Origin: Planctomycetota bacterium
GTDB taxonomy: Bacteria > Planctomycetota > Planctomycetia > Pirellulales > Lacipirellulaceae
Direction of reading: 5' to 3'
DNA length: 64,000 nt
Assembly: GCA_039190745.1 (NCBI GenBank)
Contig: JBCCXZ010000002.1
Location: forward strand, 64,001 to 128,000
Each line of letters opens with the position of its first letter. The first letter of the stretch is position 1. Position numbers and translations under genes: made by a program. This document shows positions 1 to 64,000 of the stretch, in pieces. The notes under the pieces are model-generated. The model was not told the DNA's origin, did not search any database, and saw only the letters and a list, made by a program, of their open reading frames with translations.

Positions 1-2
1 GC

Positions 3-1139
3 CACAACCACCCGTTCAATGAGTACAAGCAGGACCAGTTCTGGGAGCTGAACGCGTTCTTCCGCCAAGTCCGCGTCCGGCGAGATCGAGACGGCGACGC
101 CCGGAATCGTGCGACGCTTGCTGACGCGGACTTCGCGGGAGAGGGACGCAGCCTGTCGTCCGAGCCTCGACGCGACATCGTGCTCACCGACGCATCAGGC
201 AGCCTAGCCGACAGCCGCGCGCAGATGATGCGTGCGGCCCCCGTATTCTACGAACTCCGCAACGGCCGCGTGGAGATGGCGTTCCCCGTCTTCATCGACG
301 GCACGTCGCTCGCCGAGGTCTACAGCGACCGGGGAAGAGACTTCGGAAAAAGCGGGTACCTGGAAGATGTCAATCGGCGGGCGGAGCTCGCAACTCTCAT
401 CGTAGGGTCGACCGATTTTGAGCAGGCGATCGCGAACCGGATGTGGGCCGCGCTGCTCGGCCGCGGGTTGGTGAACCCGGTACACGACATGGGCCCTCAC
501 AACAGCCCGTCGCACCCCGAGCTGCTTGCGTACCTCGGAGAAGAAGTGCGGTCGGCTGGCTTCGATCTGAAGTCCCTCATCAGGTGGATCGTCCTCAGCG
601 AGGCTTACGGCCTGAGCAGCCAAGCGGGGCGGGCGAACGAGGCGGACGACGCCGCTACCGGCGGCCCCGGTCGGTTCAGCCGTTTCTACTTGCGGCAGAT
701 GTCGCCCGAGCAGCTCTACCGCTCGTTGATCGCGGCGACTGACGCCGGGAACACGGTAGACCGAGAAGACCGAGACGACGCGCTCGACCGGTGGCTCCGC
801 CAGTTCAGCGAAGCGTTCGGCACCGACGACGGGGCAGAATCGACCACCTTCAACGGCGCGGTCCCGCAGGTGTTGATGATGATGAACGGAGAGCTGACGC
901 GGCGGGCGTGCGACACCAGCAGCGGCAGCTTCCTCGCCCGGGTGGCGAACGACCCGGGCCTGTCGAACCGCGACAAGATCAGCCGGCTGTACCTCGCCGC
1001 GTTGTCGCGGCAACCGACGAAGCACGAGCTAAAGATCTGCAACCGCCTGCTGGCCGCACGCGGCGGCAATGTGGTCGAGACCCTGCAAGACGTGTGGTGG
1101 GCCCTGCTGAACAGCAACGAATTTATCCTGGTTCACTAG
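3..1139 (+). CDS. DUF1549/DUF1553 (PSD1-type) planctomycete protein, 5'-truncated by the window edge
   Basis: Frame is open from position 3 (HNHPFNEYKQDQFWELNAFF). Contains NRMWAALLGRGLVNP, PSHPELL, FDLKSLIRWIVLSEAY and a C-terminal WALLNSNEF, all typical of DUF1553. Followed by a DUF1501 gene. Confidence 0.9.
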   Translation, partial: HNHPFNEYKQDQFWELNAFFRQVRVRRDRDGDARNRATLADADFAGEGRSLSSEPRRDIVLTDASGSLADSRAQMMRAAPVFYELRNGRVEMAFPVFIDGTSLAEVYSDRGRDFGKSGYLEDVNRRAELATLIVGSTDFEQAIANRMWAALLGRGLVNPVHDMGPHNSPSHPELLAYLGEEVRSAGFDLKSLIRWIVLSEAYGLSSQAGRANEADDAATGGPGRFSRFYLRQMSPEQLYRSLIAATDAGNTVDREDRDDALDRWLRQFSEAFGTDDGAESTTFNGAVPQVLMMMNGELTRRACDTSSGSFLARVANDPGLSNRDKISRLYLAALSRQPTKHELKICNRLLAARGGNVVETLQDVWWALLNSNEFILVH

Positions 1140-1189
1140 CTGGGCTTTTCCTGGCGTGTTGATGCGGCGAACCCGAGGAGACCCCGTCG

Positions 1190-2473
1190 ATGAGAAGCAC
1201 CCGATCGATAAGCAACCTAGTCCCTCGCGGGATGTCGCGTCGGCACTTCATGTCGCACCTGGCCGGGTCGGCGTCACTGCTGGCTCCCGCGACGGTGTTG
1301 ACCCGTTCGGTGATGGCGGGGCAGCGGCAACTGCGCCGCAATCACAAGTCGTGCATCCTCCTCTGGATGGGCGGCGGTCCGCCGACGATCGACATCTTCG
1401 ACATGAAACCGGGGGCAGCGACGGGCGGGACTTTCAAGCAGATCTCCACCGCCGGCGAGGCCCAGATCAACGAGCTGATGCCGGAGCTCGCCAAGCAGAT
1501 GGGCCGTCTGTCTGTGGTGCGTTCGATGAGCACCCGTGAGGCGGATCATGATCGGGGCCGGTACTACATGCACACGGGCTTCGTTCCGAACCCCAGCGTC
1601 ACGCACCCGAGCTACGGTTCGGTAGTGGCCCATGAGTTGTCCCCCAAGTTGGACGGGCTGGAGATGCCGCCGTTCGTTTCGGTCGGCGGGCCGAGCGAGG
1701 GGCCGGGGTTCTTGGGGATGGGTTATGCGCCGTTCCAAGTCGACGCGAATGGCCGGGTGCGGAACCTGGAAATGGGCGTCGAACAGGCCAGGCTGGCCGA
1801 CCGGATGCAGCTGCTGAGCGTGATGGAGAAACGCTTCATCCGCGAAGACCGAGGGGCCGCTGCCGGGGAGCACGCCAAGGTGCTCAACAGCGCCTTGGAG
1901 CTGATGACGAGCGAACAGATGCGTGCGTTCGAGGTCCGCTCCGAGCCGCAGTCGATGCAGGAGCGGTACGGCAACACATCGTTCGGCCGGGGCTGCTTGA
2001 TGGCTCGCCGATTGGTGCAGGCGGGTGTTCCGTTCGTGGAGGTAAACCTCGGTGGGTGGGACCTGCATCAGAACTGCTTCACCCAGCTGCAGAACAAGCT
2101 GCCCGAGCTAGACAAGGCCTGGAGTGCTTTGGTGGCTGACTTGGAGGAAACCGGGCTGTTGGACGACACTGTTGTGCTGTGGATGGGCGAGTTCGGCCGG
2201 ACGCCGCGGATCAACGGCACGTCGGGCCGCGACCACTGGGCCCGGAGCTGGAGCGTGGTGGTCGGCGGCGGCGGCATCGAGGGCGGCAGGGTGATCGGTT
2301 CGACCAGTGCCGACGGCACAGCAGTCGAGACCGAGCCCTACAGTGCCGAAGACCTAATGGCCACGGTCTGCAAGACGCTGGGCATTTCGCTAGATACCGT
2401 CCACACCGCAGGGAACGGCCGCCCGATGAAGATCGCCGGGGGCGGCAAGGTGATCGAGGGGCTCTTCGCCTAG
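1190..2473 (+). CDS. DUF1501 domain-containing protein (Tat-like leader)
   Basis: SRRHF leader; ILLWMGGGP..DIFDMKP, ERYG..FGRGCLMARRLVQAGV.FVEV, GWDLH, GEFGRTP.IN..GRDHW. Confidence 0.92.
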   Translation: MRSTRSISNLVPRGMSRRHFMSHLAGSASLLAPATVLTRSVMAGQRQLRRNHKSCILLWMGGGPPTIDIFDMKPGAATGGTFKQISTAGEAQINELMPELAKQMGRLSVVRSMSTREADHDRGRYYMHTGFVPNPSVTHPSYGSVVAHELSPKLDGLEMPPFVSVGGPSEGPGFLGMGYAPFQVDANGRVRNLEMGVEQARLADRMQLLSVMEKRFIREDRGAAAGEHAKVLNSALELMTSEQMRAFEVRSEPQSMQERYGNTSFGRGCLMARRLVQAGVPFVEVNLGGWDLHQNCFTQLQNKLPELDKAWSALVADLEETGLLDDTVVLWMGEFGRTPRINGTSGRDHWARSWSVVVGGGGIEGGRVIGSTSADGTAVETEPYSAEDLMATVCKTLGISLDTVHTAGNGRPMKIAGGGKVIEGLFA

Positions 2474-2543
2474 CCAACGCCTTCCTGGGGCACGCCTTGG
2501 CTTTGTCCTGCTTGCTTCCGTTTGCTGGCCTCCCCGCTTGAGC

Positions 2544-2571
2544 TTGACTGGGGGCGGAGGCGGGGTAGACT
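2544..2571 (+). promoter_or_regulatory. Putative sigma70 promoter for tRNA-Leu
   Basis: TTGACT-16nt-TAGACT about 55 nt upstream of the tRNA. Confidence 0.45.
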
Positions 2572-2626
2572 CGACGGACTATTGCCTGCTCCGCCGCTTA
2601 CACAGGCGGGGCGGTAGTGAGTGGAC

Positions 2627-2710
2627 GGGCCCGTGGCGGAATAGGCAGACGCGCATGCTTGAGGGGCATGTGCCCGAAAGGGCGTGCTGGTTCGACTCCA
2701 GTCGGGCCCA
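2627..2710 (+). tRNA. tRNA-Leu (anticodon GAG)
   Basis: Acceptor stem GGGCCCG/CGGGCCC plus discriminator A; D-arm TGGCGGAATAGGCAGACGC; anticodon stem CATGC-TTGAGGG-GCATG; long variable arm GCCC-GAAA-GGGC; T-loop GGTTCGACTCC. CCA is not encoded. Confidence 0.96.
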
Positions 2711-3276
2711 CTCACTTTGCAGGACCGGCCACCTTTGCTGGACGGGCTCGCCGGATCGGCCTCACTGAAACCGGCGGCTGGCTGCCGGCTTGGTGTTTCT
2801 TTTTGTCCTGGGTTAGGCGGCTAAGCTCCGGCTGGACAATAAGCGCGCCTTTTGTCGGTGCGGCTTGCCGGGGCCCCTGCGACGCATAGCGTCGCCGCTG
2901 CTTGCTGACGGACACAATGCTCTGGTTTTGAGCTGAGGCCGTTTGCAGAAGTGCTTTTCTTTTGTCCATTTTCTCGCGCTGCGGACACTGGGAACACAGG
3001 GCTGCCGTTGCGGCAAGTCGGCCAGAAATCACTTGGGTTCTGCGTAGCCTCTGGAGGCTGAACGGACGGAAACCGGGGCGCTCGGCTCACGTCGCCGCGG
3101 ACCGGCGGCGGGGATTGTGGGGCTGGCTCGTGGAGCTCTGTTAGGTTGTCAAAGAGCGGCAGCGCCGGTGCTCTGGGTATACCATCTAGCGCGGCCATTT
3201 CCTATTATAATCGTTTAGGCAACTTCGAATTCCGCTGCCACCGGCAGCCCTCCTCTCCGAAGGTGAATCACGACCC

Positions 3277-4620
3277 ATGATTGGCAACGAAGGCGGTTTG
3301 GATCGACGGGGTTTCTTGCGGCGGGCATCGGTTGGGGCGGCGGCGTTGACGCCCTACCACGCTTGGACCAGCCGTGCGTTTGCGAATCGCGAGAAGAACG
3401 ACCGGCCGCGGATTGGCTGCATCGGAACGGGCAGCATGGGCACGGTCGACGCACGAGACCACGCTCGCTTTGGCGACGTGGTGGCGGTGTGCGACGTCGA
3501 TTCCCGCCACATGCTGCGGGCGAAGCACGACGACGCCATTGGCAAGGGCTACGCGGACGCCTACGAAGATTATCGCCGGGTGCTCGATCGCTCGGACGTG
3601 GACGTGGTGAGCGTGGTGACGCCGGACCACTGGCATGTGAAGATCGCGATCGAGGCGCTGCAGGCGGGCAAACACGTTTTTGTGCAGAAGCCGCTGACGC
3701 TGACGCTGGAAGAGAACCGGCTGATCCGCGAGGCGTGCAAGAAACACGCAGACCAGACTTTCTTCATCGGTACGCAACAACGCAGCAGCAAGGACCTGTT
3801 CCTGCGGGCGGTGAACATGGTGCAGAAGGGGCTGCTGGGGGACATCAAGAAGGTTGTGGCCGGCATCGACGGGGCGCCGACGGGCGGGCCGTTCCCAGTA
3901 GAGGCGCCGCCGGCCGAGTTGGACTGGCACATGTGGCTGGGGCCGGCGCCGCTGGTCGACTACCGGCGTCGGCGTTGCCACTACGAGTTCCGCTGGTGGT
4001 ACGAGTACTCGGGGGGGAAGTTCACCGACTGGGGCGCCCACCACGTAGACATCGCGACGTGGGCTTTAGGGTTCGACGGAGAAGGGCAGGGACCCGTGGA
4101 AGTCGACGGCTCCGACGCGAAGCACCCGGTTGCGTTTGAAGACGGTTACCCGACGGTGGACGACTCGTACAACACGTCGCACGACTTCAACGTGGTGTGC
4201 CGGTACGCGAGCGGCCAGGAATTGCACGTCACGAGCCGGGGCTCGAACGGGGTGCTCTTTGAAGGGACTAAGGGCCGGTTGTTTGTGAATCGCAAGAAGA
4301 TCACGGGCAAGCCGATCGAAGAAGAATGGGACAAAGACCAGTTCGGCGAAGAAGACCTCGTGCGCCTCTACCGCGGCAAGCCTTACGAGGGGCACAAGGA
4401 GAACTTCTACCGGTGCATCCGCGAGGGGGGGCTGCCGGTCTCGGATGTGTACAGCCACGTGCAGACGATGAACACGTGCCACTTGGCGGCAGTCGCGGCG
4501 CGGCTGGGTCGGGCGGTGCAGTGGGACCCGGCTGCGGAGGCGTTCGTCGGTGACGAGCAGGCGCAGGCTTTGGCATCGCGGGAGAGCCGGGCGGGGTTCG
4601 AGATACCGCGTGTGGGTTGA
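3277..4620 (+). CDS. Tat-exported Gfo/Idh/MocA family oxidoreductase
   Basis: DRRGFLRR Tat motif, IGCIGTGSMG Rossmann motif, TPDHWH, QKP, GTQQRS, DWGAHHVD. Confidence 0.92.
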   Translation: MIGNEGGLDRRGFLRRASVGAAALTPYHAWTSRAFANREKNDRPRIGCIGTGSMGTVDARDHARFGDVVAVCDVDSRHMLRAKHDDAIGKGYADAYEDYRRVLDRSDVDVVSVVTPDHWHVKIAIEALQAGKHVFVQKPLTLTLEENRLIREACKKHADQTFFIGTQQRSSKDLFLRAVNMVQKGLLGDIKKVVAGIDGAPTGGPFPVEAPPAELDWHMWLGPAPLVDYRRRRCHYEFRWWYEYSGGKFTDWGAHHVDIATWALGFDGEGQGPVEVDGSDAKHPVAFEDGYPTVDDSYNTSHDFNVVCRYASGQELHVTSRGSNGVLFEGTKGRLFVNRKKITGKPIEEEWDKDQFGEEDLVRLYRGKPYEGHKENFYRCIREGGLPVSDVYSHVQTMNTCHLAAVAARLGRAVQWDPAAEAFVGDEQAQALASRESRAGFEIPRVG

Positions 4621-4766
4621 TGGCGGAGTCGGCGTCGGTCCTGTTTCTGGGTGGTGCCGGCATCTTGCCGGTGTCCGAATACCGCTTCCTCTACTGGTGA
4701 CACGCCAGTTCTGCCCGCTGCCGCTTGGGGTCGAATGTGGCATCTAGGACGGGCGCTCGCCATTGA

Positions 4767-4795
4767 TTGCACGTTGTAGATCGGTTTGCTACGAT
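4767..4795 (+). promoter_or_regulatory. Putative sigma70 promoter with extended -10 for the GH16 gene
   Basis: TTGCAC-17nt-TACGAT with TG at the extended -10 position (TGcTACGAT). Confidence 0.55.
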
Positions 4796-4805
4796 AGAGG
4801 AACAT

Positions 4806-4824
4806 ATCTGAAACTGTTTCAGAT
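4806..4824. promoter_or_regulatory. Palindromic operator, LacI-family-like
   Basis: Perfect inverted repeat ATCTGAAAC-T-GTTTCAGAT just downstream of the predicted -10. Confidence 0.6.
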
Positions 4825-4860
4825 CTTTTCTCATCGGACTCCGAAGCGGGCGATAGCTTG

Positions 4861-6462
4861 ATGGTCGGTTCTGACTCCCCCCGCTTCCCTCTGGGACGCG
4901 GCAGGTTGATCGTTTGCTTGGTTTGGTTCGTATCGCTTTCGTGCTGCGCAATGCCCGCCTGGGGGCAGGTTCCGGACCTGCCGGGTTGGGACCTCGTTTG
5001 GAACGGCGAATTCGACGGCACGTCGCTCGACACGACGAAGTGGACCGCACTGGACCGCCGAGACAGCTTCAACGACGAGTTGCAGTACTACCACCCCAAC
5101 CAAGTCGCCGTCACGGGCGGCAACCTGGAGCTGACGGCCATTAATGTCCCCCGACAGGGCAAGCAGTATCAGTCGGGTTTGGTCACCTCGAACGACCTGT
5201 TTGGCCCGGGACGGTTCGAGGCCCGCATCGACCTGCCGACCTCGCAGGGCATGTGGCCGGCGTTCTGGTTGAACTCGAACCACGTGCAGTGGCCGCTGGG
5301 CGGCGAGATCGACATTCTGGAGAACCGCGGGAGCGAGCCGCACATCGTCTCTAGCGCCTACCACTGGCAGACAAACCCGGGCCCCTGTTGCGACCAGCGC
5401 GAGTACGTCTTCCGGAACTACAGCGCCACCGAAGGCGGGCAGCCGGTCGACTTCCACGCGGGCTTTCACACGTACGCCGCGGAATGGGACGAGACGAGCA
5501 TCCGCTACTACGTCGACGGCAACCTGTTCTACACGGTGCCCGAGTTCTCCGGCCGGCCGATCTACGAGACCCCGAAGAACATTATCCTGAATGTTGCGGT
5601 GGGGGGCTTTTTCGGCGGCGACCCCGACGGCACGACCGTCTGGCCGCAGACCATGCAGGTGGATTACGTCCGCTACTGGCAACCGTCTTCGACGACCGGC
5701 CCGCCGGTCGACCCGCCGGCTGGCGTCGATCTGCTCAGCAATCCCGGCTTCGACGAGAACGGCGGGACGCTCGACGGGTGGACCGACTTCGGAAACGTGA
5801 TCGACAACGTCTCGCCGAACAACCAGCTGAGCGAAGGCGGGAGGCACGCGGTGAAGATCTACGGTCAGTTCAACGGCGGGGAGAACTTCTCCGGCATCTC
5901 TCAGGGCGTGGCGGTCTCTGAGGGAGACGTGCTGCGGGCCGAGGCGAGCACCCACACCCCGTCGTGGGACACGCTCTTTGGGAAGAGCAACGAAGTGACG
6001 ATGAAGGTGGAGTTCTACAGCGATTTCGGCGCGGGCTACGGGTCGAGCGATTTCTTGGGCGAGGTGTCGCAGATCGTCCACAACGGGTCGTCGCCGGAAA
6101 ACACGTGGCTCGACCACTCGCTGGACGCGGTCGCGCCGGCGGGGGCCGTTGAGGCGCGACTGCTGCTGATGCTGCGGCAGCCGGGCAACGACAACGGTGC
6201 AGTCTGGATCGACTCGGCGGGGCTGTTCTTGGATACCAGCGCCGACGGCGACTTCGACGGCGACGGCGACTACGACGTGTCGGACGCCCTGCAAGGTCAA
6301 CGCGCGGGAGAAGACCTGACCGCGGGCAGCGGTTGGCACACGAACTTCGGTACGGTCGAGTCGCAGGAAGCCGGTGTGGCGGCGGTGCCCGAGCCGGCGA
6401 GCTTGTGGTGCTTGCTGGGCGTTGGGGCTTTTCTGGGCGCGGTCCGGCGGCGCTGCGTTTGA
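4861..6462 (+). CDS. GH16 family beta-glucanase with CBM-like domain and PEP-CTERM sorting signal
   Basis: Signal peptide; LVWNGEFDG, GMWPAFW, catalytic EIDILE, FHTYAAEW, MQVDYVR; second domain starting LLSNPGFD; dockerin-like GDFDGDGDYDVSD; C-terminal VPEPASLWCLLGVGAFLGAVRRR. Confidence 0.92.
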   Translation: MVGSDSPRFPLGRGRLIVCLVWFVSLSCCAMPAWGQVPDLPGWDLVWNGEFDGTSLDTTKWTALDRRDSFNDELQYYHPNQVAVTGGNLELTAINVPRQGKQYQSGLVTSNDLFGPGRFEARIDLPTSQGMWPAFWLNSNHVQWPLGGEIDILENRGSEPHIVSSAYHWQTNPGPCCDQREYVFRNYSATEGGQPVDFHAGFHTYAAEWDETSIRYYVDGNLFYTVPEFSGRPIYETPKNIILNVAVGGFFGGDPDGTTVWPQTMQVDYVRYWQPSSTTGPPVDPPAGVDLLSNPGFDENGGTLDGWTDFGNVIDNVSPNNQLSEGGRHAVKIYGQFNGGENFSGISQGVAVSEGDVLRAEASTHTPSWDTLFGKSNEVTMKVEFYSDFGAGYGSSDFLGEVSQIVHNGSSPENTWLDHSLDAVAPAGAVEARLLLMLRQPGNDNGAVWIDSAGLFLDTSADGDFDGDGDYDVSDALQGQRAGEDLTAGSGWHTNFGTVESQEAGVAAVPEPASLWCLLGVGAFLGAVRRRCV

Positions 6463-6591
6463 TATTTGGCCGCTGCATTGGCGAGAGGCCAGTGCGAATC
6501 GAGGCCCAGAGTCTGGAATCCAAGGCAGCGGCTGCCTACGGCACGCTGGCCTTAGGCTTGTTGCCAAGACCTGCGGTGCAGGATCCTGAGG

Positions 6592-6762
6592 CTATACCGT
6601 GCCGAAGCCGCCGAAGGCTTTGATCTCGGCCCAGAGGAAACCGCAGCCCATCAGCAGGGAGACCAACGCGATGATCAGCAGCATCGTGTAGACGTCTGCC
6701 GTGTTCTTCTTCTTGGTCGACGCGGGGGCCGCGACCGTTTCGAACTCGGGGGCTTCGGACAT
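6592..6762 (-). CDS. 56-aa single-pass membrane microprotein (absent from the ORF track)
   Basis: Hand translation: MSEAPEFETVAAPASTKKKNTADVYTMLLIIALVSLLMGCGFLWAEIKAFGGFGTV*. GC-rich third positions; paralogous to the neighbouring ORF. Confidence 0.75.
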   Translation of the reverse strand: MSEAPEFETVAAPASTKKKNTADVYTMLLIIALVSLLMGCGFLWAEIKAFGGFGTV

Positions 6763-6842
6763 GGCTTGGTCGAGAAGGCTTGGTCGAGAGGGCCTAGTCT
6801 AGAGGGCTTGTGCTGCGGGGTTGGTGGGCGGCCGAGGTGCCG

Positions 6843-7016
6843 TTAGAGATTGGAACGCCAGTTGAAGCCGTACTCTTTGAGCTCGAGGACCAGAAATACG
6901 AAGGCGGCCCCCATGCACAGCACCGCGATCAGCGCGAGCATTGTGTAGACGGTGATCGCCGGCTTTTTTTCGAGGACGCTGGGGGCCTCAGCCAACTCGT
7001 AGCTTGGTTGCGACAT
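6843..7016 (-). CDS. 57-aa single-pass membrane microprotein
   Basis: MSQPSYELAEAPSVLEKKPAITVYTMLALIAVLCMGAAFVFLVLELKEYGFNWRSNL. Start overlaps the 3' end of the upstream gene; shares the KK..VYTML..IA...FL..E.K..G pattern with 6592..6762. Confidence 0.75.
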   Translation of the reverse strand: MSQPSYELAEAPSVLEKKPAITVYTMLALIAVLCMGAAFVFLVLELKEYGFNWRSNL

Positions 7017-7827
7017 TGTCGTCCTTCTGGATCTGGCCCTGCTGGAAGCGGCGGATGACGCGGCCGACGGCCTTGTCGGGTTCGGTCTCGAGGATCTCGG
7101 CGCGGCCGAGGTATCGCTGGCCGCGGAACACCTCGACGGTGTGGCCGGGCTTGAGGCCGTCGTCCGAACCGACGGTGATCTCGATGAGCTGCGTGCCGGA
7201 GGCCCGGCGGGTGGCACTGATGACGCCGCGGACCCGGGGGACGACCGCCTCGGCGGGCATATCCGGGTCGAGTCCGTTGGAACGCATCACGGCGCTCTTG
7301 GTGGCCAGGTCGGAGACGACTTGCTTGTTGCGTTCGGTTAGTGAGCTGAGCTGCCCCTGCAGCTGGTGGAGCTCGTCGGTCTTAGCGACCGTGACGTTGA
7401 AGGCTTCGTCGCGGACCTGCTGGTTCTCGCGGACCTCGTCGCGGAGGGACTGCACCTCGGCGGTGAGCTTCTCGTTGTTGTTCTGCGTGGCCTGGACGGC
7501 GGCGGTGTTGGCCCGCTCTTTCTGGCGGAGTTGGTCGAGCTCGGAGCGGATCGCCGAGTTCTGGCTGAGCAGGGTCACGCGCTCGGTTTCGAGCTTGCGG
7601 GCGTTCTGCTTGGCGGCTTCGAGTTCTGCCTGGAGGCGGCTGTCGAGCGACTGGTAGCGGCTTTCGAGCTCGTCGTTCGAGGCCTTCGCCGTGGCGAGCT
7701 GCTTCTGCAGGCCCTGGGCTGTCTGTTGCCAGTTCTTGTGGCTGGCGTAGACGAGCATCGACACGGCCATCACGAAGATGGAGATGACGGTGATCAGGAC
7801 CGTGAAAATCTTGCCGAGCAAGTTCAT
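6988..7827 (-). CDS. Membrane-anchored coiled-coil protein with C-terminal beta domain (planctomycete hypothetical)
   Basis: MNLLGKIFTVLITVISIFVMAVSMLVY transmembrane segment, long heptad-rich region, C-terminal IEITVGSDDGLKPGHTVEVFRG..YLG. Confidence 0.85.
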   Translation of the reverse strand: MNLLGKIFTVLITVISIFVMAVSMLVYASHKNWQQTAQGLQKQLATAKASNDELESRYQSLDSRLQAELEAAKQNARKLETERVTLLSQNSAIRSELDQLRQKERANTAAVQATQNNNEKLTAEVQSLRDEVRENQQVRDEAFNVTVAKTDELHQLQGQLSSLTERNKQVVSDLATKSAVMRSNGLDPDMPAEAVVPRVRGVISATRRASGTQLIEITVGSDDGLKPGHTVEVFRGQRYLGRAEILETEPDKAVGRVIRRFQQGQIQKDDNVATKLRVG

Positions 7828-7993
7828 CGCGTCGCTTCCTCTTCCGGGAGACGGGCTGCTGGTCGCCGCGCGGGGCGGCGGGGGGCGTCCGAGAGAAGAG
7901 TCCGATCTTCCGCACCGGGACGGCGGGGGGCTTGGCTCTGCGGCCAGGGGGCCCGAAACCAATGCCTCAAAACGAGTTAATCCCTAAGCTCGC

Positions 7994-8023
7994 AGTATAG
8001 TCAGGCGGAAAAATTAGTGTCAA
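7994..8023 (-). promoter_or_regulatory. Near-consensus sigma70 promoter for the coiled-coil/microprotein operon
   Basis: Minus strand TTGACA-18nt-TATACT with an AT-rich spacer. Confidence 0.6.
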
Positions 8024-8172
8024 ATTTCCGCGGGGCGGTTGAGAAACGCCAACGCCGGGCGGGGGATTGTTCGGGTGCTGCGGCCGGGATGCCGGTCGTC
8101 CGGGATACGCCGCCCCAGCCTGGAACCACTTGCCTGGAGCCGACTGCCTGGGAAGCAATACGGCGGGCCGGG

Positions 8173-8394
8173 CTAGCCCTGCGGCGGGAAGCAGCCGCAG
8201 GCGGAGCCGCACGGGCCGGGGGGCGGCGCATCTGTGCCTGTGCTGGGGCCCGCGGCGGTATGAGCGGCGGGGACGCTGAGGAGCTTGGTCAGGTTTGTGC
8301 TGCCGCAGGACTCGCACGCGACCTCGGAGTCGCCTTGGACGAGCAATTCCTGCTCGTCGCCGCAGTCCTGGCAGAGGTATTCGTAGAGCGGCAT
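8173..8394 (-). CDS. FmdB family zinc-ribbon protein
   Basis: MPLYEYLCQDCG...CESCGS...KLLS; Cys-rich tail CGSACGC. Confidence 0.9.
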   Translation of the reverse strand: MPLYEYLCQDCGDEQELLVQGDSEVACESCGSTNLTKLLSVPAAHTAAGPSTGTDAPPPGPCGSACGCFPPQG

Positions 8395-8420
8395 GGGGTA
8401 GTCTCTGCCTGTGTTGGGTT

Positions 8421-9188
8421 TCAGTCTTCGCGTCGGCGGGAGCGGAAGCGGTCGGTTGGCCGGTTGAGGATTTCGTTGGCGATCACGAGCTGCGCCATGC
8501 CGCCGGGCTTGGAGAGCAGGTCGAGCAATTCGGTCGCCATCGGGGAGGGAGTGGTCTGCGACTTGGCTGTGGCCTCGGCGTGGGTGAGCGATCCGACATT
8601 GTGCTCGAAGGTTTCTTGGAGGTGGGACTCGAACTTGTCGTCCGCGAGGGCGACCTCCTCGCCCAGGTGGTTGGGCGTCGCGGCGAGCGTAGAGACGGGC
8701 GGTTCGGTCTGCTTCTTGCGGGAGTCCGCTGCAGGCCGATCGGGCTTCTTAGCTGGCCGCGGTTCGGCGGGCGGCTTCTGGACGAGCGGGCGGCGGGGGC
8801 GATCGGGGGCCTGCTGCGGTGCGGCCGGCTCGGTGCGGGCGGCCGGCTTAGTGCGGGCTGGCGGGCGCTCGGCAACGGGGCGTTGAGAGCGGGGCGGAGC
8901 GGCCTTGGCTTCTTGCGCTGGCGGACGGCCTTGGGCGCGGCGGAGGAAGTCTTCGATCTCGTCGCGGAGCGGGTCGTTGGGCCCGCCGGCCGGTTTTCCG
9001 GCTGCGGCGGGCGGGGGTTGATTGGCGGGGCGGGGCGGGGCGGCGGGCCGCCGCTTGGGGGCCGCTTGCTTCTTTTCGTTGCGGCTGGCCATGAACTGCG
9101 CGAGCCCGGTGAGCAGGATAACAATCACCGGGAACATTCGCTGCAGCACGTCGAAGACGTCGGCGAGCAGCGGCATTTGGATATCCAT
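8421..9188 (-). CDS. Pro/Ala-rich membrane-anchored hypothetical protein (YqfB-like position)
   Basis: N-terminal TM, DEIEDFLRRA, C-terminal QLVIANEILNRP; directly downstream of floA. Confidence 0.75.
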   Translation of the reverse strand: MDIQMPLLADVFDVLQRMFPVIVILLTGLAQFMASRNEKKQAAPKRRPAAPPRPANQPPPAAAGKPAGGPNDPLRDEIEDFLRRAQGRPPAQEAKAAPPRSQRPVAERPPARTKPAARTEPAAPQQAPDRPRRPLVQKPPAEPRPAKKPDRPAADSRKKQTEPPVSTLAATPNHLGEEVALADDKFESHLQETFEHNVGSLTHAEATAKSQTTPSPMATELLDLLSKPGGMAQLVIANEILNRPTDRFRSRRRED

Positions 9189-9221
9189 GGCGTTCCCTCA
9201 CTGGGTTCCCCGGAGAGGCGG

Positions 9222-10283
9222 CTACTCGGTGCGTGCGACGCCGGCCCCGGCGATCGCGTCACGCATGTCGGTGTCGGCCTGGACGTTCTTCAACTGGTAG
9301 TAATCCATGATGCCGAGCTGGCCGCCGCGGAAGGCGTCGGCCATCGCCTTGGGGACCTCGGCCTCGGCCTCGACGACGCGGGCGCGGTTCTCTTCGATCT
9401 TGGCGGTGTTCTCTTGCTCGGTGGCGATCGCCGCGGCGCGTTTCTTCTCGGCGTTAGCGCGGGCGACACGGGTGTCGGCCTCGGCCTGGTCGGCTTGGAG
9501 GCGGGCGCCGATGTTGTCGCCCACGTCGATGTCGGCGATGTCGATCGAGACGATCTCGAACGCGGTCTGCGAGTCGAGCCGGCGGGCGAGCACGGCCTTG
9601 GAGATCTGGTCGGGGTTCTCGAGCACCGAGGCGTGGTTGGCGGCGGAGCCGATGGCGCTGACGATGCCCTCGCCGACGCGGGCGACGATGGTTTCTTCGG
9701 TGGCGCCGCCGACGAGTTGGTTCAGGTTGGCGCGGACCGTGACGCGGGCCTTCACCTTGAGCTGGATGCCGTCTTTGGCGATCGCGTCGAGCGAAGGCTT
9801 CTTCGACTGGCGCGAAGGGCAGTCGATTACCCGCGGGTAGACGCTGGTTTGGACCGCTTCAAGAATATTGCGGCCGGCAAGGTCGATCGCCGCGGCCTGC
9901 TTGAAGTCGAGGTCGATGATCTTGGCTTTGCGGGCGGCGATCATGGCGCGGATCACCAGCGGCACGTTGCCGCGGGAGAGGTAGTGGGCTTCGAGGTCTT
10001 TGATCGAGATGCCCTCCGAGTCGTCGAGCCCTGCCTGGACAGCCATGATCTTACTGCGGACCAGCACCGACGAGTTCACCTTGCGGAACCGCATGCGGAT
10101 GAGGTCCATCAGGCCGATGTTGGCCCCGGTGGCGACCGAGAGGATGTAGAGGCGGAAGAAGTTGGCCAGGATCGCGATGCCCACCAGCACGAAGATGAGG
10201 GCGACAATCGCGATGAGGAACCAGACCTGCAGCGGGACGTCGGCCGCGAGGAGGATCGGCAGCGAGTGGGTGGCGTCGGGCAT
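9222..10283 (-). CDS. floA: Flotillin-like protein FloA (UPF0365/YqfA)
   Basis: [89 protein letters not shown]. Confidence 0.93.
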
Positions 10284-10365
10284 CTTGCGGGCAGCTCTCG
10301 CGGGGTGTTCTTTTGCCTTGCAGACTTTCTGTCGCAGAACGCTTTATTAGAGGGAACGGGCCGGG

Positions 10366-10947
10366 CTACGCCAACGGGTCGTCTATGGAATCGAGCCCCA
10401 GGTCTTCGATCGGGCGGTTGAGCAGCTCTTCGGACTGCGTGGGGGCGGCAGGGGCTTCGTCGCGTCGGGCGAGGCGGACGACCACGCGGTTGCCGCGGAC
10501 TTCTTCGACGACAACGGGCTGGCCGGGCTCGATCGCCTGGCCGCGGGCGACCGCGTCGATCAGCCGGCCGTCGATCCGGACGGCGCCTGCGGGGAGCATC
10601 TTGGAATGGGCGACGCCGGTCTTGCCGACCAGGGTGCGGCGCGGCTCTTCGGGCGCGGATTCTTCTTCGCTGGCGACCTCGCCCAGAAATGCCTTGCCCA
10701 TCGGCGTGTGCGGCCAGTACTTGAAGGCGAGTGCCACAGCGACGGGCACGGCAACGACAGAGAGCACGACAAACCCGATGCCGGTTTCGGTGCTGCGGCG
10801 GAAGGCGAACACCACGGCCGCCACGAGCAGGGCGACCGCCACAAAACTAAGCAGACCGCCCGAGGGGAGGAACACCTCCAGCACGAAGCAGGCGAGGCCG
10901 AGCATCATGAGGACGATCGCGATGGTAATCGGGTCGAGGATGGTCAT
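10366..10947 (-). CDS. Short NfeD family protein (TM helices plus OB-fold)
   Basis: LEVFLPSGGLL; C-terminal GKTGVAHSKMLPAGAVRIDGRLIDAVA.G..IEPG..V.V..V.GNRVVVR. Confidence 0.88.
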   Translation of the reverse strand: MTILDPITIAIVLMMLGLACFVLEVFLPSGGLLSFVAVALLVAAVVFAFRRSTETGIGFVVLSVVAVPVAVALAFKYWPHTPMGKAFLGEVASEEESAPEEPRRTLVGKTGVAHSKMLPAGAVRIDGRLIDAVARGQAIEPGQPVVVEEVRGNRVVVRLARRDEAPAAPTQSEELLNRPIEDLGLDSIDDPLA

Positions 10948-11097
10948 CGGTTCGAGTACTGGGCGGGGTCTCGGGGTTCGATCGGGGCTAACGGACTCTC
11001 TTCTCAGATTCTACCACTGGCCGAACGGATCGGCGAAGCCCCGCGGGTGCTGCGAGGCGCCGTCGGCTTGCCCAAAGGGCCTAGGCTCGGCAGACGC

Positions 11098-13368
11098 TTA
11101 AGCTCGACGGACTACCACGCGGGTGGCCTGGGTGTCGACCACGACAATCGGCGTGCCCTTGTCGATGATGTCGGCCTCGGCGATGACGTCCAGCAGCTCG
11201 CCGTCGATGTCGGCCTTGCCGGCGGGGCGGAGGTCGGTCGCAGCAGAGCCTGTCTGCCCGAGGAGGTGGCTGTAGTCGGCGAGCGTTTCACGGCGCTCCT
11301 GGATTTCCTTTTCCTCCGGGGTGGCGGCGTCGAGCACCATTTCTTTGTACATCGGCGACGAGAAGATCAGCCGTCGGGAAGCGAAGCCGATTACCACAAA
11401 AGCGATCGTCGCGAGCGCCACCGAGCCAATCGAGCGCACAAGCTGCTGCAACTCGCCGTCGCTTGCAGGGACGACGAAGGTGAGGCTTGCGAGCACGAGC
11501 GAGGCAACGATCATCGCGGCGCCGCCGAGCCCGAAAATACCGAAGCCCGGCAGCACGAAAATCTCCAGCAGAAGGAAGCCGATGCCCGCGACAAACAGCA
11601 GCACCTCCAGCCAGCCGGCGGTGCCGTTGAGGAAGTTGCTCCAGAAGAACAGCAGGAAGGCAACCGAAGCGACAAACCCGCCGACGCCGACGCCGGGCAT
11701 GCGGAGCTCGAAGTAGACGCCCATGATGCCGACCATGATGAGCACGGCGCCCAGCTCGGGCGCGGCGAGGGCCTCGACGAATTCTAGGGCGAGGTTCGGC
11801 TTTAGCTGCTTGGGCGGCTCGCCGAGCAGGTACCGCTCTTGCAGTTCGTCGAAGCTGGCGACGACGTGGTCGGCCAGGCCGAGTCGGTCGGCGGCGTCGG
11901 GGGTGAACACGAGCGGGCCATCGTCGGCGAGGGCGGGGCCCACGGCGGCCCAAGCCGCGGCGTCGGGGAGCGAAGCGGCCTCGTCGCGGCTCATGATGCG
12001 GGTCTCGCCGGTTTGCGCTTGCCGATAAACCGAGAGGTCGATGGCCGGGTTGATCATGGCGGCCATGAGCGACCACGTCCGGCGTGCGTTGAGGGCCACC
12101 TCTGTGAGCACGGCCTCGGCGTTGGCGAGCATCGCTTCGTCGGGCGTTTCGAGGCTGGGGCCGACGCCCAGGGCCGAGCCCTCCTGCAGGACGATCTCGT
12201 CGCAGGCTAGCGCGACCAGCGCGGCGCCGCCGCGGGCCTCGACCGGCACATAGGCCACGGTGCGGACAGAATTGTGGTCGAGGTTCGCCAGCCAGCGGGC
12301 GAGGTCGACGCACGCGACGAGGTCGCCGCCGAGGCTGTCGATCCTCAAGGCCACCCAGTTGGCGCGGTCCGCCTGATCGGCGTCGAGCTCCATGCCGACG
12401 AGGGTCTCAACGCGGCGGGCGACGCGGGGCGTAATGGGGCCCGTTAAGTCAACAACCACCGGCCGCCACGCGTCGCCGATGGCGCCGGATTCGGTCAGGC
12501 TGTCTTCGGCGACGCCGACCGACCGGGCCAGCCCGCCGGTGTCGCGGGCGAGATACTTCACGAAGCCGAAGCGTCGGCCGTCTTTGCCGTTGATCGGCCC
12601 GGTCGAGCCGCGGGGGATGACGGTCGACTGGCGAATCAGCTCACGGGTCTTGGTGAACTCCTCTAGGTCGCGGCGGAAGACGAACTGCAGGCCTTGTTCT
12701 GTCTCGACCTCGAGCACCTCACGGCCGGGATCGACCATGCCGAGCGCGAGAGCCTCGGGCACGGTGCGTGTCGAATTGGCGATCTCGCGGTAGGCGGCGA
12801 CGACGGTCTCACTGACGGGCTCGCCCTGCGGGTCGTCGGCGGGGGCGTTGCCGATTTCGGCTGCGGGGGCCATGACGATCTCTTCGCAGGCCATCGCCAG
12901 GAGCACCCCGTGGCCTTCAACGGTTCGGGGGAGGAACGCCACGGTTTTGACGCCGGCCATCTCGCGGCCGCCGAGGAACCGGGCTACCGCGAGCGAACGC
13001 TCGAAGCGGCCGCCCTCGCTGACCGAGGAGCCGGGCACGAGTTCGATCACCAGCACCGGTCGGCGAGCGTCGCCGGTGGCGCGGGCGGCCTCGAGCAAGC
13101 GGTCCCGGCTGCGGGTGAGCGTGCGTTGCACCGAGCTGTCGGCGCTGCCGGTCAGCGGCAGGCGGACGCGGACGAGTGCGGCGGGCGTGGAGGCCTTCGG
13201 CGCTTTCTGATCGCTTTCTTCCGCTGTTTGCTGAGGAGCGGGTGCGGCGTCGGCCTGATCTTGCTCGGCGCCATCCTGGCCGGCAACTGGTGAGGCGGCG
13301 ATTGTGCAGAGCACCAGCGCGGCGAGCCAAGCGTAGGCGTTTTGCTGCGGGTCGCGCATACAGGTCAT
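11098..13368 (-). CDS. Long NfeD-like protein with two ClpP/crotonase-like domains, TM region and OB-fold
   Basis: Signal peptide; two repeats of (K/R)TVA(F/Y).P...ACEEIV / ACDEIV; IDSLGG; ELRMPGVGVGG, LEIFVLPGFGIFG; C-terminal DLRPAGKADIDG. Confidence 0.88.
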   Translation of the reverse strand: MTCMRDPQQNAYAWLAALVLCTIAASPVAGQDGAEQDQADAAPAPQQTAEESDQKAPKASTPAALVRVRLPLTGSADSSVQRTLTRSRDRLLEAARATGDARRPVLVIELVPGSSVSEGGRFERSLAVARFLGGREMAGVKTVAFLPRTVEGHGVLLAMACEEIVMAPAAEIGNAPADDPQGEPVSETVVAAYREIANSTRTVPEALALGMVDPGREVLEVETEQGLQFVFRRDLEEFTKTRELIRQSTVIPRGSTGPINGKDGRRFGFVKYLARDTGGLARSVGVAEDSLTESGAIGDAWRPVVVDLTGPITPRVARRVETLVGMELDADQADRANWVALRIDSLGGDLVACVDLARWLANLDHNSVRTVAYVPVEARGGAALVALACDEIVLQEGSALGVGPSLETPDEAMLANAEAVLTEVALNARRTWSLMAAMINPAIDLSVYRQAQTGETRIMSRDEAASLPDAAAWAAVGPALADDGPLVFTPDAADRLGLADHVVASFDELQERYLLGEPPKQLKPNLALEFVEALAAPELGAVLIMVGIMGVYFELRMPGVGVGGFVASVAFLLFFWSNFLNGTAGWLEVLLFVAGIGFLLLEIFVLPGFGIFGLGGAAMIVASLVLASLTFVVPASDGELQQLVRSIGSVALATIAFVVIGFASRRLIFSSPMYKEMVLDAATPEEKEIQERRETLADYSHLLGQTGSAATDLRPAGKADIDGELLDVIAEADIIDKGTPIVVVDTQATRVVVRRA

Positions 13369-13483
13369 CCGGGGCCTTTCCTTAGTTCCGCAGACCGGAC
13401 CGGATCGGGTCTGTCGATCCGGGCCTTCACGGCGGAATTATAGGCCTGTAACCGCCGGGCAGCAAAGAAAGGCAACCGCGGCC

Positions 13484-14377
13484 TTAGCGGCGTGCGCCGT
13501 ACTGCGACCGCAGGGCCACCCGCATGCCGCCTTTGACGACCTGCTCGAAGCTGCCGGCTGCGGTGGTCTGTGTGCTGGTGAGGCTCAGCGGGCCGTTCAC
13601 CTCGGCGGCGATGGTGCGGCACGTGGCGACCTCGATCGCCATCCGGCCGGTGACCTGGAACTCTTGGGCCTCGCTGTCGCGGTCGACCGCGTCGATGGTG
13701 GTGGCGAACACGGCGCACGATTGGTCGTCGATCTCCTTGATGTGCTCCAGCTGCATGGTCATGCGGCGGACCTCGCCGACGTCGCCGCTGAGGCCGAGCA
13801 GTTGCTCGGCCAGTTCGCGGGGGACCTCGATGGTCTCGCCCATCGGGATCGCGTGCGCCAACAGGAACTCGGCGAGCGGGTTGGGCTTGCCGAACGTCTT
13901 CAGTGATTCGTACACGAGCTCGAATTCTTGCCGCGGCGGGAGCGTGCCGTCGGGTTTGCGGATTTTGAGGCGGTCGTCGACGCGTTCGACGAGGTAGCTC
14001 TTGCCCTCGACGGATTGCGGGGTCATCTCGTCGGGCGTCTCGCCCTCGGGCCCCTGCCGGCGGCTGATGGGGAACGAGACCTCGCCCCGCCGCACGCGGC
14101 CGTCGACCACTTCGAGCACCTTCACCACGCGCTGCTGCTTGCGGTGGATGGTGGAGCGGCTCTCGTGGGCGATCTGCTCGGACTGGGTGATGGTGGTGGT
14201 GACGTCGAGCTCGACCTCGACCTGCTGAACAACGCTGTCGCCGACAGCGGCGGGTTGCTGCTGGAAGCTGACGTAGTTTGTAGTCTTGGGACCGGTCTCG
14301 TCTTCGGCCGCGGATGCGGGCAGGGCTGTGATAGTGACGAACAGAAGAGCGAACGAAGCGCGGCGATAGGTATGCAT
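13484..14377 (-). CDS. Secreted beta-rich hypothetical protein
   Basis: Signal peptide MHTYRRASFALLFVTITALPASAA; strong codon bias. The longer track ORF runs into the REP region. Confidence 0.78.
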   Translation of the reverse strand: MHTYRRASFALLFVTITALPASAAEDETGPKTTNYVSFQQQPAAVGDSVVQQVEVELDVTTTITQSEQIAHESRSTIHRKQQRVVKVLEVVDGRVRRGEVSFPISRRQGPEGETPDEMTPQSVEGKSYLVERVDDRLKIRKPDGTLPPRQEFELVYESLKTFGKPNPLAEFLLAHAIPMGETIEVPRELAEQLLGLSGDVGEVRRMTMQLEHIKEIDDQSCAVFATTIDAVDRDSEAQEFQVTGRMAIEVATCRTIAAEVNGPLSLTSTQTTAAGSFEQVVKGGMRVALRSQYGARR

Positions 14378-14397
14378 GACGATGCCGTTTATTGTTT

Positions 14398-14471
14398 GGT
14401 GCCATGCCCACGCTTGCGTGGGCATGGCGACCTGGTGATTCACATGCCCACGCAAGCGTGGGCATGGCACC
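14398..14471. repeat. Inverted pair of 29-bp REP-like palindromes (GGTG-headed)
   Basis: GGTGCCATGCCCACGCTTGCGTGGGCATG (14398-14426) and its exact reverse complement (14443-14471), 16-nt spacer; each copy is itself a hairpin. Confidence 0.9.
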
Positions 14472-14567
14472 GGGGGACTGGAGAAGTGGCGCGGGATGGT
14501 CGCCGCTGGGCGGGGTGTGGTCAACGGCAAGTTGCTGGCGGATGCGGTTGCTAGCAGGCAGCAGCAA

Positions 14568-14646
14568 CGTAGGATGGGTGCTTGCACCCATCTTCTCTGT
14601 CGATGTCCCCTCGCTAGGCAAGATGGGTGCGAGCACCCATCCTACG
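14568..14646. repeat. Inverted pair of 27-bp GTAG-type REP-like palindromes
   Basis: CGTAGGATGGGTGCTTGCACCCATCTT (14568-14594) and a 26/27-identical reverse complement (14620-14646), 25-nt spacer. Confidence 0.9.
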
Positions 14647-15526
14647 ATTGCTCGGCGAGCATCTGATCTAATGCCGCAACGGCGACCGGCCAGCCGGTGA
14701 CGGAGTCGCGATAGGTATTCCACCAGTTGTGAAGAGCTTCGGCCGTGGGGGCGGGGTCGCCAGGGACACAGTGCCAGGCTTCGAGCGCCGCGGGGAGCAT
14801 CTCCACGCCGCCGGCGGCGAGGCCGAGGTCTTCGCTGGCGGCGAGCGCCACCGGCACCGTGGCCAGCGCCGAAGCACGCGCGGCACGCAGCGGGCCGACC
14901 GCTTCGGCGACCGCGGGCAGGTCGGCGTTGAGCTGCGCGAGGAGCCAGCCTAGGCGGAGCGTCTCGGCGAGGTCGGGGCGGGCGTCGGTGAGCAGGCCCT
15001 CGAACACCACGCGGTTAGTGATGGGGTAGGCGTAGCCGTGGCCGCCGGCGAGCGGGGCGACCAGCACCACCTCGGCCGAGTCGGGCGTGAGTTGAGCACC
15101 GGCTAGGCGGTGCATCGCCTTGAGCAGCCCTGGGCCGCGGGCCTCCCACTGCTCCCGCAGCGGGCGGGTGCGGGCGACGAGTTCTTCGGCCAGCTTGGGG
15201 CGCTGGCGCATCATCGTCGACTCGAGCGACGCGACCGCGGCGGCGAGCGTGCTCACGCGGGCGTCGGTGGTTTCCGATTGGCCGAAGACGCGCACCAACG
15301 CAGCACGGGCCAGCTCGCGGTTGTTCTCAAACTGGGCCGAGAGCGAACCGAGCGCCCGCAGGAGTGCTTCAGCGTTGTCGCCGTACTCTACTGTTGCACG
15401 CAGCAAGCCCTCCGCCTGGGGCAGCAACTCGGCGGCAAGCTGCGTGTCGACAATCTCCAGCCCGTCGCCGATGACGCGGGCGGCGTGGCTGCAGCTGGCG
15501 GAGGTGCTGGTCTTCCAGGTGAGCAT
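14642..15526 (-). CDS. Hypothetical protein
   Basis: 294-aa ORF with host-like codon bias, downstream of metG (QWEARGPGLL, LRLGWLLAQLN). Confidence 0.75.
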   Translation of the reverse strand: MLTWKTSTSASCSHAARVIGDGLEIVDTQLAAELLPQAEGLLRATVEYGDNAEALLRALGSLSAQFENNRELARAALVRVFGQSETTDARVSTLAAAVASLESTMMRQRPKLAEELVARTRPLREQWEARGPGLLKAMHRLAGAQLTPDSAEVVLVAPLAGGHGYAYPITNRVVFEGLLTDARPDLAETLRLGWLLAQLNADLPAVAEAVGPLRAARASALATVPVALAASEDLGLAAGGVEMLPAALEAWHCVPGDPAPTAEALHNWWNTYRDSVTGWPVAVAALDQMLAEQS

Positions 15527-15528
15527 GA

Positions 15529-15648
15529 GGAATGTGAGATGTAGGATGTGAGGTTGACGATGTCAGAGGGAAAAGAAATCGCAACGGCAAGTTCAGACCC
15601 GTACCGCTTTCACATCGTCAATCTAACATCTTCCATTTCACTTCCACT
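15529..15648. repeat. Imperfect inverted repeat built from 7-nt units
   Basis: Left arm ATGTGAG ATGTAGG ATGTGAG GTTGACG ATGTCAG; right arm reverse complement ...GATGTTAGATTGACGATGTGAAA. Confidence 0.7.
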
Positions 15649-15649
15649 C

Positions 15650-17707
<2,058 letters not shown>

Positions 17708-18161
17708 CGAGTAGCGGGTTCGGTTAAGGGGTTGCGGCGTGGCTGGGGGCGTATTCTACCGGCAGTCCGCGGGGGCCGGGAGGTCGCTGGCGCCGGAGTG
17801 GCGCGGCATTCGCACTACGGGCGTGCGGCTACGGCTCAATGAGCGGTCGCCGGCATAAAACCCGGGAATTCGCACCCGCGGGTGAGATTGGCCTTGTAGG
17901 AATTACGCATGTTCAAGACAGTCCGTCCCCCCACCGGCGTCCCCCCTTGAGACCTACCCGCAACCTGAGAGACCTACCCCCGCACCGGCGGCGCTTTTGA
18001 GCTGGAAGGATCTGGCCGACGCGACGCGAGTGGTGCACCGCTTCTGAGAACAGACCCGGCTGAGGCTGGCGGCGTTCGCGCTGTTGGCGCCCGAGGGTCG
18101 CCCCACAACCAAGACTTCCCGCTTTGCCGGGCGGCCGCGCTGGTATCCATGGAGGGAACCG

Positions 18162-19646
18162 ATGGCCTGCTACCGCACACGAATATTCCCCACCCTGTTG
18201 TTGCTGCCAACGCTGTTGCTGCTGTTGGCGGCCGACGCTTCTCTCTCGCGTGCCGAGACGACCCTGCTGTGCTTCTCGTCGCCCAGCTGCGGACCCTGTC
18301 GGCAGATGCAGCCCACCCTGCAGCGACTCGCCCAGGCGGGCCACCGGCTGCAGAAGATCGACGTGACGCGCGACCGGCAGACCGCGGCGCGGTTCCGGGT
18401 GGAGAGCGTCCCGACGTTCGTCGTGCTGGTCGACAATCGCGAGATGGCGCGGCTGGTCGGTTCGACCGATCAGGCCACGCTGCTGGGTATGCTCTCCAAG
18501 AGCGAGCACCTCGCCGGCGTGGGCCGGCCGAGCGCCCCGGCGCACTCGCCAGCGACGCTCGCAGGGAACCCGTTCCCGAGCCTCCCCGGCTCTGCCGGCT
18601 CCAGACGGAACGCCGAAGAAGGCCGCATTGTGAAGGTGCAGGCCGAGGGCCCGCCGCGCGGAAGGCTGCTGGGTGCGACGGCGCGCGGGCCGGCCGCTGC
18701 AACGCAGAAAGACCTGATCGCCGTGACGGTGAAACTCTCGGTCGACGACCCGCAGGGGCAGTCCAACGGCACAGGCACCATCGTCGACGCCCGCAAGGGG
18801 CAGGCACTGGTGCTAACGTGCGGGCACCTGTTCCGTGAGTCGGGCGGTTCGGGAGCGATCATGGTGACGCTCTACGAGTCGTCGCCCAGCGGTGCTGTGC
18901 AGCGAGCGACCGTACCAGGCAAGCTGATCGACTACGACCTCGACCGCGACCTGGGCCTGGTGGCGATCCAGCCGGGGGTGGCGGTGCAGGCGGCGGCGAT
19001 CGCCCCGGTCGGCACGGCCACGGCTCCCGGTGAGGCGGTCGCCTCGGTCGGTTGCAACCAGGGCGCCGACCCGACCGTGCTGCGTTCGCGCGTGACAACG
19101 GTCGACCGCTACTCGGGGCACCCGAACCTGCAAGTGGCAGGCGCGCCGATTGAAGGACGCAGCGGCGGCGGGTTGTTCAACAGCCGCGGGCAGCTGGTCG
19201 GCGTTTGCTTCGCGGCCGACCCCGAAGGCAACGAAGGCCTGTACGCAGCGGCCCGTTCGGTCCAAGCCAAGCTCGACGCGTTGCAGCTCTCGATGGTGTA
19301 CCGCTCGCCTTCGCTTGAGGGCGGTCCGGCAGACGGCAATCCGCCCGCGACGGCGCTGGCCGCGTCGCCGCAGCCTACGGCAACGACGCCGGGAACGGTG
19401 CGTGGGCAAAACTCACTGGCCGCGGCTCCGGTGCCGAACCTGAGCCCCGCAGAGCAGGCCGGCCTGGAAGAGATTGTCGCTCGCGCGGTGCAATCGGAAG
19501 TTGTCGTCGTGGTTCGGCCGAAAGAGCTCGGCGGTAAGAGCGAGGTCTTCACGCTCCGCGATGTCTCACCAGAGTTCCTGGCCCGCTTGCGTGAGGCGCA
19601 GCCGGGCCGTTCGACCAACGCGGCCGCGGGCGCCCTGCTTCGGTAG
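18162..19646 (+). CDS. Secreted thioredoxin / trypsin-like serine protease fusion
   Basis: Signal peptide; CGPC thioredoxin with VPTF cis-Pro; protease triad motifs LTCGHLF, DRDLGL, GRSGGGLF. Confidence 0.85.
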   Translation: MACYRTRIFPTLLLLPTLLLLLAADASLSRAETTLLCFSSPSCGPCRQMQPTLQRLAQAGHRLQKIDVTRDRQTAARFRVESVPTFVVLVDNREMARLVGSTDQATLLGMLSKSEHLAGVGRPSAPAHSPATLAGNPFPSLPGSAGSRRNAEEGRIVKVQAEGPPRGRLLGATARGPAAATQKDLIAVTVKLSVDDPQGQSNGTGTIVDARKGQALVLTCGHLFRESGGSGAIMVTLYESSPSGAVQRATVPGKLIDYDLDRDLGLVAIQPGVAVQAAAIAPVGTATAPGEAVASVGCNQGADPTVLRSRVTTVDRYSGHPNLQVAGAPIEGRSGGGLFNSRGQLVGVCFAADPEGNEGLYAAARSVQAKLDALQLSMVYRSPSLEGGPADGNPPATALAASPQPTATTPGTVRGQNSLAAAPVPNLSPAEQAGLEEIVARAVQSEVVVVVRPKELGGKSEVFTLRDVSPEFLARLREAQPGRSTNAAAGALLR

Positions 19647-19834
19647 GCCAGGGCTTGGGGTGGCCGGCATATCTGTCGTTACCGGCGCAACCCGGTTCGG
19701 TCCTTGTTTCTACGGGCCGGCATTCCCTGAAGAACAGCGCCCACGCGTGACCTAGACTGCCACTAGGCAGCAAACCGGCCGCCGTTTCCATGAAAGGCCG
19801 GATGAGCCCAAGCCCCCACGGGGACGGTCTACTA

Positions 19835-21121
19835 ATGGTCGCGTTCTTCACGATATCTCTGATCACCAACATGGTGTTGGGGTACGCGCTGGCGGTCTAC
19901 CTGGGCGGCGCCCGCTGGCCTTGGGAAGACGAGCCCGTCGGAGTACTCGACCGTGAGGTGGCAGAAGCCCAGTCTCGTCGGATCGAGGCGATGATCGGAG
20001 CCGAGAGCCGTACAGCAGAGAGGTCCGAAGAGTCAGAAGAAGGAGAGCCGGAGCCTCAGGTCTCAGCTGTTGCCGAGTCGGTCGAGCCGAGCCCGGAAAC
20101 CGCGACCGAGGGCGACTCCGAGGAACAGAATCCTCCCGAGGAGCCGGCGGCCGTCGAAGCCGCCGAGACCCTCGACGAAGCCGAGTTGCTCGCGGCAGCG
20201 GAAGTTGCTGACGCTGGCGATGCGCCCGAGCAAGACGAAGAACGCTCTAGCGACGACAGTATCGCCGAGCCGATCGATGCCGAAGCAGAGCCTGAGCCAG
20301 AAACACTCGCCGCGGCCGGAGCCGACCTAGCGGAAGACAAGTCGGTTGCGGAAGCTCCAGCCGGCGAAGAAGTCGCTGAAGCAGACACAGCCGCCGAAGC
20401 CGAAGCGGAAAAAACCGTCGAGGCGACCGACTCCGATCCGGTTGTCACGATCGAAGAGCCGGAAGACGAGTTGGCCGCTGAAGCGGCGGAGCTTGCAGAG
20501 GCTGCGGAGGTCGCTGAAGAACTGGTCGTCGAGCCTGAATCGGAAAGTACAGAATCGGAAAGTACAGAATCGGACAGCCCAAAGCCCGGCAGCGAATCGT
20601 CGGAAATCGTCGAAGAGGCAGCGGACTCCGTCACCGCCGAAGAGGCGAGCGTTGAGTCTACGGCCAACGACCCTGCGGGCGTTGAGGCCCCGATCGAAGC
20701 TGCTGCTCCGGTTGAAACCGAACCCGCAGCCGAAGACTTCGATGGCGACGAATTGCTCGCCGCAGCGGAAGCGCTCGCGGACGAGGCGTCGGCAGCCACG
20801 GAGGCTCCCGTAGCGGATGAGCCTGCGTTAGAGGCGGTGATCGAAGAGCCGTCGGCCGAAGCAGTTCAAGAAACTGAACCAACGACCGAGCCCGCAGAAC
20901 AGGCGTCCGCTGCCCCGGAAGACGACATCATGAAAGGCCTGGAGGCGTTCCGCAATCAGCTCTCCAGCGCCCGTGAGTCTTCGTCTCTCGACGGCATGCG
21001 GAACAGCAAACCTAAGACACAAGACGAAGCCGAGGAGCCCAAAGAAGAGGGCTCGACGCTCGACGACGCGCTGGCCGGCATCGAGGCGTTCCGCCAACAG
21101 CTCGCGAACATGAACGAGTAA
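19835..21121 (+). CDS. Membrane-anchored, highly acidic low-complexity protein
   Basis: N-terminal TM (FFTISLITNMVLGYALAVYLG), long E/A/D/P-rich region, repeated C-terminal helices. Start could instead be 19790. Confidence 0.8.
   Translation: MVAFFTISLITNMVLGYALAVYLGGARWPWEDEPVGVLDREVAEAQSRRIEAMIGAESRTAERSEESEEGEPEPQVSAVAESVEPSPETATEGDSEEQNPPEEPAAVEAAETLDEAELLAAAEVADAGDAPEQDEERSSDDSIAEPIDAEAEPEPETLAAAGADLAEDKSVAEAPAGEEVAEADTAAEAEAEKTVEATDSDPVVTIEEPEDELAAEAAELAEAAEVAEELVVEPESESTESESTESDSPKPGSESSEIVEEAADSVTAEEASVESTANDPAGVEAPIEAAAPVETEPAAEDFDGDELLAAAEALADEASAATEAPVADEPALEAVIEEPSAEAVQETEPTTEPAEQASAAPEDDIMKGLEAFRNQLSSARESSSLDGMRNSKPKTQDEAEEPKEEGSTLDDALAGIEAFRQQLANMNE
20537..20574 (+). repeat. 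In-frame 15-bp tandem repeat (about 2.5 copies)
   Basis: GAATCGGAAAGTACA x2 plus GAATCGGA, encoding ESEST-ESEST-ESD. Confidence 0.85.
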
Positions 21122-21147
21122 GCACACCGCTCGGTCGTGCCAGGGAT

Positions 21148-21615
21148 TCATTCGTCGGCGAGCTCGAACACCGCTTCGATCTCCACGGCCATGCCTGCCG
21201 GCAAAGAAGCAGCCCCGATCGCGCTGCGGGCCGCGACGCCGTTGTCTTCTCCGAAGACGTCCCGCATCAGTTCGCTAAAGCCGTTGATCACCGCGGCGTG
21301 GCCGGTGAAGTCGCTGGTCGCCTGAACCAGGCCGAAGGTCTTCACAAGACGCGCAACCACGTCGAGCGAGCCGAACTCGGCACGGAGCGTGGCGAGCATG
21401 GCGAGGCCGGTCTGACGGGCGGCCTGGTAGCCTTCCTCGGCGGTCATGTCGTCGCCGACACGCCCCGTGATGAGCCTCTTGTCGGCCAGCAGCGGGCCGT
21501 GACCCGAGGTGTACGCCAGCCCTCCGACACGGAGGACAGGGCGGTAGAGCCCGAGGGCTTCGCCGGCGGGCGGCAGCTCAAGGCCGAGCTCTTGTATGCG
21601 TTGGTCGAAACTCAT
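21148..21615 (-). CDS. RidA/YjgF family protein
   Basis: LGLELP, YTSGHGP, VINGFSELMRDVFG, ARSAIGAASLP...VEIE. Confidence 0.9.
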   Translation of the reverse strand: MSFDQRIQELGLELPPAGEALGLYRPVLRVGGLAYTSGHGPLLADKRLITGRVGDDMTAEEGYQAARQTGLAMLATLRAEFGSLDVVARLVKTFGLVQATSDFTGHAAVINGFSELMRDVFGEDNGVAARSAIGAASLPAGMAVEIEAVFELADE

Positions 21616-21689
21616 CGGGCCGTCTCTGAATCTAGTGTGCTCTGGTGTGCGTCGCGCAATCGGGCTCGGAGAGCCCCCTACAGTGAGAT

Positions 21690-22067
21690 CTATTCGCCGT
21701 AGACTTCTTGGGGATCGACGACTGGCTGGGAAGTAATCTGCCATGCGTCGCCGTTGCGCTTGCGGAAAAAGCAACTGCTGTAGCCCTCGTGACAGGCCGC
21801 CCCCCGCTGGTGGACGCGGAGCAGGATGGCGTCTCCGTCGCAGTCGACACGGGCCTCAACCAGCTGTTGAACGTGGCCGCTGGTCTCGCCCTTCTTCCAG
21901 AGCCGGTTGCGGCTGCGGCTGAAAAAGACGGCGACCCCTCCGCGGAGCGTTTCCTGCCACGCCTCTTCGTTCATGTAGGCAAGCATCAGCACCTGCTCGG
22001 TGCGGGCGTCTTGCACCACCGCGGGCAGGAGGCCCCCGCCGCGGCTGAAGTCTGGCAAGTCGGCCAC
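21690..22067 (-). CDS. hisI: Phosphoribosyl-AMP cyclohydrolase
   Basis: GLLPAVVQD, VLMLAYMN, SRSRNRLWKKGETSGH, DCDGD, ACHEGYSSCF. Confidence 0.95.
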   Translation of the reverse strand: MADLPDFSRGGGLLPAVVQDARTEQVLMLAYMNEEAWQETLRGGVAVFFSRSRNRLWKKGETSGHVQQLVEARVDCDGDAILLRVHQRGAACHEGYSSCFFRKRNGDAWQITSQPVVDPQEVYGE

Positions 22068-22341
22068 TCTGGTTGCTCCGGTTTCGTTCGCCGAGGAGTC
22101 TGCGTTCTGACGGCGGTCTACAGCTCGCTCTATAGCCTCGCCAAGGTGGCATCATAACTGAGCAAGGACGGGAAGCCTACGCGCGGGGTTCGGTCGGTGC
22201 TTCCCGCACGATCGGGAAAGGCGCTCCGGATTGCCGCGGGTTGCAGCGGAAACGGCGGGCGGCCCGATACCTGGGACGTGAGGGAGGCGGAACCGCCCCG
22301 CCGTTTTGCCTCGCCGCCGCAGCCCCTCAAGGGAGACGCCC

Positions 22342-22953
22342 GTGCCCCAGCCGAAGACGCCCCAGCCGACGCCCCTCCTGCCGACGATCGTCCTGCCGGT
22401 CCACAACGGCGAGCGCGACCTGCAACGCAGGGTCGCCGCCGTCCTGGAAGTCGCCGCCGACCTCGGCATCGAAGTGCGCGTTGCGGTCGTCGACGACGGC
22501 TCGGTCGATCAGACGTACGAAGCCGCCTGCGAGATTTCCCGCGTCTTCCCTCAGGTGGCGGCGTTGCGGCAACCGGTGCGGAGCGGCCTGAAGGCGGTCC
22601 TGCGGCGTGCCGGCCAGAGGTACCCCGGCGCCGCGGCGATTGTGCACAACGGGGTCGACCAGATCGACGCGGGTTTGCTCCGCAGCATGCTCGAGCCGTT
22701 GGCCAACCGGGGCTCGGCTCCGGCTTCGCACCGTTCGCCGTCTCGGGGCTCTCGTCGGTTGGGCGAGCTGCAGCGCCTGCAAGAGAACATGGAGCGTGCC
22801 CACCGCTCGCCGGGCATGTTCATCCGCGTCCGCCTGGAGGAGTCTGAAGCGGAAACGTTACGCAAGCCGGCCCCGGCTCCGAAGGGCGCCGCCGTAGCTC
22901 CCGCGACTTGGACAGGCTCTTCGATGACGACGGGAATGCCCCAAACGTTCTGA
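22342..22953 (+). CDS. Glycosyltransferase family 2-like protein (degenerate)
   Basis: IVLPVHNGE and VVDDGSVDQT GT2 motifs; start uncertain (GTG). Confidence 0.65.
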   Translation: MPQPKTPQPTPLLPTIVLPVHNGERDLQRRVAAVLEVAADLGIEVRVAVVDDGSVDQTYEAACEISRVFPQVAALRQPVRSGLKAVLRRAGQRYPGAAAIVHNGVDQIDAGLLRSMLEPLANRGSAPASHRSPSRGSRRLGELQRLQENMERAHRSPGMFIRVRLEESEAETLRKPAPAPKGAAVAPATWTGSSMTTGMPQTF

Positions 22954-23467
22954 GGAAGTCCTGCCGCTTTCGTTCCTCGGATAATTCCACGGCGTTGAAG
23001 TGCTTTACCAAACCGAGCGGGCGGAGCGCGAGCTCGGGGGCCTCGGTTCCAAAAAGAGAGTGTCCACTGCGCAATCGTGTGGTGACACCGCAAGTACCGG
23101 CCGCACCTTACGTTGCAACTCGCTTGTTTCGCTTGTCGCGGGCGATGCCGTGTGTATGATGTCGTCGGCCAGAGGATGAGGAGCCGGCGGAGACGCCGCT
23201 TTCAACTCAATCGGTCGACCCTCGGCAGGGGCAAAACCTTTCTTGGCTGGTAGGTTCTGCGAAGGGTCTCAAAAGCGGTAGCGCGGCACTGATCGCTGGC
23301 GGCTGCACACTTATCTCATTTGAACCAGCAGATCTATTTTTACCGCGGCACCGCCGATCGGGCTGCGCAGCAAGCGTTTGGACACGCTCAGCGATTCTCG
23401 CGAGCTTGCTGCCCCACCCTCGATGGCGCACTCGGCGTGCAGCGGCCAGCCAGGGAGCACAGAAGGC

Positions 23468-24004
23468 ATGAGCACCGCGAATTACGACGTGAACACCGGT
23501 GGAGTGGGCGTGGCGGGAGGGATAGCAGCCTTGAGTAGCAACACACGCCCGCTCCATCGGCTTCGAGAAGTGCGTCACCAGCAGGGGGTTTCGCTGCGGT
23601 CCGCCGCGCGGAAGCTCGGGGTGAGCATCCAGGACGTGCGGCATCAGGAATCGCCGGGGACCGACCTGCCGATCTCGACGCTGCTTCGCTGGCAGGCGGT
23701 GCTAGAGGTGCCGCTGAGCGACCTGCTCGTGGACTGCGACGGGCCGCTCTCCGACCCGGTTGAGAAGCGCGCAGCGATGCTCCGCGTGATGAAGACCGCC
23801 AAGGCTTTGTCCGAGGCGACGGCCGGACGGCAAGAGCAGAAGGTCGCCGAGATGCTGGTCGACCAGCTCATCGCCTTGATGCCCGAGCTGGCGGAGGTCT
23901 CCGCGTGGCACACGGTCGGTCAGCGACGGACCCAGGACGAGGTGGGCCGGATCGTCGAGAGGACGATCCCCGACACGTTCTTCTCTTCCGATTCGGTGAC
24001 CTGA
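23468..24004 (+). CDS. XRE-family helix-turn-helix protein
   Basis: LHRLREVRHQQGVSLRSAARKLG...QES..DLPISTLLRWQAVLEVPLSDLL; RBS-like AGAAGG before the ATG. Confidence 0.82.
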   Translation: MSTANYDVNTGGVGVAGGIAALSSNTRPLHRLREVRHQQGVSLRSAARKLGVSIQDVRHQESPGTDLPISTLLRWQAVLEVPLSDLLVDCDGPLSDPVEKRAAMLRVMKTAKALSEATAGRQEQKVAEMLVDQLIALMPELAEVSAWHTVGQRRTQDEVGRIVERTIPDTFFSSDSVT

Positions 24005-27000
24005 TCAAACGCGGCCTTGCACGGCGCCGCTCGGCGCGGGCGTTGCAGACCCGTTCGCCGGGTCGGCGCGGTGTTGGGGGAGGCCCGCTGCGGCGAGCTG
24101 AACGGCGATACACGCAACCGCGCCCGCGGCGAGCAGCGCCTCGGCGGTGCTGAGCGGCAACGCTATTAGCGCAGCGACCGTGACCGCCAGCAAGGCGGGG
24201 AGGAACAGTGCCGCGAGTAGCGCGTCGGTCCAGCGGTACCTGGCGTGGCCCCAAGCGCCCGTTGCGAGAAGCAGAAGCAGAAGAACGCGCTCGGAAGATG
24301 CGCCGCCGGCCGAGGGCTTGGCCGGGAGGTCGGCAACCGGTTCGGAGGTCGTGAAGCTCAGCCGCTGGTCGGCCGGTGCGCCGAACGGGCCGTGGGACTT
24401 GTCAGCCCAACCGGGGGCGCGTGTCTCCCGTAGCCAAGCGTCCCACTCGCTCTCGAGCAGCAGTTGCCTCGCCGCGTCCTGCTCTGCCGAGGCGATCCAG
24501 TCCGTCTCGAACTCTGAAGCAAGAGCTAAGCTTTCCGGAATTGCCGCGGGGTCAGTCAAGAGAATAGACCGGCCCCTTGCCGGGGACACTCGCCAGTAAA
24601 ATCCTCCGTCGCCGATCAGACTCTGGTCCTGATACCACCTCGGTGCGTGGAGTTCCGACGCTTCGCGGGGAAGGCCGTACCAGGCCTCGACTAAACGCGG
24701 GACGCCGGGCGGCTGCACCTCCACGCGGACCCGGGTCGTCCAATCCGCAGACCGCGGGGCCCGGACGCCGCCGACCTCAAGCCGCAGCAGGCTAGCTTCG
24801 TCCGGTAGCCGCAGTTCGAGTCCTTCGCTCGCGCCGGAGGCTACCAGCACCCGGGCCCTGGCCAGCGTGGCGCCGGTTGAGTCGACCACCGCCTCAACAA
24901 GGGTTGGTCCGATCTCTGCTATGGTGTGTAGATTCTCGGCCGACACCGCTTTGCCGCGCGGTGCGCCGGCGTCCAACCGGTACGCAAGGACGTCGTGGCT
25001 GGATTCGTCTGACCCCAAGAGTCCCGGTGGGAGAGGCGTTTGCGAACCGTCTGCAGAAGCAAGCCGCTTCAACATCACCTGACCTGGGGAGACCCGGACG
25101 AACGCCCGCTCTTCTGCAGCGTCGGGGAAGCGCACCAGCACGTCTTCGGCCGAAGGCGCATCGATCTTCGCTTCTGCGGAGAGGCGGAACGGCAGCGCTC
25201 CCCCGGGCGTGAGCGGCTCGGGCAGGCGTAGCAGGATAGTGCGGCCTCGCGGGAGTGGCTCTGTCTTGGACGCACCGTCCCAAGCTATCCGTGCGTTCAG
25301 CCATGACTCGGGTAACTCGCAGGTGATCCATTCCACCGGGCCGTCGGCGGCTTCGACTAATCCGTCAAGCACGAGGCGACGACTCGCTTCCTTTTCCAAC
25401 CACTGCACGGCGGTGCTGACTTGAAACCGAGCCCCGTACTCCGACAACTTCACGCTCCCTGGGTTGGAAACCGACTCGGGCGACCAGCGGGCGTCGCCGG
25501 CGGGAATCGGTTCGTCACCGGCTGTTGCGACCGCGGCGGTAAGCTCAATTGGGACCGCGACCTCCGAAACATCGAGTCGAACCGCTCTCGCGTGCTCCAG
25601 AGACAACCGGTACGTCCCGGGCGGACTGCCTTCCAGCGCAACGCCGGGCAGGGGCATGAGGCCGTCTTCTAGAGGCGCCCGGCCTTCGAGCCGAATGGTG
25701 TGCGGCCCGCCGACTCTTTTCGGTAGGAACACGATCAATCTACCGGTGCTGGGGCGCGTGGTGCGAAGCGAGATCGGCTCTTCGCTCTCGTCGGTCACGG
25801 CCCAAGCCGCACGCAGCTCAAACGAAGGGTGCACCTCAAGCCGATGCAACGCAATCCGGCCTTCAACAGCTGTGATCGCTGCGGAGTAATCGACGCCAAC
25901 CGACGACCGATCGAAGTTGAGGCTGACCCGTTGCTCTGCCAAGAACTCGACGGGTTGCTCACGCACGTCGATGCGCCATGGTCGGTCGGCGTCGCGCGAC
26001 ACGAACGCGGCGTCTGGCTCCGACGGCTTGCTGGGCCAGGCGGACGCGAACGCGGCGGGGTCTGTCTCCTGGGCGCCCGGACGAAGGCGGAGCGAGTAAG
26101 CTAGCCCGGGTTCGACGGTCACCGCCCACTGGATGTCCGGTTCGGGGGCGCCCCCCCAGTCGATTTGGGGCTGGTAGATCCTGCCGATGCCGCCCGATCG
26201 ATCGGCTTCGAACGCCCTCACGGCCCCGGTATCGGTCGCGGAGCCGTTGGGGACTTCTCGGTATGGCACTGGTGTACGCAGCTTTGGGAAGGCCGGGCCT
26301 TCGCCGGCCTCACTTGTCGAATCGAACACCTTCAACCGGACCCTATCCCGGCCGATCCGCAGCCAGCACAACGCTGCCCGGGAGTTGGTCTGTTCATCGG
26401 CGGTCGCGTTCGGCGGATTGCTGAGAAGTAAATCCAATCGGTCGGTGTGGCCCGTCCGCAGCGAGGCCAGGCCCTCGGCGTCGGCCCTGGAAAAAGCGTT
26501 GGTGGTGACGCACTGAACATGGGCGCCCGGCTTCAAGCCGACGACCCGGACGATGGCTTTCGCCGCACGCGGAACCGCCAAGCTAAGACGACCGTATGTC
26601 CCGTCTCTCTCGTGGTCGAAACGGCAAGGCAGCTCGACGCGGTACCGCCCGAGACCGGGGAGATTGAATTGGCAGCGGTCGCCTCCGGCATTCCATTGCA
26701 CCGGCTGTCGGATCCCGGCGACCTGAGCGGTGGCCGACCACTGAGCTTCTTCGCGGCGGATGGCGAGTTCGACCCGGCCGCTGCTGTTGCGGCAATCGAT
26801 GTCCCACACGCAACGCCAGTCTCCGGTCTGTGCGTCGCCCCTGTACTCTGCGTTCACAATGACGAAGCCTAAGCGGCTTTCTGCTCGCGGGTCTGCGATC
26901 TCAGCAAGAAGCCGAATCGCCGTCTCGGATGCGAGCGGGTTGCCGAGCTGGTAATCGGTTCGGTCGAACGGAAGGACGACCACAGACGGCGCGGGGTCAA

Positions 27001-30000
27001 CGTTTGGCGTAGCGTCGGCCGCCATTGCCGAGCGGCTCTCGGCGGTGGCCAAGAGGGCGAACACGAACAGACACGCGGCCGGCGCCGAGGAATGGACGCC
27101 CTCGGCTGCTTGGGAAGCACGGCCCGCCCGACCAACCCAGCATGCGCAAACCGCTCCGAGGATCGCCCCTGCGAACAACGGGTGCGCGAGCCACAACCAG
27201 CCGGGGGGGCCGAGCACTACCGCAGCTGTCGCAATGCAGATGAGCACGGCCCGGGCGCGGGTCGCCCGCCGAAGCACTACCGTCACTCCCGTGGCGGCAG
27301 CCAGTCCGAGGACCCAAGACGGCTCGAACGCCTCGGCGACGCGGTAGAAGGTGATGGGTTCGGGTCCGCCGACCAAGTCGAATCGATAGGGCGTCCAACC
27401 GGGGAACGCCGGCCGTTGTCGACCCGAACCGGCGGGGCCAGCAGTTTGATTGCGAACGACGCCAAACGGCCCGGCGATCCGACTCCAAACCGATGTGCCG
27501 TCAGGCCCGGTTGACGAGAGACAAGCCCGATACCCGGGCGGGGCCCAAGCCACAACGCGGCGTTTTCCAAGTGTGGCTACGCCGGCTGCTTCTGCGGGGG
27601 TTGTTGTGACGCCGCCCCATTCTCGAAGCAACTCGGTTTCGAATCCCACGCGTACTCGCCCTGGAGACTCGCCCCGGAGCAGCGACGCTTCGATGGCCGA
27701 AGTCCGCTGCGAAGGAGCAAGAAGCCGCCGCGCTTCTCCCGAAGCTTGGACCCATGCGTTGCTAGCGTTCGGCGGCAACGGGTACCCCGCAGACCACGGT
27801 GCGAGTGAGTTTGTGCGGAACTCAACCTCGTGGATGGCGCGCCCGTCCGCGAGGTACACCACGTGGTGCTCGGAGTCGTCCGATGAAGGCTGCCCTGCTT
27901 CAGAGCTCCCGGCTGAGCCCTCCTGGGGCAAGACCATCGGCAGCGTCCTGGGGCCCCAGAACCTGCGCGGCGGCAGCCGGTAAGCGGCGACAAGTGGCAA
28001 GGTATCGGCCGGCTCGGGCTGTTCCGCCCCCGGCAATGGCGCGGCAACGGCCCCGCCCGGGCGGACCGATACTCTGCCCGGAGGGGCCCTCACAGCGAGC
28101 CAACTCTGCTGCATCGCGGCGCGGGGGAATCGGATCGCATTACAGCTGGCGTGCGTCTCGGCGACTTCTTCGCACTCGATGTGCAGAACGTACGGCGCTG
28201 GGAGATCGGCCGGGATGCTCAACGTGTAAACGGCCTCGTCTTCTGCATACTCCGAGACGGTGGGCGGCGCTTCGATCCGTTCGCCGTCAGACTCCAGGAA
28301 GAACCGGGCGCCTTCGGGGAGGGGCCTCTGGAATCGGAAGACGAGCGCCGAAAGAGAGCCCCGCTGAGGAGTGGCCTCGCAGCGGTAGCGGTAACGGAAC
28401 TCGTCGCCGCAATCGATCTGCAAGACGCTTTCCACAGAAAAAACGGGGGGCGCCGCTCCGAGCGAAACACGCTGATCGGGCCCGAGTACGCTCAATTCGA
28501 TGGCCTGCTGCCCAAGGCTCATCGCTTCGACAGCGCCGAAAGATTCGGCATAGGACTCGTCGGAGAGCAAAGCCCCGTCGAGAGCCGCCCCGCGATCGGG
28601 CAGCAGTTCTAAGTCGCGGTCTACTAGGAGCGCGTGAGAACGGTTCGTGTCGTCTTGCCACTCGCAGAGCCTTAGCTCGCGTGCAGTGGGCGACGCCAAC
28701 TCGGCGGCGGCGGGTAGTCGGCCGTCGGCCCGCACAACCAAGCGGTCGCCGCCGGTGAGCGGTTCGGACAACGCGACACTGAGCCGACCGTCTCGACGCT
28801 GCCACGAGCGCAGCCGCTCGGGCGGTTCGGTCTCGACCGATTCGATTTCCCACTCGGTCGTGAGGACCCCTTCGATTTGGAAGATGGGCCCCGACTCGAC
28901 GACAAGTTCGGTAGCAAGCGCGCCGGAGGATTCGATCGAACCGAGGTCGATCCGGCTCACGCTGCGTGCGGCGAACGCGCGACGCTGTTGGTGGATCACG
29001 ACTTTGAGTCGGGCAGAGGGGGAATGGTGCGTCGCGGACGCCGCTCGGCCGGCCCCCCCCTCTGCAGGCGATCGGGGCTCGGCAGTGATCGAGGCGTCCT
29101 CCGCTTGCAGATCGATCAGCCGCAGCCCACTGTCGAGTTCCAGCTCCGTCGAACCTTCGGTCCACTCGCCGCTGGATACCCGAATGGCGGGCAGTTCGAA
29201 GGGCCGCCCCAGGACGAGCGGCGAAAGCGTGCGGCAGACGATCGTGCCGGGGGAGCCGGCGAGCAAAGCTAGCTTCACGGATGTCGGCCCGTGCGGCATG
29301 CGTTCGGCCTGTGCACCGTCTGAGGATTGCTCGACCGCGGTGAGCACAGCGTCCCCACGGAGCGACAAGTCGATAGCCCCGTCGATGGGTTCGTCCCGTC
29401 GAAACCGGACCACGTGTTCCCCATGGATGCCTCCGCGGTCGACGCTGAACCGGCTGTGGCAACTCCAGCGGCAGGCCGGTCGTCGGGCGGGATCGCGCTT
29501 CTCGGTAACGCGGAGCCGGTACGCATCGGCGGGAGCGAGCGTGTACCGCAGGGCTTGGGGGGTCGCTTGGTCTTGGTCGGTAGGGCGCTGCGCCGCGTCG
29601 CTCAGATCCGCCTCGCGTCCTTCGGGCAGTTTCAAGTCGAGTACGGCCTTGGTCGCAAGGGGGAGCGAGAACACGTACTCGACCGAAGGGTTGCGGTGCG
29701 CCTGCCGGAACGGTTTGGAAGAGGCCGACCAGGTGATTTCCAGAACGCCGGGCCTCGGCACTGCCACCCCGAAAACGGCTCCCCCCGCCGCGCTGTTCCA
29801 GTACCCGAGAGCGACCGGCTCTTCCGGCCGGTCGACCCATGCGGCGGACTCGACCTGGACGTCCATCGGAGCCAGCCGCAGCACCGAGTTCGTCTTTGCC
29901 GAAGGCAAACGCTCCAGTTGCAATCGGGAGACACCCGCCAAGCGATGGCGTGCGGGCTGCTCCTCGATCTGGTGAGCCGCGCTACTAATCCAAACCGCTG

Positions 30001-30247
30001 ACTGCGAGCCGACGCCTCTGGAGTCGCCGTGAAGTAGTAAGAGGTAGTCTTCTTGTCCGATGTCGACGAGCGGCCCGGTGAGGGGGAGGACCGATTCCAG
30101 GGCGTCCGCGGGGACGAAGAGCCGAGGCACCGGCGGGGCGGTGTTCGAGTGCGACTCTTCTTCCGCATCGGCGCGGCTTACTAAGGGCTCCGCCGTGAGG
30201 CAGGCCAGGACAACTAGACAGCAGGTGGCGGCGCGCGAGTACCTCAA
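24005..30247 (-). CDS. Giant (2080 aa) hypothetical exported/membrane protein
   Basis: Uninterrupted ORF, signal peptide, central and C-terminal hydrophobic helix clusters; TTG start overlaps the upstream stop. Confidence 0.8.
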   Translation of the reverse strand: MRYSRAATCCLVVLACLTAEPLVSRADAEEESHSNTAPPVPRLFVPADALESVLPLTGPLVDIGQEDYLLLLHGDSRGVGSQSAVWISSAAHQIEEQPARHRLAGVSRLQLERLPSAKTNSVLRLAPMDVQVESAAWVDRPEEPVALGYWNSAAGGAVFGVAVPRPGVLEITWSASSKPFRQAHRNPSVEYVFSLPLATKAVLDLKLPEGREADLSDAAQRPTDQDQATPQALRYTLAPADAYRLRVTEKRDPARRPACRWSCHSRFSVDRGGIHGEHVVRFRRDEPIDGAIDLSLRGDAVLTAVEQSSDGAQAERMPHGPTSVKLALLAGSPGTIVCRTLSPLVLGRPFELPAIRVSSGEWTEGSTELELDSGLRLIDLQAEDASITAEPRSPAEGGAGRAASATHHSPSARLKVVIHQQRRAFAARSVSRIDLGSIESSGALATELVVESGPIFQIEGVLTTEWEIESVETEPPERLRSWQRRDGRLSVALSEPLTGGDRLVVRADGRLPAAAELASPTARELRLCEWQDDTNRSHALLVDRDLELLPDRGAALDGALLSDESYAESFGAVEAMSLGQQAIELSVLGPDQRVSLGAAPPVFSVESVLQIDCGDEFRYRYRCEATPQRGSLSALVFRFQRPLPEGARFFLESDGERIEAPPTVSEYAEDEAVYTLSIPADLPAPYVLHIECEEVAETHASCNAIRFPRAAMQQSWLAVRAPPGRVSVRPGGAVAAPLPGAEQPEPADTLPLVAAYRLPPRRFWGPRTLPMVLPQEGSAGSSEAGQPSSDDSEHHVVYLADGRAIHEVEFRTNSLAPWSAGYPLPPNASNAWVQASGEARRLLAPSQRTSAIEASLLRGESPGRVRVGFETELLREWGGVTTTPAEAAGVATLGKRRVVAWAPPGYRACLSSTGPDGTSVWSRIAGPFGVVRNQTAGPAGSGRQRPAFPGWTPYRFDLVGGPEPITFYRVAEAFEPSWVLGLAAATGVTVVLRRATRARAVLICIATAAVVLGPPGWLWLAHPLFAGAILGAVCACWVGRAGRASQAAEGVHSSAPAACLFVFALLATAESRSAMAADATPNVDPAPSVVVLPFDRTDYQLGNPLASETAIRLLAEIADPRAESRLGFVIVNAEYRGDAQTGDWRCVWDIDCRNSSGRVELAIRREEAQWSATAQVAGIRQPVQWNAGGDRCQFNLPGLGRYRVELPCRFDHERDGTYGRLSLAVPRAAKAIVRVVGLKPGAHVQCVTTNAFSRADAEGLASLRTGHTDRLDLLLSNPPNATADEQTNSRAALCWLRIGRDRVRLKVFDSTSEAGEGPAFPKLRTPVPYREVPNGSATDTGAVRAFEADRSGGIGRIYQPQIDWGGAPEPDIQWAVTVEPGLAYSLRLRPGAQETDPAAFASAWPSKPSEPDAAFVSRDADRPWRIDVREQPVEFLAEQRVSLNFDRSSVGVDYSAAITAVEGRIALHRLEVHPSFELRAAWAVTDESEEPISLRTTRPSTGRLIVFLPKRVGGPHTIRLEGRAPLEDGLMPLPGVALEGSPPGTYRLSLEHARAVRLDVSEVAVPIELTAAVATAGDEPIPAGDARWSPESVSNPGSVKLSEYGARFQVSTAVQWLEKEASRRLVLDGLVEAADGPVEWITCELPESWLNARIAWDGASKTEPLPRGRTILLRLPEPLTPGGALPFRLSAEAKIDAPSAEDVLVRFPDAAEERAFVRVSPGQVMLKRLASADGSQTPLPPGLLGSDESSHDVLAYRLDAGAPRGKAVSAENLHTIAEIGPTLVEAVVDSTGATLARARVLVASGASEGLELRLPDEASLLRLEVGGVRAPRSADWTTRVRVEVQPPGVPRLVEAWYGLPREASELHAPRWYQDQSLIGDGGFYWRVSPARGRSILLTDPAAIPESLALASEFETDWIASAEQDAARQLLLESEWDAWLRETRAPGWADKSHGPFGAPADQRLSFTTSEPVADLPAKPSAGGASSERVLLLLLLATGAWGHARYRWTDALLAALFLPALLAVTVAALIALPLSTAEALLAAGAVACIAVQLAAAGLPQHRADPANGSATPAPSGAVQGRV

Positions 30248-33200
30248 GCCGACGACCTCGCGCTGACATCGACACCCGAGTGGCTCTGGGCGCTAGTCGG
30301 GTGCGCCCCGGTCCAAGAGTGGGTCGCGGAATCGGCCGTCGCTGCACGCGGAGAGGCGCCGGATGCGTCCTGTGCCAGCGCAGAATAGCGACGCAAGAAC
30401 GTGGCCGCTCCGGCTGCAGACCCTCCTGCAAAAACGCCCAGCGCCAGCGGCAGAGACAGCAGCGGCCACACGGCACAGCAGACGGCCAGTGCCGCCATGG
30501 CGGTCGTCACCAGAGCAACCCGGGAACGCGCTGCGAGGCTGCCCGCCAAGGCAAGGGTCGCAAAGAAACCGAGCGACACAAGCAGGATAACCCAAGCCCG
30601 GTTGAAGACCACAATCGACGTCTCGCCGGGCGGTTCTAGCGAGACCATGACATAGCGGGGGCCGGTCCACGGCGCCGCCTCGGAGTCGGGCCACGCCATC
30701 CATTCACCGATTTCCGCGGCCGTGTCGCGGTTAGCAGCTTGAGATCCAGGGCGTCTCGGCGACGCCATGCTTGCCGCGAACCCTTCAGGGACGCCGGCGA
30801 GCACCTTGCCGGACGGCAGCATCAGTTCCCACACCACCGGGTAGGCTGCATCCACGCCGCTAATCTGCACCGGCGCTAGCCCAGGCGTCCGGCCGTTGAG
30901 TGGCCGCAGCCACCGCACTTCGAGCGTGTGCGTGCGCTCTCCGTCGGCCGCGTCGGTGCGACCCGGTTCACCGGGCAGCGTGACGCGCAACCCCTGGTTC
31001 TCATCCGGTTGCGGTTCGACGCGACGCCCGTCGAGCAGAACTTCGATCGGCAAGCCGACCGTAACGGACGGGAGCGACAGGAGCAGTTCGCTCTCGGCCC
31101 GCAGGCGGAACCGTTGTCGATCTTGCTGAACGCGACCAACCACCCACGACTGCAGCCAAGCCTTCTCGACCGCGACGCTGGAATCGGTCGTTTGTCCCGT
31201 AGGCGAAACCGAAAAGGGGATGGCCCAGGGGTCGCCGCTCGACGAGAAAGACGCTGCCGCCTCGGCAGTGCCGGACGGTGATCGCGACCAAGACGATGCG
31301 TACCGCCCCGCCGCGAGGTTGCACGCGTAACCCTGCGGCGTGCGGATTGTGACCCGCCGGGCCACGCTGTTCGCTTGGGCGGCGCACAGCGGGACGCTCC
31401 AGGCAACCGAGTCGGGTTGGCCGGTCAGGTCGATCGCCCAGCGGTAACGGAGGCCGAACTCCGACAGCCCCTCGAGCGGTTCGTCGAGCCGCAGCCGGAC
31501 CGCTACGGGGTCGCCCCGACCATCGGAGCCGTCTTCTGTTGCGGCATCGGGCGCCGCTACATCGATCGGCCGCCACAGTTCGCCTTCTCTGATCTCAAGA
31601 GCGACACCACGATCGATCAGGGCCTGAGGGACTAGCAGGGCGATTTCTCGCTCCTGCCCATATTGGACGGCGCAGTCGTAGCGCTGCGTGACCGCCGCTG
31701 CGCCGTTCTCGATGTCGATGCTTGTCTGCAGATCAATGTCCAACCGCACCGGTCGTTGGCTCACTCGGGTTGCGAAGGCAACCTCTCTAGAGAAGGTCCT
31801 GTAGTAGAACGCACCATTGGCAAGCCCGCCTTCGTCGCGGTCGATCTTTGCCAGGCTCGAAAGGCCCACCATGCCCTGGGAGACAGGGCTGAGCGCCAAC
31901 GCGGGATCGGCGTCAACCGTCATCGATCCTGGCAGGGTGCTCCCGCCGACTGGCTCGGGCAGGGGCAGGGAAAACTGCCGCCGGTCTCCCTGCGTATCGC
32001 GTCGCAGTTTGAGCGTCACCCGGGTGGATGTTGTGGCAGGAGAACGGAGGTGCATGACGTAAATCCCGCTGCTGCTCTCGTAGCAGCGGCTCACATCGAG
32101 AGCGTCACCCGAGGCGGACGGAGCGTCGACGAGCTTCCATTGGTTCAGCGCCACCCTGAGCAGCGAGTCGCCGGGTCCGGTCATTCGGTAGTCAAACTCG
32201 GCGGTCAATTCGGCGTAGCCGGCGGCAATGCGCAGGTCGAACTCCGGGCGGACACGCACCACGCGGCGGACGGGGTCGGTGTGGAGCTTCAACGACCAGT
32301 CGGCGCCGCCAAAGTCGTAGGCCCCAACCGGCTGCGTTCCGCCGGCGTCTGCCTCCGGACGATCGAGCGGTACCTGCTGGATGTTGCCCGTCTGCTCGCA
32401 GAAAACCCGGAGCCGGTCGGTCGACGATACCTCCACGCGGCCGCGCTGCGTGTACGCCCCGAGGACCTCAAACGCAGTGATCGGCAGAGAAGCGGAAACC
32501 GACGCCCCCGGGAGCGGCGCCTCGCAGACCAGGCGGTAGCGGCGGCGGCCGGCGTCGTCGTCCTCTACTGGCGTTAACTCGAGCACGCCGGGCCCTGTCT
32601 CGTGCTGATCCGCATTACCTTCCGCGGCGCGGAACCCTTCCGGCAAACGCACCCGGATGCGGCGGTCGGCCGATGCCGGGGTCTTGGTTCGGATGTCGGC
32701 CGCGCACCGCACGCGGTCGGTCTGTACTTCGACCCGGACGAGGGATTCGGCGTTCAGCACAGCGGGGGCTGTCGCGTCGGAGGTTTGAGGTTGAGTCCAC
32801 TCGACCTCGATGGGCGAGACACCGCCTACGGCCTCGAGCGCAACGCCCGCCTCATCCGATGCCGGCAGGGGACGCACCCCCGGCGTGGAGTGGAGCAAGT
32901 TAACCGGACGCTCGAACAGGATCTCCAAACGTTGGCTCACCGCCGAGGGAACGGAGAGCTTCCATCGCGACGCATCGGCCCGCCGGTCGACTAAGGTGCG
33001 GCCCTTGAGTTCGAGGGTAGACCGTGCCCCTCGGTCTCCCCAAAGCCAGAGAGCGTATCCGCCGCCGCTGCTTTCTACAGCCAAGACCCCTTCCTCCGGG
33101 GTCAGTTGAATCTCTTCGAGGATTAGTCCCGGCATGAGCAGGGGCACACGCAGCTGCCCGCCGCTCGTCTTGCGGACGACGACCTGCAGTTGAACACGCG

Positions 33201-33528
33201 CTTCGGCTTCGAAGATATTGGCGGCACCTTGGAGCTGTTCAATCACGGCACGCGGCGGGACGCCAACAGCGGCGTCCGGCCGGCCGGTCCACGCACGCAT
33301 CAACTCCTCGTACTTGGCTCCGACGACGCGGCGGAGGTTGCCCTGCTCATCAGGCAGGAGAAAGACATCCGGCAGAGGCCCGGGCGCGCCAGCCTGTGCT
33401 GAGATCGTTTCCAGGGGACGTGTCGCGTCGGACTCTGCCTCGTCACCCGCCACCAGTGCCGCCCCGCCGGGAAGCAGCCAGAGCAGCATGGCAAGCCGCA
33501 AGCCTCGGGTGGTCGGGCTAAGTCTCAT
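30244..33528 (-). CDS. Large (about 1094 aa) hypothetical exported/membrane protein
   Basis: Signal peptide, beta-rich repeats, about 3 C-terminal TM helices; TATAAT on the minus strand at 33669-33674 supports a start downstream of it. Confidence 0.8.
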   Translation of the reverse strand: MRLSPTTRGLRLAMLLWLLPGGAALVAGDEAESDATRPLETISAQAGAPGPLPDVFLLPDEQGNLRRVVGAKYEELMRAWTGRPDAAVGVPPRAVIEQLQGAANIFEAEARVQLQVVVRKTSGGQLRVPLLMPGLILEEIQLTPEEGVLAVESSGGGYALWLWGDRGARSTLELKGRTLVDRRADASRWKLSVPSAVSQRLEILFERPVNLLHSTPGVRPLPASDEAGVALEAVGGVSPIEVEWTQPQTSDATAPAVLNAESLVRVEVQTDRVRCAADIRTKTPASADRRIRVRLPEGFRAAEGNADQHETGPGVLELTPVEDDDAGRRRYRLVCEAPLPGASVSASLPITAFEVLGAYTQRGRVEVSSTDRLRVFCEQTGNIQQVPLDRPEADAGGTQPVGAYDFGGADWSLKLHTDPVRRVVRVRPEFDLRIAAGYAELTAEFDYRMTGPGDSLLRVALNQWKLVDAPSASGDALDVSRCYESSSGIYVMHLRSPATTSTRVTLKLRRDTQGDRRQFSLPLPEPVGGSTLPGSMTVDADPALALSPVSQGMVGLSSLAKIDRDEGGLANGAFYYRTFSREVAFATRVSQRPVRLDIDLQTSIDIENGAAAVTQRYDCAVQYGQEREIALLVPQALIDRGVALEIREGELWRPIDVAAPDAATEDGSDGRGDPVAVRLRLDEPLEGLSEFGLRYRWAIDLTGQPDSVAWSVPLCAAQANSVARRVTIRTPQGYACNLAAGRYASSWSRSPSGTAEAAASFSSSGDPWAIPFSVSPTGQTTDSSVAVEKAWLQSWVVGRVQQDRQRFRLRAESELLLSLPSVTVGLPIEVLLDGRRVEPQPDENQGLRVTLPGEPGRTDAADGERTHTLEVRWLRPLNGRTPGLAPVQISGVDAAYPVVWELMLPSGKVLAGVPEGFAASMASPRRPGSQAANRDTAAEIGEWMAWPDSEAAPWTGPRYVMVSLEPPGETSIVVFNRAWVILLVSLGFFATLALAGSLAARSRVALVTTAMAALAVCCAVWPLLSLPLALGVFAGGSAAGAATFLRRYSALAQDASGASPRAATADSATHSWTGAHPTSAQSHSGVDVSARSSA

Positions 33529-33699
33529 ACGGCCGTTAGGGACGGTTGCAGGCGGGAAGAGTGTAACCCACGGCGGGCTGGCCCAGTTGACGATCGAGCC
33601 CGGATCGAACGCGGTGATCGCCGCCCCACACGTGGACGGCAATGGAATGGCAGCTCGGTAAGCCGGGGATTATACGTGCGAGCTTCCGAGTCGGCTGCG

Positions 33700-34527
33700 C
33701 TAGGCAAGCAGGGCAAGCACGGCGGAGTGGAGTTCGCCCGTTGCGGCTGCCAGGTAGTTCGGCTCTTCGATCCGGAAGTCACCGCCAGTAGAAGAGGTTA
33801 CGACACCGCCCGCCTCGGTGATGAGCAGCACCCCTGCGGCGGCGTCCCAAGGACGAATCGAGTGCGCCCAGTGGGCGTCCATCCTGCCCGATGCGACGTA
33901 GGCCAGGTTCAGCGCAGCCGACCCGGTCCGCCGGATCGCCCGGCAAGCCGGAGAAACACGCAGCATGCTGTTTAGGTCTGCGTCGTCCGAAGAAACCTGA
34001 GGCGGCAGACTCGCGGCGACCAAGGCTTCGTTGATTTCGGTGGTCTCGGAGGCGCGGATCGGCTGCCCGTTGAGCTCCGCACCGTGCCCCAACGCAGCGG
34101 CGAAGCACTCTTGCCTTAAAGGGTCAAACACCGCTCCCGCAACGACCTGACCCCGAAAGCAAACCGCGACCGAAACGGCAAAAAACGGGAAGTCGTGGAC
34201 GTAGTTCGTGGTCCCGTCCAAAGGGTCGACGACCCAGCAATACTCGGATTCCAGTTGGGCAAAGTCTTCCGATTCCTCACCCAGGAATCCGTGCTCGGGG
34301 TAGGCGTCGGCCACGACCCGTCGGATCGCTTCCTGGGAAGCCAAATCGGCGTCGGTCACGAAGTCTCGCGGGGCCTTCTCGCGGGAAGCGGCTGTCCCGC
34401 GGAGCCTTAGCAACTCGGCCCCGCCCAGCTTCGCGGCCGCTTCGCAGAGTTCTAGGAGTGGGCTGAGTTCATCGGTTCGAGGCACGGGCTGACTCTGGGA
34501 TTTCGGAGACGAACGACGCAAGGCCAT
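33700..34527 (-). CDS. suhB: Inositol monophosphatase family protein (SuhB-like)
   Basis: DFVTDAD, LGEE, WVVDPLDGTTNY, RRTGSAALNLAYVASG, PWDAAAG. Confidence 0.9.
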   Translation of the reverse strand: MALRRSSPKSQSQPVPRTDELSPLLELCEAAAKLGGAELLRLRGTAASREKAPRDFVTDADLASQEAIRRVVADAYPEHGFLGEESEDFAQLESEYCWVVDPLDGTTNYVHDFPFFAVSVAVCFRGQVVAGAVFDPLRQECFAAALGHGAELNGQPIRASETTEINEALVAASLPPQVSSDDADLNSMLRVSPACRAIRRTGSAALNLAYVASGRMDAHWAHSIRPWDAAAGVLLITEAGGVVTSSTGGDFRIEEPNYLAAATGELHSAVLALLA

Positions 34528-34655
34528 TAGGAGACTTGGCTTACAGCCTGCTTTCCAGCGATACGGGAAGATCGAAACAGGGCAAACACGCTCGCAAGCA
34601 AAAAAGAAGCGGCGCAACTGCTGGACAGCTTACCGCAAATGAGTATGATCGTTCA

Positions 34656-34817
34656 GTGAAGAAGGAGTTAGCAGACCGTGTCCGCGGGCATTGGCCAGCC
34701 GCTCTTTTGCAGCGGTTTCGACTTTGCCTCATCTTATCATTCCCCCACTGCAGACACGGCCTCTTCTCTGTTCCGGCCCCGTCGCTTCACCCTCGGGTGT
34801 TTCGGCGGGGTTTTTTA
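34656..34817 (+). ncRNA. Candidate structured non-coding RNA or leader with intrinsic terminator
   Basis: TGGACA-16nt-TATGAT upstream; long-range stem 34676-34687/34748-34759 enclosing an inner hairpin; GC hairpin 34776-34811 followed by a T-run. Confidence 0.4.
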
Positions 34818-34903
34818 TTGGGATTACGCATCGAACGAGTTAACCGGCTGCCGGGATCGTCGTTGACCTCACACGCTTGGTCGACACTCCTGCCGAATGT
34901 CGC

Positions 34904-35581
34904 ATGACTGAAGCCTGGCGCCTGGAAGCAAACCGCGCGACACTCCGCACCCCGGAGCTCAGCGCCATGCTCGACGCGACACAGCCCGGTTTGGGTCTGC
35001 AGTCGGTCTTCCGCGGCGAGCAGAAAGTTGCGGACTCGCTCTTCGGAGTTGGGCTGGAGAGCGAAACACTTCGGCTAGTGGACTGCTTCGTACGGACCAG
35101 CGACCTCGTTGGTCGTTACGAGACTGCCAACGGCCAAACGCACCTGACTGCTTATTGGCGACTCAGCCACGCCGAGGGGTCGGGCATCGGTATCGACCTT
35201 GTCGCTTCAGTGAGCACGGACGTGCTGGAAGCGTTTCCCGACCTGCGTTCGTCGAGCACTTATAGAGATTCAAACGCGGTTCTCTGGCAGGCAGGGGATG
35301 ACGCTAACGAAAAGAGCGACCGCGCCGTGATCGTTGCGGGAGACGGCTGGTCGGCGGTGGAATTGCCGCTGGAAGGTTCGCACGCCGAGCCGAGCGTGCC
35401 AACTGACGGGGAACAACCCTCGGTCTCTTGGCGCCTGGCTTCGGGCTTTATGGAGAAGGGCGTTATCCGCCGGGCGGTGCTCCGCTGCCGGTTGCAACAC
35501 GGAGCGAGCCAGCCGAGCGACACGCAAGTGGCCGCCTGGCTCGAGGACCTCCGTGTACCCGGCCCTCCGCTTTCGGCGTAG
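34904..35581 (+). CDS. Hypothetical protein
   Basis: 225-aa ORF filling the gap; C-terminal FMEKGVIRRAVLR...PPLS. Confidence 0.7.
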   Translation: MTEAWRLEANRATLRTPELSAMLDATQPGLGLQSVFRGEQKVADSLFGVGLESETLRLVDCFVRTSDLVGRYETANGQTHLTAYWRLSHAEGSGIGIDLVASVSTDVLEAFPDLRSSSTYRDSNAVLWQAGDDANEKSDRAVIVAGDGWSAVELPLEGSHAEPSVPTDGEQPSVSWRLASGFMEKGVIRRAVLRCRLQHGASQPSDTQVAAWLEDLRVPGPPLSA

Positions 35582-35599
35582 CCGCTCGCAGCTACCTCG

Positions 35600-36205
35600 T
35601 TAGGGCGTCTTGCGTAGCTGAGGTTTTCCAACCGGAAGGGGCTCGGCCTGCTTCGGCAAGAGCACGCGCGACGGGCCAGAGAGGTCGGCGACCGTCAGGA
35701 GTTCGGCCAAACCGGCACCGGCTAGTTCCGGGCCAGAGACGTAGCGGCCGGGGTTGATCCAATCGGTCATCAAGTCGCGGGAGACGCCGAACAACTCGGC
35801 GAGTAGCGAGTCCATATCCTTTTCGAGGTTGGCGAAATGGCGGGCCCACTCGGCGGCCTCGGCCATGCCGACGTTCTCTTCGCTCTGCCAACGCATGGGG
35901 TGGAAGAGCAGGACGCTGTAGGGGGTGACCCAGCGGTTCTCGCAAGCGGCGAACGGCCAGAGCGCCGCCGACGAACACTCGCCCGTGACGATCCCGGTGG
36001 CCCGCAAGCCGCGGAGCCGGAGGATGGTCATCAGCGAGACGGCGCAGTAGGGGCTGCCGCCGGGCGAATCGAAATAGATGGTGCACTCGCCGCCGGGCGG
36101 GATTTCGAGCAGCCGCTCGGTGAGCTCAGCCTCCCGATCGGTGAGGTCTCCGCAGAGAGAAATCTCCGGGGCGGGTTCGTCGTCCGTCTCGTGTTGTTGG
36201 CTCAT
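35600..36205 (-). CDS. ClpP-like protease (divergent)
   Basis: IYFDSPGG, ECSSAA (catalytic Ser position), LFHP (catalytic His position). Confidence 0.85.
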   Translation of the reverse strand: MSQQHETDDEPAPEISLCGDLTDREAELTERLLEIPPGGECTIYFDSPGGSPYCAVSLMTILRLRGLRATGIVTGECSSAALWPFAACENRWVTPYSVLLFHPMRWQSEENVGMAEAAEWARHFANLEKDMDSLLAELFGVSRDLMTDWINPGRYVSGPELAGAGLAELLTVADLSGPSRVLLPKQAEPLPVGKPQLRKTP

Positions 36206-36430
36206 GTTGAGGCGTCCTGAGCTTCTCGGTTAGGCCCGCATGACGCCCTTTGCTAGAGAGCAAACGGCGGGGCCCATTTCCGTTATTGTAAAGAGAGAGG
36301 CGGGCGACCACCAGTTTCCAGCACGCGCCTGGGACCAACCCGCTGCCCTCACAACCCCTATATCCCTCCTTCGGATGACAGCACCCGCCAGGCCGGCGAC
36401 GCTCCGCCCGGGGCTTTGAGCGGAGAGCCG

Positions 36431-38314
36431 ATGAGCTACCGAAGCCTCCAAGAATGCACCGACGACCTCAGACGCCACGGCCATCTCAGGGAAGTAGACC
36501 ACCCGATCGAGAGCAACCTGGTTGCCGCTGCGGTGCAACGACGGCTCTTCGCGGCGGGCGGGCCGGCGGTGCTGATGCGGAACCTCACGGGCACCGAGTT
36601 CCCGGTGCTGGCGAACCTGTACGGCACGCCCGAGCGGGTGCGCTTCCTGTTCCGCCATTCGCTTGACGCCGTGCGCCGGTTAGTGGAAATCAAATCCGAC
36701 CCCGAGAACCTCAAGAACCGCCCGCTGCGCTACGTCGGCACGCCGCTCACCGCGCTCACGATGCTGCCGCGCAGCGTCCGCCGGGGGCCGGTGCTGGCGA
36801 ACGAGACGACGGTCAGCCGACTGCCGCAAATCACGAGCTGGCCGCACGACGGCGGGGCGTTCGTCACCCTGCCCCAGGTCTACTCAGAAGACCCACGGGC
36901 GCCGGGGCTGAACAAGTCGAACCTCGGCATGTACCGGGTGCAACTGAGCGGCAACGAGTACGCAACCGACGCGGAGATCGGGCTGCATTACCAAACGCAC
37001 CGCTCGATCGGCGTGCACCACCAAGCGGCTCGCGAGCTCGGCAAGCCGCTGCACGTGAATATCTTTGTCGGCGGCCCGCCGTCGATGGCGGTGTCGGCGG
37101 TGATGCCGTTGCCCGAGGGGATGAGCGAGCTGACCTTCGCCGGTGCCTTGGGCGGGCGTCGGGTCCGCATGGTGAAACGACGCGACGGGGCGTCGATTCA
37201 CGCCGACGCCGACTTCTGCATCTGCGGCACGATCGAAGACGGACGCCTGCTGCCCGAGGGCCCGTTCGGCGACCACCTGGGGTACTACGCGCTCACGCAC
37301 GACTTCCCCGTGTTGAAGGTCCACAAGGTGTACCACCGCGACGGCGCCATCTGGCCGTTCACCGTGGTAGGCCGCCCGCCTCAGGAAGACACGATGTTCG
37401 GCGAGCTGATCCACGAGATCACGGGCCCGCTGATCCCCACGGTGCTGCCGGGCGTGGAGGCGGTGCACGCGGTCGACGCGGCGGGCGTCCACCCGCTGCT
37501 GCTGGCGGTCGGCAGCGAACGTTACATGCCGTTCCTCGAAGAGCAGCAGCCTCAGGAACTGCTCACCCAGGCGCACGCCATCTTGGGGCAGGGGCAGCTC
37601 TCGCTGGCGAAGTTCCTGCTGATCGCGGCGCGGCAGGACGAAGCGGGGCTCGACATCCACGACATTGGGGCGTTCCTCGCGCACATGCTGCGGCGGGCCG
37701 ACTGGACGCGCGACCTGCACTTCCACACGCAAACCACGATCGACACGCTCGACTACTCAGGCTTCAGTGTGAACAAGGGGTCGAAGCTCGTAGTCGCCGC
37801 GACGGGTTCGCCGGCATTCGAGCTGGCGACTGAAGTACCGGCCGACTTGCACTTGCCGGAAGGGTTCAACAATCCCATTGTCGCGTTGCCGGGCGTGCTG
37901 GCGGTCGAGGGGCCGCGTTGCCCGGCGCCGTCTTTCGACTACGACGTTTCGCGGACCGCGCGGGCTGCGCACGACGAGCAGGCGCGGGCGGAGATCGAAC
38001 GCTTCTGTGACGCGTTCGCGGCGGACGGCTCGATCAACCGGTTCCGCTGGGTGCTGGTGGTGGACGACAGCCGGTTTGTTGCAGAGTCGCTCAACAACCT
38101 GCTGTGGGCCGTGTTCACGCGGGCAAACCCGGCGACCGATGTTTCGGGCATCGGAGCATTCATCGAAGACAAACACTGGGGCTGCCGCGGGGCGCTTGTG
38201 ATCGACGCACGCATCAAGGCGCACCACGCCCCGATAGTGGAAGAAGACCCCGAAACGACCGCGGCCGTCGAGGCGCTTGCGGCTTCCGGCGGCCCGCTGC
38301 ATGGGCTCTATTAG
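36431..38314 (+). CDS. UbiD family decarboxylase
   Basis: NLYGT, NLGMYRVQ, EGPFGDHLGYY, VGRPPQED, DTLDYS. Confidence 0.92.
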   Translation: MSYRSLQECTDDLRRHGHLREVDHPIESNLVAAAVQRRLFAAGGPAVLMRNLTGTEFPVLANLYGTPERVRFLFRHSLDAVRRLVEIKSDPENLKNRPLRYVGTPLTALTMLPRSVRRGPVLANETTVSRLPQITSWPHDGGAFVTLPQVYSEDPRAPGLNKSNLGMYRVQLSGNEYATDAEIGLHYQTHRSIGVHHQAARELGKPLHVNIFVGGPPSMAVSAVMPLPEGMSELTFAGALGGRRVRMVKRRDGASIHADADFCICGTIEDGRLLPEGPFGDHLGYYALTHDFPVLKVHKVYHRDGAIWPFTVVGRPPQEDTMFGELIHEITGPLIPTVLPGVEAVHAVDAAGVHPLLLAVGSERYMPFLEEQQPQELLTQAHAILGQGQLSLAKFLLIAARQDEAGLDIHDIGAFLAHMLRRADWTRDLHFHTQTTIDTLDYSGFSVNKGSKLVVAATGSPAFELATEVPADLHLPEGFNNPIVALPGVLAVEGPRCPAPSFDYDVSRTARAAHDEQARAEIERFCDAFAADGSINRFRWVLVVDDSRFVAESLNNLLWAVFTRANPATDVSGIGAFIEDKHWGCRGALVIDARIKAHHAPIVEEDPETTAAVEALAASGGPLHGLY

Positions 38315-38438
38315 TCGGCCTTTCTTGCGCCGCGTCCACTTCCTGTAGGGCGGTTGGTCGACAGCGGCTATCCTGTAGGGCTTGCGTCGAGCGTCTGCAG
38401 GACGCGGCGAGCAGCACCTTCTAAGGATTCACGCCACG

Positions 38439-39824
38439 ATGGCATCGATCGCGTTTCACGGCGGAGCCGGCACGGTGACGGGCTCGAAGTTCCTGCTCGA
38501 AGCGGGCGGGTGCGAGGTGCTCGTCGACTGCGGCATGTTTCAGGGCCTGAAAGAGCTGCGGAAACGCAACTGGGACGCGCCCGACTTCGACCCTGCGGCA
38601 CTCGACGCGGTAGTGCTCACCCACGCCCACCTCGACCACACCGGTTACCTGCCCCGAATTGTGAAGCAAGGCTTCCAGCGGAAGGTGTACTGCACGCCCG
38701 CCACGAGCAAGCTGGCAGAGCTGATCCTGCTCGACTCGGCCAAGTGCCAGGAGTACGACGCGGAGTACGCCAACCGTAAAGGGTACTCCAAGCACAAACC
38801 GGCCAAGCCGCTGTACAACGGCCGCGACGTCGAGCGCACGGTGTCGCTCTTCCGAGAAGTACGCCGCGGCGAGTGGTTCCAAGCCGCGGGGCCGATCTGG
38901 ATGCGGTTCTACGACGCCGGACACCTGCTCGGCTCGAGCATGATCGAGGTTGAACTCCGCGAGAACGACCCTCCGATCCGGCTGCTATTCTCCGGCGACG
39001 TCGGCCGGTACGACGGCCCACTGTACCACGACCCAGCGCCGCCCCCGGCTTGCGACTACCTCGTCTGCGAGAGCACCTACGGCAACCGCGACCACCCGGA
39101 GGTCGACCTGCTCGACTCCCTTGCCGAGGTCGTCGGCCGGGCGGTCGAGCGCGGCGGCGTGATGCTGGTCGCTTCGTTTGCGGTGGGCCGTGCGCAGCAG
39201 TTGATCTACTTGCTGCAACTGCTGAAGGGCGCGGGCCGGATACCAGACCTGCCGGTTTACCTCGACAGCCCGATGGCTTGCAACGCGACGCAGATCTACC
39301 GCTCGCACGCCAGCGACCACGACCTGAGCGACGGCGAGCTGGCCGACGACCGCCCGGTGCTCGGCGGCCCGCAGGTGCACCTGTGCAAGAAAACCGACGC
39401 CTCGAAGGCGCTCAACCATCTCGAAGGACCGGCGGTGATCATCTCGAGCAGTGGCATGATGACCGGGGGCCGGATCATCCACCACCTGAAGCAAAGGCTG
39501 CCAAGCGAGAAAAACACGATCGTGCTCGGCGGCTACATGGCCAAGGGCACGCGCGGCCGGCGGCTGCAGGAAGGCTGCGAGACGTTGCGGATGCACGGCC
39601 GCGACGTGCCGGTGCGGGCGGCGATAGAGACCGTTTCGGGCCTCAGCGGCCACGCGGGCCGGAGCGAGCTGCACCGCTGGCTCGAGCCGCTCCCCGATCC
39701 CAAGCGTGTGTTCCTCACGCACGGCGAACCGGACAGCCTTGACGCTTTTTCAGCCGACCTAAAGTCCTCCCGCGGGTGGGAGGTCACGGTCCCCGGCCTT
39801 GGCGACCGCTGTGAGCTAACCTAG
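38439..39824 (+). CDS. Metallo-beta-lactamase / beta-CASP RNA-processing hydrolase
   Basis: VTGS, VDCGMFQG, THAHLDHTG, AGHLLGS, SGDVG, ESTYG, FAVGRAQ, SGHAG, THGEP. Confidence 0.93.
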   Translation: MASIAFHGGAGTVTGSKFLLEAGGCEVLVDCGMFQGLKELRKRNWDAPDFDPAALDAVVLTHAHLDHTGYLPRIVKQGFQRKVYCTPATSKLAELILLDSAKCQEYDAEYANRKGYSKHKPAKPLYNGRDVERTVSLFREVRRGEWFQAAGPIWMRFYDAGHLLGSSMIEVELRENDPPIRLLFSGDVGRYDGPLYHDPAPPPACDYLVCESTYGNRDHPEVDLLDSLAEVVGRAVERGGVMLVASFAVGRAQQLIYLLQLLKGAGRIPDLPVYLDSPMACNATQIYRSHASDHDLSDGELADDRPVLGGPQVHLCKKTDASKALNHLEGPAVIISSSGMMTGGRIIHHLKQRLPSEKNTIVLGGYMAKGTRGRRLQEGCETLRMHGRDVPVRAAIETVSGLSGHAGRSELHRWLEPLPDPKRVFLTHGEPDSLDAFSADLKSSRGWEVTVPGLGDRCELT

Positions 39825-39881
39825 TCTGGCGGCCCGCCGCGTGGCCGCACTCAACCGAAATCCTCTCAGACCGATTGATCG

Positions 39882-40724
39882 ATGGACAAGAAAGTCGAAG
39901 CCAACCGCCGAGCCATCCTCGACTCGCACACGTACCAGCTCGCCGAGCTGGACATCGACTTCCTGGGACGCGGCGAGCAACGCCCCGTGCGGATGCAGCT
40001 CGAACTGCAGAAGGTCGAGACCCTGTTGCGAGAGAACCAGATCGATTCAACCGTCGTCGTGTTTGGCGGGACGCAGATCGTGCCAGAGGAAGAAGCCAAG
40101 GCGCGGCTCGCGATGGCGAAACGGCGCCTCGGCAAGGGCTTCAAAGACGATCCGCGCGAAGAACGCAACGTCCAGCGGGCCGAGAGCGTGCTCGCCAAGT
40201 CGCGGTTCTACGAGGAGGCCCGCGAGTTCGGTCGCCTCGTTTCTTCCGCTTGCCAGTTGAACGGGAAGTGCGAGTACGTGATCGCCACCGGCGGCGGCCC
40301 CGGGGTGATGGAGGCTGCCAACCGCGGCGCGTTCGAGATCGGCGCCAAGAGTATCGGCTTCAACATCGAGCTGCCCCACGAGCAAGAGCCCAACCCGTAC
40401 ATCACGCCGGAGCTGTGCTTCCAGTTCAGCTACTTCGCGTTGCGGAAGTTCCACTTCGTGCTGCGTGCGGCGGCGTTGGTGGTCTTCCCCGGCGGCTTCG
40501 GCACCCTCGATGAGCTCTTCAACACACTCACTCTGCGGCAAACGGGACGCATGCAGTCGATACCGATCATCCTGTACGGCGAAGAGTACTGGAAGAGTGT
40601 CGTGAACTTTCAGCAACTGGCCGACGAGGGCGTGATCGCCGACGACCACCTCGACCTCATTAGTTTCGCCGAAACGCCCGATGAGGCGTGGAACATCATC
40701 TGCGATTTCCATCACATCTGCTGA
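39882..40724 (+). CDS. LOG/SLOG family protein (TIGR00730-like)
   Basis: TGGGPGVMEAANRGA, IELPHEQEPNPY, YFALRK, FPGGFGTLDE. Confidence 0.93.
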   Translation: MDKKVEANRRAILDSHTYQLAELDIDFLGRGEQRPVRMQLELQKVETLLRENQIDSTVVVFGGTQIVPEEEAKARLAMAKRRLGKGFKDDPREERNVQRAESVLAKSRFYEEAREFGRLVSSACQLNGKCEYVIATGGGPGVMEAANRGAFEIGAKSIGFNIELPHEQEPNPYITPELCFQFSYFALRKFHFVLRAAALVVFPGGFGTLDELFNTLTLRQTGRMQSIPIILYGEEYWKSVVNFQQLADEGVIADDHLDLISFAETPDEAWNIICDFHHIC

Positions 40725-40840
40725 TTCGCGATGGCTAGCAGTTGCCGCGCAGGGGCGGGTTGGCGATACTTCTACCACTCCATCCTTTGGAGAGGCCGCT
40801 CGGTCTTTCGGCCCAGCTATATTGCAACGAGGCGTTCCTC

Positions 40841-42028
40841 ATGAGTGTGCGTGACCTGCTGCTTTCTTTCACGACCGTGGCTGCGCTAGTGTTGTTCGCA
40901 AGCACCGCGCCCGCCCAGGAACAGCCGGCCGAGAAGCCTGGCGTGTCGATCCCTGACGGGACCGTGGAAGAGCTGTTCGAGTACGTCGACACCGTTGCCC
41001 GTCGGCAGCCCGAGGGCGACGACGAGCAGGCGATCGTCCGGCACAACCTCGAAACGGCCCGTTCGATCCTGGCGATCTCCGAGGCGGTGCTCGCAAAAGA
41101 GCCGAGCGACCGTGACGCGGCGCAGGCGGTGTCACTGCAGCTGCAAGCGTTGACGGTCCTGCGGCGGCTCGAAGAACCCGGCGCGGACAAGGTGTTCGAC
41201 AAGGCGGTCGACGCAGCGCGACGCGACGACCGTGCAGACGTGCGGGCGTTCGGGCTGAAGTACTTCATCGAGTCGGGCTTCGAGCGGTGGTCGATTACCT
41301 CCGACGATCAGAAACAGGCAGTCGTCGACGCGGTCGCGGGCGAGTTCGAGCAGGATGAGGTCGGCGGGAGCGAGGTGCAACTGCTGATGACCGTCACCGA
41401 CTTCCTCGCCGATGTCGGCGAAGAGCAGCGGGCTAGCGGCCTGTTCGAGCAGGTGATGCCGCGGCTGCGTGAAACGCTCGACGCCGAGATGGTCGGCCGC
41501 ATCGAGGGCGTCGCTCGAAGAATCGGCCTGCTTGGGAACGAGATGGAATTGGAGGGCACGCTGCTGGGCGGGGGCGAACTCGACTGGAAGTCGTACCGTG
41601 GCAAGGTGGTGCTGGTTGACTTCTGGGCGAGCTGGTGCGGCCCCTGCCGGGCCGAGGTGCCCAACGTGCTGAGGATGTACCAGGCCTATCGCGAGAAGGG
41701 CTTCGACGTGGTCGGCATCAACCTCGACGCGACCGAAGAGCAGGCCAACAGCTACATCGTTCAGATGGAGCTGCCGTGGCCGAACCTCTTCAACCAGGAC
41801 GAAGCGGCCCGCGAGTGGGAGCACCCGATGGTGGTGTACTACGGCGTGACCGGCATCCCGCGGGCGATCTTGGTCGACCGCGAAGGGAAAGTCGTCAGCA
41901 TGAACGCCCGCGGCCCCGAACTGGAACGGTTGCTACGCGAGCAGCTCGGCGCGCCGGTCGCCTCCGCCGAAACCCCGGACGGAGCAACGACGGGAGGGGT
42001 ATCGCCGGCGGGATTCAGCCAGCCGTAG
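40841..42028 (+). CDS. TlpA/ResA-like thiol-disulfide oxidoreductase, exported
   Basis: Signal peptide, helical N-domain, GKVVLVDFWASWCGPC, GIP..ILVDREGKV. Confidence 0.92.
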   Translation: MSVRDLLLSFTTVAALVLFASTAPAQEQPAEKPGVSIPDGTVEELFEYVDTVARRQPEGDDEQAIVRHNLETARSILAISEAVLAKEPSDRDAAQAVSLQLQALTVLRRLEEPGADKVFDKAVDAARRDDRADVRAFGLKYFIESGFERWSITSDDQKQAVVDAVAGEFEQDEVGGSEVQLLMTVTDFLADVGEEQRASGLFEQVMPRLRETLDAEMVGRIEGVARRIGLLGNEMELEGTLLGGGELDWKSYRGKVVLVDFWASWCGPCRAEVPNVLRMYQAYREKGFDVVGINLDATEEQANSYIVQMELPWPNLFNQDEAAREWEHPMVVYYGVTGIPRAILVDREGKVVSMNARGPELERLLREQLGAPVASAETPDGATTGGVSPAGFSQP

Positions 42029-42238
42029 GCCTCCCTGTTCGCAACCAACGATCTTACGTCTCTTTGTTGGCGTTGCGTACCGCATGCGCCAATCTCCTCA
42101 GTCCTCCCCGTGTTTCAGGTGCACCTTCTCCTGTTTCGCTTCGGGCCTGCTAGAATACCGGCCTGCCAAAAAACCGGGCCTATTGTGCCCAGGGCGATTG
42201 GGACAGAGGCGTTCCTAGGAATCTAAAGGGGCAGAGCC

Positions 42239-43561
42239 ATGTTTCGTGCAGGCATTGTTTTGCGATCGTGCCTAGTGTCGGCGGTGTTTGCAGCGGCCGT
42301 CCGGGCCGATGACGGCTTGTTGGCACCGGTTCGACTGGAACACACGCGAGGAGTGATCGACTGCGGCGAGGCGTGGGGTCACGCGAGCCCCGCGGTTCAC
42401 GACGTGGATGGCGACGGACTGGAAGACCTGATCGTCGGCGACTTCAGCGGCACGTTCTCGGTGTACCGGAACGTCGGCTCGACAGGCACACCGGCGTACG
42501 AGTTGGACGGCAAGCTCAAGGCCGGCGGCGAAGAAGCCAAGGTGTGGATCTACTGCTGCATCGGCTCGCAGTCCCGTTTCGGCGACCTCGACGGCGACGG
42601 GCTTGTGGACATGATCTCCAACTCTTACGACCCGGGGCACTGCTATCTTTTCCGCGGCGTGGAGGGCAACGGCTTTGCCGCGCGGGAAGAACTGCTCGAC
42701 AAGTCGGGCACGCCGGTGCGGAGTGCACCGACCCAGCAGCAGGACTACCAGTCGTTTGGCAGCTTCTTTGAGCTGGTCGACTGGGACGCCGATGGCGACC
42801 TCGACGTGCTGATCGGCTGCTTCGACGGCAAGATGATGCTGCGCATGAACGAAGGCACGCCCGAAGCGTATGCGTTCGCGGCGGAGAACGTGCCCGTCGA
42901 GGCGGCGGGCGAGCCAATGGAAGTGGCCAAGCACCTATGCCCGGTCGTGGCCGACTGGGACGGCAACGGTTTGTGGGACATTATCGCGGGCGCTGAGGAC
43001 GGCAGCGTGACTTGGTTCCGTAACGTCGGCGCGGCAGGCGATCCGGAGTTCGCGGCGGGGGAAACCCTAGTCGAAACAAGCGTCGATTACACCTCCTACC
43101 GAGTCCGGTGGGCAGACGAAGACCCGAAGCCGGGAGTCAGGACGCAGGTCGAAGTCACCGACTACAACGGCGACGGCAAGTCCGACTTGCTGGTCGGCGA
43201 TTTCTACACGGCCTACGATTTTAAGAAAGGCCTGACCGACGAGCAGCGACAGACCATCTTGGAACTGATCGCCGAACATGAAAACGCCAAGCAAGCTTTC
43301 TCAGACAAGTTCCTGGCCATGCGAGAAGAGTTCACTGGACGCTACCCAGGCGAGGAAGCCTTCAGCGGCGAGGCAGAGAAGGCGTGGTCTGACATGTATC
43401 AGGAGTTGCGCGAGAGCCCAGAAGCGAAGGAGAAAGAAATCGCCGGGGAAGTATTTGCTGAGGCGCTGTTGCCCTATTTGGCCTCCACTCGCAACGAGAG
43501 TACCGACGTGTACAACTTAGCGAAGTCTCACGGCCACGTTTGGTTGTACCTCCGCAAGTGA
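42239..43561 (+). CDS. Secreted FG-GAP/VCBS repeat protein
   Basis: Five DxDGDG..D-type repeats (DVDGDGLEDL, DLDGDGLVDM, DWDADGDLDV, DWDGNGLWDI, DYNGDGKSDL); signal peptide. Confidence 0.88.
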   Translation: MFRAGIVLRSCLVSAVFAAAVRADDGLLAPVRLEHTRGVIDCGEAWGHASPAVHDVDGDGLEDLIVGDFSGTFSVYRNVGSTGTPAYELDGKLKAGGEEAKVWIYCCIGSQSRFGDLDGDGLVDMISNSYDPGHCYLFRGVEGNGFAAREELLDKSGTPVRSAPTQQQDYQSFGSFFELVDWDADGDLDVLIGCFDGKMMLRMNEGTPEAYAFAAENVPVEAAGEPMEVAKHLCPVVADWDGNGLWDIIAGAEDGSVTWFRNVGAAGDPEFAAGETLVETSVDYTSYRVRWADEDPKPGVRTQVEVTDYNGDGKSDLLVGDFYTAYDFKKGLTDEQRQTILELIAEHENAKQAFSDKFLAMREEFTGRYPGEEAFSGEAEKAWSDMYQELRESPEAKEKEIAGEVFAEALLPYLASTRNESTDVYNLAKSHGHVWLYLRK

Positions 43562-43573
43562 TCCGGGGCGCAC

Positions 43574-44158
43574 ATGTCAGATCGGTTACTTCTCGTGCGA
43601 CTTGCCAAAGCGATGTTCGCAAGCCTGTTGTTGAGCACAGCATTGACGGGCTGTGGCGATGCGCCGGAGCCAGCCGTGCCGCGGCCCTCTGTGTCTTTTG
43701 CCCCAGTCGAGGTCGACACTTCCCCGCAGCCGGTGCTGCTGAGCTACAAGCCGCGGACAGACGACGACCCGGTGATCGCCGCGCTGCGCGTGGAGGACCG
43801 GGTCCGCCCGGGGCGGGAGTTCGAGGTGTCGGTCGTACTGGACGTTGCGCCCGGTTATGAAGTGCGTAAGCTTGGGGCCGCGCCGCCGGCGTCGCCGACG
43901 GAACTGACGCTCGACCTCCCGGAAGGCTTTGAATTGGTCGGCGAGTGGGAATCGCCTCAGACCGAGCGCTCGATGGGACTCGACGACCACCCGGTTCACA
44001 CGGGCGAAGCAGAATTCACCGTCGACGTGCGGGTCGCGGACGACGTGTTGCTGGTCGACCACGAGCTCTTCTGCAAGGTCGGCTACCAGGCGTGCACCGC
44101 GGAGCAGTGCCTGCGGCCGGTGGAGCACAAGCTGCGTTTGCGAGTGGGGGTGCGGTAG
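43574..44158 (+). CDS. Lipoprotein with DsbD N-terminal-like domain
   Basis: Lipobox LTGC; C-terminal YQACTAEQCLRP matches the DsbD-alpha Cx4C motif. Confidence 0.78.
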   Translation: MSDRLLLVRLAKAMFASLLLSTALTGCGDAPEPAVPRPSVSFAPVEVDTSPQPVLLSYKPRTDDDPVIAALRVEDRVRPGREFEVSVVLDVAPGYEVRKLGAAPPASPTELTLDLPEGFELVGEWESPQTERSMGLDDHPVHTGEAEFTVDVRVADDVLLVDHELFCKVGYQACTAEQCLRPVEHKLRLRVGVR

Positions 44159-44201
44159 CAACGCTCCACGCCCTGATCATTCGTGTACACTGCTACTCGG
44201 C

Positions 44202-45680
44202 ATGAAGGACTCTCCTAAGTTTTTTCCACCGCCGATCCCCGCCCCCTTCGGCGAACCCTGGTCGGCGAAGAAGCTGCTGCGGATGCTCGCGGTGTTCGGG
44301 CCGGCGGCGGTGGTTGCTTCGGTGGCCATCGGGGCGGGCGAGACGATTGTCGTCGTCAGGGCCGGGGCGTTTACCGGCTACGGCCTCTTGTGGCTGATCC
44401 TCTTAAGCGTCCTCGCCAAGGGCGTGTTCGGCACCTACCTGCTCGGGCGGTACACGGCGGTCAGTGGCGAGCCGCTGGGGCAACGGGTCGTGCGGCTGCC
44501 CGGGCCGCGGGGGTGGCTGCTGGTGCTGATGGTGGGGCTGGAGCTGGCCGCCGCCGCGCCGCTGTGGGCCGCGCTCTGCCGGCCGAGCGGCGAGCTGCTC
44601 GGTTACCTGATGCTGGAAGACCCCTCGGCGTCGCCCGGCGCGACGAAGCTGCTAGCGACTGGTTTCCTAGTGCTCGCGTTGTCCCTCAGCTTAAAGTCGA
44701 ACTACCGGCTGCTGGAACTGCAACAACTCGTCATCTGCGGCGTGCTTGTGCTGGGCACGATCGTCGGGACGCTGCTGGTGAAGCCCGACTGGGGGGCTGC
44801 GTTCGCGGGGCTATTGTCGTTTGGCAACTTCCCCGAGGTCATCCCGTCGGCGCCCGAAGACTTCCGCCGCAACACGGCCGCGATCCTGGCGGTAACGTTC
44901 GGCTACGTCGGCGGCAGTGTGATGACCTACCTGGTGTACCCGGAGTGGGTCGCGCTGCACGGTTGGGGCATGACCGGGCACCCGCAGATCGAGCAGCTCC
45001 GGCAGCGGGCGGCGGAAGGCACGCCCGGCGACTACCTGCCCGACGCGCCCGATGACGTTGCCGTGGTCAGGCGGTCTGTTGCACCCTTGCGATGGGACGT
45101 GGCGTGCGGAGCCGCGGTGCTGCTGGTGGTGACGGCGTCGTTCCTGATCGCCGGGGCGGCGGTGCTGCACCCCCGGCTGGCCTCGGGAGAGCTCACCGGC
45201 GCGTTCGCGGGCTGGAGCCTGCTGACCGACCAGGCAAGCATCTGGCGGAACATCCACCCCTCGCTCGCTTGGGTGTACTACGTCTGCGTGCTGTTCGCTC
45301 TCTGGGGCACGCTGCAGGCGTACCCAGAAATCTACGCCCGCGGCGTGGTCGACTACGCCCGTGCGATCTGGCCCGGTTGCGTGTGGAGCCAGAGCGCGGT
45401 GCAGCGTTGGTGTTGCCTGTACGTCTTCGGGGGGGCCACGGTCGTGCTGTGGAGCGGCGCCGACTTCAACCTGCTGACGCTGGTGGTGGCGTTCCTGGCA
45501 ACCAACCTTGGCGTGGCGATCGCGATCGTCACCGGGTTGTGGCTCAACTTCCAGTTGCCCGCGGCGTACCGGACGAGCGGCTGGGTGCTCGCCGGCGGAG
45601 TGTGCTCGGCGGCCGCGATGTGGTTCGTTTCGGCGGTCTCCGGGTGGGGGGTGTTCGCGCGCCTAACCGAGGCAATGTGA
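44202..45680 (+). CDS. Nramp-related (APC-fold) transporter
   Basis: GPAAVVASVAIGAGE, G...GYGLLW, GRYTAVSGE; about 11 hydrophobic segments. Confidence 0.8.
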   Translation: MKDSPKFFPPPIPAPFGEPWSAKKLLRMLAVFGPAAVVASVAIGAGETIVVVRAGAFTGYGLLWLILLSVLAKGVFGTYLLGRYTAVSGEPLGQRVVRLPGPRGWLLVLMVGLELAAAAPLWAALCRPSGELLGYLMLEDPSASPGATKLLATGFLVLALSLSLKSNYRLLELQQLVICGVLVLGTIVGTLLVKPDWGAAFAGLLSFGNFPEVIPSAPEDFRRNTAAILAVTFGYVGGSVMTYLVYPEWVALHGWGMTGHPQIEQLRQRAAEGTPGDYLPDAPDDVAVVRRSVAPLRWDVACGAAVLLVVTASFLIAGAAVLHPRLASGELTGAFAGWSLLTDQASIWRNIHPSLAWVYYVCVLFALWGTLQAYPEIYARGVVDYARAIWPGCVWSQSAVQRWCCLYVFGGATVVLWSGADFNLLTLVVAFLATNLGVAIAIVTGLWLNFQLPAAYRTSGWVLAGGVCSAAAMWFVSAVSGWGVFARLTEAM

Positions 45681-45695
45681 ACCGAGGCAATGTGA
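45665..45695 (+). repeat. 15-bp tandem duplication spanning a stop codon
   Basis: AACCGAGGCAATGTG x2. Confidence 0.8.
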
Positions 45696-45819
45696 TGAGC
45701 CAACGGGCCCGCTCGCGTCGGTTCAACAAAGCGGCAAATGCGTTAGAATGCCGCCTCGCTTCTCTCGCCGCTTCGTCACTACCCACGATTGGTTCACGAA
45801 GGAATCGCACCCCCTAATC

Positions 45820-46983
45820 ATGTCACAGAATACGATCAACGTAGGCCTCATCGGCTACAAATTCATGGGCAAGGCCCATTCGGGCGCCTACCTGAAGGTC
45901 GCCAAGTTCTTCGAGCCCAAGCTGCGGCCGGTGATGAAAGCCGTTTGCGGGCGTAGCGAGAAAGACGTCGCGGAGTTCGCCGAACGTTTCGACTGGGAGG
46001 GCTACGAAACCGACTGGCGGAAGCTGGTCGACCGGGACGACATCGAACTGATCGATATCGGCACACCGGGGAGCACACACCGCGACATCGCGGTGGCCGC
46101 CGCCGAGGCGGGGAAGCACGTCTTCTGCGAGAAACCGCTGGCGTTCACTCTCGACGAATCGCGCGACATGCTCGCCGCGGCGGAGAAAGCCGGCGTGAAG
46201 CACATGGTGAACTTCAACTACCGGCGGTGCCCGGCGGTGTCGCTGGCGAAGCGGATGATCGAGAACGACGACATCGGCGAGGTGCGTCACGCCCGGTTCA
46301 CCTACCTGCAAGACTGGCTGGTCGACCCGCAGTTCCCCATGAACTGGCGGATGCGGAAAGAAGCAGCGGGCTCCGGAGCGCACGGCGACCTGGGGTCGCA
46401 CTCGATCGACATGGCCCGCTACCTCGTGGGTGAGCTCACCGACGTGGTGGGGCAGAAGAAGACCTTCATCACCGAGCGGCCCGCCGAGGGCGAGTCCTCC
46501 GGACTGACCGCGACCGCCGGCGAGGGCACCGAGAAAGTCACCGTCGACGACTGCAGCATGTGGCTGGCGAAGTTCGAGAGCGGCGCGCTCGGCACGTTCG
46601 AAGCGACCCGGCTGGCGCCCGGTCGGAAGAACTTCAACCGTTTCGAGATCAACGGCAGCAAGGGCTCGCTGGTGTGGTGTTTCGAGCAGCTCAACTGGCT
46701 GCAGTTCTACTCGACCGAAGACGCCTCGGCGGGGCAGGGCTTCCGGCAGATCCTGGCGACCGAGGCCGACCACCCCTACGCGGGCAACTGGTGGCCGCCG
46801 GGGCACATGCTGGGTTACGAGCACGGCTTTGTGCACGCGGTGTACGACCTGCTGGAAGACATCGCCCACGACCGGCACTGCCAGCCCGACTTCCGCGACG
46901 GAGCCCAATGCGTTTCGGTGCTCGAAGCAGTGGAAAAGTCGATCGACGCGGGCGCCTGGGCTGCTGTCGAGCGGGTGCCTTGA
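45820..46983 (+). CDS. Gfo/Idh/MocA family oxidoreductase
   Basis: GLIGYKFMGKAH, CEKP, FNYR, YLQDWL, GDLGSHSID, WWPPGH. Confidence 0.93.
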   Translation: MSQNTINVGLIGYKFMGKAHSGAYLKVAKFFEPKLRPVMKAVCGRSEKDVAEFAERFDWEGYETDWRKLVDRDDIELIDIGTPGSTHRDIAVAAAEAGKHVFCEKPLAFTLDESRDMLAAAEKAGVKHMVNFNYRRCPAVSLAKRMIENDDIGEVRHARFTYLQDWLVDPQFPMNWRMRKEAAGSGAHGDLGSHSIDMARYLVGELTDVVGQKKTFITERPAEGESSGLTATAGEGTEKVTVDDCSMWLAKFESGALGTFEATRLAPGRKNFNRFEINGSKGSLVWCFEQLNWLQFYSTEDASAGQGFRQILATEADHPYAGNWWPPGHMLGYEHGFVHAVYDLLEDIAHDRHCQPDFRDGAQCVSVLEAVEKSIDAGAWAAVERVP

Positions 46984-47053
46984 CGGCTGCTTTCCCTTCC
47001 GACTGAGTACACGCCGGTCCAATCACAAACCCAACAAGCTGAGAATGAAGGCT

Positions 47054-48202
47054 ATGAAGCAAATCAACGCGGGGATCATCGGTACTGGGTTCATCGGGCC
47101 GGCGCACATCGAGGCGCTGCGGCGGCTGGGGTACGTCAACGTCATCGCCGTCTCGGAGCGCGACCAGGCGCTCGCCGACGCCAAGGCCGCGGAGCTCTCG
47201 ATCCCCAAGGCCTACGGCGATTATCACGACTTGCTCGCCGACCCCGACGTGCACGTGGTGCACAACTGCACGCCCAACCACCTGCACTTCGAGGTGAACC
47301 GCGACATCATGGCCGCGGGCAAGCACGTGGTGAGCGAGAAGCCGCTGGCGATGAACTCCACCGAGTCGCGCGAGCTGGTGAAGCTGGCCGAGCAATCGGG
47401 CGTCGTGCACGCGATCGACTTCAACTACCGCTACATGCCGATGGTGCAGCAGGCCCGCCTGATGTGCCAGGGCGACGACACCGGCCGCGTGTTCGCCGTG
47501 CACGGCTCGTACCTGCAGGACTGGCTGCTGGAAGAGACCGACTGGAACTGGCGGCTCGTCCCGGAGATGAGCGGCGACTCGCGCGCCGTGGCCGACATCG
47601 GCAGCCACTGGTGCGATCTCGTGCAGTTCGTCACCGGCATGAAAATCACCCGCGTGATGGCCGACCTCGTGACGATCCACCCGACGCGCAAGCGGCCCAA
47701 GGTCGAGGTGGAGACCTACGCCGGCAAGGTGCTCAAACCGGAAGACCTCGAGGACGTGCCAATCAACACCGAAGACTACGGCTCGATCCTGCTGGAGTTC
47801 GACAGCGGCGCCCACGGGGTGTTCACGGTGAACCAGTGCGCTGCGGGGCGGAAAAACCGCCTCTCGTTCGAGATCGACGGCGCCAAGAGCGCGCTCGCCT
47901 GGGACCAAGAGAAGCCGAACGAGCTGTGGGTCGGTCGCCGTGACGGCCCGAACCAGAACCTGCTCAAGGACCCCAGCCTGCTGTACGAGGGGGCCCGCGA
48001 GTACGCCCACTACCCCGGCGGCCACAACGAGGCCTACCCCGACGGCCCGAAAAACCTATTCCGCAACGTCTACGGCTTCATCGCTGGAGAGCGCCCGGGA
48101 GGCGACTTCGCGACGTTCGTCGACGGGCACAACGAGATCGCGATCTGCGACGCAATCCTGGCAAGCAGCAAGGCGAAGGCTTGGACTGAGGTGGAGTACT
48201 AG
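47054..48202 (+). CDS. Gfo/Idh/MocA family oxidoreductase
   Basis: GIIGTGFIG, TPNHLH, SEKP, GSYLQDWLL, DIGSHWCD. Confidence 0.93.
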   Translation: MKQINAGIIGTGFIGPAHIEALRRLGYVNVIAVSERDQALADAKAAELSIPKAYGDYHDLLADPDVHVVHNCTPNHLHFEVNRDIMAAGKHVVSEKPLAMNSTESRELVKLAEQSGVVHAIDFNYRYMPMVQQARLMCQGDDTGRVFAVHGSYLQDWLLEETDWNWRLVPEMSGDSRAVADIGSHWCDLVQFVTGMKITRVMADLVTIHPTRKRPKVEVETYAGKVLKPEDLEDVPINTEDYGSILLEFDSGAHGVFTVNQCAAGRKNRLSFEIDGAKSALAWDQEKPNELWVGRRDGPNQNLLKDPSLLYEGAREYAHYPGGHNEAYPDGPKNLFRNVYGFIAGERPGGDFATFVDGHNEIAICDAILASSKAKAWTEVEY

Positions 48203-48239
48203 CGTGCAGTGATTAGTTTCGGTCTAGGCTGAACCTGTC

Positions 48240-49523
48240 CTATTCTCGCCACTCCTTTGTGGCCAGGATGTTGGTCCCGACCATGGTTGCGAACGGGCTG
48301 AGCCCGAAGACGACGAAGGCCACGTTGAACAGGCCATTCCTGAACCCGTCGGGCAGTGATTCGTAGAAGCCCGTGGCGAACGTCTCGATCAGCAATGGAA
48401 CGCCGCACAGGGCTACCACCGCGGCGGATACCCTGAGTATCTTCCGCGGCTTCGGGTGGCTGAAACTGAAACTGAACGCGAGCGGCAAGCCGGGAATTCC
48501 AACGAAAGCGGCGAGCACACCGAACGGTTCGCCGCCTCCCGCGAATGAAACGAGGGCCAACAGGGCCGTTGTCGCGAACAGCCCGCCGACGGTGAGTGCG
48601 GCCCGGCGTTCGTCCTTGGAGAGGGCCAGCCTTCCGAACGGGTGCAGAAGCAGCGCAGCATCGGATAGGGGCTTAGCGAACCACGTTACTACGCAGAACG
48701 TGAGGTAGGCAGCCAGCAGAGGCGCCGCGAGCGGCTCCAGCGCCGGGTTGTTCCGGGTGACCGACTGCAACACGCGGTGGAGGATGTAGAAGCCGATGAT
48801 TATCTTCCACTGAGCGCCCGCGGTCTTCTTCGACATCCACAGGAAGTAGTTCAAAACCCACCGGTACGGCGGGACGCGAGCCTTGAGGGTCTCGAGCGCG
48901 CCGACCCGGGCCCACTCTAGGTCGGGGTCCAAACGCAACGCCTCCCGGAAGTGCTTCTCGGCCTTGGCCAGTTCACCCTTTTCAAGGCACTGCCAGCCCA
49001 CGTTGGCGTGCGAGTACGGGTCTTCCGGGTTGACGCGCAGGGCGTGTTCCAGGTCATCGGCGGCATCCACCCCTATGCCCCGTTGTGCCTGGGCCTTGAG
49101 GTTGATGGCTGTCGTGTTCTGAGGGTCCAGCTCGAGCGCAGTTTCGCAGTCGTTCAAGACCGCCCCCCACTGCTTGCGGGTGGCCCGAATCGCCGCCCGG
49201 AGCGCGTAGTATCTCGATTGCTCGGGATCGAGACCGACGGCCGCGTCTATTGTCTTTTCGGCAACGTCGAGGTCGTTGCGGCGGAAGTGGATCTGGGCTA
49301 GCAGGTAGCGGATGTCCGAATCGTCGGGCGCAAGCGATACCGCCTGGTTACCCAGTTCGACGGCCTCGTCAAATTTCTTTGCCGCGGCCCGGCAGGCACC
49401 CATCAGCCCATAGGCCCAAGCGTCCTCGGGGTCCTGTGAAAGAGCAAAACCGAGTTCTTTCTCTGCCTGTTCGTAACGCGACTGCTGGTAGAGCAGCAGG
49501 CCGCGTTGGGTGTGCGGGTTCAT
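48240..49523 (-). CDS. TPR-repeat protein with C-terminal multi-pass membrane domain
   Basis: About 6 TPR units (ALSQDPED, AVSLAPDD, ALELDPQN, ALRVNPED, ALRLDPD), then about 6 hydrophobic helices. Confidence 0.85.
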   Translation of the reverse strand: MNPHTQRGLLLYQQSRYEQAEKELGFALSQDPEDAWAYGLMGACRAAAKKFDEAVELGNQAVSLAPDDSDIRYLLAQIHFRRNDLDVAEKTIDAAVGLDPEQSRYYALRAAIRATRKQWGAVLNDCETALELDPQNTTAINLKAQAQRGIGVDAADDLEHALRVNPEDPYSHANVGWQCLEKGELAKAEKHFREALRLDPDLEWARVGALETLKARVPPYRWVLNYFLWMSKKTAGAQWKIIIGFYILHRVLQSVTRNNPALEPLAAPLLAAYLTFCVVTWFAKPLSDAALLLHPFGRLALSKDERRAALTVGGLFATTALLALVSFAGGGEPFGVLAAFVGIPGLPLAFSFSFSHPKPRKILRVSAAVVALCGVPLLIETFATGFYESLPDGFRNGLFNVAFVVFGLSPFATMVGTNILATKEWRE

Positions 49524-49551
49524 CCCTAGGGCTTCTCGGCTACGCGTTGTC

Positions 49552-50910
49552 TTACTTGTCGAGGAACTTCAACACGTCGTCGTACAGACCGCCTTGATTG
49601 GAGTAAAGCGCGTAGTTGCGGGCGGAAGAGAACCACTCCTCGGTCGTCGGCTTGTGGCGTTTTGCGGCCTTCTGGAGTTCTTTGCCGGTGATCGGCTCGG
49701 GCTTGCCGGTGCGGATGGCCTCGGTGAGTTTCTGTTCGACCGCGATATCGACCAAGGCCTTGAGGTCGGCGCCCGAGTAGCGGGGAGTCTTCTTGGCGAG
49801 GTAGTTGTGGTCGAGGTCGCGCACCGGCTTGCCGGCGCAGTGCAGGCGGAGGATCTCGGCACGAGCGGGCTCGTCCGGCGGCGGAACGAAGAGCACCCGG
49901 TCGAAACGCCCGGGCCTGCGGAAGGCGGGGTCGACGTGCCACGGTGCGTTGGTGGCGGCCAGCACGAGCACGCCCTCGTTCGAGTGCTCGACCCCGTCGA
50001 GTTCCGAGAGGAATTGGTTAATCAACTGCCGGGCGGAGCCGCTCTGCATGTCGCTCCGTCGCCCGCCCAACGCGTCGACCTCGTCGAAGAACAATACGCA
50101 GGGCGTGTTCTCGCGAGCCTGCTGGAACACTTGGTGGAGCTTCTGTTCGCTGCTGCCCATCCACATATCGAGCACGTCGCTGACGCCGATCGAGATAAAC
50201 CCGGCGCCAATCTCGCCCGCGGTCGCCCGGGCGAGGTAGGTCTTGCCGCACCCCGGCGGGCCGTACGTCATGATCCCGCCGCCGATGGTCTTGCCGTACG
50301 CGCTGTAGATCTCCGGGTGTTCTAGCGGGTAGAGGATCTTGACGCGGATCTCTTCTTTAATCTCTTCCATGCCGCCGACGTCGTCGAAGCCGATCCGGGG
50401 GCGCTCGATCTCCGTGTCGGCGTGCCGAGCACCTTGGCCGGCTCCGGCGTGACGGACGCGGCCCTCGAAGACCTCCGACTCTTCGCCCACTTCCTCCCCC
50501 GCAGGCGCAAATCCGAGCCGCTCGTTAAGCTCACTGTCCTCCACGCGCGGGTCAATCTCGAGCGCGTGCTTGTAGTGGGCCACGGCGTCAGAGACCCGGT
50601 TTTCTCTCAGGCAAACGCGGGCGTAGAGCAGGCAAGCCTCGGCCGACACGCCGCGGCTCTCCAGCAGCGACTCAAGGATCGCGGCGGCCTCGCTCTCACG
50701 GGAGTCTTGAAAATAGGCATCGGCCAACTGGACTTTAATCTGCTGGCTGCCAGGCTCGAACTCAAGCAGGATACGGAGTTCTTCGACCGCCTCTTCAAAA
50801 CGGCTCAGTGAAGCCAGGGTCTCGGCCAGGTGCCGCCGCAGGGGCAGGTTGTCCGGCGAAACGGCGAGCGCCGCTCGGAGCGCCTCAACGGCGTCTGGGG
50901 GAGAAGGCAT
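49552..50910 (-). CDS. AAA family ATPase with N-terminal TPR region
   Basis: FDDVGGM, GPPGCGKT, FFDEVD, ATNAPWHVDPAFRRPGRFDR, YSGADL. Confidence 0.92.
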   Translation of the reverse strand: MPSPPDAVEALRAALAVSPDNLPLRRHLAETLASLSRFEEAVEELRILLEFEPGSQQIKVQLADAYFQDSRESEAAAILESLLESRGVSAEACLLYARVCLRENRVSDAVAHYKHALEIDPRVEDSELNERLGFAPAGEEVGEESEVFEGRVRHAGAGQGARHADTEIERPRIGFDDVGGMEEIKEEIRVKILYPLEHPEIYSAYGKTIGGGIMTYGPPGCGKTYLARATAGEIGAGFISIGVSDVLDMWMGSSEQKLHQVFQQARENTPCVLFFDEVDALGGRRSDMQSGSARQLINQFLSELDGVEHSNEGVLVLAATNAPWHVDPAFRRPGRFDRVLFVPPPDEPARAEILRLHCAGKPVRDLDHNYLAKKTPRYSGADLKALVDIAVEQKLTEAIRTGKPEPITGKELQKAAKRHKPTTEEWFSSARNYALYSNQGGLYDDVLKFLDK

Positions 50911-51026
50911 GGTTCCGGGCTGGAAAGGCGCATGGTCTCGGGATGAAACAACAGCCTAGGGCATGCGGCAGGCTGGTCAATGCGTACGAAGAAGTTACCA
51001 GCAGCAAGAGCAATACATCGCCCTAC

Positions 51027-52616
51027 TCACTCGCTGACGATTTCCATCAACGCCTGCCCGACCTCGGTGGCGTGCATCAGGCCGTGGAACTTTGCCTGGG
51101 CCTCGGCCGGGCCGCAGGCGGCTAGGGGCACCGGCGTCGAGGTGTGCGAACCGGTACTCCACGTGATACTCTGCCGCGGTCCGAGGATGTGGCCCAGGTT
51201 GTTCATGCGGAGGTTCTCGCCGTAGACGAAAAACTCCGGGATGCCGCCGTAGATGTCCGGCACCGTTTCTGTGCCGAGGTAGCGGTGGCCCTCAACGTAT
51301 TGCCGGTTCTCGGTGCGCCTCAGGATGCGTTCGGCCTCGGCCTCGGTGATATCGACAGGCAGTGCGGCGTTGGCCAGCTTGGCGAGGCTTGACGGCGTCT
51401 GCTCCGCTTCGTCTAGCGCGTCGAACGCCATAAACACCTGGAAGAAGCTTTGCTTCTGGTCATAGATGAGGGCGAGCGACTCGCGGCTGCCGAAGTTGAA
51501 CAGCGGCCTGTGCAGCTCGCCCGCGAAAGCCTTGCCCGGCAGCGGCTTGGGGTTGGGGATGCCCGTGCCGGAGTAGCTGAAGCCGAAGCCGCCCGTCTCG
51601 TGGTCGGCGGTCACGACCACCAGTGTGTCGTCGCGGTTCTTGGCCCATTCATAAGCAACACGCACCGCGCGGTCGAACCGCAGCAGCTCGTGCAGAAGCG
51701 TGCCGGCGTCGTTGTTATGGCCAGCCCAGTCGATCTGGCCGCCCTCGATCAGCAGGAAGAATCCGTCGGGGTCAACGGAAAGCGCGTCGATCGCCGCGGC
51801 GGTCATCTCCGCGAGCGTCGGCTGCGTGCGGCCGTGGGAGTCGCGCTGGGCGCGCTCGGTCATCGCGTCCTGCATCTCGGAGACGGCGAACAGCCCGAGC
51901 AGCGGCCCCGGCGTACCGGCAGCCATCGACTCGCGATCGAACACTAAGCTGTAGCCCGCTTGGCGGGCCTCCAGCAGGAGGTTGCGGTTGTCTTGGCGCT
52001 TAGACGTGATCCGCCCAGTCCACCCGGTAAGCTGACGGACGGAGTCCTGCGTCGGGCCCTCGCTGGCCGCATCGGCGGGGACCCAATTGCGGAGGCCGCC
52101 GCCCATGAGCACGTCGACTCGATTTTCGAGTATGTCGACGGCGATCTCGTTCTCCATCGTGCGGTGCCGCTGGTGCGCGGCGAACGCGGCGGGCGTCGCG
52201 TGGGTGATACGGGTGTCGGTCACCAATCCGGCAGACTTACCCAGGCGCTTGGCCCGCTCGACGACGGTCTCCGCGGCGTTGCCCTCGGCGTCGATGCCGA
52301 TCATCTCGCTGCCGGCGGGCTTGCCCGTGGCGAGCTGCGTGGCGGCGGCGGCGGAGTCGGCCACCAGCCCGCTGGTGTCCGTCCGGACCAACGCGAGCGT
52401 GCCGCCCTGGATCACCCGTTCGATGGCGGGCAGCCGGTCGGGCACCTCGCACTCTTCAGCGAGGTGGGCGTACATCGACAACAGCCCCAACTGCTGGGGG
52501 CCCATGCCGTCGCCGATAAACAGAATGACGTTACGCGCTTTGGTGCTTTCCGCCGAGACGGGGCCGCTTGCCAGCATCGCTGCGGCCCAACAAACAATAA
52601 AGAACAAGCGGAGCAT
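51027..52616 (-). CDS. Alkaline phosphatase (PhoA-type)
   Basis: NVILFIGDGMG, DSAAAATQLATG, THATPAAF, EGGQIDWAGHNND, TADHETGG; signal peptide. Confidence 0.93.
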   Translation of the reverse strand: MLRLFFIVCWAAAMLASGPVSAESTKARNVILFIGDGMGPQQLGLLSMYAHLAEECEVPDRLPAIERVIQGGTLALVRTDTSGLVADSAAAATQLATGKPAGSEMIGIDAEGNAAETVVERAKRLGKSAGLVTDTRITHATPAAFAAHQRHRTMENEIAVDILENRVDVLMGGGLRNWVPADAASEGPTQDSVRQLTGWTGRITSKRQDNRNLLLEARQAGYSLVFDRESMAAGTPGPLLGLFAVSEMQDAMTERAQRDSHGRTQPTLAEMTAAAIDALSVDPDGFFLLIEGGQIDWAGHNNDAGTLLHELLRFDRAVRVAYEWAKNRDDTLVVVTADHETGGFGFSYSGTGIPNPKPLPGKAFAGELHRPLFNFGSRESLALIYDQKQSFFQVFMAFDALDEAEQTPSSLAKLANAALPVDITEAEAERILRRTENRQYVEGHRYLGTETVPDIYGGIPEFFVYGENLRMNNLGHILGPRQSITWSTGSHTSTPVPLAACGPAEAQAKFHGLMHATEVGQALMEIVSE

Positions 52617-52747
52617 GGCTGCGGATGAACAGGTCTGAAGCAAATCGGCGGGCAGGCGTTGTTCGTTGGCGGCAGCGCAGTATAGCCGGAGGCGGGTCCG
52701 GAATCTGCCACCCTCCCCTCAAGAAGCTCTACCCTCTGGATGCGGCT

Positions 52748-54085
52748 TCAGTCCTCCCTAATGCGGGCCAGAAAGAGTAGGGACACCAACCGCAATGCAA
52801 CACCGATCAAGATCAACAGCGAAAGGTGATCGAGGATGAACTCGGTCCCGCCGCCGAGTTGTACGGCTATGGGCGTGAACGAGGTTTTTAGCCAGTCGAC
52901 CAACTGCCCCCCGACGACCGAAGTGAGCCCGTACACAAGCTTGGTCCAGGCAAACCAAGCGGCGACGTATGCCGCGGAAAACTGGGGCTGCGCGAGCCGG
53001 AGCATCAAGTGAGGCATCCCGACATTGATCCCCGCGTAGGCGATCCACAACACGTAGGCGACGGCGATCCACCACCAACGCCGCTCTGTTGCGGGCAGGT
53101 AGCACGCCAGCCCGAGGGCCACCAATGCCTGGCAAACCAGCATCGGCCGGACGGCCCCGACCCGATCGATCAGCCGGCCCACCCGAGGCATCACCGCGGT
53201 TTGGGCGGCCTTCATCGATGTATCGATCGTGCGGAAGGTCCAGTAATCCAGTTTCACGACGCCGATCTGGTAGAAGTACTGAGCCGAACTTGTGACGCCG
53301 TTAGAGAACGAAAACCAACCGCCGTAGGCGAGCAGCCTCCAGAAGTGCCGGTCCCTAAACGGCAACAGGATCTCGCGGAGCCGCTGGTCGAGGGACCGCT
53401 GCCCCACGGCGGTGGGCGAGGCGATCTCACGCATCGCAGCCAGCGGGGCCACCGAAGCCAAAACAAGGAGCGTGCCGAACACCATACACAGGGCGTAAGC
53501 GTCGTTCTTGGCGCCCGTCGTTGCGGCGTCGATGCCGAACCACTGCGGCTGGGCGGTGACCGCGATCCCCAGGAGCGTGCCGAGCACGCGCCCGGCATTC
53601 ATCCAAGCGGTCCGCCGGCCGATGTACCGCCCCCGGACCGCCGCGGGGACGAGGTCGGCAATCCACGACCAGAGGGCGACCACCCCGAAGAACTCCGTCA
53701 GGTGGTAGAGCGTCCACACCACGATCAACGCGGCGAGCAGAACGCCTTCGTCCAGCAAGGCGCGTGAAAGGTAGACCGCTGGCAAACAACCGAGCAGCAG
53801 CCCGCTCGCACCAAACGCGGTGAGGCAGAACAGCCGGCGGTTGCCGAGGCGGTCCTGCAAGACGGGCGCAAACAACCGGAGCACGCCGACCAACTGCGGC
53901 GAAGCGATGATCAGCCCGATCGCCAAACCAGAGGCGCCCTGCGAGCGGGCGAAGTAGATAATCAGCGCACTGCCGACCAGGCCGTTGCCGATGCCCCACA
54001 AGCCGGCATTGGCGTAGCTGAGCGCGATATCCCGGCGCCGCCAAGCGGCGGTACGGCGGGGGGCGTTTGGCGCTGGTGCGTTCAT
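52748..54085 (-). CDS. MFS transporter
   Basis: About 12 hydrophobic segments; WIADLVP..RGRYIG.R, GRLIDRVG. Confidence 0.85.
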   Translation of the reverse strand: MNAPAPNAPRRTAAWRRRDIALSYANAGLWGIGNGLVGSALIIYFARSQGASGLAIGLIIASPQLVGVLRLFAPVLQDRLGNRRLFCLTAFGASGLLLGCLPAVYLSRALLDEGVLLAALIVVWTLYHLTEFFGVVALWSWIADLVPAAVRGRYIGRRTAWMNAGRVLGTLLGIAVTAQPQWFGIDAATTGAKNDAYALCMVFGTLLVLASVAPLAAMREIASPTAVGQRSLDQRLREILLPFRDRHFWRLLAYGGWFSFSNGVTSSAQYFYQIGVVKLDYWTFRTIDTSMKAAQTAVMPRVGRLIDRVGAVRPMLVCQALVALGLACYLPATERRWWWIAVAYVLWIAYAGINVGMPHLMLRLAQPQFSAAYVAAWFAWTKLVYGLTSVVGGQLVDWLKTSFTPIAVQLGGGTEFILDHLSLLILIGVALRLVSLLFLARIRED

Positions 54086-54149
54086 GCGGGCAAGCGTAGG
54101 CCCGCCGCACGGAAGCCACAAGCGTTTGCCGAGGCCTGTCTGAGATCAA

Positions 54150-55064
54150 TCAGCTCAGCCGATCGACCGCCGCGGCCAACGCGTGTTCGCCCTCGCCGGC
54201 CCACCACGCATGGAAATCCGTCGCCAACGCCTCGGCGCGGGCGGATTCAGAAACGATCTCCGCCGCGAGGAGCGCCGCGTCGGCGTCCGCAGACATGCCG
54301 CCAATCCACCGCTGGTAGTGCGCTTGGGCGGTCGCGTGGTCGTTGATGGCACCGAGGCGATTCTGAAGAGCCTTGGTTGCCGAGGCCGCGGCCTCGCGTG
54401 CTTCTTCTGCGAGCTCCGAATCGAACAGCTCCAGCGTGTACCGCAGCCGCTTCCCGGCGATCCTGAGCTGGTGCAGCTCGTGCCAGCCCGAGAGGTCGGC
54501 CTGAGAAGCAACCCGGAAGCGATCCGCCGCGTCCTCGACCGTCGACCCGGCAAACTCACCGAACGCGGTTGAAGATTCATCAGGGGAATTCAGCAGGGCG
54601 ACCGCGTCTCGCAACGCCGCCCGGAGCCGTTTCGATCTCCGCTTGGTCGCCGCACTGCACAACGCCCGCTGGGCGTCGTCCCTCTGAGCACGTAGCCTCG
54701 GCCCGGCAATACGGTCGACAAACGGCTCGCCTGCCCGTTCGGCAAGCCGCAGCCAAAGCACGTCCGCGTCGCGAGCGGGCCCGGCTGCCCGGCGGATGTT
54801 CCGCAACGCCTTTTTCGCATCAGAGGGTTTGCGCTCCATGAGCGGCGAAAAAGCGGCCAACGCCGCGCCGGCCCGACGCGTGGCGACGCGGAGACGGTGG
54901 ACGTGCTCGATGTCGCCGTCCGGGTCCTCCGCGGCAAGCGGCAACAGACCGATCACCTGCTTGAAACGCTTTTTCAGCAACGATCGAGCCGCAGCGGCGG
55001 CCGGGAGAAGTTGCAACTCCAGATCAGTCGCGACGGGATCGGCGGTATTAGAACTGCGGGGCAT
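54150..55064 (-). CDS. CHAD domain protein
   Basis: VHRLRVATRR, RDADV, LHQLRIAGKRLRYTLE, QNRLGAIND. Confidence 0.9.
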   Translation of the reverse strand: MPRSSNTADPVATDLELQLLPAAAAARSLLKKRFKQVIGLLPLAAEDPDGDIEHVHRLRVATRRAGAALAAFSPLMERKPSDAKKALRNIRRAAGPARDADVLWLRLAERAGEPFVDRIAGPRLRAQRDDAQRALCSAATKRRSKRLRAALRDAVALLNSPDESSTAFGEFAGSTVEDAADRFRVASQADLSGWHELHQLRIAGKRLRYTLELFDSELAEEAREAAASATKALQNRLGAINDHATAQAHYQRWIGGMSADADAALLAAEIVSESARAEALATDFHAWWAGEGEHALAAAVDRLS

Positions 55065-55211
55065 CGGCTCATACTTCTCTACGGGCCTGTCCGTTCGTCG
55101 GAACCCGCCGTCGGTTCCGTGCCGCACTGGCAACGACTCGTTGCCCCAGTATACGATAGGCGTTGTTCCGCGGCTCCAGCCGCTGCCGGTTCGGACAACG
55201 GGGATCGTATT

Positions 55212-56582
55212 TTGATCTGCTCGGTTTCAAAAAACTCTGCCGGCAACCTGTTGGTTCGCCGAGCACTCCTGGTCTTGGTTGCAAGCTGCGTTCTTGCCCC
55301 GGTCGGTTGCGGTCGGCTCGGCGGCCCCGCCAATGAGTACCAAGCCCCCCCGCCGCCGACGGTTACGGTGCAGCTCCCCATCGCCAAACCCGTAGCCGAA
55401 GTGCTTGAGTGGACCGGCAACACCAGCCCGGTCGAGCAGGTCGATGTCCGGGCACGCGTGGAAGGCTTCCTGGAGAGTATCGAGTTCCGCGAGGGCGAGG
55501 ACGTTGAAGAGGGAGAGCTGCTGTTCGTGATCGACCCGCGGCCGTTCCAGGCAACGCTCAACGGGGCTCGGGCCTCGCAGGCGTTGGCCGAGGCCACGTT
55601 GGAAGACTCCAGAGCCGGGGTCGAACGGGCCAAGGCAAACGTCATCAACGCCGAGAGCCAGTACCGCCGCGCCGTGCAGGCGGGGCCGGCGATCTCCCCG
55701 GCGGAGGTCGACGAGCTCCGCGCCGAACGCGACTCGGCCAACGCCAACTACCAGGCGGCCGAGGCTTCCGTAGAGTCGGCAAAGGCGCAGATCCTGGCCG
55801 CGAAGGCGGCGGTCGAACAAGCCGAGCTCGACCTCGATTACACACAGGTTAAGGCCCCCATCAGCGGCCGCGTCGGCCGACGGATGGTCGACGTCGGCAA
55901 CCTAGTGGGTAGTTCCGAGCCGACGCTGCTCACGCAGATCGTCAAGTACGAACCGATCTACGCCTACTTTTCGATGAGCGAAGCCGAGCTGCTTCAATGG
56001 ATCGAGCACTCGCGTCAGAACGGAAACGAGTCGAACCCCAGCGAAGAGGCTACCGGCGACAAGCCCATGTGGCTCGGCTTGGCCAACGAAGACGGGTACC
56101 CCCATGAAGGAAGATACGATTTCGCCGACCTGACGGTGGACCAAGACACAGGCACCTTCATGGTGCGGGCGGTGTTCGATAACCCCAACCGCAACATCCC
56201 GCCCGGGGCGTTTGCCCGGCTGCAGGTATCGCTCGACGAGACGCCCGCGCTGCTGGTGCCCCAGGTGGCGGTCAGCCGTGACCAAAGCGGACCCTACTTG
56301 CTGACCGTCAACAGCAAGAACATCGTCGAACGGCGGAACGTCGAACTCGGCCGCGTGCTGGACAATATGCAGGTTGTTGTCTCGGGCCTGTTTGAGGACG
56401 ACCGAGTAATTGTGAACGGCGTGCAGCGGGCCCGCCCGAGCAGCCCGGTCACCCCGCAGACGCAGGACGCATCCGGGAATCCCGCGGCGGGCCAGCCGTC
56501 GGGGCAACCCACGTCGGGGCGCCCGGAGTCCGGCGAACCCGCGCCCGCGGACCAAACCCCGGCCGCACAGCCCGACGCCTAA
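55212..56582 (+). CDS. RND efflux periplasmic adaptor subunit (lipoprotein)
   Basis: VGC lipobox, VDVRARVEG, LFVIDPRP, APISGRVG, G.F.VRA.F.NP. Start approximate (TTG). Confidence 0.9.
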   Translation: MICSVSKNSAGNLLVRRALLVLVASCVLAPVGCGRLGGPANEYQAPPPPTVTVQLPIAKPVAEVLEWTGNTSPVEQVDVRARVEGFLESIEFREGEDVEEGELLFVIDPRPFQATLNGARASQALAEATLEDSRAGVERAKANVINAESQYRRAVQAGPAISPAEVDELRAERDSANANYQAAEASVESAKAQILAAKAAVEQAELDLDYTQVKAPISGRVGRRMVDVGNLVGSSEPTLLTQIVKYEPIYAYFSMSEAELLQWIEHSRQNGNESNPSEEATGDKPMWLGLANEDGYPHEGRYDFADLTVDQDTGTFMVRAVFDNPNRNIPPGAFARLQVSLDETPALLVPQVAVSRDQSGPYLLTVNSKNIVERRNVELGRVLDNMQVVVSGLFEDDRVIVNGVQRARPSSPVTPQTQDASGNPAAGQPSGQPTSGRPESGEPAPADQTPAAQPDA

Positions 56583-56609
56583 AGGCCTCACCGAGTACCC
56601 CCGGTCCGC

Positions 56610-59600
56610 ATGCTCTCACGCTTCTTCATCCACCGCCCGATCGCCGCCTCGGTGATCTCGATCATCATCGTGATCGCCGGAGCCTCGTCGCAGGTGGGGC
56701 TCCCGGTCTCGAAGTTCCCCGACGTCACTCCCCCCACGGTCCAGGTCACCTGCTTCTACCCAGGGGCGAACGCCCAGGTGGTCGCCGAGACGGTCGCGGC
56801 GCCGATCGAGCAGGAAGTTAACGGCGTCGAGGATATGCTTTATATGTCGTCGGTGAGCGCCGACGACGGCTCGTACACGCTCACCGTGACGTTCGCGATC
56901 GGCACCGACACCGACTTCGCCCAGGTGCTGGTGCAAAACCGGGTGTCGATCGCCGAGCCGAAGGTACCCGAAGAGGTACGCCGCCAGGGCATCACCACCA
57001 AGAAGCAGTCGACCAGTGTGATCCAGTACATCGCACTGACCTCGCCGGACGAGCGTTACGACTCGCTGTTCCTCAGCAACTACGCCACGATCTACATCAA
57101 AGACGAGCTCAGCCGCATCCCCGGCGTGGGCTCGGTGACCATTTTTGGTTCGGACGACTACAGCATGCGGGTGTGGCTCGACCCGCGCAAGCTCAAATCG
57201 CGCCGCCTCACCACAGAGGACGTGGTCAACGCAATCAGCGAGCAGAACGTTCAGGTAGCGGCCGGGCGGATCGGCGAGCCGCCCGCGGCGGAGGGGGGTT
57301 CGCTCCCGCCGACGCAGCTAGTGGTCAACACGCTGGGCCGGCTCAAGGACCCCCAGCAGTTTGCAAACATCATCATCAAGACCGCCGACGGCACGCGCAT
57401 CACTCGGGTCAAAGATGTCGCCCGGGTCGAAGAGGGTGCCAAGACCTACAACCGGTCGGCCTCGCTCGACGGCCAGCCCGCCGCGATCCTGTCGGTCTAC
57501 CAGCTCCCCGGCGCCAACGCCCTCGACGTGGCCGACCTGGTCGAAAAGAAGCTGGCCGAGCTCACAAGAGCCTTCCCCGAGGGGATGGAGTACAAGATCC
57601 CGTTCGACACCACGCGGTTTGTGACCGCCTCGGTGCAAGAGGTCTACACCACGCTGATCCAGGCGGTGGCGTTGGTGGTGCTCGTGATCTTCGTCTTCCT
57701 GCAAGACTGGCGTGCGACCATCGTGCCGGTCGCCGCGATCCCCGTCGCACTCATCGGAACGTTCGCCGTAATGGCCGGGCTGGGCTTCTCGATCAATATG
57801 CTCACGCTGTTCGGTATCGTGCTCGCGATCGGCGTCGTAGTCGACGACGCGATCGTGGTCGTAGAGAACTGTGCGCGGCACCTTGACGACGGGCTCTCCT
57901 CAAAGGCGGCTGCCGAGAAGGCGATGGAAGAAATCACTGGGCCGGTGATTGCCACAAGCCTCGTGCTGCTGGCCGTATTCGTGCCCACCGCGTTCATGGG
58001 CGGCATCACTGGCCAGCTTTACCGGCAGTTCGCGCTCACCATCTCCGCGGCGGTGACAATCAGCACGATCAACGCCCTGACCCTCAGCCCTGCGTTGTGC
58101 GGCATCCTCATGCGGCAGACGCCCAAGCCCGAAGACCGCAACATCTTCTTCCGGGCATTCAACGCGGTGTTCGACCGGGTCACCTCGATCTACGGCAAGG
58201 TGATCGGGCTGGTGGTCCGCCGCGCGGCGATCGGGATGCTGCTATTTTTTGCGCTCGTCTGGCTCACCGGCTGGACCTTCGGCCAGCTGCCCACAGGCTT
58301 CCTGCCGACCGAAGACCAGGGCTACGCTCTGGTGAATATCCAGCTCCCCGACGGCGCCTCGCTTGAGCGGACCGAGGCCGTGCAGCGCGAGCTCGACAAG
58401 CTGTTCGCCAGGACCGAAGGGGTCGAGACGTGGGTCTCGATCACGGGCTTCTCGATCCTCACGGGCACCAACGGCTCGAACGCCGGGCTCGTGGCGGTGG
58501 TGTTCGACCCCTGGGAAGAGCGGCAGACGCCAGACCTCTCGCAAGAAGCAATCCTCGGCAAGCTATTCGCTGGATTCAACGAAATCCAAGAGGCGATCAT
58601 CTTCGGCTTCTTCCCGCCGGCGATTGACGGGCTGGGCACCGCCGGAGGGTTCCAGGTCCAGCTGCAAGACAAGGGCGACCTCGGATTGGAGCAGCTCCAG
58701 AACCTCACCACCGAGATGATCGACACCGGCAACGGCCAAACCGGTCTTCAGGCGCTCAACACCACGTTCCGGGCGAGCATGCCGCAGCTGTTCGTTGACG
58801 TCGACCGCACCAAAGTCAAAACGCTGGAAGTGCCTCTCAGCTCGGTGTTCAACACGCTGCAGGCGTACCTCGGCTCGACCTACGTGAACGACTTCAACAA
58901 GTTCGGCCGGACCTACCAGGTGCGCGTCCAGGCCGACAGCCAGTTCCGCACCCAGCCCGACGACATCGAGCAACTCGACGTGCGCAACGCCGACGGCGAC
59001 ATGCTGCCGCTGGGAACGGTGCTGACGGTTGAAGACACGCTCGGGCCGCAGATCGTGCAGCGCTACAACCTGTATCCGTCGTCGCAGATCAACGGCTCGC
59101 CCGCGCCCGGCAAGAGCTCTGGCGAGGCCATCGAGCTGATGGAGCAGATGGCCGACCAGATCTTGCCGACCTCGATGGGCTACGAGTGGACCGGTATGTC
59201 GTACCAAGAGAAGCTGGTCAGCGGCGGGCAGTACGGCGTCTTCGTACTCGCAGTGGTGCTGGTGTTCCTGGTGCTCGCCTTCCAGTACGAGAGCTGGACC
59301 AGCCCCGCTGCGGTGATCTCGGTTGTCCCGCTAGCGGCCCTCGGCGTGGTGGCGGCCCTCATGCTCCGCGGCATGGACAACAACGTGTACACGCAGATCG
59401 GTATCGTGCTGCTGGTTGCGCTCGCGAGCAAGAACGCAATCCTGATCGTTGAGTTCGCCAGCGAGCAGCGGCGGGCAGGCAAGACAATCCGCGAGGCGGC
59501 AGCGGCGGCGGCAGAGCTCCGCTTCCGCGCGATCCTGATGACCGCCTTCTCGTCGATCCTGGGCTTCGCCCCGCTGCTGGTCTCGAAAGGCGCCGGGGCG

Positions 59601-59816
59601 GCGAGCCGGCAGGCGGTCGGCACCGCTGTGGTCGGCGGGATGAGCGCCGCGACGGTGTTCGCCGTGCTGTTCGTGCCGGTGTTCTTCGTCGTCTGGCGGA
59701 GTATCGGCGAGTGGGGCGGCGGCGCCGAGAAGGGGGCCGACCTCAAACAGGTGCCCACGAAGTCACCCCCGACCGATCCGGTCGCATCAAAAACGACTGC
59801 CCCGAAACCGACCTAG
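56610..59816 (+). CDS. RND efflux permease, HAE1 family
   Basis: FFIHRPI, IGVVVDDAIVVVEN, ASKNAILIVEFA, RFRAILMT; proton-relay residues present. Confidence 0.95.
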   Translation: MLSRFFIHRPIAASVISIIIVIAGASSQVGLPVSKFPDVTPPTVQVTCFYPGANAQVVAETVAAPIEQEVNGVEDMLYMSSVSADDGSYTLTVTFAIGTDTDFAQVLVQNRVSIAEPKVPEEVRRQGITTKKQSTSVIQYIALTSPDERYDSLFLSNYATIYIKDELSRIPGVGSVTIFGSDDYSMRVWLDPRKLKSRRLTTEDVVNAISEQNVQVAAGRIGEPPAAEGGSLPPTQLVVNTLGRLKDPQQFANIIIKTADGTRITRVKDVARVEEGAKTYNRSASLDGQPAAILSVYQLPGANALDVADLVEKKLAELTRAFPEGMEYKIPFDTTRFVTASVQEVYTTLIQAVALVVLVIFVFLQDWRATIVPVAAIPVALIGTFAVMAGLGFSINMLTLFGIVLAIGVVVDDAIVVVENCARHLDDGLSSKAAAEKAMEEITGPVIATSLVLLAVFVPTAFMGGITGQLYRQFALTISAAVTISTINALTLSPALCGILMRQTPKPEDRNIFFRAFNAVFDRVTSIYGKVIGLVVRRAAIGMLLFFALVWLTGWTFGQLPTGFLPTEDQGYALVNIQLPDGASLERTEAVQRELDKLFARTEGVETWVSITGFSILTGTNGSNAGLVAVVFDPWEERQTPDLSQEAILGKLFAGFNEIQEAIIFGFFPPAIDGLGTAGGFQVQLQDKGDLGLEQLQNLTTEMIDTGNGQTGLQALNTTFRASMPQLFVDVDRTKVKTLEVPLSSVFNTLQAYLGSTYVNDFNKFGRTYQVRVQADSQFRTQPDDIEQLDVRNADGDMLPLGTVLTVEDTLGPQIVQRYNLYPSSQINGSPAPGKSSGEAIELMEQMADQILPTSMGYEWTGMSYQEKLVSGGQYGVFVLAVVLVFLVLAFQYESWTSPAAVISVVPLAALGVVAALMLRGMDNNVYTQIGIVLLVALASKNAILIVEFASEQRRAGKTIREAAAAAAELRFRAILMTAFSSILGFAPLLVSKGAGAASRQAVGTAVVGGMSAATVFAVLFVPVFFVVWRSIGEWGGGAEKGADLKQVPTKSPPTDPVASKTTAPKPT

Positions 59817-59821
59817 CAGAG

Positions 59822-59870
59822 AAAACCGCAGAGCCCCGACCGACATGCGGCCGGGGCTGGTTGCGGTTTC
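59822..59870. terminator. Long hairpin between convergent genes (probable terminator)
   Basis: AAACCGCA..AGCCCCGACCG-ACATG-CGGCCGGGGCT..TGCGGTTT immediately after the RND stop codon. Confidence 0.6.
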
Positions 59871-59938
59871 GCGGGCCTTCGCCAGGTGTTTCCCCACCCG
59901 TCGCTTCGTTGCGCGCTTCAGATTCTCCGTATCTGTGG

Positions 59939-60796
59939 CTAGTACTCGACGCCGACGTACGTGCCGAACCCGTGCAGGGCGAGGTCGCCCAGCAGGTTCG
60001 AGTCGCTGTCCCAACGCTGGGCCTCCCAGAAGATCGAGGCAACCAGGTCGAACGCGTCGAACTCGAACTCAAAATTGGCGCCGGCCTGGAATTCCCAGAC
60101 CTGCACGAACTCGTCGGTGATCTCCAGCGGGCCGCCGCCGATTAGGTAGATGTTGTCCTGTTCGATATCGCCGTAGAGCAGCGCGGTGCGGACCCGGCCG
60201 AAGAAGGACATCTCCTCGAAGAACACGGGGCGAGAACCCATCGCCGAGAACGTCGGCCCGGCGCCCTGGAACTCGGTCCCAGCGAGCCCGAACCATACGG
60301 CCTCGTCGAAGTCCTCCCACTCGAACTCGTCGCTGGCTTGCTCGCGGATCTCGTACTGGGCGTACCGCACGCCGGCGGTGCCGACCCAGTCCCAGACGCT
60401 GAACTTGCCGCGCTGGATGAACTCCGCGTCGAAAGCGTCGAGCTCGATGCCGAGGTCGCCGGCAATCGGCACCGTGCCGCTCCCGTCCCGGCCGACGCCG
60501 ACGTAGCCGGTGGTATTGTCGAACGTGAACCAACGGACCTGGACGCCGCCGCCCTGCTCGCCCTCGTAACCGAGCGAGACGCGCTGGGCGAAGTCGAGTT
60601 CCGATTCGACGTTCCCGTCGCCGAACTGCGGCACGGGCGAACCGTGGTAGAAGATATTGTCGAATCCGGCGCCGCTCAGTTTGGGAGCCAAGTACAGCAG
60701 GTCGACGCCCGCGAACCAGCCCTCATCGGCCCGGACGCCCGCCGCCTGCACGGCGACCGTGACGGCCGCGATGGCCGCAAGAAAGAACTGTTTCAT
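59939..60796 (-). CDS. Outer-membrane beta-barrel protein
   Basis: Signal peptide, amphipathic aromatic-rich strands, terminal GFGTYVGVEY. Confidence 0.78.
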   Translation of the reverse strand: MKQFFLAAIAAVTVAVQAAGVRADEGWFAGVDLLYLAPKLSGAGFDNIFYHGSPVPQFGDGNVESELDFAQRVSLGYEGEQGGGVQVRWFTFDNTTGYVGVGRDGSGTVPIAGDLGIELDAFDAEFIQRGKFSVWDWVGTAGVRYAQYEIREQASDEFEWEDFDEAVWFGLAGTEFQGAGPTFSAMGSRPVFFEEMSFFGRVRTALLYGDIEQDNIYLIGGGPLEITDEFVQVWEFQAGANFEFEFDAFDLVASIFWEAQRWDSDSNLLGDLALHGFGTYVGVEY

Positions 60797-61035
60797 GGAT
60801 ATTGCCCGCCTATGCTTCCGTGCATCGGTGACGCGACGCAGGTCACGTTGACCCGCGTGTGCCGGATGCGCCTGTCACGCGGCCGCTGGCCAGCGGACAG
60901 GGACGATCCGTGCCTCTCACAACACTGATTCGACCGCCCTTGCAGGAAGATTGAGGCTGACCGCAACTCCGCGCAAGACCGGGAAGACCAGAGCGAGCGC
61001 AACAGCCGGCAAGGTTTGACAAAGTCAGCTCGAAT

Positions 61036-61428
61036 CTAAGCGGGTTGGACGTGGTTACGGAGCCAATCGGTTAACTCGTCTTCCGAGAGCTGGCCTTCGG
61101 CAAGATGGAGTATAACCCGGTAGAGTTCGTCGTCGGTCGCCCCCAACTTGTAGCCGTTCAACTCAATGAATGCTTCGCAGACCACCGCCGCAGTCCGCTT
61201 GTTGCCGTCCACAAATGGGTGATTCCGCGCGATTCCGAATGCGTAGGCCGCCGCAAGTGCTGGTATGTCCGCCTTGTCGGCGGCGTACCCGTACAGGTGC
61301 CTCGGTCTTGCTAAGGCCGAGGAGAGCATACCCCGATCTCGGACCCCCTCCATGCCTCCGTGCTCGGCAAGCTGCCGGTGGTGGATCGCCTCGACCGCCT
61401 CTGCCAAAATCCAATCTGGATCGGTCAC
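61036..61428 (-). CDS. doc: Death-on-curing (Doc/Fic) family toxin
   Basis: HGG..GVRD..L.SALARP and NHPFVDGNKRTA Fic/Doc motif. Confidence 0.93.
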   Translation of the reverse strand: MTDPDWILAEAVEAIHHRQLAEHGGMEGVRDRGMLSSALARPRHLYGYAADKADIPALAAAYAFGIARNHPFVDGNKRTAAVVCEAFIELNGYKLGATDDELYRVILHLAEGQLSEDELTDWLRNHVQPA

Positions 61429-61431
61429 CGG

Positions 61432-61656
61432 CTACTCAGCCAGCTTTCGGAGCACGTTGCGACGCTCGCGCATGACCTGCTCAGCTGTCTCCATCTGACG
61501 CTGCAACTCTGCGTCGTAGGGGGTGAGCGTCACTCCGTCCGGGGCCTCGGTAATGTGCAGCTGATCTCCCTGGCCGACACGCAATCGCTCAAGCACCTCC
61601 TTGGGCAGGACAATGCCAACGGAGTTGCCGATCTTCGTGATTTTGACGGTCGTCAT
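61432..61656 (-). CDS. AbrB/MazE/SpoVT family antitoxin
   Basis: KITKIGNSVGIVLPKE; 3-nt gap before doc; GGAGG RBS. Confidence 0.93.
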   Translation of the reverse strand: MTTVKITKIGNSVGIVLPKEVLERLRVGQGDQLHITEAPDGVTLTPYDAELQRQMETAEQVMRERRNVLRKLAE

Positions 61657-61678
61657 GGCCTGAGTACCTCCACGTCCA

Positions 61679-61698
61679 ATTATAACTTCTGTTCGAAC
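61679..61698 (-). promoter_or_regulatory. -10 box and putative autoregulatory operator of the TA pair
   Basis: Minus-strand TATAAT (61679-61684) inside two near-palindromic 8-mers, ATTATAAC-ttct-GTTCGAAC. Confidence 0.5.
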
Positions 61699-61704
61699 GG
61701 GCGG

Positions 61705-62745
<1,041 letters not shown>

Positions 62746-62752
62746 ATGAGCT

Positions 62753-63101
62753 AGCCACAGATGAACACAGATAAACGCTGATGATCTAGTTGCTGTCGAA
62801 AGCTGATCTTAAGGCCTCGGCAACAACCTGTGATTGACTCGATGCATTCAAACCCATGCGTTCAACAACAATGTTGTCCAGTTCTTTGGCCAACGCGTTA
62901 CTCTCCATCCCGTCTCGTAGCCAACAATAGATAGGCCAGACATAGGCGTCGTACTCGTCGTCAACGACACCGCTTACGCCAATCGGATCCCACCTTTCGT
63001 TAAGGATCTGCTTGATCTCGGATAGCCGAGTGTCGCGTCGATGCGCCTCTTTCTCTGAGTCTCCGTGCGTCATCTGTGTGCATCTGCGTCCATCTGTGGC
63101 T
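62753..63101. mobile_element. Putative non-autonomous cassette: 32-bp periodic inverted repeats enclosing one ORF
   Basis: Arms 62753-62784 and 63070-63101 match 26/32 as inverted repeats; each is three 10-nt units with a CAGAT core; interior is low-GC. Confidence 0.6.
62786..63073 (-). CDS. 95-aa protein with WDPIG..DEYD.Y motif (DUF1871-like)
   Basis: MTHGDSEKEAHRRDTRLSEIKQILNERWDPIGVSGVVDDEYDAYVWPIY...; the ATG lies within the right repeat arm. Confidence 0.72.
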   Translation of the reverse strand: MTHGDSEKEAHRRDTRLSEIKQILNERWDPIGVSGVVDDEYDAYVWPIYCWLRDGMESNALAKELDNIVVERMGLNASSQSQVVAEALRSAFDSN

Positions 63102-63110
63102 GTTCCCAAA

Positions 63111-64000
63111 TCAAACGCCAACGCCGAACAGGTCGCTGTGCTCCAGCCCAAACGTCTCCGCCACCGGCCGGTTCGTCACCCGGCCCTGGTGCATGTTGAC
63201 CGACCGGGCCACCGGCGGACGTGCCTCGGCGGCCTCCTCGATGCCCCGCTCGGCGATCTCGATGACCCACGGAAGCGTCACGTTGCACAGGGCGAACGTG
63301 CTCGTTCGGCCGACGGCGCCCGGCATGTTGGTGACGCAGTAGTGCAGCACGTCGTCGATGATGTAAGTCGGCTCGGCGTGCGAGGTGGGCCGGCTCGTCT
63401 CGATGCAGCCGCCCTGATCGATGGCCACGTCGATGATCACGCTGCCCGGCTGCATCCGTTTGAGGTCTTCGCGCTCCACCAGCCGCGGGGCCTTGGCGCC
63501 GGGGATCAGCACGGCGCCGATCACCAGGTCGGCCCGCTCGAGCTGCTTGCGGATCGTGTGCCGGTCGCTGAACAGCACGTCGACGTTGGGCGGCATCACG
63601 TCGTCGAGGTAGCGGAGCCGGTCCATGTTGATGTCCAGCAGGGCAACATTGGCGTTGAACCCCGCGGCGATCTTCGCCGCATTCGCGCCAACTACGCCGC
63701 CGCCGAGCACGGTGATGTACGCCGGCGCCACGCCCGGCACGCCGCCCAGCAAAATGCCCCGGCCCATCTGCGGACGCTCCAAGTACTTGGCGCCCTCCTG
63801 GATGCTCATCCGCCCCGCCACCTCGCTCATCGGCGTGAGCAGCGGCAACCGGCCCTGGTCGTCGGCGAGCGTCTCGTACGCCGCGGCCGTGCAGCCGCTG
63901 GCCAGCACCGCCTCGGTCAGCTCACGGTCGGCGGCAAAGTGGAAGTAGGTGAACACGATTTGCCCCGAGCGGATCTTCGGCCACTCCTCGCGCATCGGCT
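63111..64000 (-). CDS. ald: Alanine dehydrogenase, 5'-truncated by the window edge
   Basis: FTYFHFAA, LPLLTPMSEVAGR, LGGVPGV, GGGVVG, GAVLIPGAKAP, DVAIDQGGC, HYCVTNMPGAV. Confidence 0.95.
   Translation of the reverse strand, partial: PMREEWPKIRSGQIVFTYFHFAADRELTEAVLASGCTAAAYETLADDQGRLPLLTPMSEVAGRMSIQEGAKYLERPQMGRGILLGGVPGVAPAYITVLGGGVVGANAAKIAAGFNANVALLDINMDRLRYLDDVMPPNVDVLFSDRHTIRKQLERADLVIGAVLIPGAKAPRLVEREDLKRMQPGSVIIDVAIDQGGCIETSRPTSHAEPTYIIDDVLHYCVTNMPGAVGRTSTFALCNVTLPWVIEIAERGIEEAAEARPPVARSVNMHQGRVTNRPVAETFGLEHSDLFGVGV

Follow-up and report, generated by a model that had tools for sequence, protein, structure and literature searches.

How does a single small gene come to lie, with hardly a nucleotide to spare, between two inverted repeats at the junction of two host genes, and did the repeats have a part in bringing it there? 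The locus belongs to a genome of 3.89 Mb that is 95% complete (hereafter G000) and lies in the window, the whole 64,000-nt stretch of DNA that was analyzed. The original prediction took it for a unit of a gene-capture or cassette-exchange system in which a trans-acting enzyme recognizes the repeats. Our findings suggest a repeat element, so far little known, whose contents are exchanged now and then.

The cassette and its enclosed gene

The cassette lies between the 3' part of an upstream host gene (ald, alanine dehydrogenase; 63111..64000, minus strand) and a downstream host gene (61705..62745, minus strand) of the IF-2B family, which we take to be mtnA, as named in the original prediction. 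Pfam matches to AlaDh_PNT and to the IF-2B family uphold these flank identities. The ald-side arm (63070..63101, minus strand) is 5' on the transcript and consists of three 10-nt units, and the mtnA-side arm (62753..62784, plus strand) is 3' on the transcript and inverted. The spacing of the arms from the host genes, 9 nt from the ald stop (63111) and 7 nt from the mtnA start (62745), is as first described, and a direct count confirms that the arms match at 26 of 32 positions; as an inverted repeat the pair ranks first in the region, with 32-nt arms that are 81% complementary and lie 285 nt from each other. Each arm had been described as three CAGAT-core units, of which the number and the 10-nt spacing stand, but the innermost unit of the left arm reads CTGAT.

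The enclosed gene (hereafter the cargo; 62786..63073, minus strand) encodes 95 amino acids, takes its ATG from the innermost ald-side unit and ends 1 nt before the other arm, as claimed. Since the cassette has no other ATG, GTG or TTG from the arm to the conserved region of the cargo, the arm ATG is its only plausible start. When the interior was shuffled, the frame opened by the arm ATG ended −3 to +5 nt from the other arm in 79 of 20000 cases. A 7-codon mini-ORF within the ald-side arm (63070..63093, minus strand) ends in a TGA that overlaps the cargo ATG, an arrangement that might provide translational coupling and could equally be an automatic outcome of the 10-nt period. The low GC content of the interior, first counted by hand, is borne out (0.519, or 0.5125 for 62821–63060, against 0.70–0.76 in mtnA windows and 0.649 genome-wide), and the cassette showed no sigma-70-like promoter, in agreement with the proposal that the cargo is promoterless. 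No Rfam family matched within 62500–63400, and no target duplication was seen by eye around the arms at the inspected junctions, a comparison made without a closely related empty site.

An assembly artefact was considered and ruled out, since the arms recur at the same site in a sister species (G098) and contigs of sequencing run X1, which may be the source sample itself, span the cassette without differences. Contigs of four sequencing runs yielded no usable sign of excision: the sides of their arm-to-arm joints measure only 27–30 nt and fit other arm pairs too. In the surrounding region, a MazE-like antitoxin and Fic/Doc pair follows straight after mtnA (61036–61656, minus strand; GC about 0.58) where the sequence aligns continuously with G098, and a 285-aa outer-membrane beta-barrel-like gene (59939–60796, minus strand; PF05150 match) adjoins an RND efflux pair and is ordinary.

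Relatives of the cargo number 454 representatives in a full HMMER search (E ≤ 0.001, 50% clustering) and form a widespread family of small helical proteins with the conserved pattern WDPIG..DEYD.Y..MGL; a word-index protein search with the cargo gave no relatives. Pfam and NCBIfam assigned the cargo to no family, the gathering score of DUF1871 (PF08958) not being reached. A weak DUF1871 match in 4 of 70 cargo relatives, a comparison with PDB 1u84 at E = 0.038 and a value of 0.89 for a DUF1871 cluster in the ESM Atlas (the last a lead only) suggest that the cargo is distantly related to DUF1871, though not a member of it. A literature search on DUF1871 gave nothing relevant among the papers listed. 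The idea that this gene is a habitual passenger of such arms was rejected, as flanking inverted repeats were present at 0 of 23 other family loci (a phylum sample of distant relatives, excluding 2 loci at contig edges). The cargo is a passenger and not the mobilizer.

Dispersed arms and GxxExxY genes

A weight matrix derived from 16 three-unit seeds detects 29 arm copies in G000, mostly scoring 25–60, against a top score of 8.4 on either strand of 2 Mb of order-3 Markov sequence, which served as the null since the reversed unit resembles the unit and makes the reversed genome unsuitable. Eleven of the 29 are solo, and nine inward pairs lie within 1 kb, with interiors of 15, 46, 47, 74, 90, 110, 205, 285 and 637 nt; outward pairs of this arm type number 0 in G000. 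Among the matches listed, the arms of G000 sit between genes, mostly a few bases past a stop codon. By consensus an arm consists of three direct 10-nt units, and no arm among the inverted repeats listed is self-complementary. Purines make up about 70% of the ten bases that flank an arm on each side. The 10-nt phasing is particular to this arm sub-family, and others use 9.

The repeats are thus not unique to the locus, and the same holds well outside G000. The arm pattern occurs in 85 of 120 genomes of this bacterial family (0–178 copies; reversed control 0), and an exact-pattern scan of species genomes gave at least 122 stretches, with record titles that, among the matches listed, name Planctomycetota, Acidobacteriota, Verrucomicrobiota, Chloroflexota, Bacteroidota, Proteobacteria and others. 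The first 80 of these loci resolve into 59 pairs, of which 54 are gene-free (10–148 nt), one holds a GxxExxY gene and four are longer with doubtful ORFs; no clear gene was found inside the arms of 26 pairs from the other 42 listed loci, which had shorter flanks. The interiors are mutually unrelated, with a single match between two of the 23 compared.

Several other arrangements were observed. Other repeats are nested within arm pairs, such that different three-unit families share one intergenic gap (L235 = G098:C4:187144-187362, L154, L436, L464). A second dispersed repeat, about 150–250 nt long and with a promoter-like stretch nearby, directly adjoins several solo arms (G000:C4:40320, C17:52422, C24:12001 and C24:18317; L041, L045, L046, L052 and L056 in G098), and at L423 (G116:C1:184738-185718) five co-directional arms form tandem units of about 204 nt.

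The original prediction had pointed to similar repeats beside GxxExxY-family genes, and this link turned out to be real and clade-specific. GxxExxY genes are carried by 112 of the 120 family genomes, often in several copies, and flanking inverted repeats matching at 19/24 or better occur at 33 of 37 GxxExxY loci vs. 0 of 35 control windows. G000 has six such genes, one with an internal stop, and every one adjoins its own 9- or 10-nt-period repeat, with 9–36 dispersed copies and 2–8 inward pairs (reversed control 0–7). The gene with the internal TAA (G000:C17:35166-35513) adjoins a repeat that still has 29 copies (control 7). One clade of the GxxExxY tree (96/87), which spans two phyla, holds 8 of the 9 proteins with this cassette's arm type, the single exception being a Bacteroidota gene with these arms outside the clade. 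Arm-type labels, assigned by eye, change 11 times on the tree against 24.1 when shuffled, a co-phylogeny of arm and gene that physical linkage alone would lead one to expect.

We built a profile from eight clade proteins and ranked the family genomes by it. All 24 top clade loci outside the training alignment have an arm, with both arms at 20 and an in-frame ATG in the upstream arm at 21. Across all 30 clade loci, 25 have an arm ATG, for 20 of which there is no other start before the conserved region, and three start at the innermost arm unit as does the cargo of this cassette; the clade gene of G000 itself lies at G000:C3:36930-37271. Five or more arms are present in 26 of 29 genomes with a clade gene vs. 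29 of 91 without (medians 23 vs. 1), a comparison for which Fisher values overstate the association, since related genomes do not count as independent and many are incomplete. The trend is also seen within genera g4, g5 and g12. Twenty genomes have at least 15 arms and no gene above the clade threshold, with genus g21 wholly so (up to 82 arms), and at 59 arm loci (22 pairs) on viral contigs no GxxExxY gene was found within 700 nt.

The GxxExxY genes pass both family cut-offs (TIGR04256 and PF13366), with 146 and 139 bits against a cut-off of 35 for TIGR04256, and all eight clade proteins compared have D62, E72 and K74. For a structural model with a pLDDT of 94, the top fold matches are PD-(D/E)xK structures with Z up to 8.0, in near ties among Cas4 (7.9), restriction enzymes (7.9) and Hjc (6.8); Foldseek gave no match at E ≤ 0.001. 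As no fold sub-type is singled out, a resolvase-like mechanism is just one option. The family HMM, the GxxExxY motif, the D..ExK active site and the modeled PD-(D/E)xK fold together identify the partner in this clade as a GxxExxY protein and a putative nuclease.

Junctions and cargo in related genomes

To follow the ald-mtnA junction across relatives, 90 loci were examined from 108 genomes with mtnA. In 51 of them ald is adjacent, and we set aside 29 without ald in the locus, 8 without an mtnA match and 2 that are partial. The junction is tight in 14 of the 51 (−4 to 48 nt), holds an arms-only pair of this type in four (G098, G063, G071 and G079) and holds a GxxExxY gene with related 9-nt arms in three (G081, G092 and G073). 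The empty and arms-only alleles that the original prediction had anticipated are therefore present, and nuclease-bearing ones with them. Twelve junctions hold unrelated genes without these arms, a few have other three-unit families or REP-like palindromes, and this cargo is found in G000 only (1 of 51). The ancestral junction is tight.

The sister species G098 gives the closest view of the interior, its ald being 97.6% and its mtnA 95% identical to those of G000. Between its arms lies an unrelated 86 nt (score 16, matched by 92 of 200 shuffles). The ald-side arms of the two genomes differ at 2 of 34 positions, where the median for non-orthologous arms is 7 and 7.9% of such pairs differ at 3 or fewer; the mtnA-side arms differ at 4 of 34, which is not diagnostic of inheritance. 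The unrelated interior together with the near-identical ald-side arm means that the interior was replaced while at least one arm was retained. Of six arm pairs at shared sites, three have conserved interiors, two have unrelated ones and one is doubtful, and at one of the conserved sites the arms differ at 8–9 of 34 positions, the reverse of interior exchange. Three sites have different repeat families in the same gap in G000 vs. G098, and one of these gaps is a GxxExxY cassette in G000. At C44, where G098 has a solo arm, the same arm in G000 is separated from one of another family by about 680 nt that include a 191-aa ORF. Arms and interiors both turn over. In two gaps of G098 (L229 and L232, G098:C3) we also observed an AGACAGG-type tandem-unit inverted repeat where G000 has a 10-nt arm pair.

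Cargo in other genomes was sought among inward pairs with long interiors, hand-picked from the arm lists of about a dozen arm-rich genomes and hence not a random sample. In the 20 picked pairs that lack GxxExxY, five small cargos have a Pfam name (Macro, barstar, DUF5684, HicB and DUF5615); the same 20 include one host-like dehydrogenase, one weak zinc finger and two mutually similar membrane ORFs, and about five have no convincing gene. The G015 cargo (98 aa, from a real family) has its ATG at the same position as in the G000 cassette and its stop 3 nt from the arm, and the G012 cargo (Macro) shares that ATG position. The stop of the G101 cargo (117 aa) overlaps the arm, and that of the G013 cargo (barstar) lies 5 nt from it. 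Framing as tight as in the G000 cassette, with an arm ATG and a stop −1 to 5 nt off, is found at L416, L410, L394, L417 and the viral L325. Two of 22 viral arm pairs have a possible cargo (L343, 189 aa; L325, 81 aa), both read from an arm ATG.

At the junction upstream of an aldehyde dehydrogenase gene, 10 of 41 loci are tight and 12 are GxxExxY cassettes; among 30 loci drawn irrespective of gene, GxxExxY cassettes number 4. Other genomes have at this junction an arms-only pair, or arms that enclose HicB, a 98-aa gene or a 169-aa gene, and in four genomes HicA/HicB-like genes are present there without arms. Cargo also varies at two more junctions, one after what is presumably secA and one between a presumed desaturase-like gene and presumed fabZ. 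The ald-mtnA and aldehyde dehydrogenase junctions are general insertion sites. In 30 metagenome loci with interiors sized like that of the G000 cassette, no clear non-nuclease gene was found; these held nested repeats and two near-identical shortened GxxExxY genes.

Gene capture is real but rare, and concentrated in a few genera. Because it is a minority outcome, the arms and their pairs are chiefly a family of repeat doublets rather than a dedicated cassette system. The original prediction holds in that unrelated cargo lies within the arms and varies, even at one and the same junction, but as an account of the repeats in general it is overstated, since 54 of 59 pairs are gene-free, none of the 30 metagenome pairs holds a clear captured gene and the junctions also take genes without arms.

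Mechanism, alternatives and known systems

We favor, with modest confidence, an account in which nuclease-driven rewriting of the interior made the cassette a non-autonomous member of a dispersed arm element linked to GxxExxY. The ends of the element would be inverted arms of three short units, and its full form would carry the small GxxExxY gene (TIGR04256/PF13366, PD-(D/E)xK); in the G000 cassette the slot of the nuclease or of a short spacer would be filled by the unrelated DUF1871-like gene. A cognate nuclease, supplied in trans, would bind the phased arm units and may cut at or inside the arm pair in its duplex or hairpin form. Repair would then mostly leave a short new spacer and rarely patch in foreign DNA, and inserts in frame with the arm ATG would be expressed from the host operon and so kept. 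This account builds on the genome-wide family of inward pairs, the link to one clade, the starts supplied by arms and the series of alleles. What the G000 case adds is evidence for interior exchange and for unrelated genes within the arms.

It is possible, though we think it rather unlikely, that the doublets spread (probably via GxxExxY) while the nuclease has no role in the gain of cargo. Small genes would enter permissive operon junctions by illegitimate recombination, the arm pair being a neutral site and a safe landing pad, and deletion and selection would trim the insert to the arm ATG. The rarity of cargo overall fits this explanation, as do the nesting of other repeats within arm pairs, the acceptance of genes without arms at both junctions (12 of 51 at ald-mtnA, HicA/HicB-like genes in four genomes) and the 23 other cargo-family loci free of flanking inverted repeats. 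It fits less well that in the G000 cassette and at the five tightly framed loci above the cargo takes up the whole interior, leaving no trace of donor DNA or of an old spacer. Such framing is unlikely by chance alone (the 79 of 20000 shuffles), though selection could yield it, and the mutual unrelatedness of short interiors (one match in 23) is what repeated rewriting would produce.

An effect at the level of mRNA appears improbable. Here the arms would pair as RNA, the cargo would be looped out of the operon transcript, and RNase III or a GxxExxY protein acting on RNA would cut the stem, as with the ORF-bearing intervening sequences (IVSs) of 23S rRNA. The cassette transcript does fold with a long closing stem (z −3.57), splicing endonucleases are in the fold list of the nuclease (Z 5.6–5.8), and the accessible text of PMC4990558 describes a 428-nt ORF-bearing IVS of Coxiella that is excised by RNase III. 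However, the sense strand has no preference for G-U over A-C mismatches (37 vs. 64 in 61 nuclease cassettes, 21 vs. 23 in 14 cargo cassettes), 11 of the 29 arms are solo, and a stem would not need sequence-specific three-unit arms.

Least probable of all, and in our view most doubtful, is that the arms owe their movement to a different enzyme, either a RAYT/TIRYT HUH transposase or a recombinase of the host, with GxxExxY as no more than their most successful cargo: the layout resembles that of REPtrons and TIRtrons as outlined in the accessible text of PMC3733652, and the 20 arm-rich genomes have no gene above the clade threshold, but arm type follows nuclease clade, genome-wide arm number follows gene presence and the catalytic residues are invariant. 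A search for Y1/RAYT genes also gave no PF01797 match in G000, at its 95% completeness, with the control positive in 6 of 14.

Returning to the nuclease account, we compared the element with known mobile systems. Integron cassettes are promoterless single genes with almost no spare DNA, and their cargo includes toxin-antitoxin and immunity-like genes; each has one attC, and they are arranged in arrays. The units described here have two inverted arms and are dispersed rather than arrayed, and no tyrosine integrase adjoins the element within the window. As in a MITE or other IS derivative, the same arms occur on gene-free pairs and on clade-A GxxExxY genes, so that a putative autonomous partner shares them, but the interiors are not mutually homologous, and no target duplication was apparent by eye at the junctions inspected.

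REPIN/RAYT systems come closest. In the accessible text of PMC3116915 and bioRxiv 10.1101/2021.07.10.451892, they too are extragenic inverted doublets with conserved arms, a variable spacer and tens of copies; each repeat type is paired with a cognate enzyme gene that is flanked by that repeat and tends to remain in one neighborhood, as with the 12 clade-A genes at the aldehyde dehydrogenase junction. Unlike these, the gene flanked by the repeat here encodes a predicted PD-(D/E)xK nuclease and not a Y1 HUH transposase, each arm has three tandem 9–10 nt units where a REP is a short palindrome (about 14 bp), the arm supplies a start codon, and the interiors, anywhere between 0 and about 1 kb long, may hold whole genes. 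TIRtrons, as far as the accessible text of PMC3733652 goes, likewise have a gene between inverted repeats, which can extend into the coding sequence and which form dispersed dimers; the TIRYT is a tyrosine transposase, however, whereas the genes enclosed here are GxxExxY or unrelated small genes and none is Y1, the quoted TIR motif is unrelated, and passenger genes are not described there. The IVSs of 23S rRNA treated in the accessible text of PMC4990558 match the cassette in size (about 350–450 nt), in having one small ORF closed by a stem and in lying within a host transcript, but our cassette lies at an mRNA operon junction between two protein genes rather than in an rRNA helix, and its arm family has many gene-free and solo copies and no sense-strand G-U bias. 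The system would work like REPIN-RAYT, yet it lacks the palindromic arm of that group and no Y1/HUH gene was found in G000; our best reading of the cassette is a member of a REPIN-like system that carries a passenger and would be driven by a non-HUH nuclease.

The system is apparently unpublished. GxxExxY (PF13366) is listed as of unknown function with multiple transfers in the consulted part of PMC3424549, and is mentioned in one paper as a neighbor of an RT. The accessible text of PMC3733652, PMC3116915, PMC5581495, PMC4990558 and bioRxiv 10.1101/2021.07.10.451892 describes neither the repeat nor a GxxExxY-repeat link, and a literature search that covered mostly open-access main texts found no description of the repeat system; repeats tabulated with PMC3733652 may be relevant to this point. 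The clade-specific repeat is a candidate for a defined substrate of GxxExxY, a large family with no assigned function.

As a tentative generalization, about which we are considerably less confident than about the cassette itself, miniature elements of this kind may be widespread and driven by a stand-alone PD-(D/E)xK nuclease, with a three-unit, helically phased arm for each clade to recognize. Cuts within the arm pair would rewrite the interior and at low frequency capture whole foreign genes, the 10-nt-period arm would offer a start codon in any of three frames, and expression would come from core operons, amounting to integrase-free gene sampling at fixed chromosomal slots. If the nuclease model is true, a second and unrelated kind of enzyme would be able to give rise to REPIN-like repeat populations. 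Core operons would then also contain ready-made slots in which small genes (toxin-antitoxin parts, barstar, Macro domains) are sampled with no integrase.

For annotation, N-termini of small proteins such as MNADERR or MNTDEHR may be translated arm. At a further locus (L040 / G000:C13:69794-71373) a 500-aa gene lies between two co-directional arms, and in G098 the ATG of the upstream arm is in frame with it, which suggests that solo arms may add N-termini to host genes.
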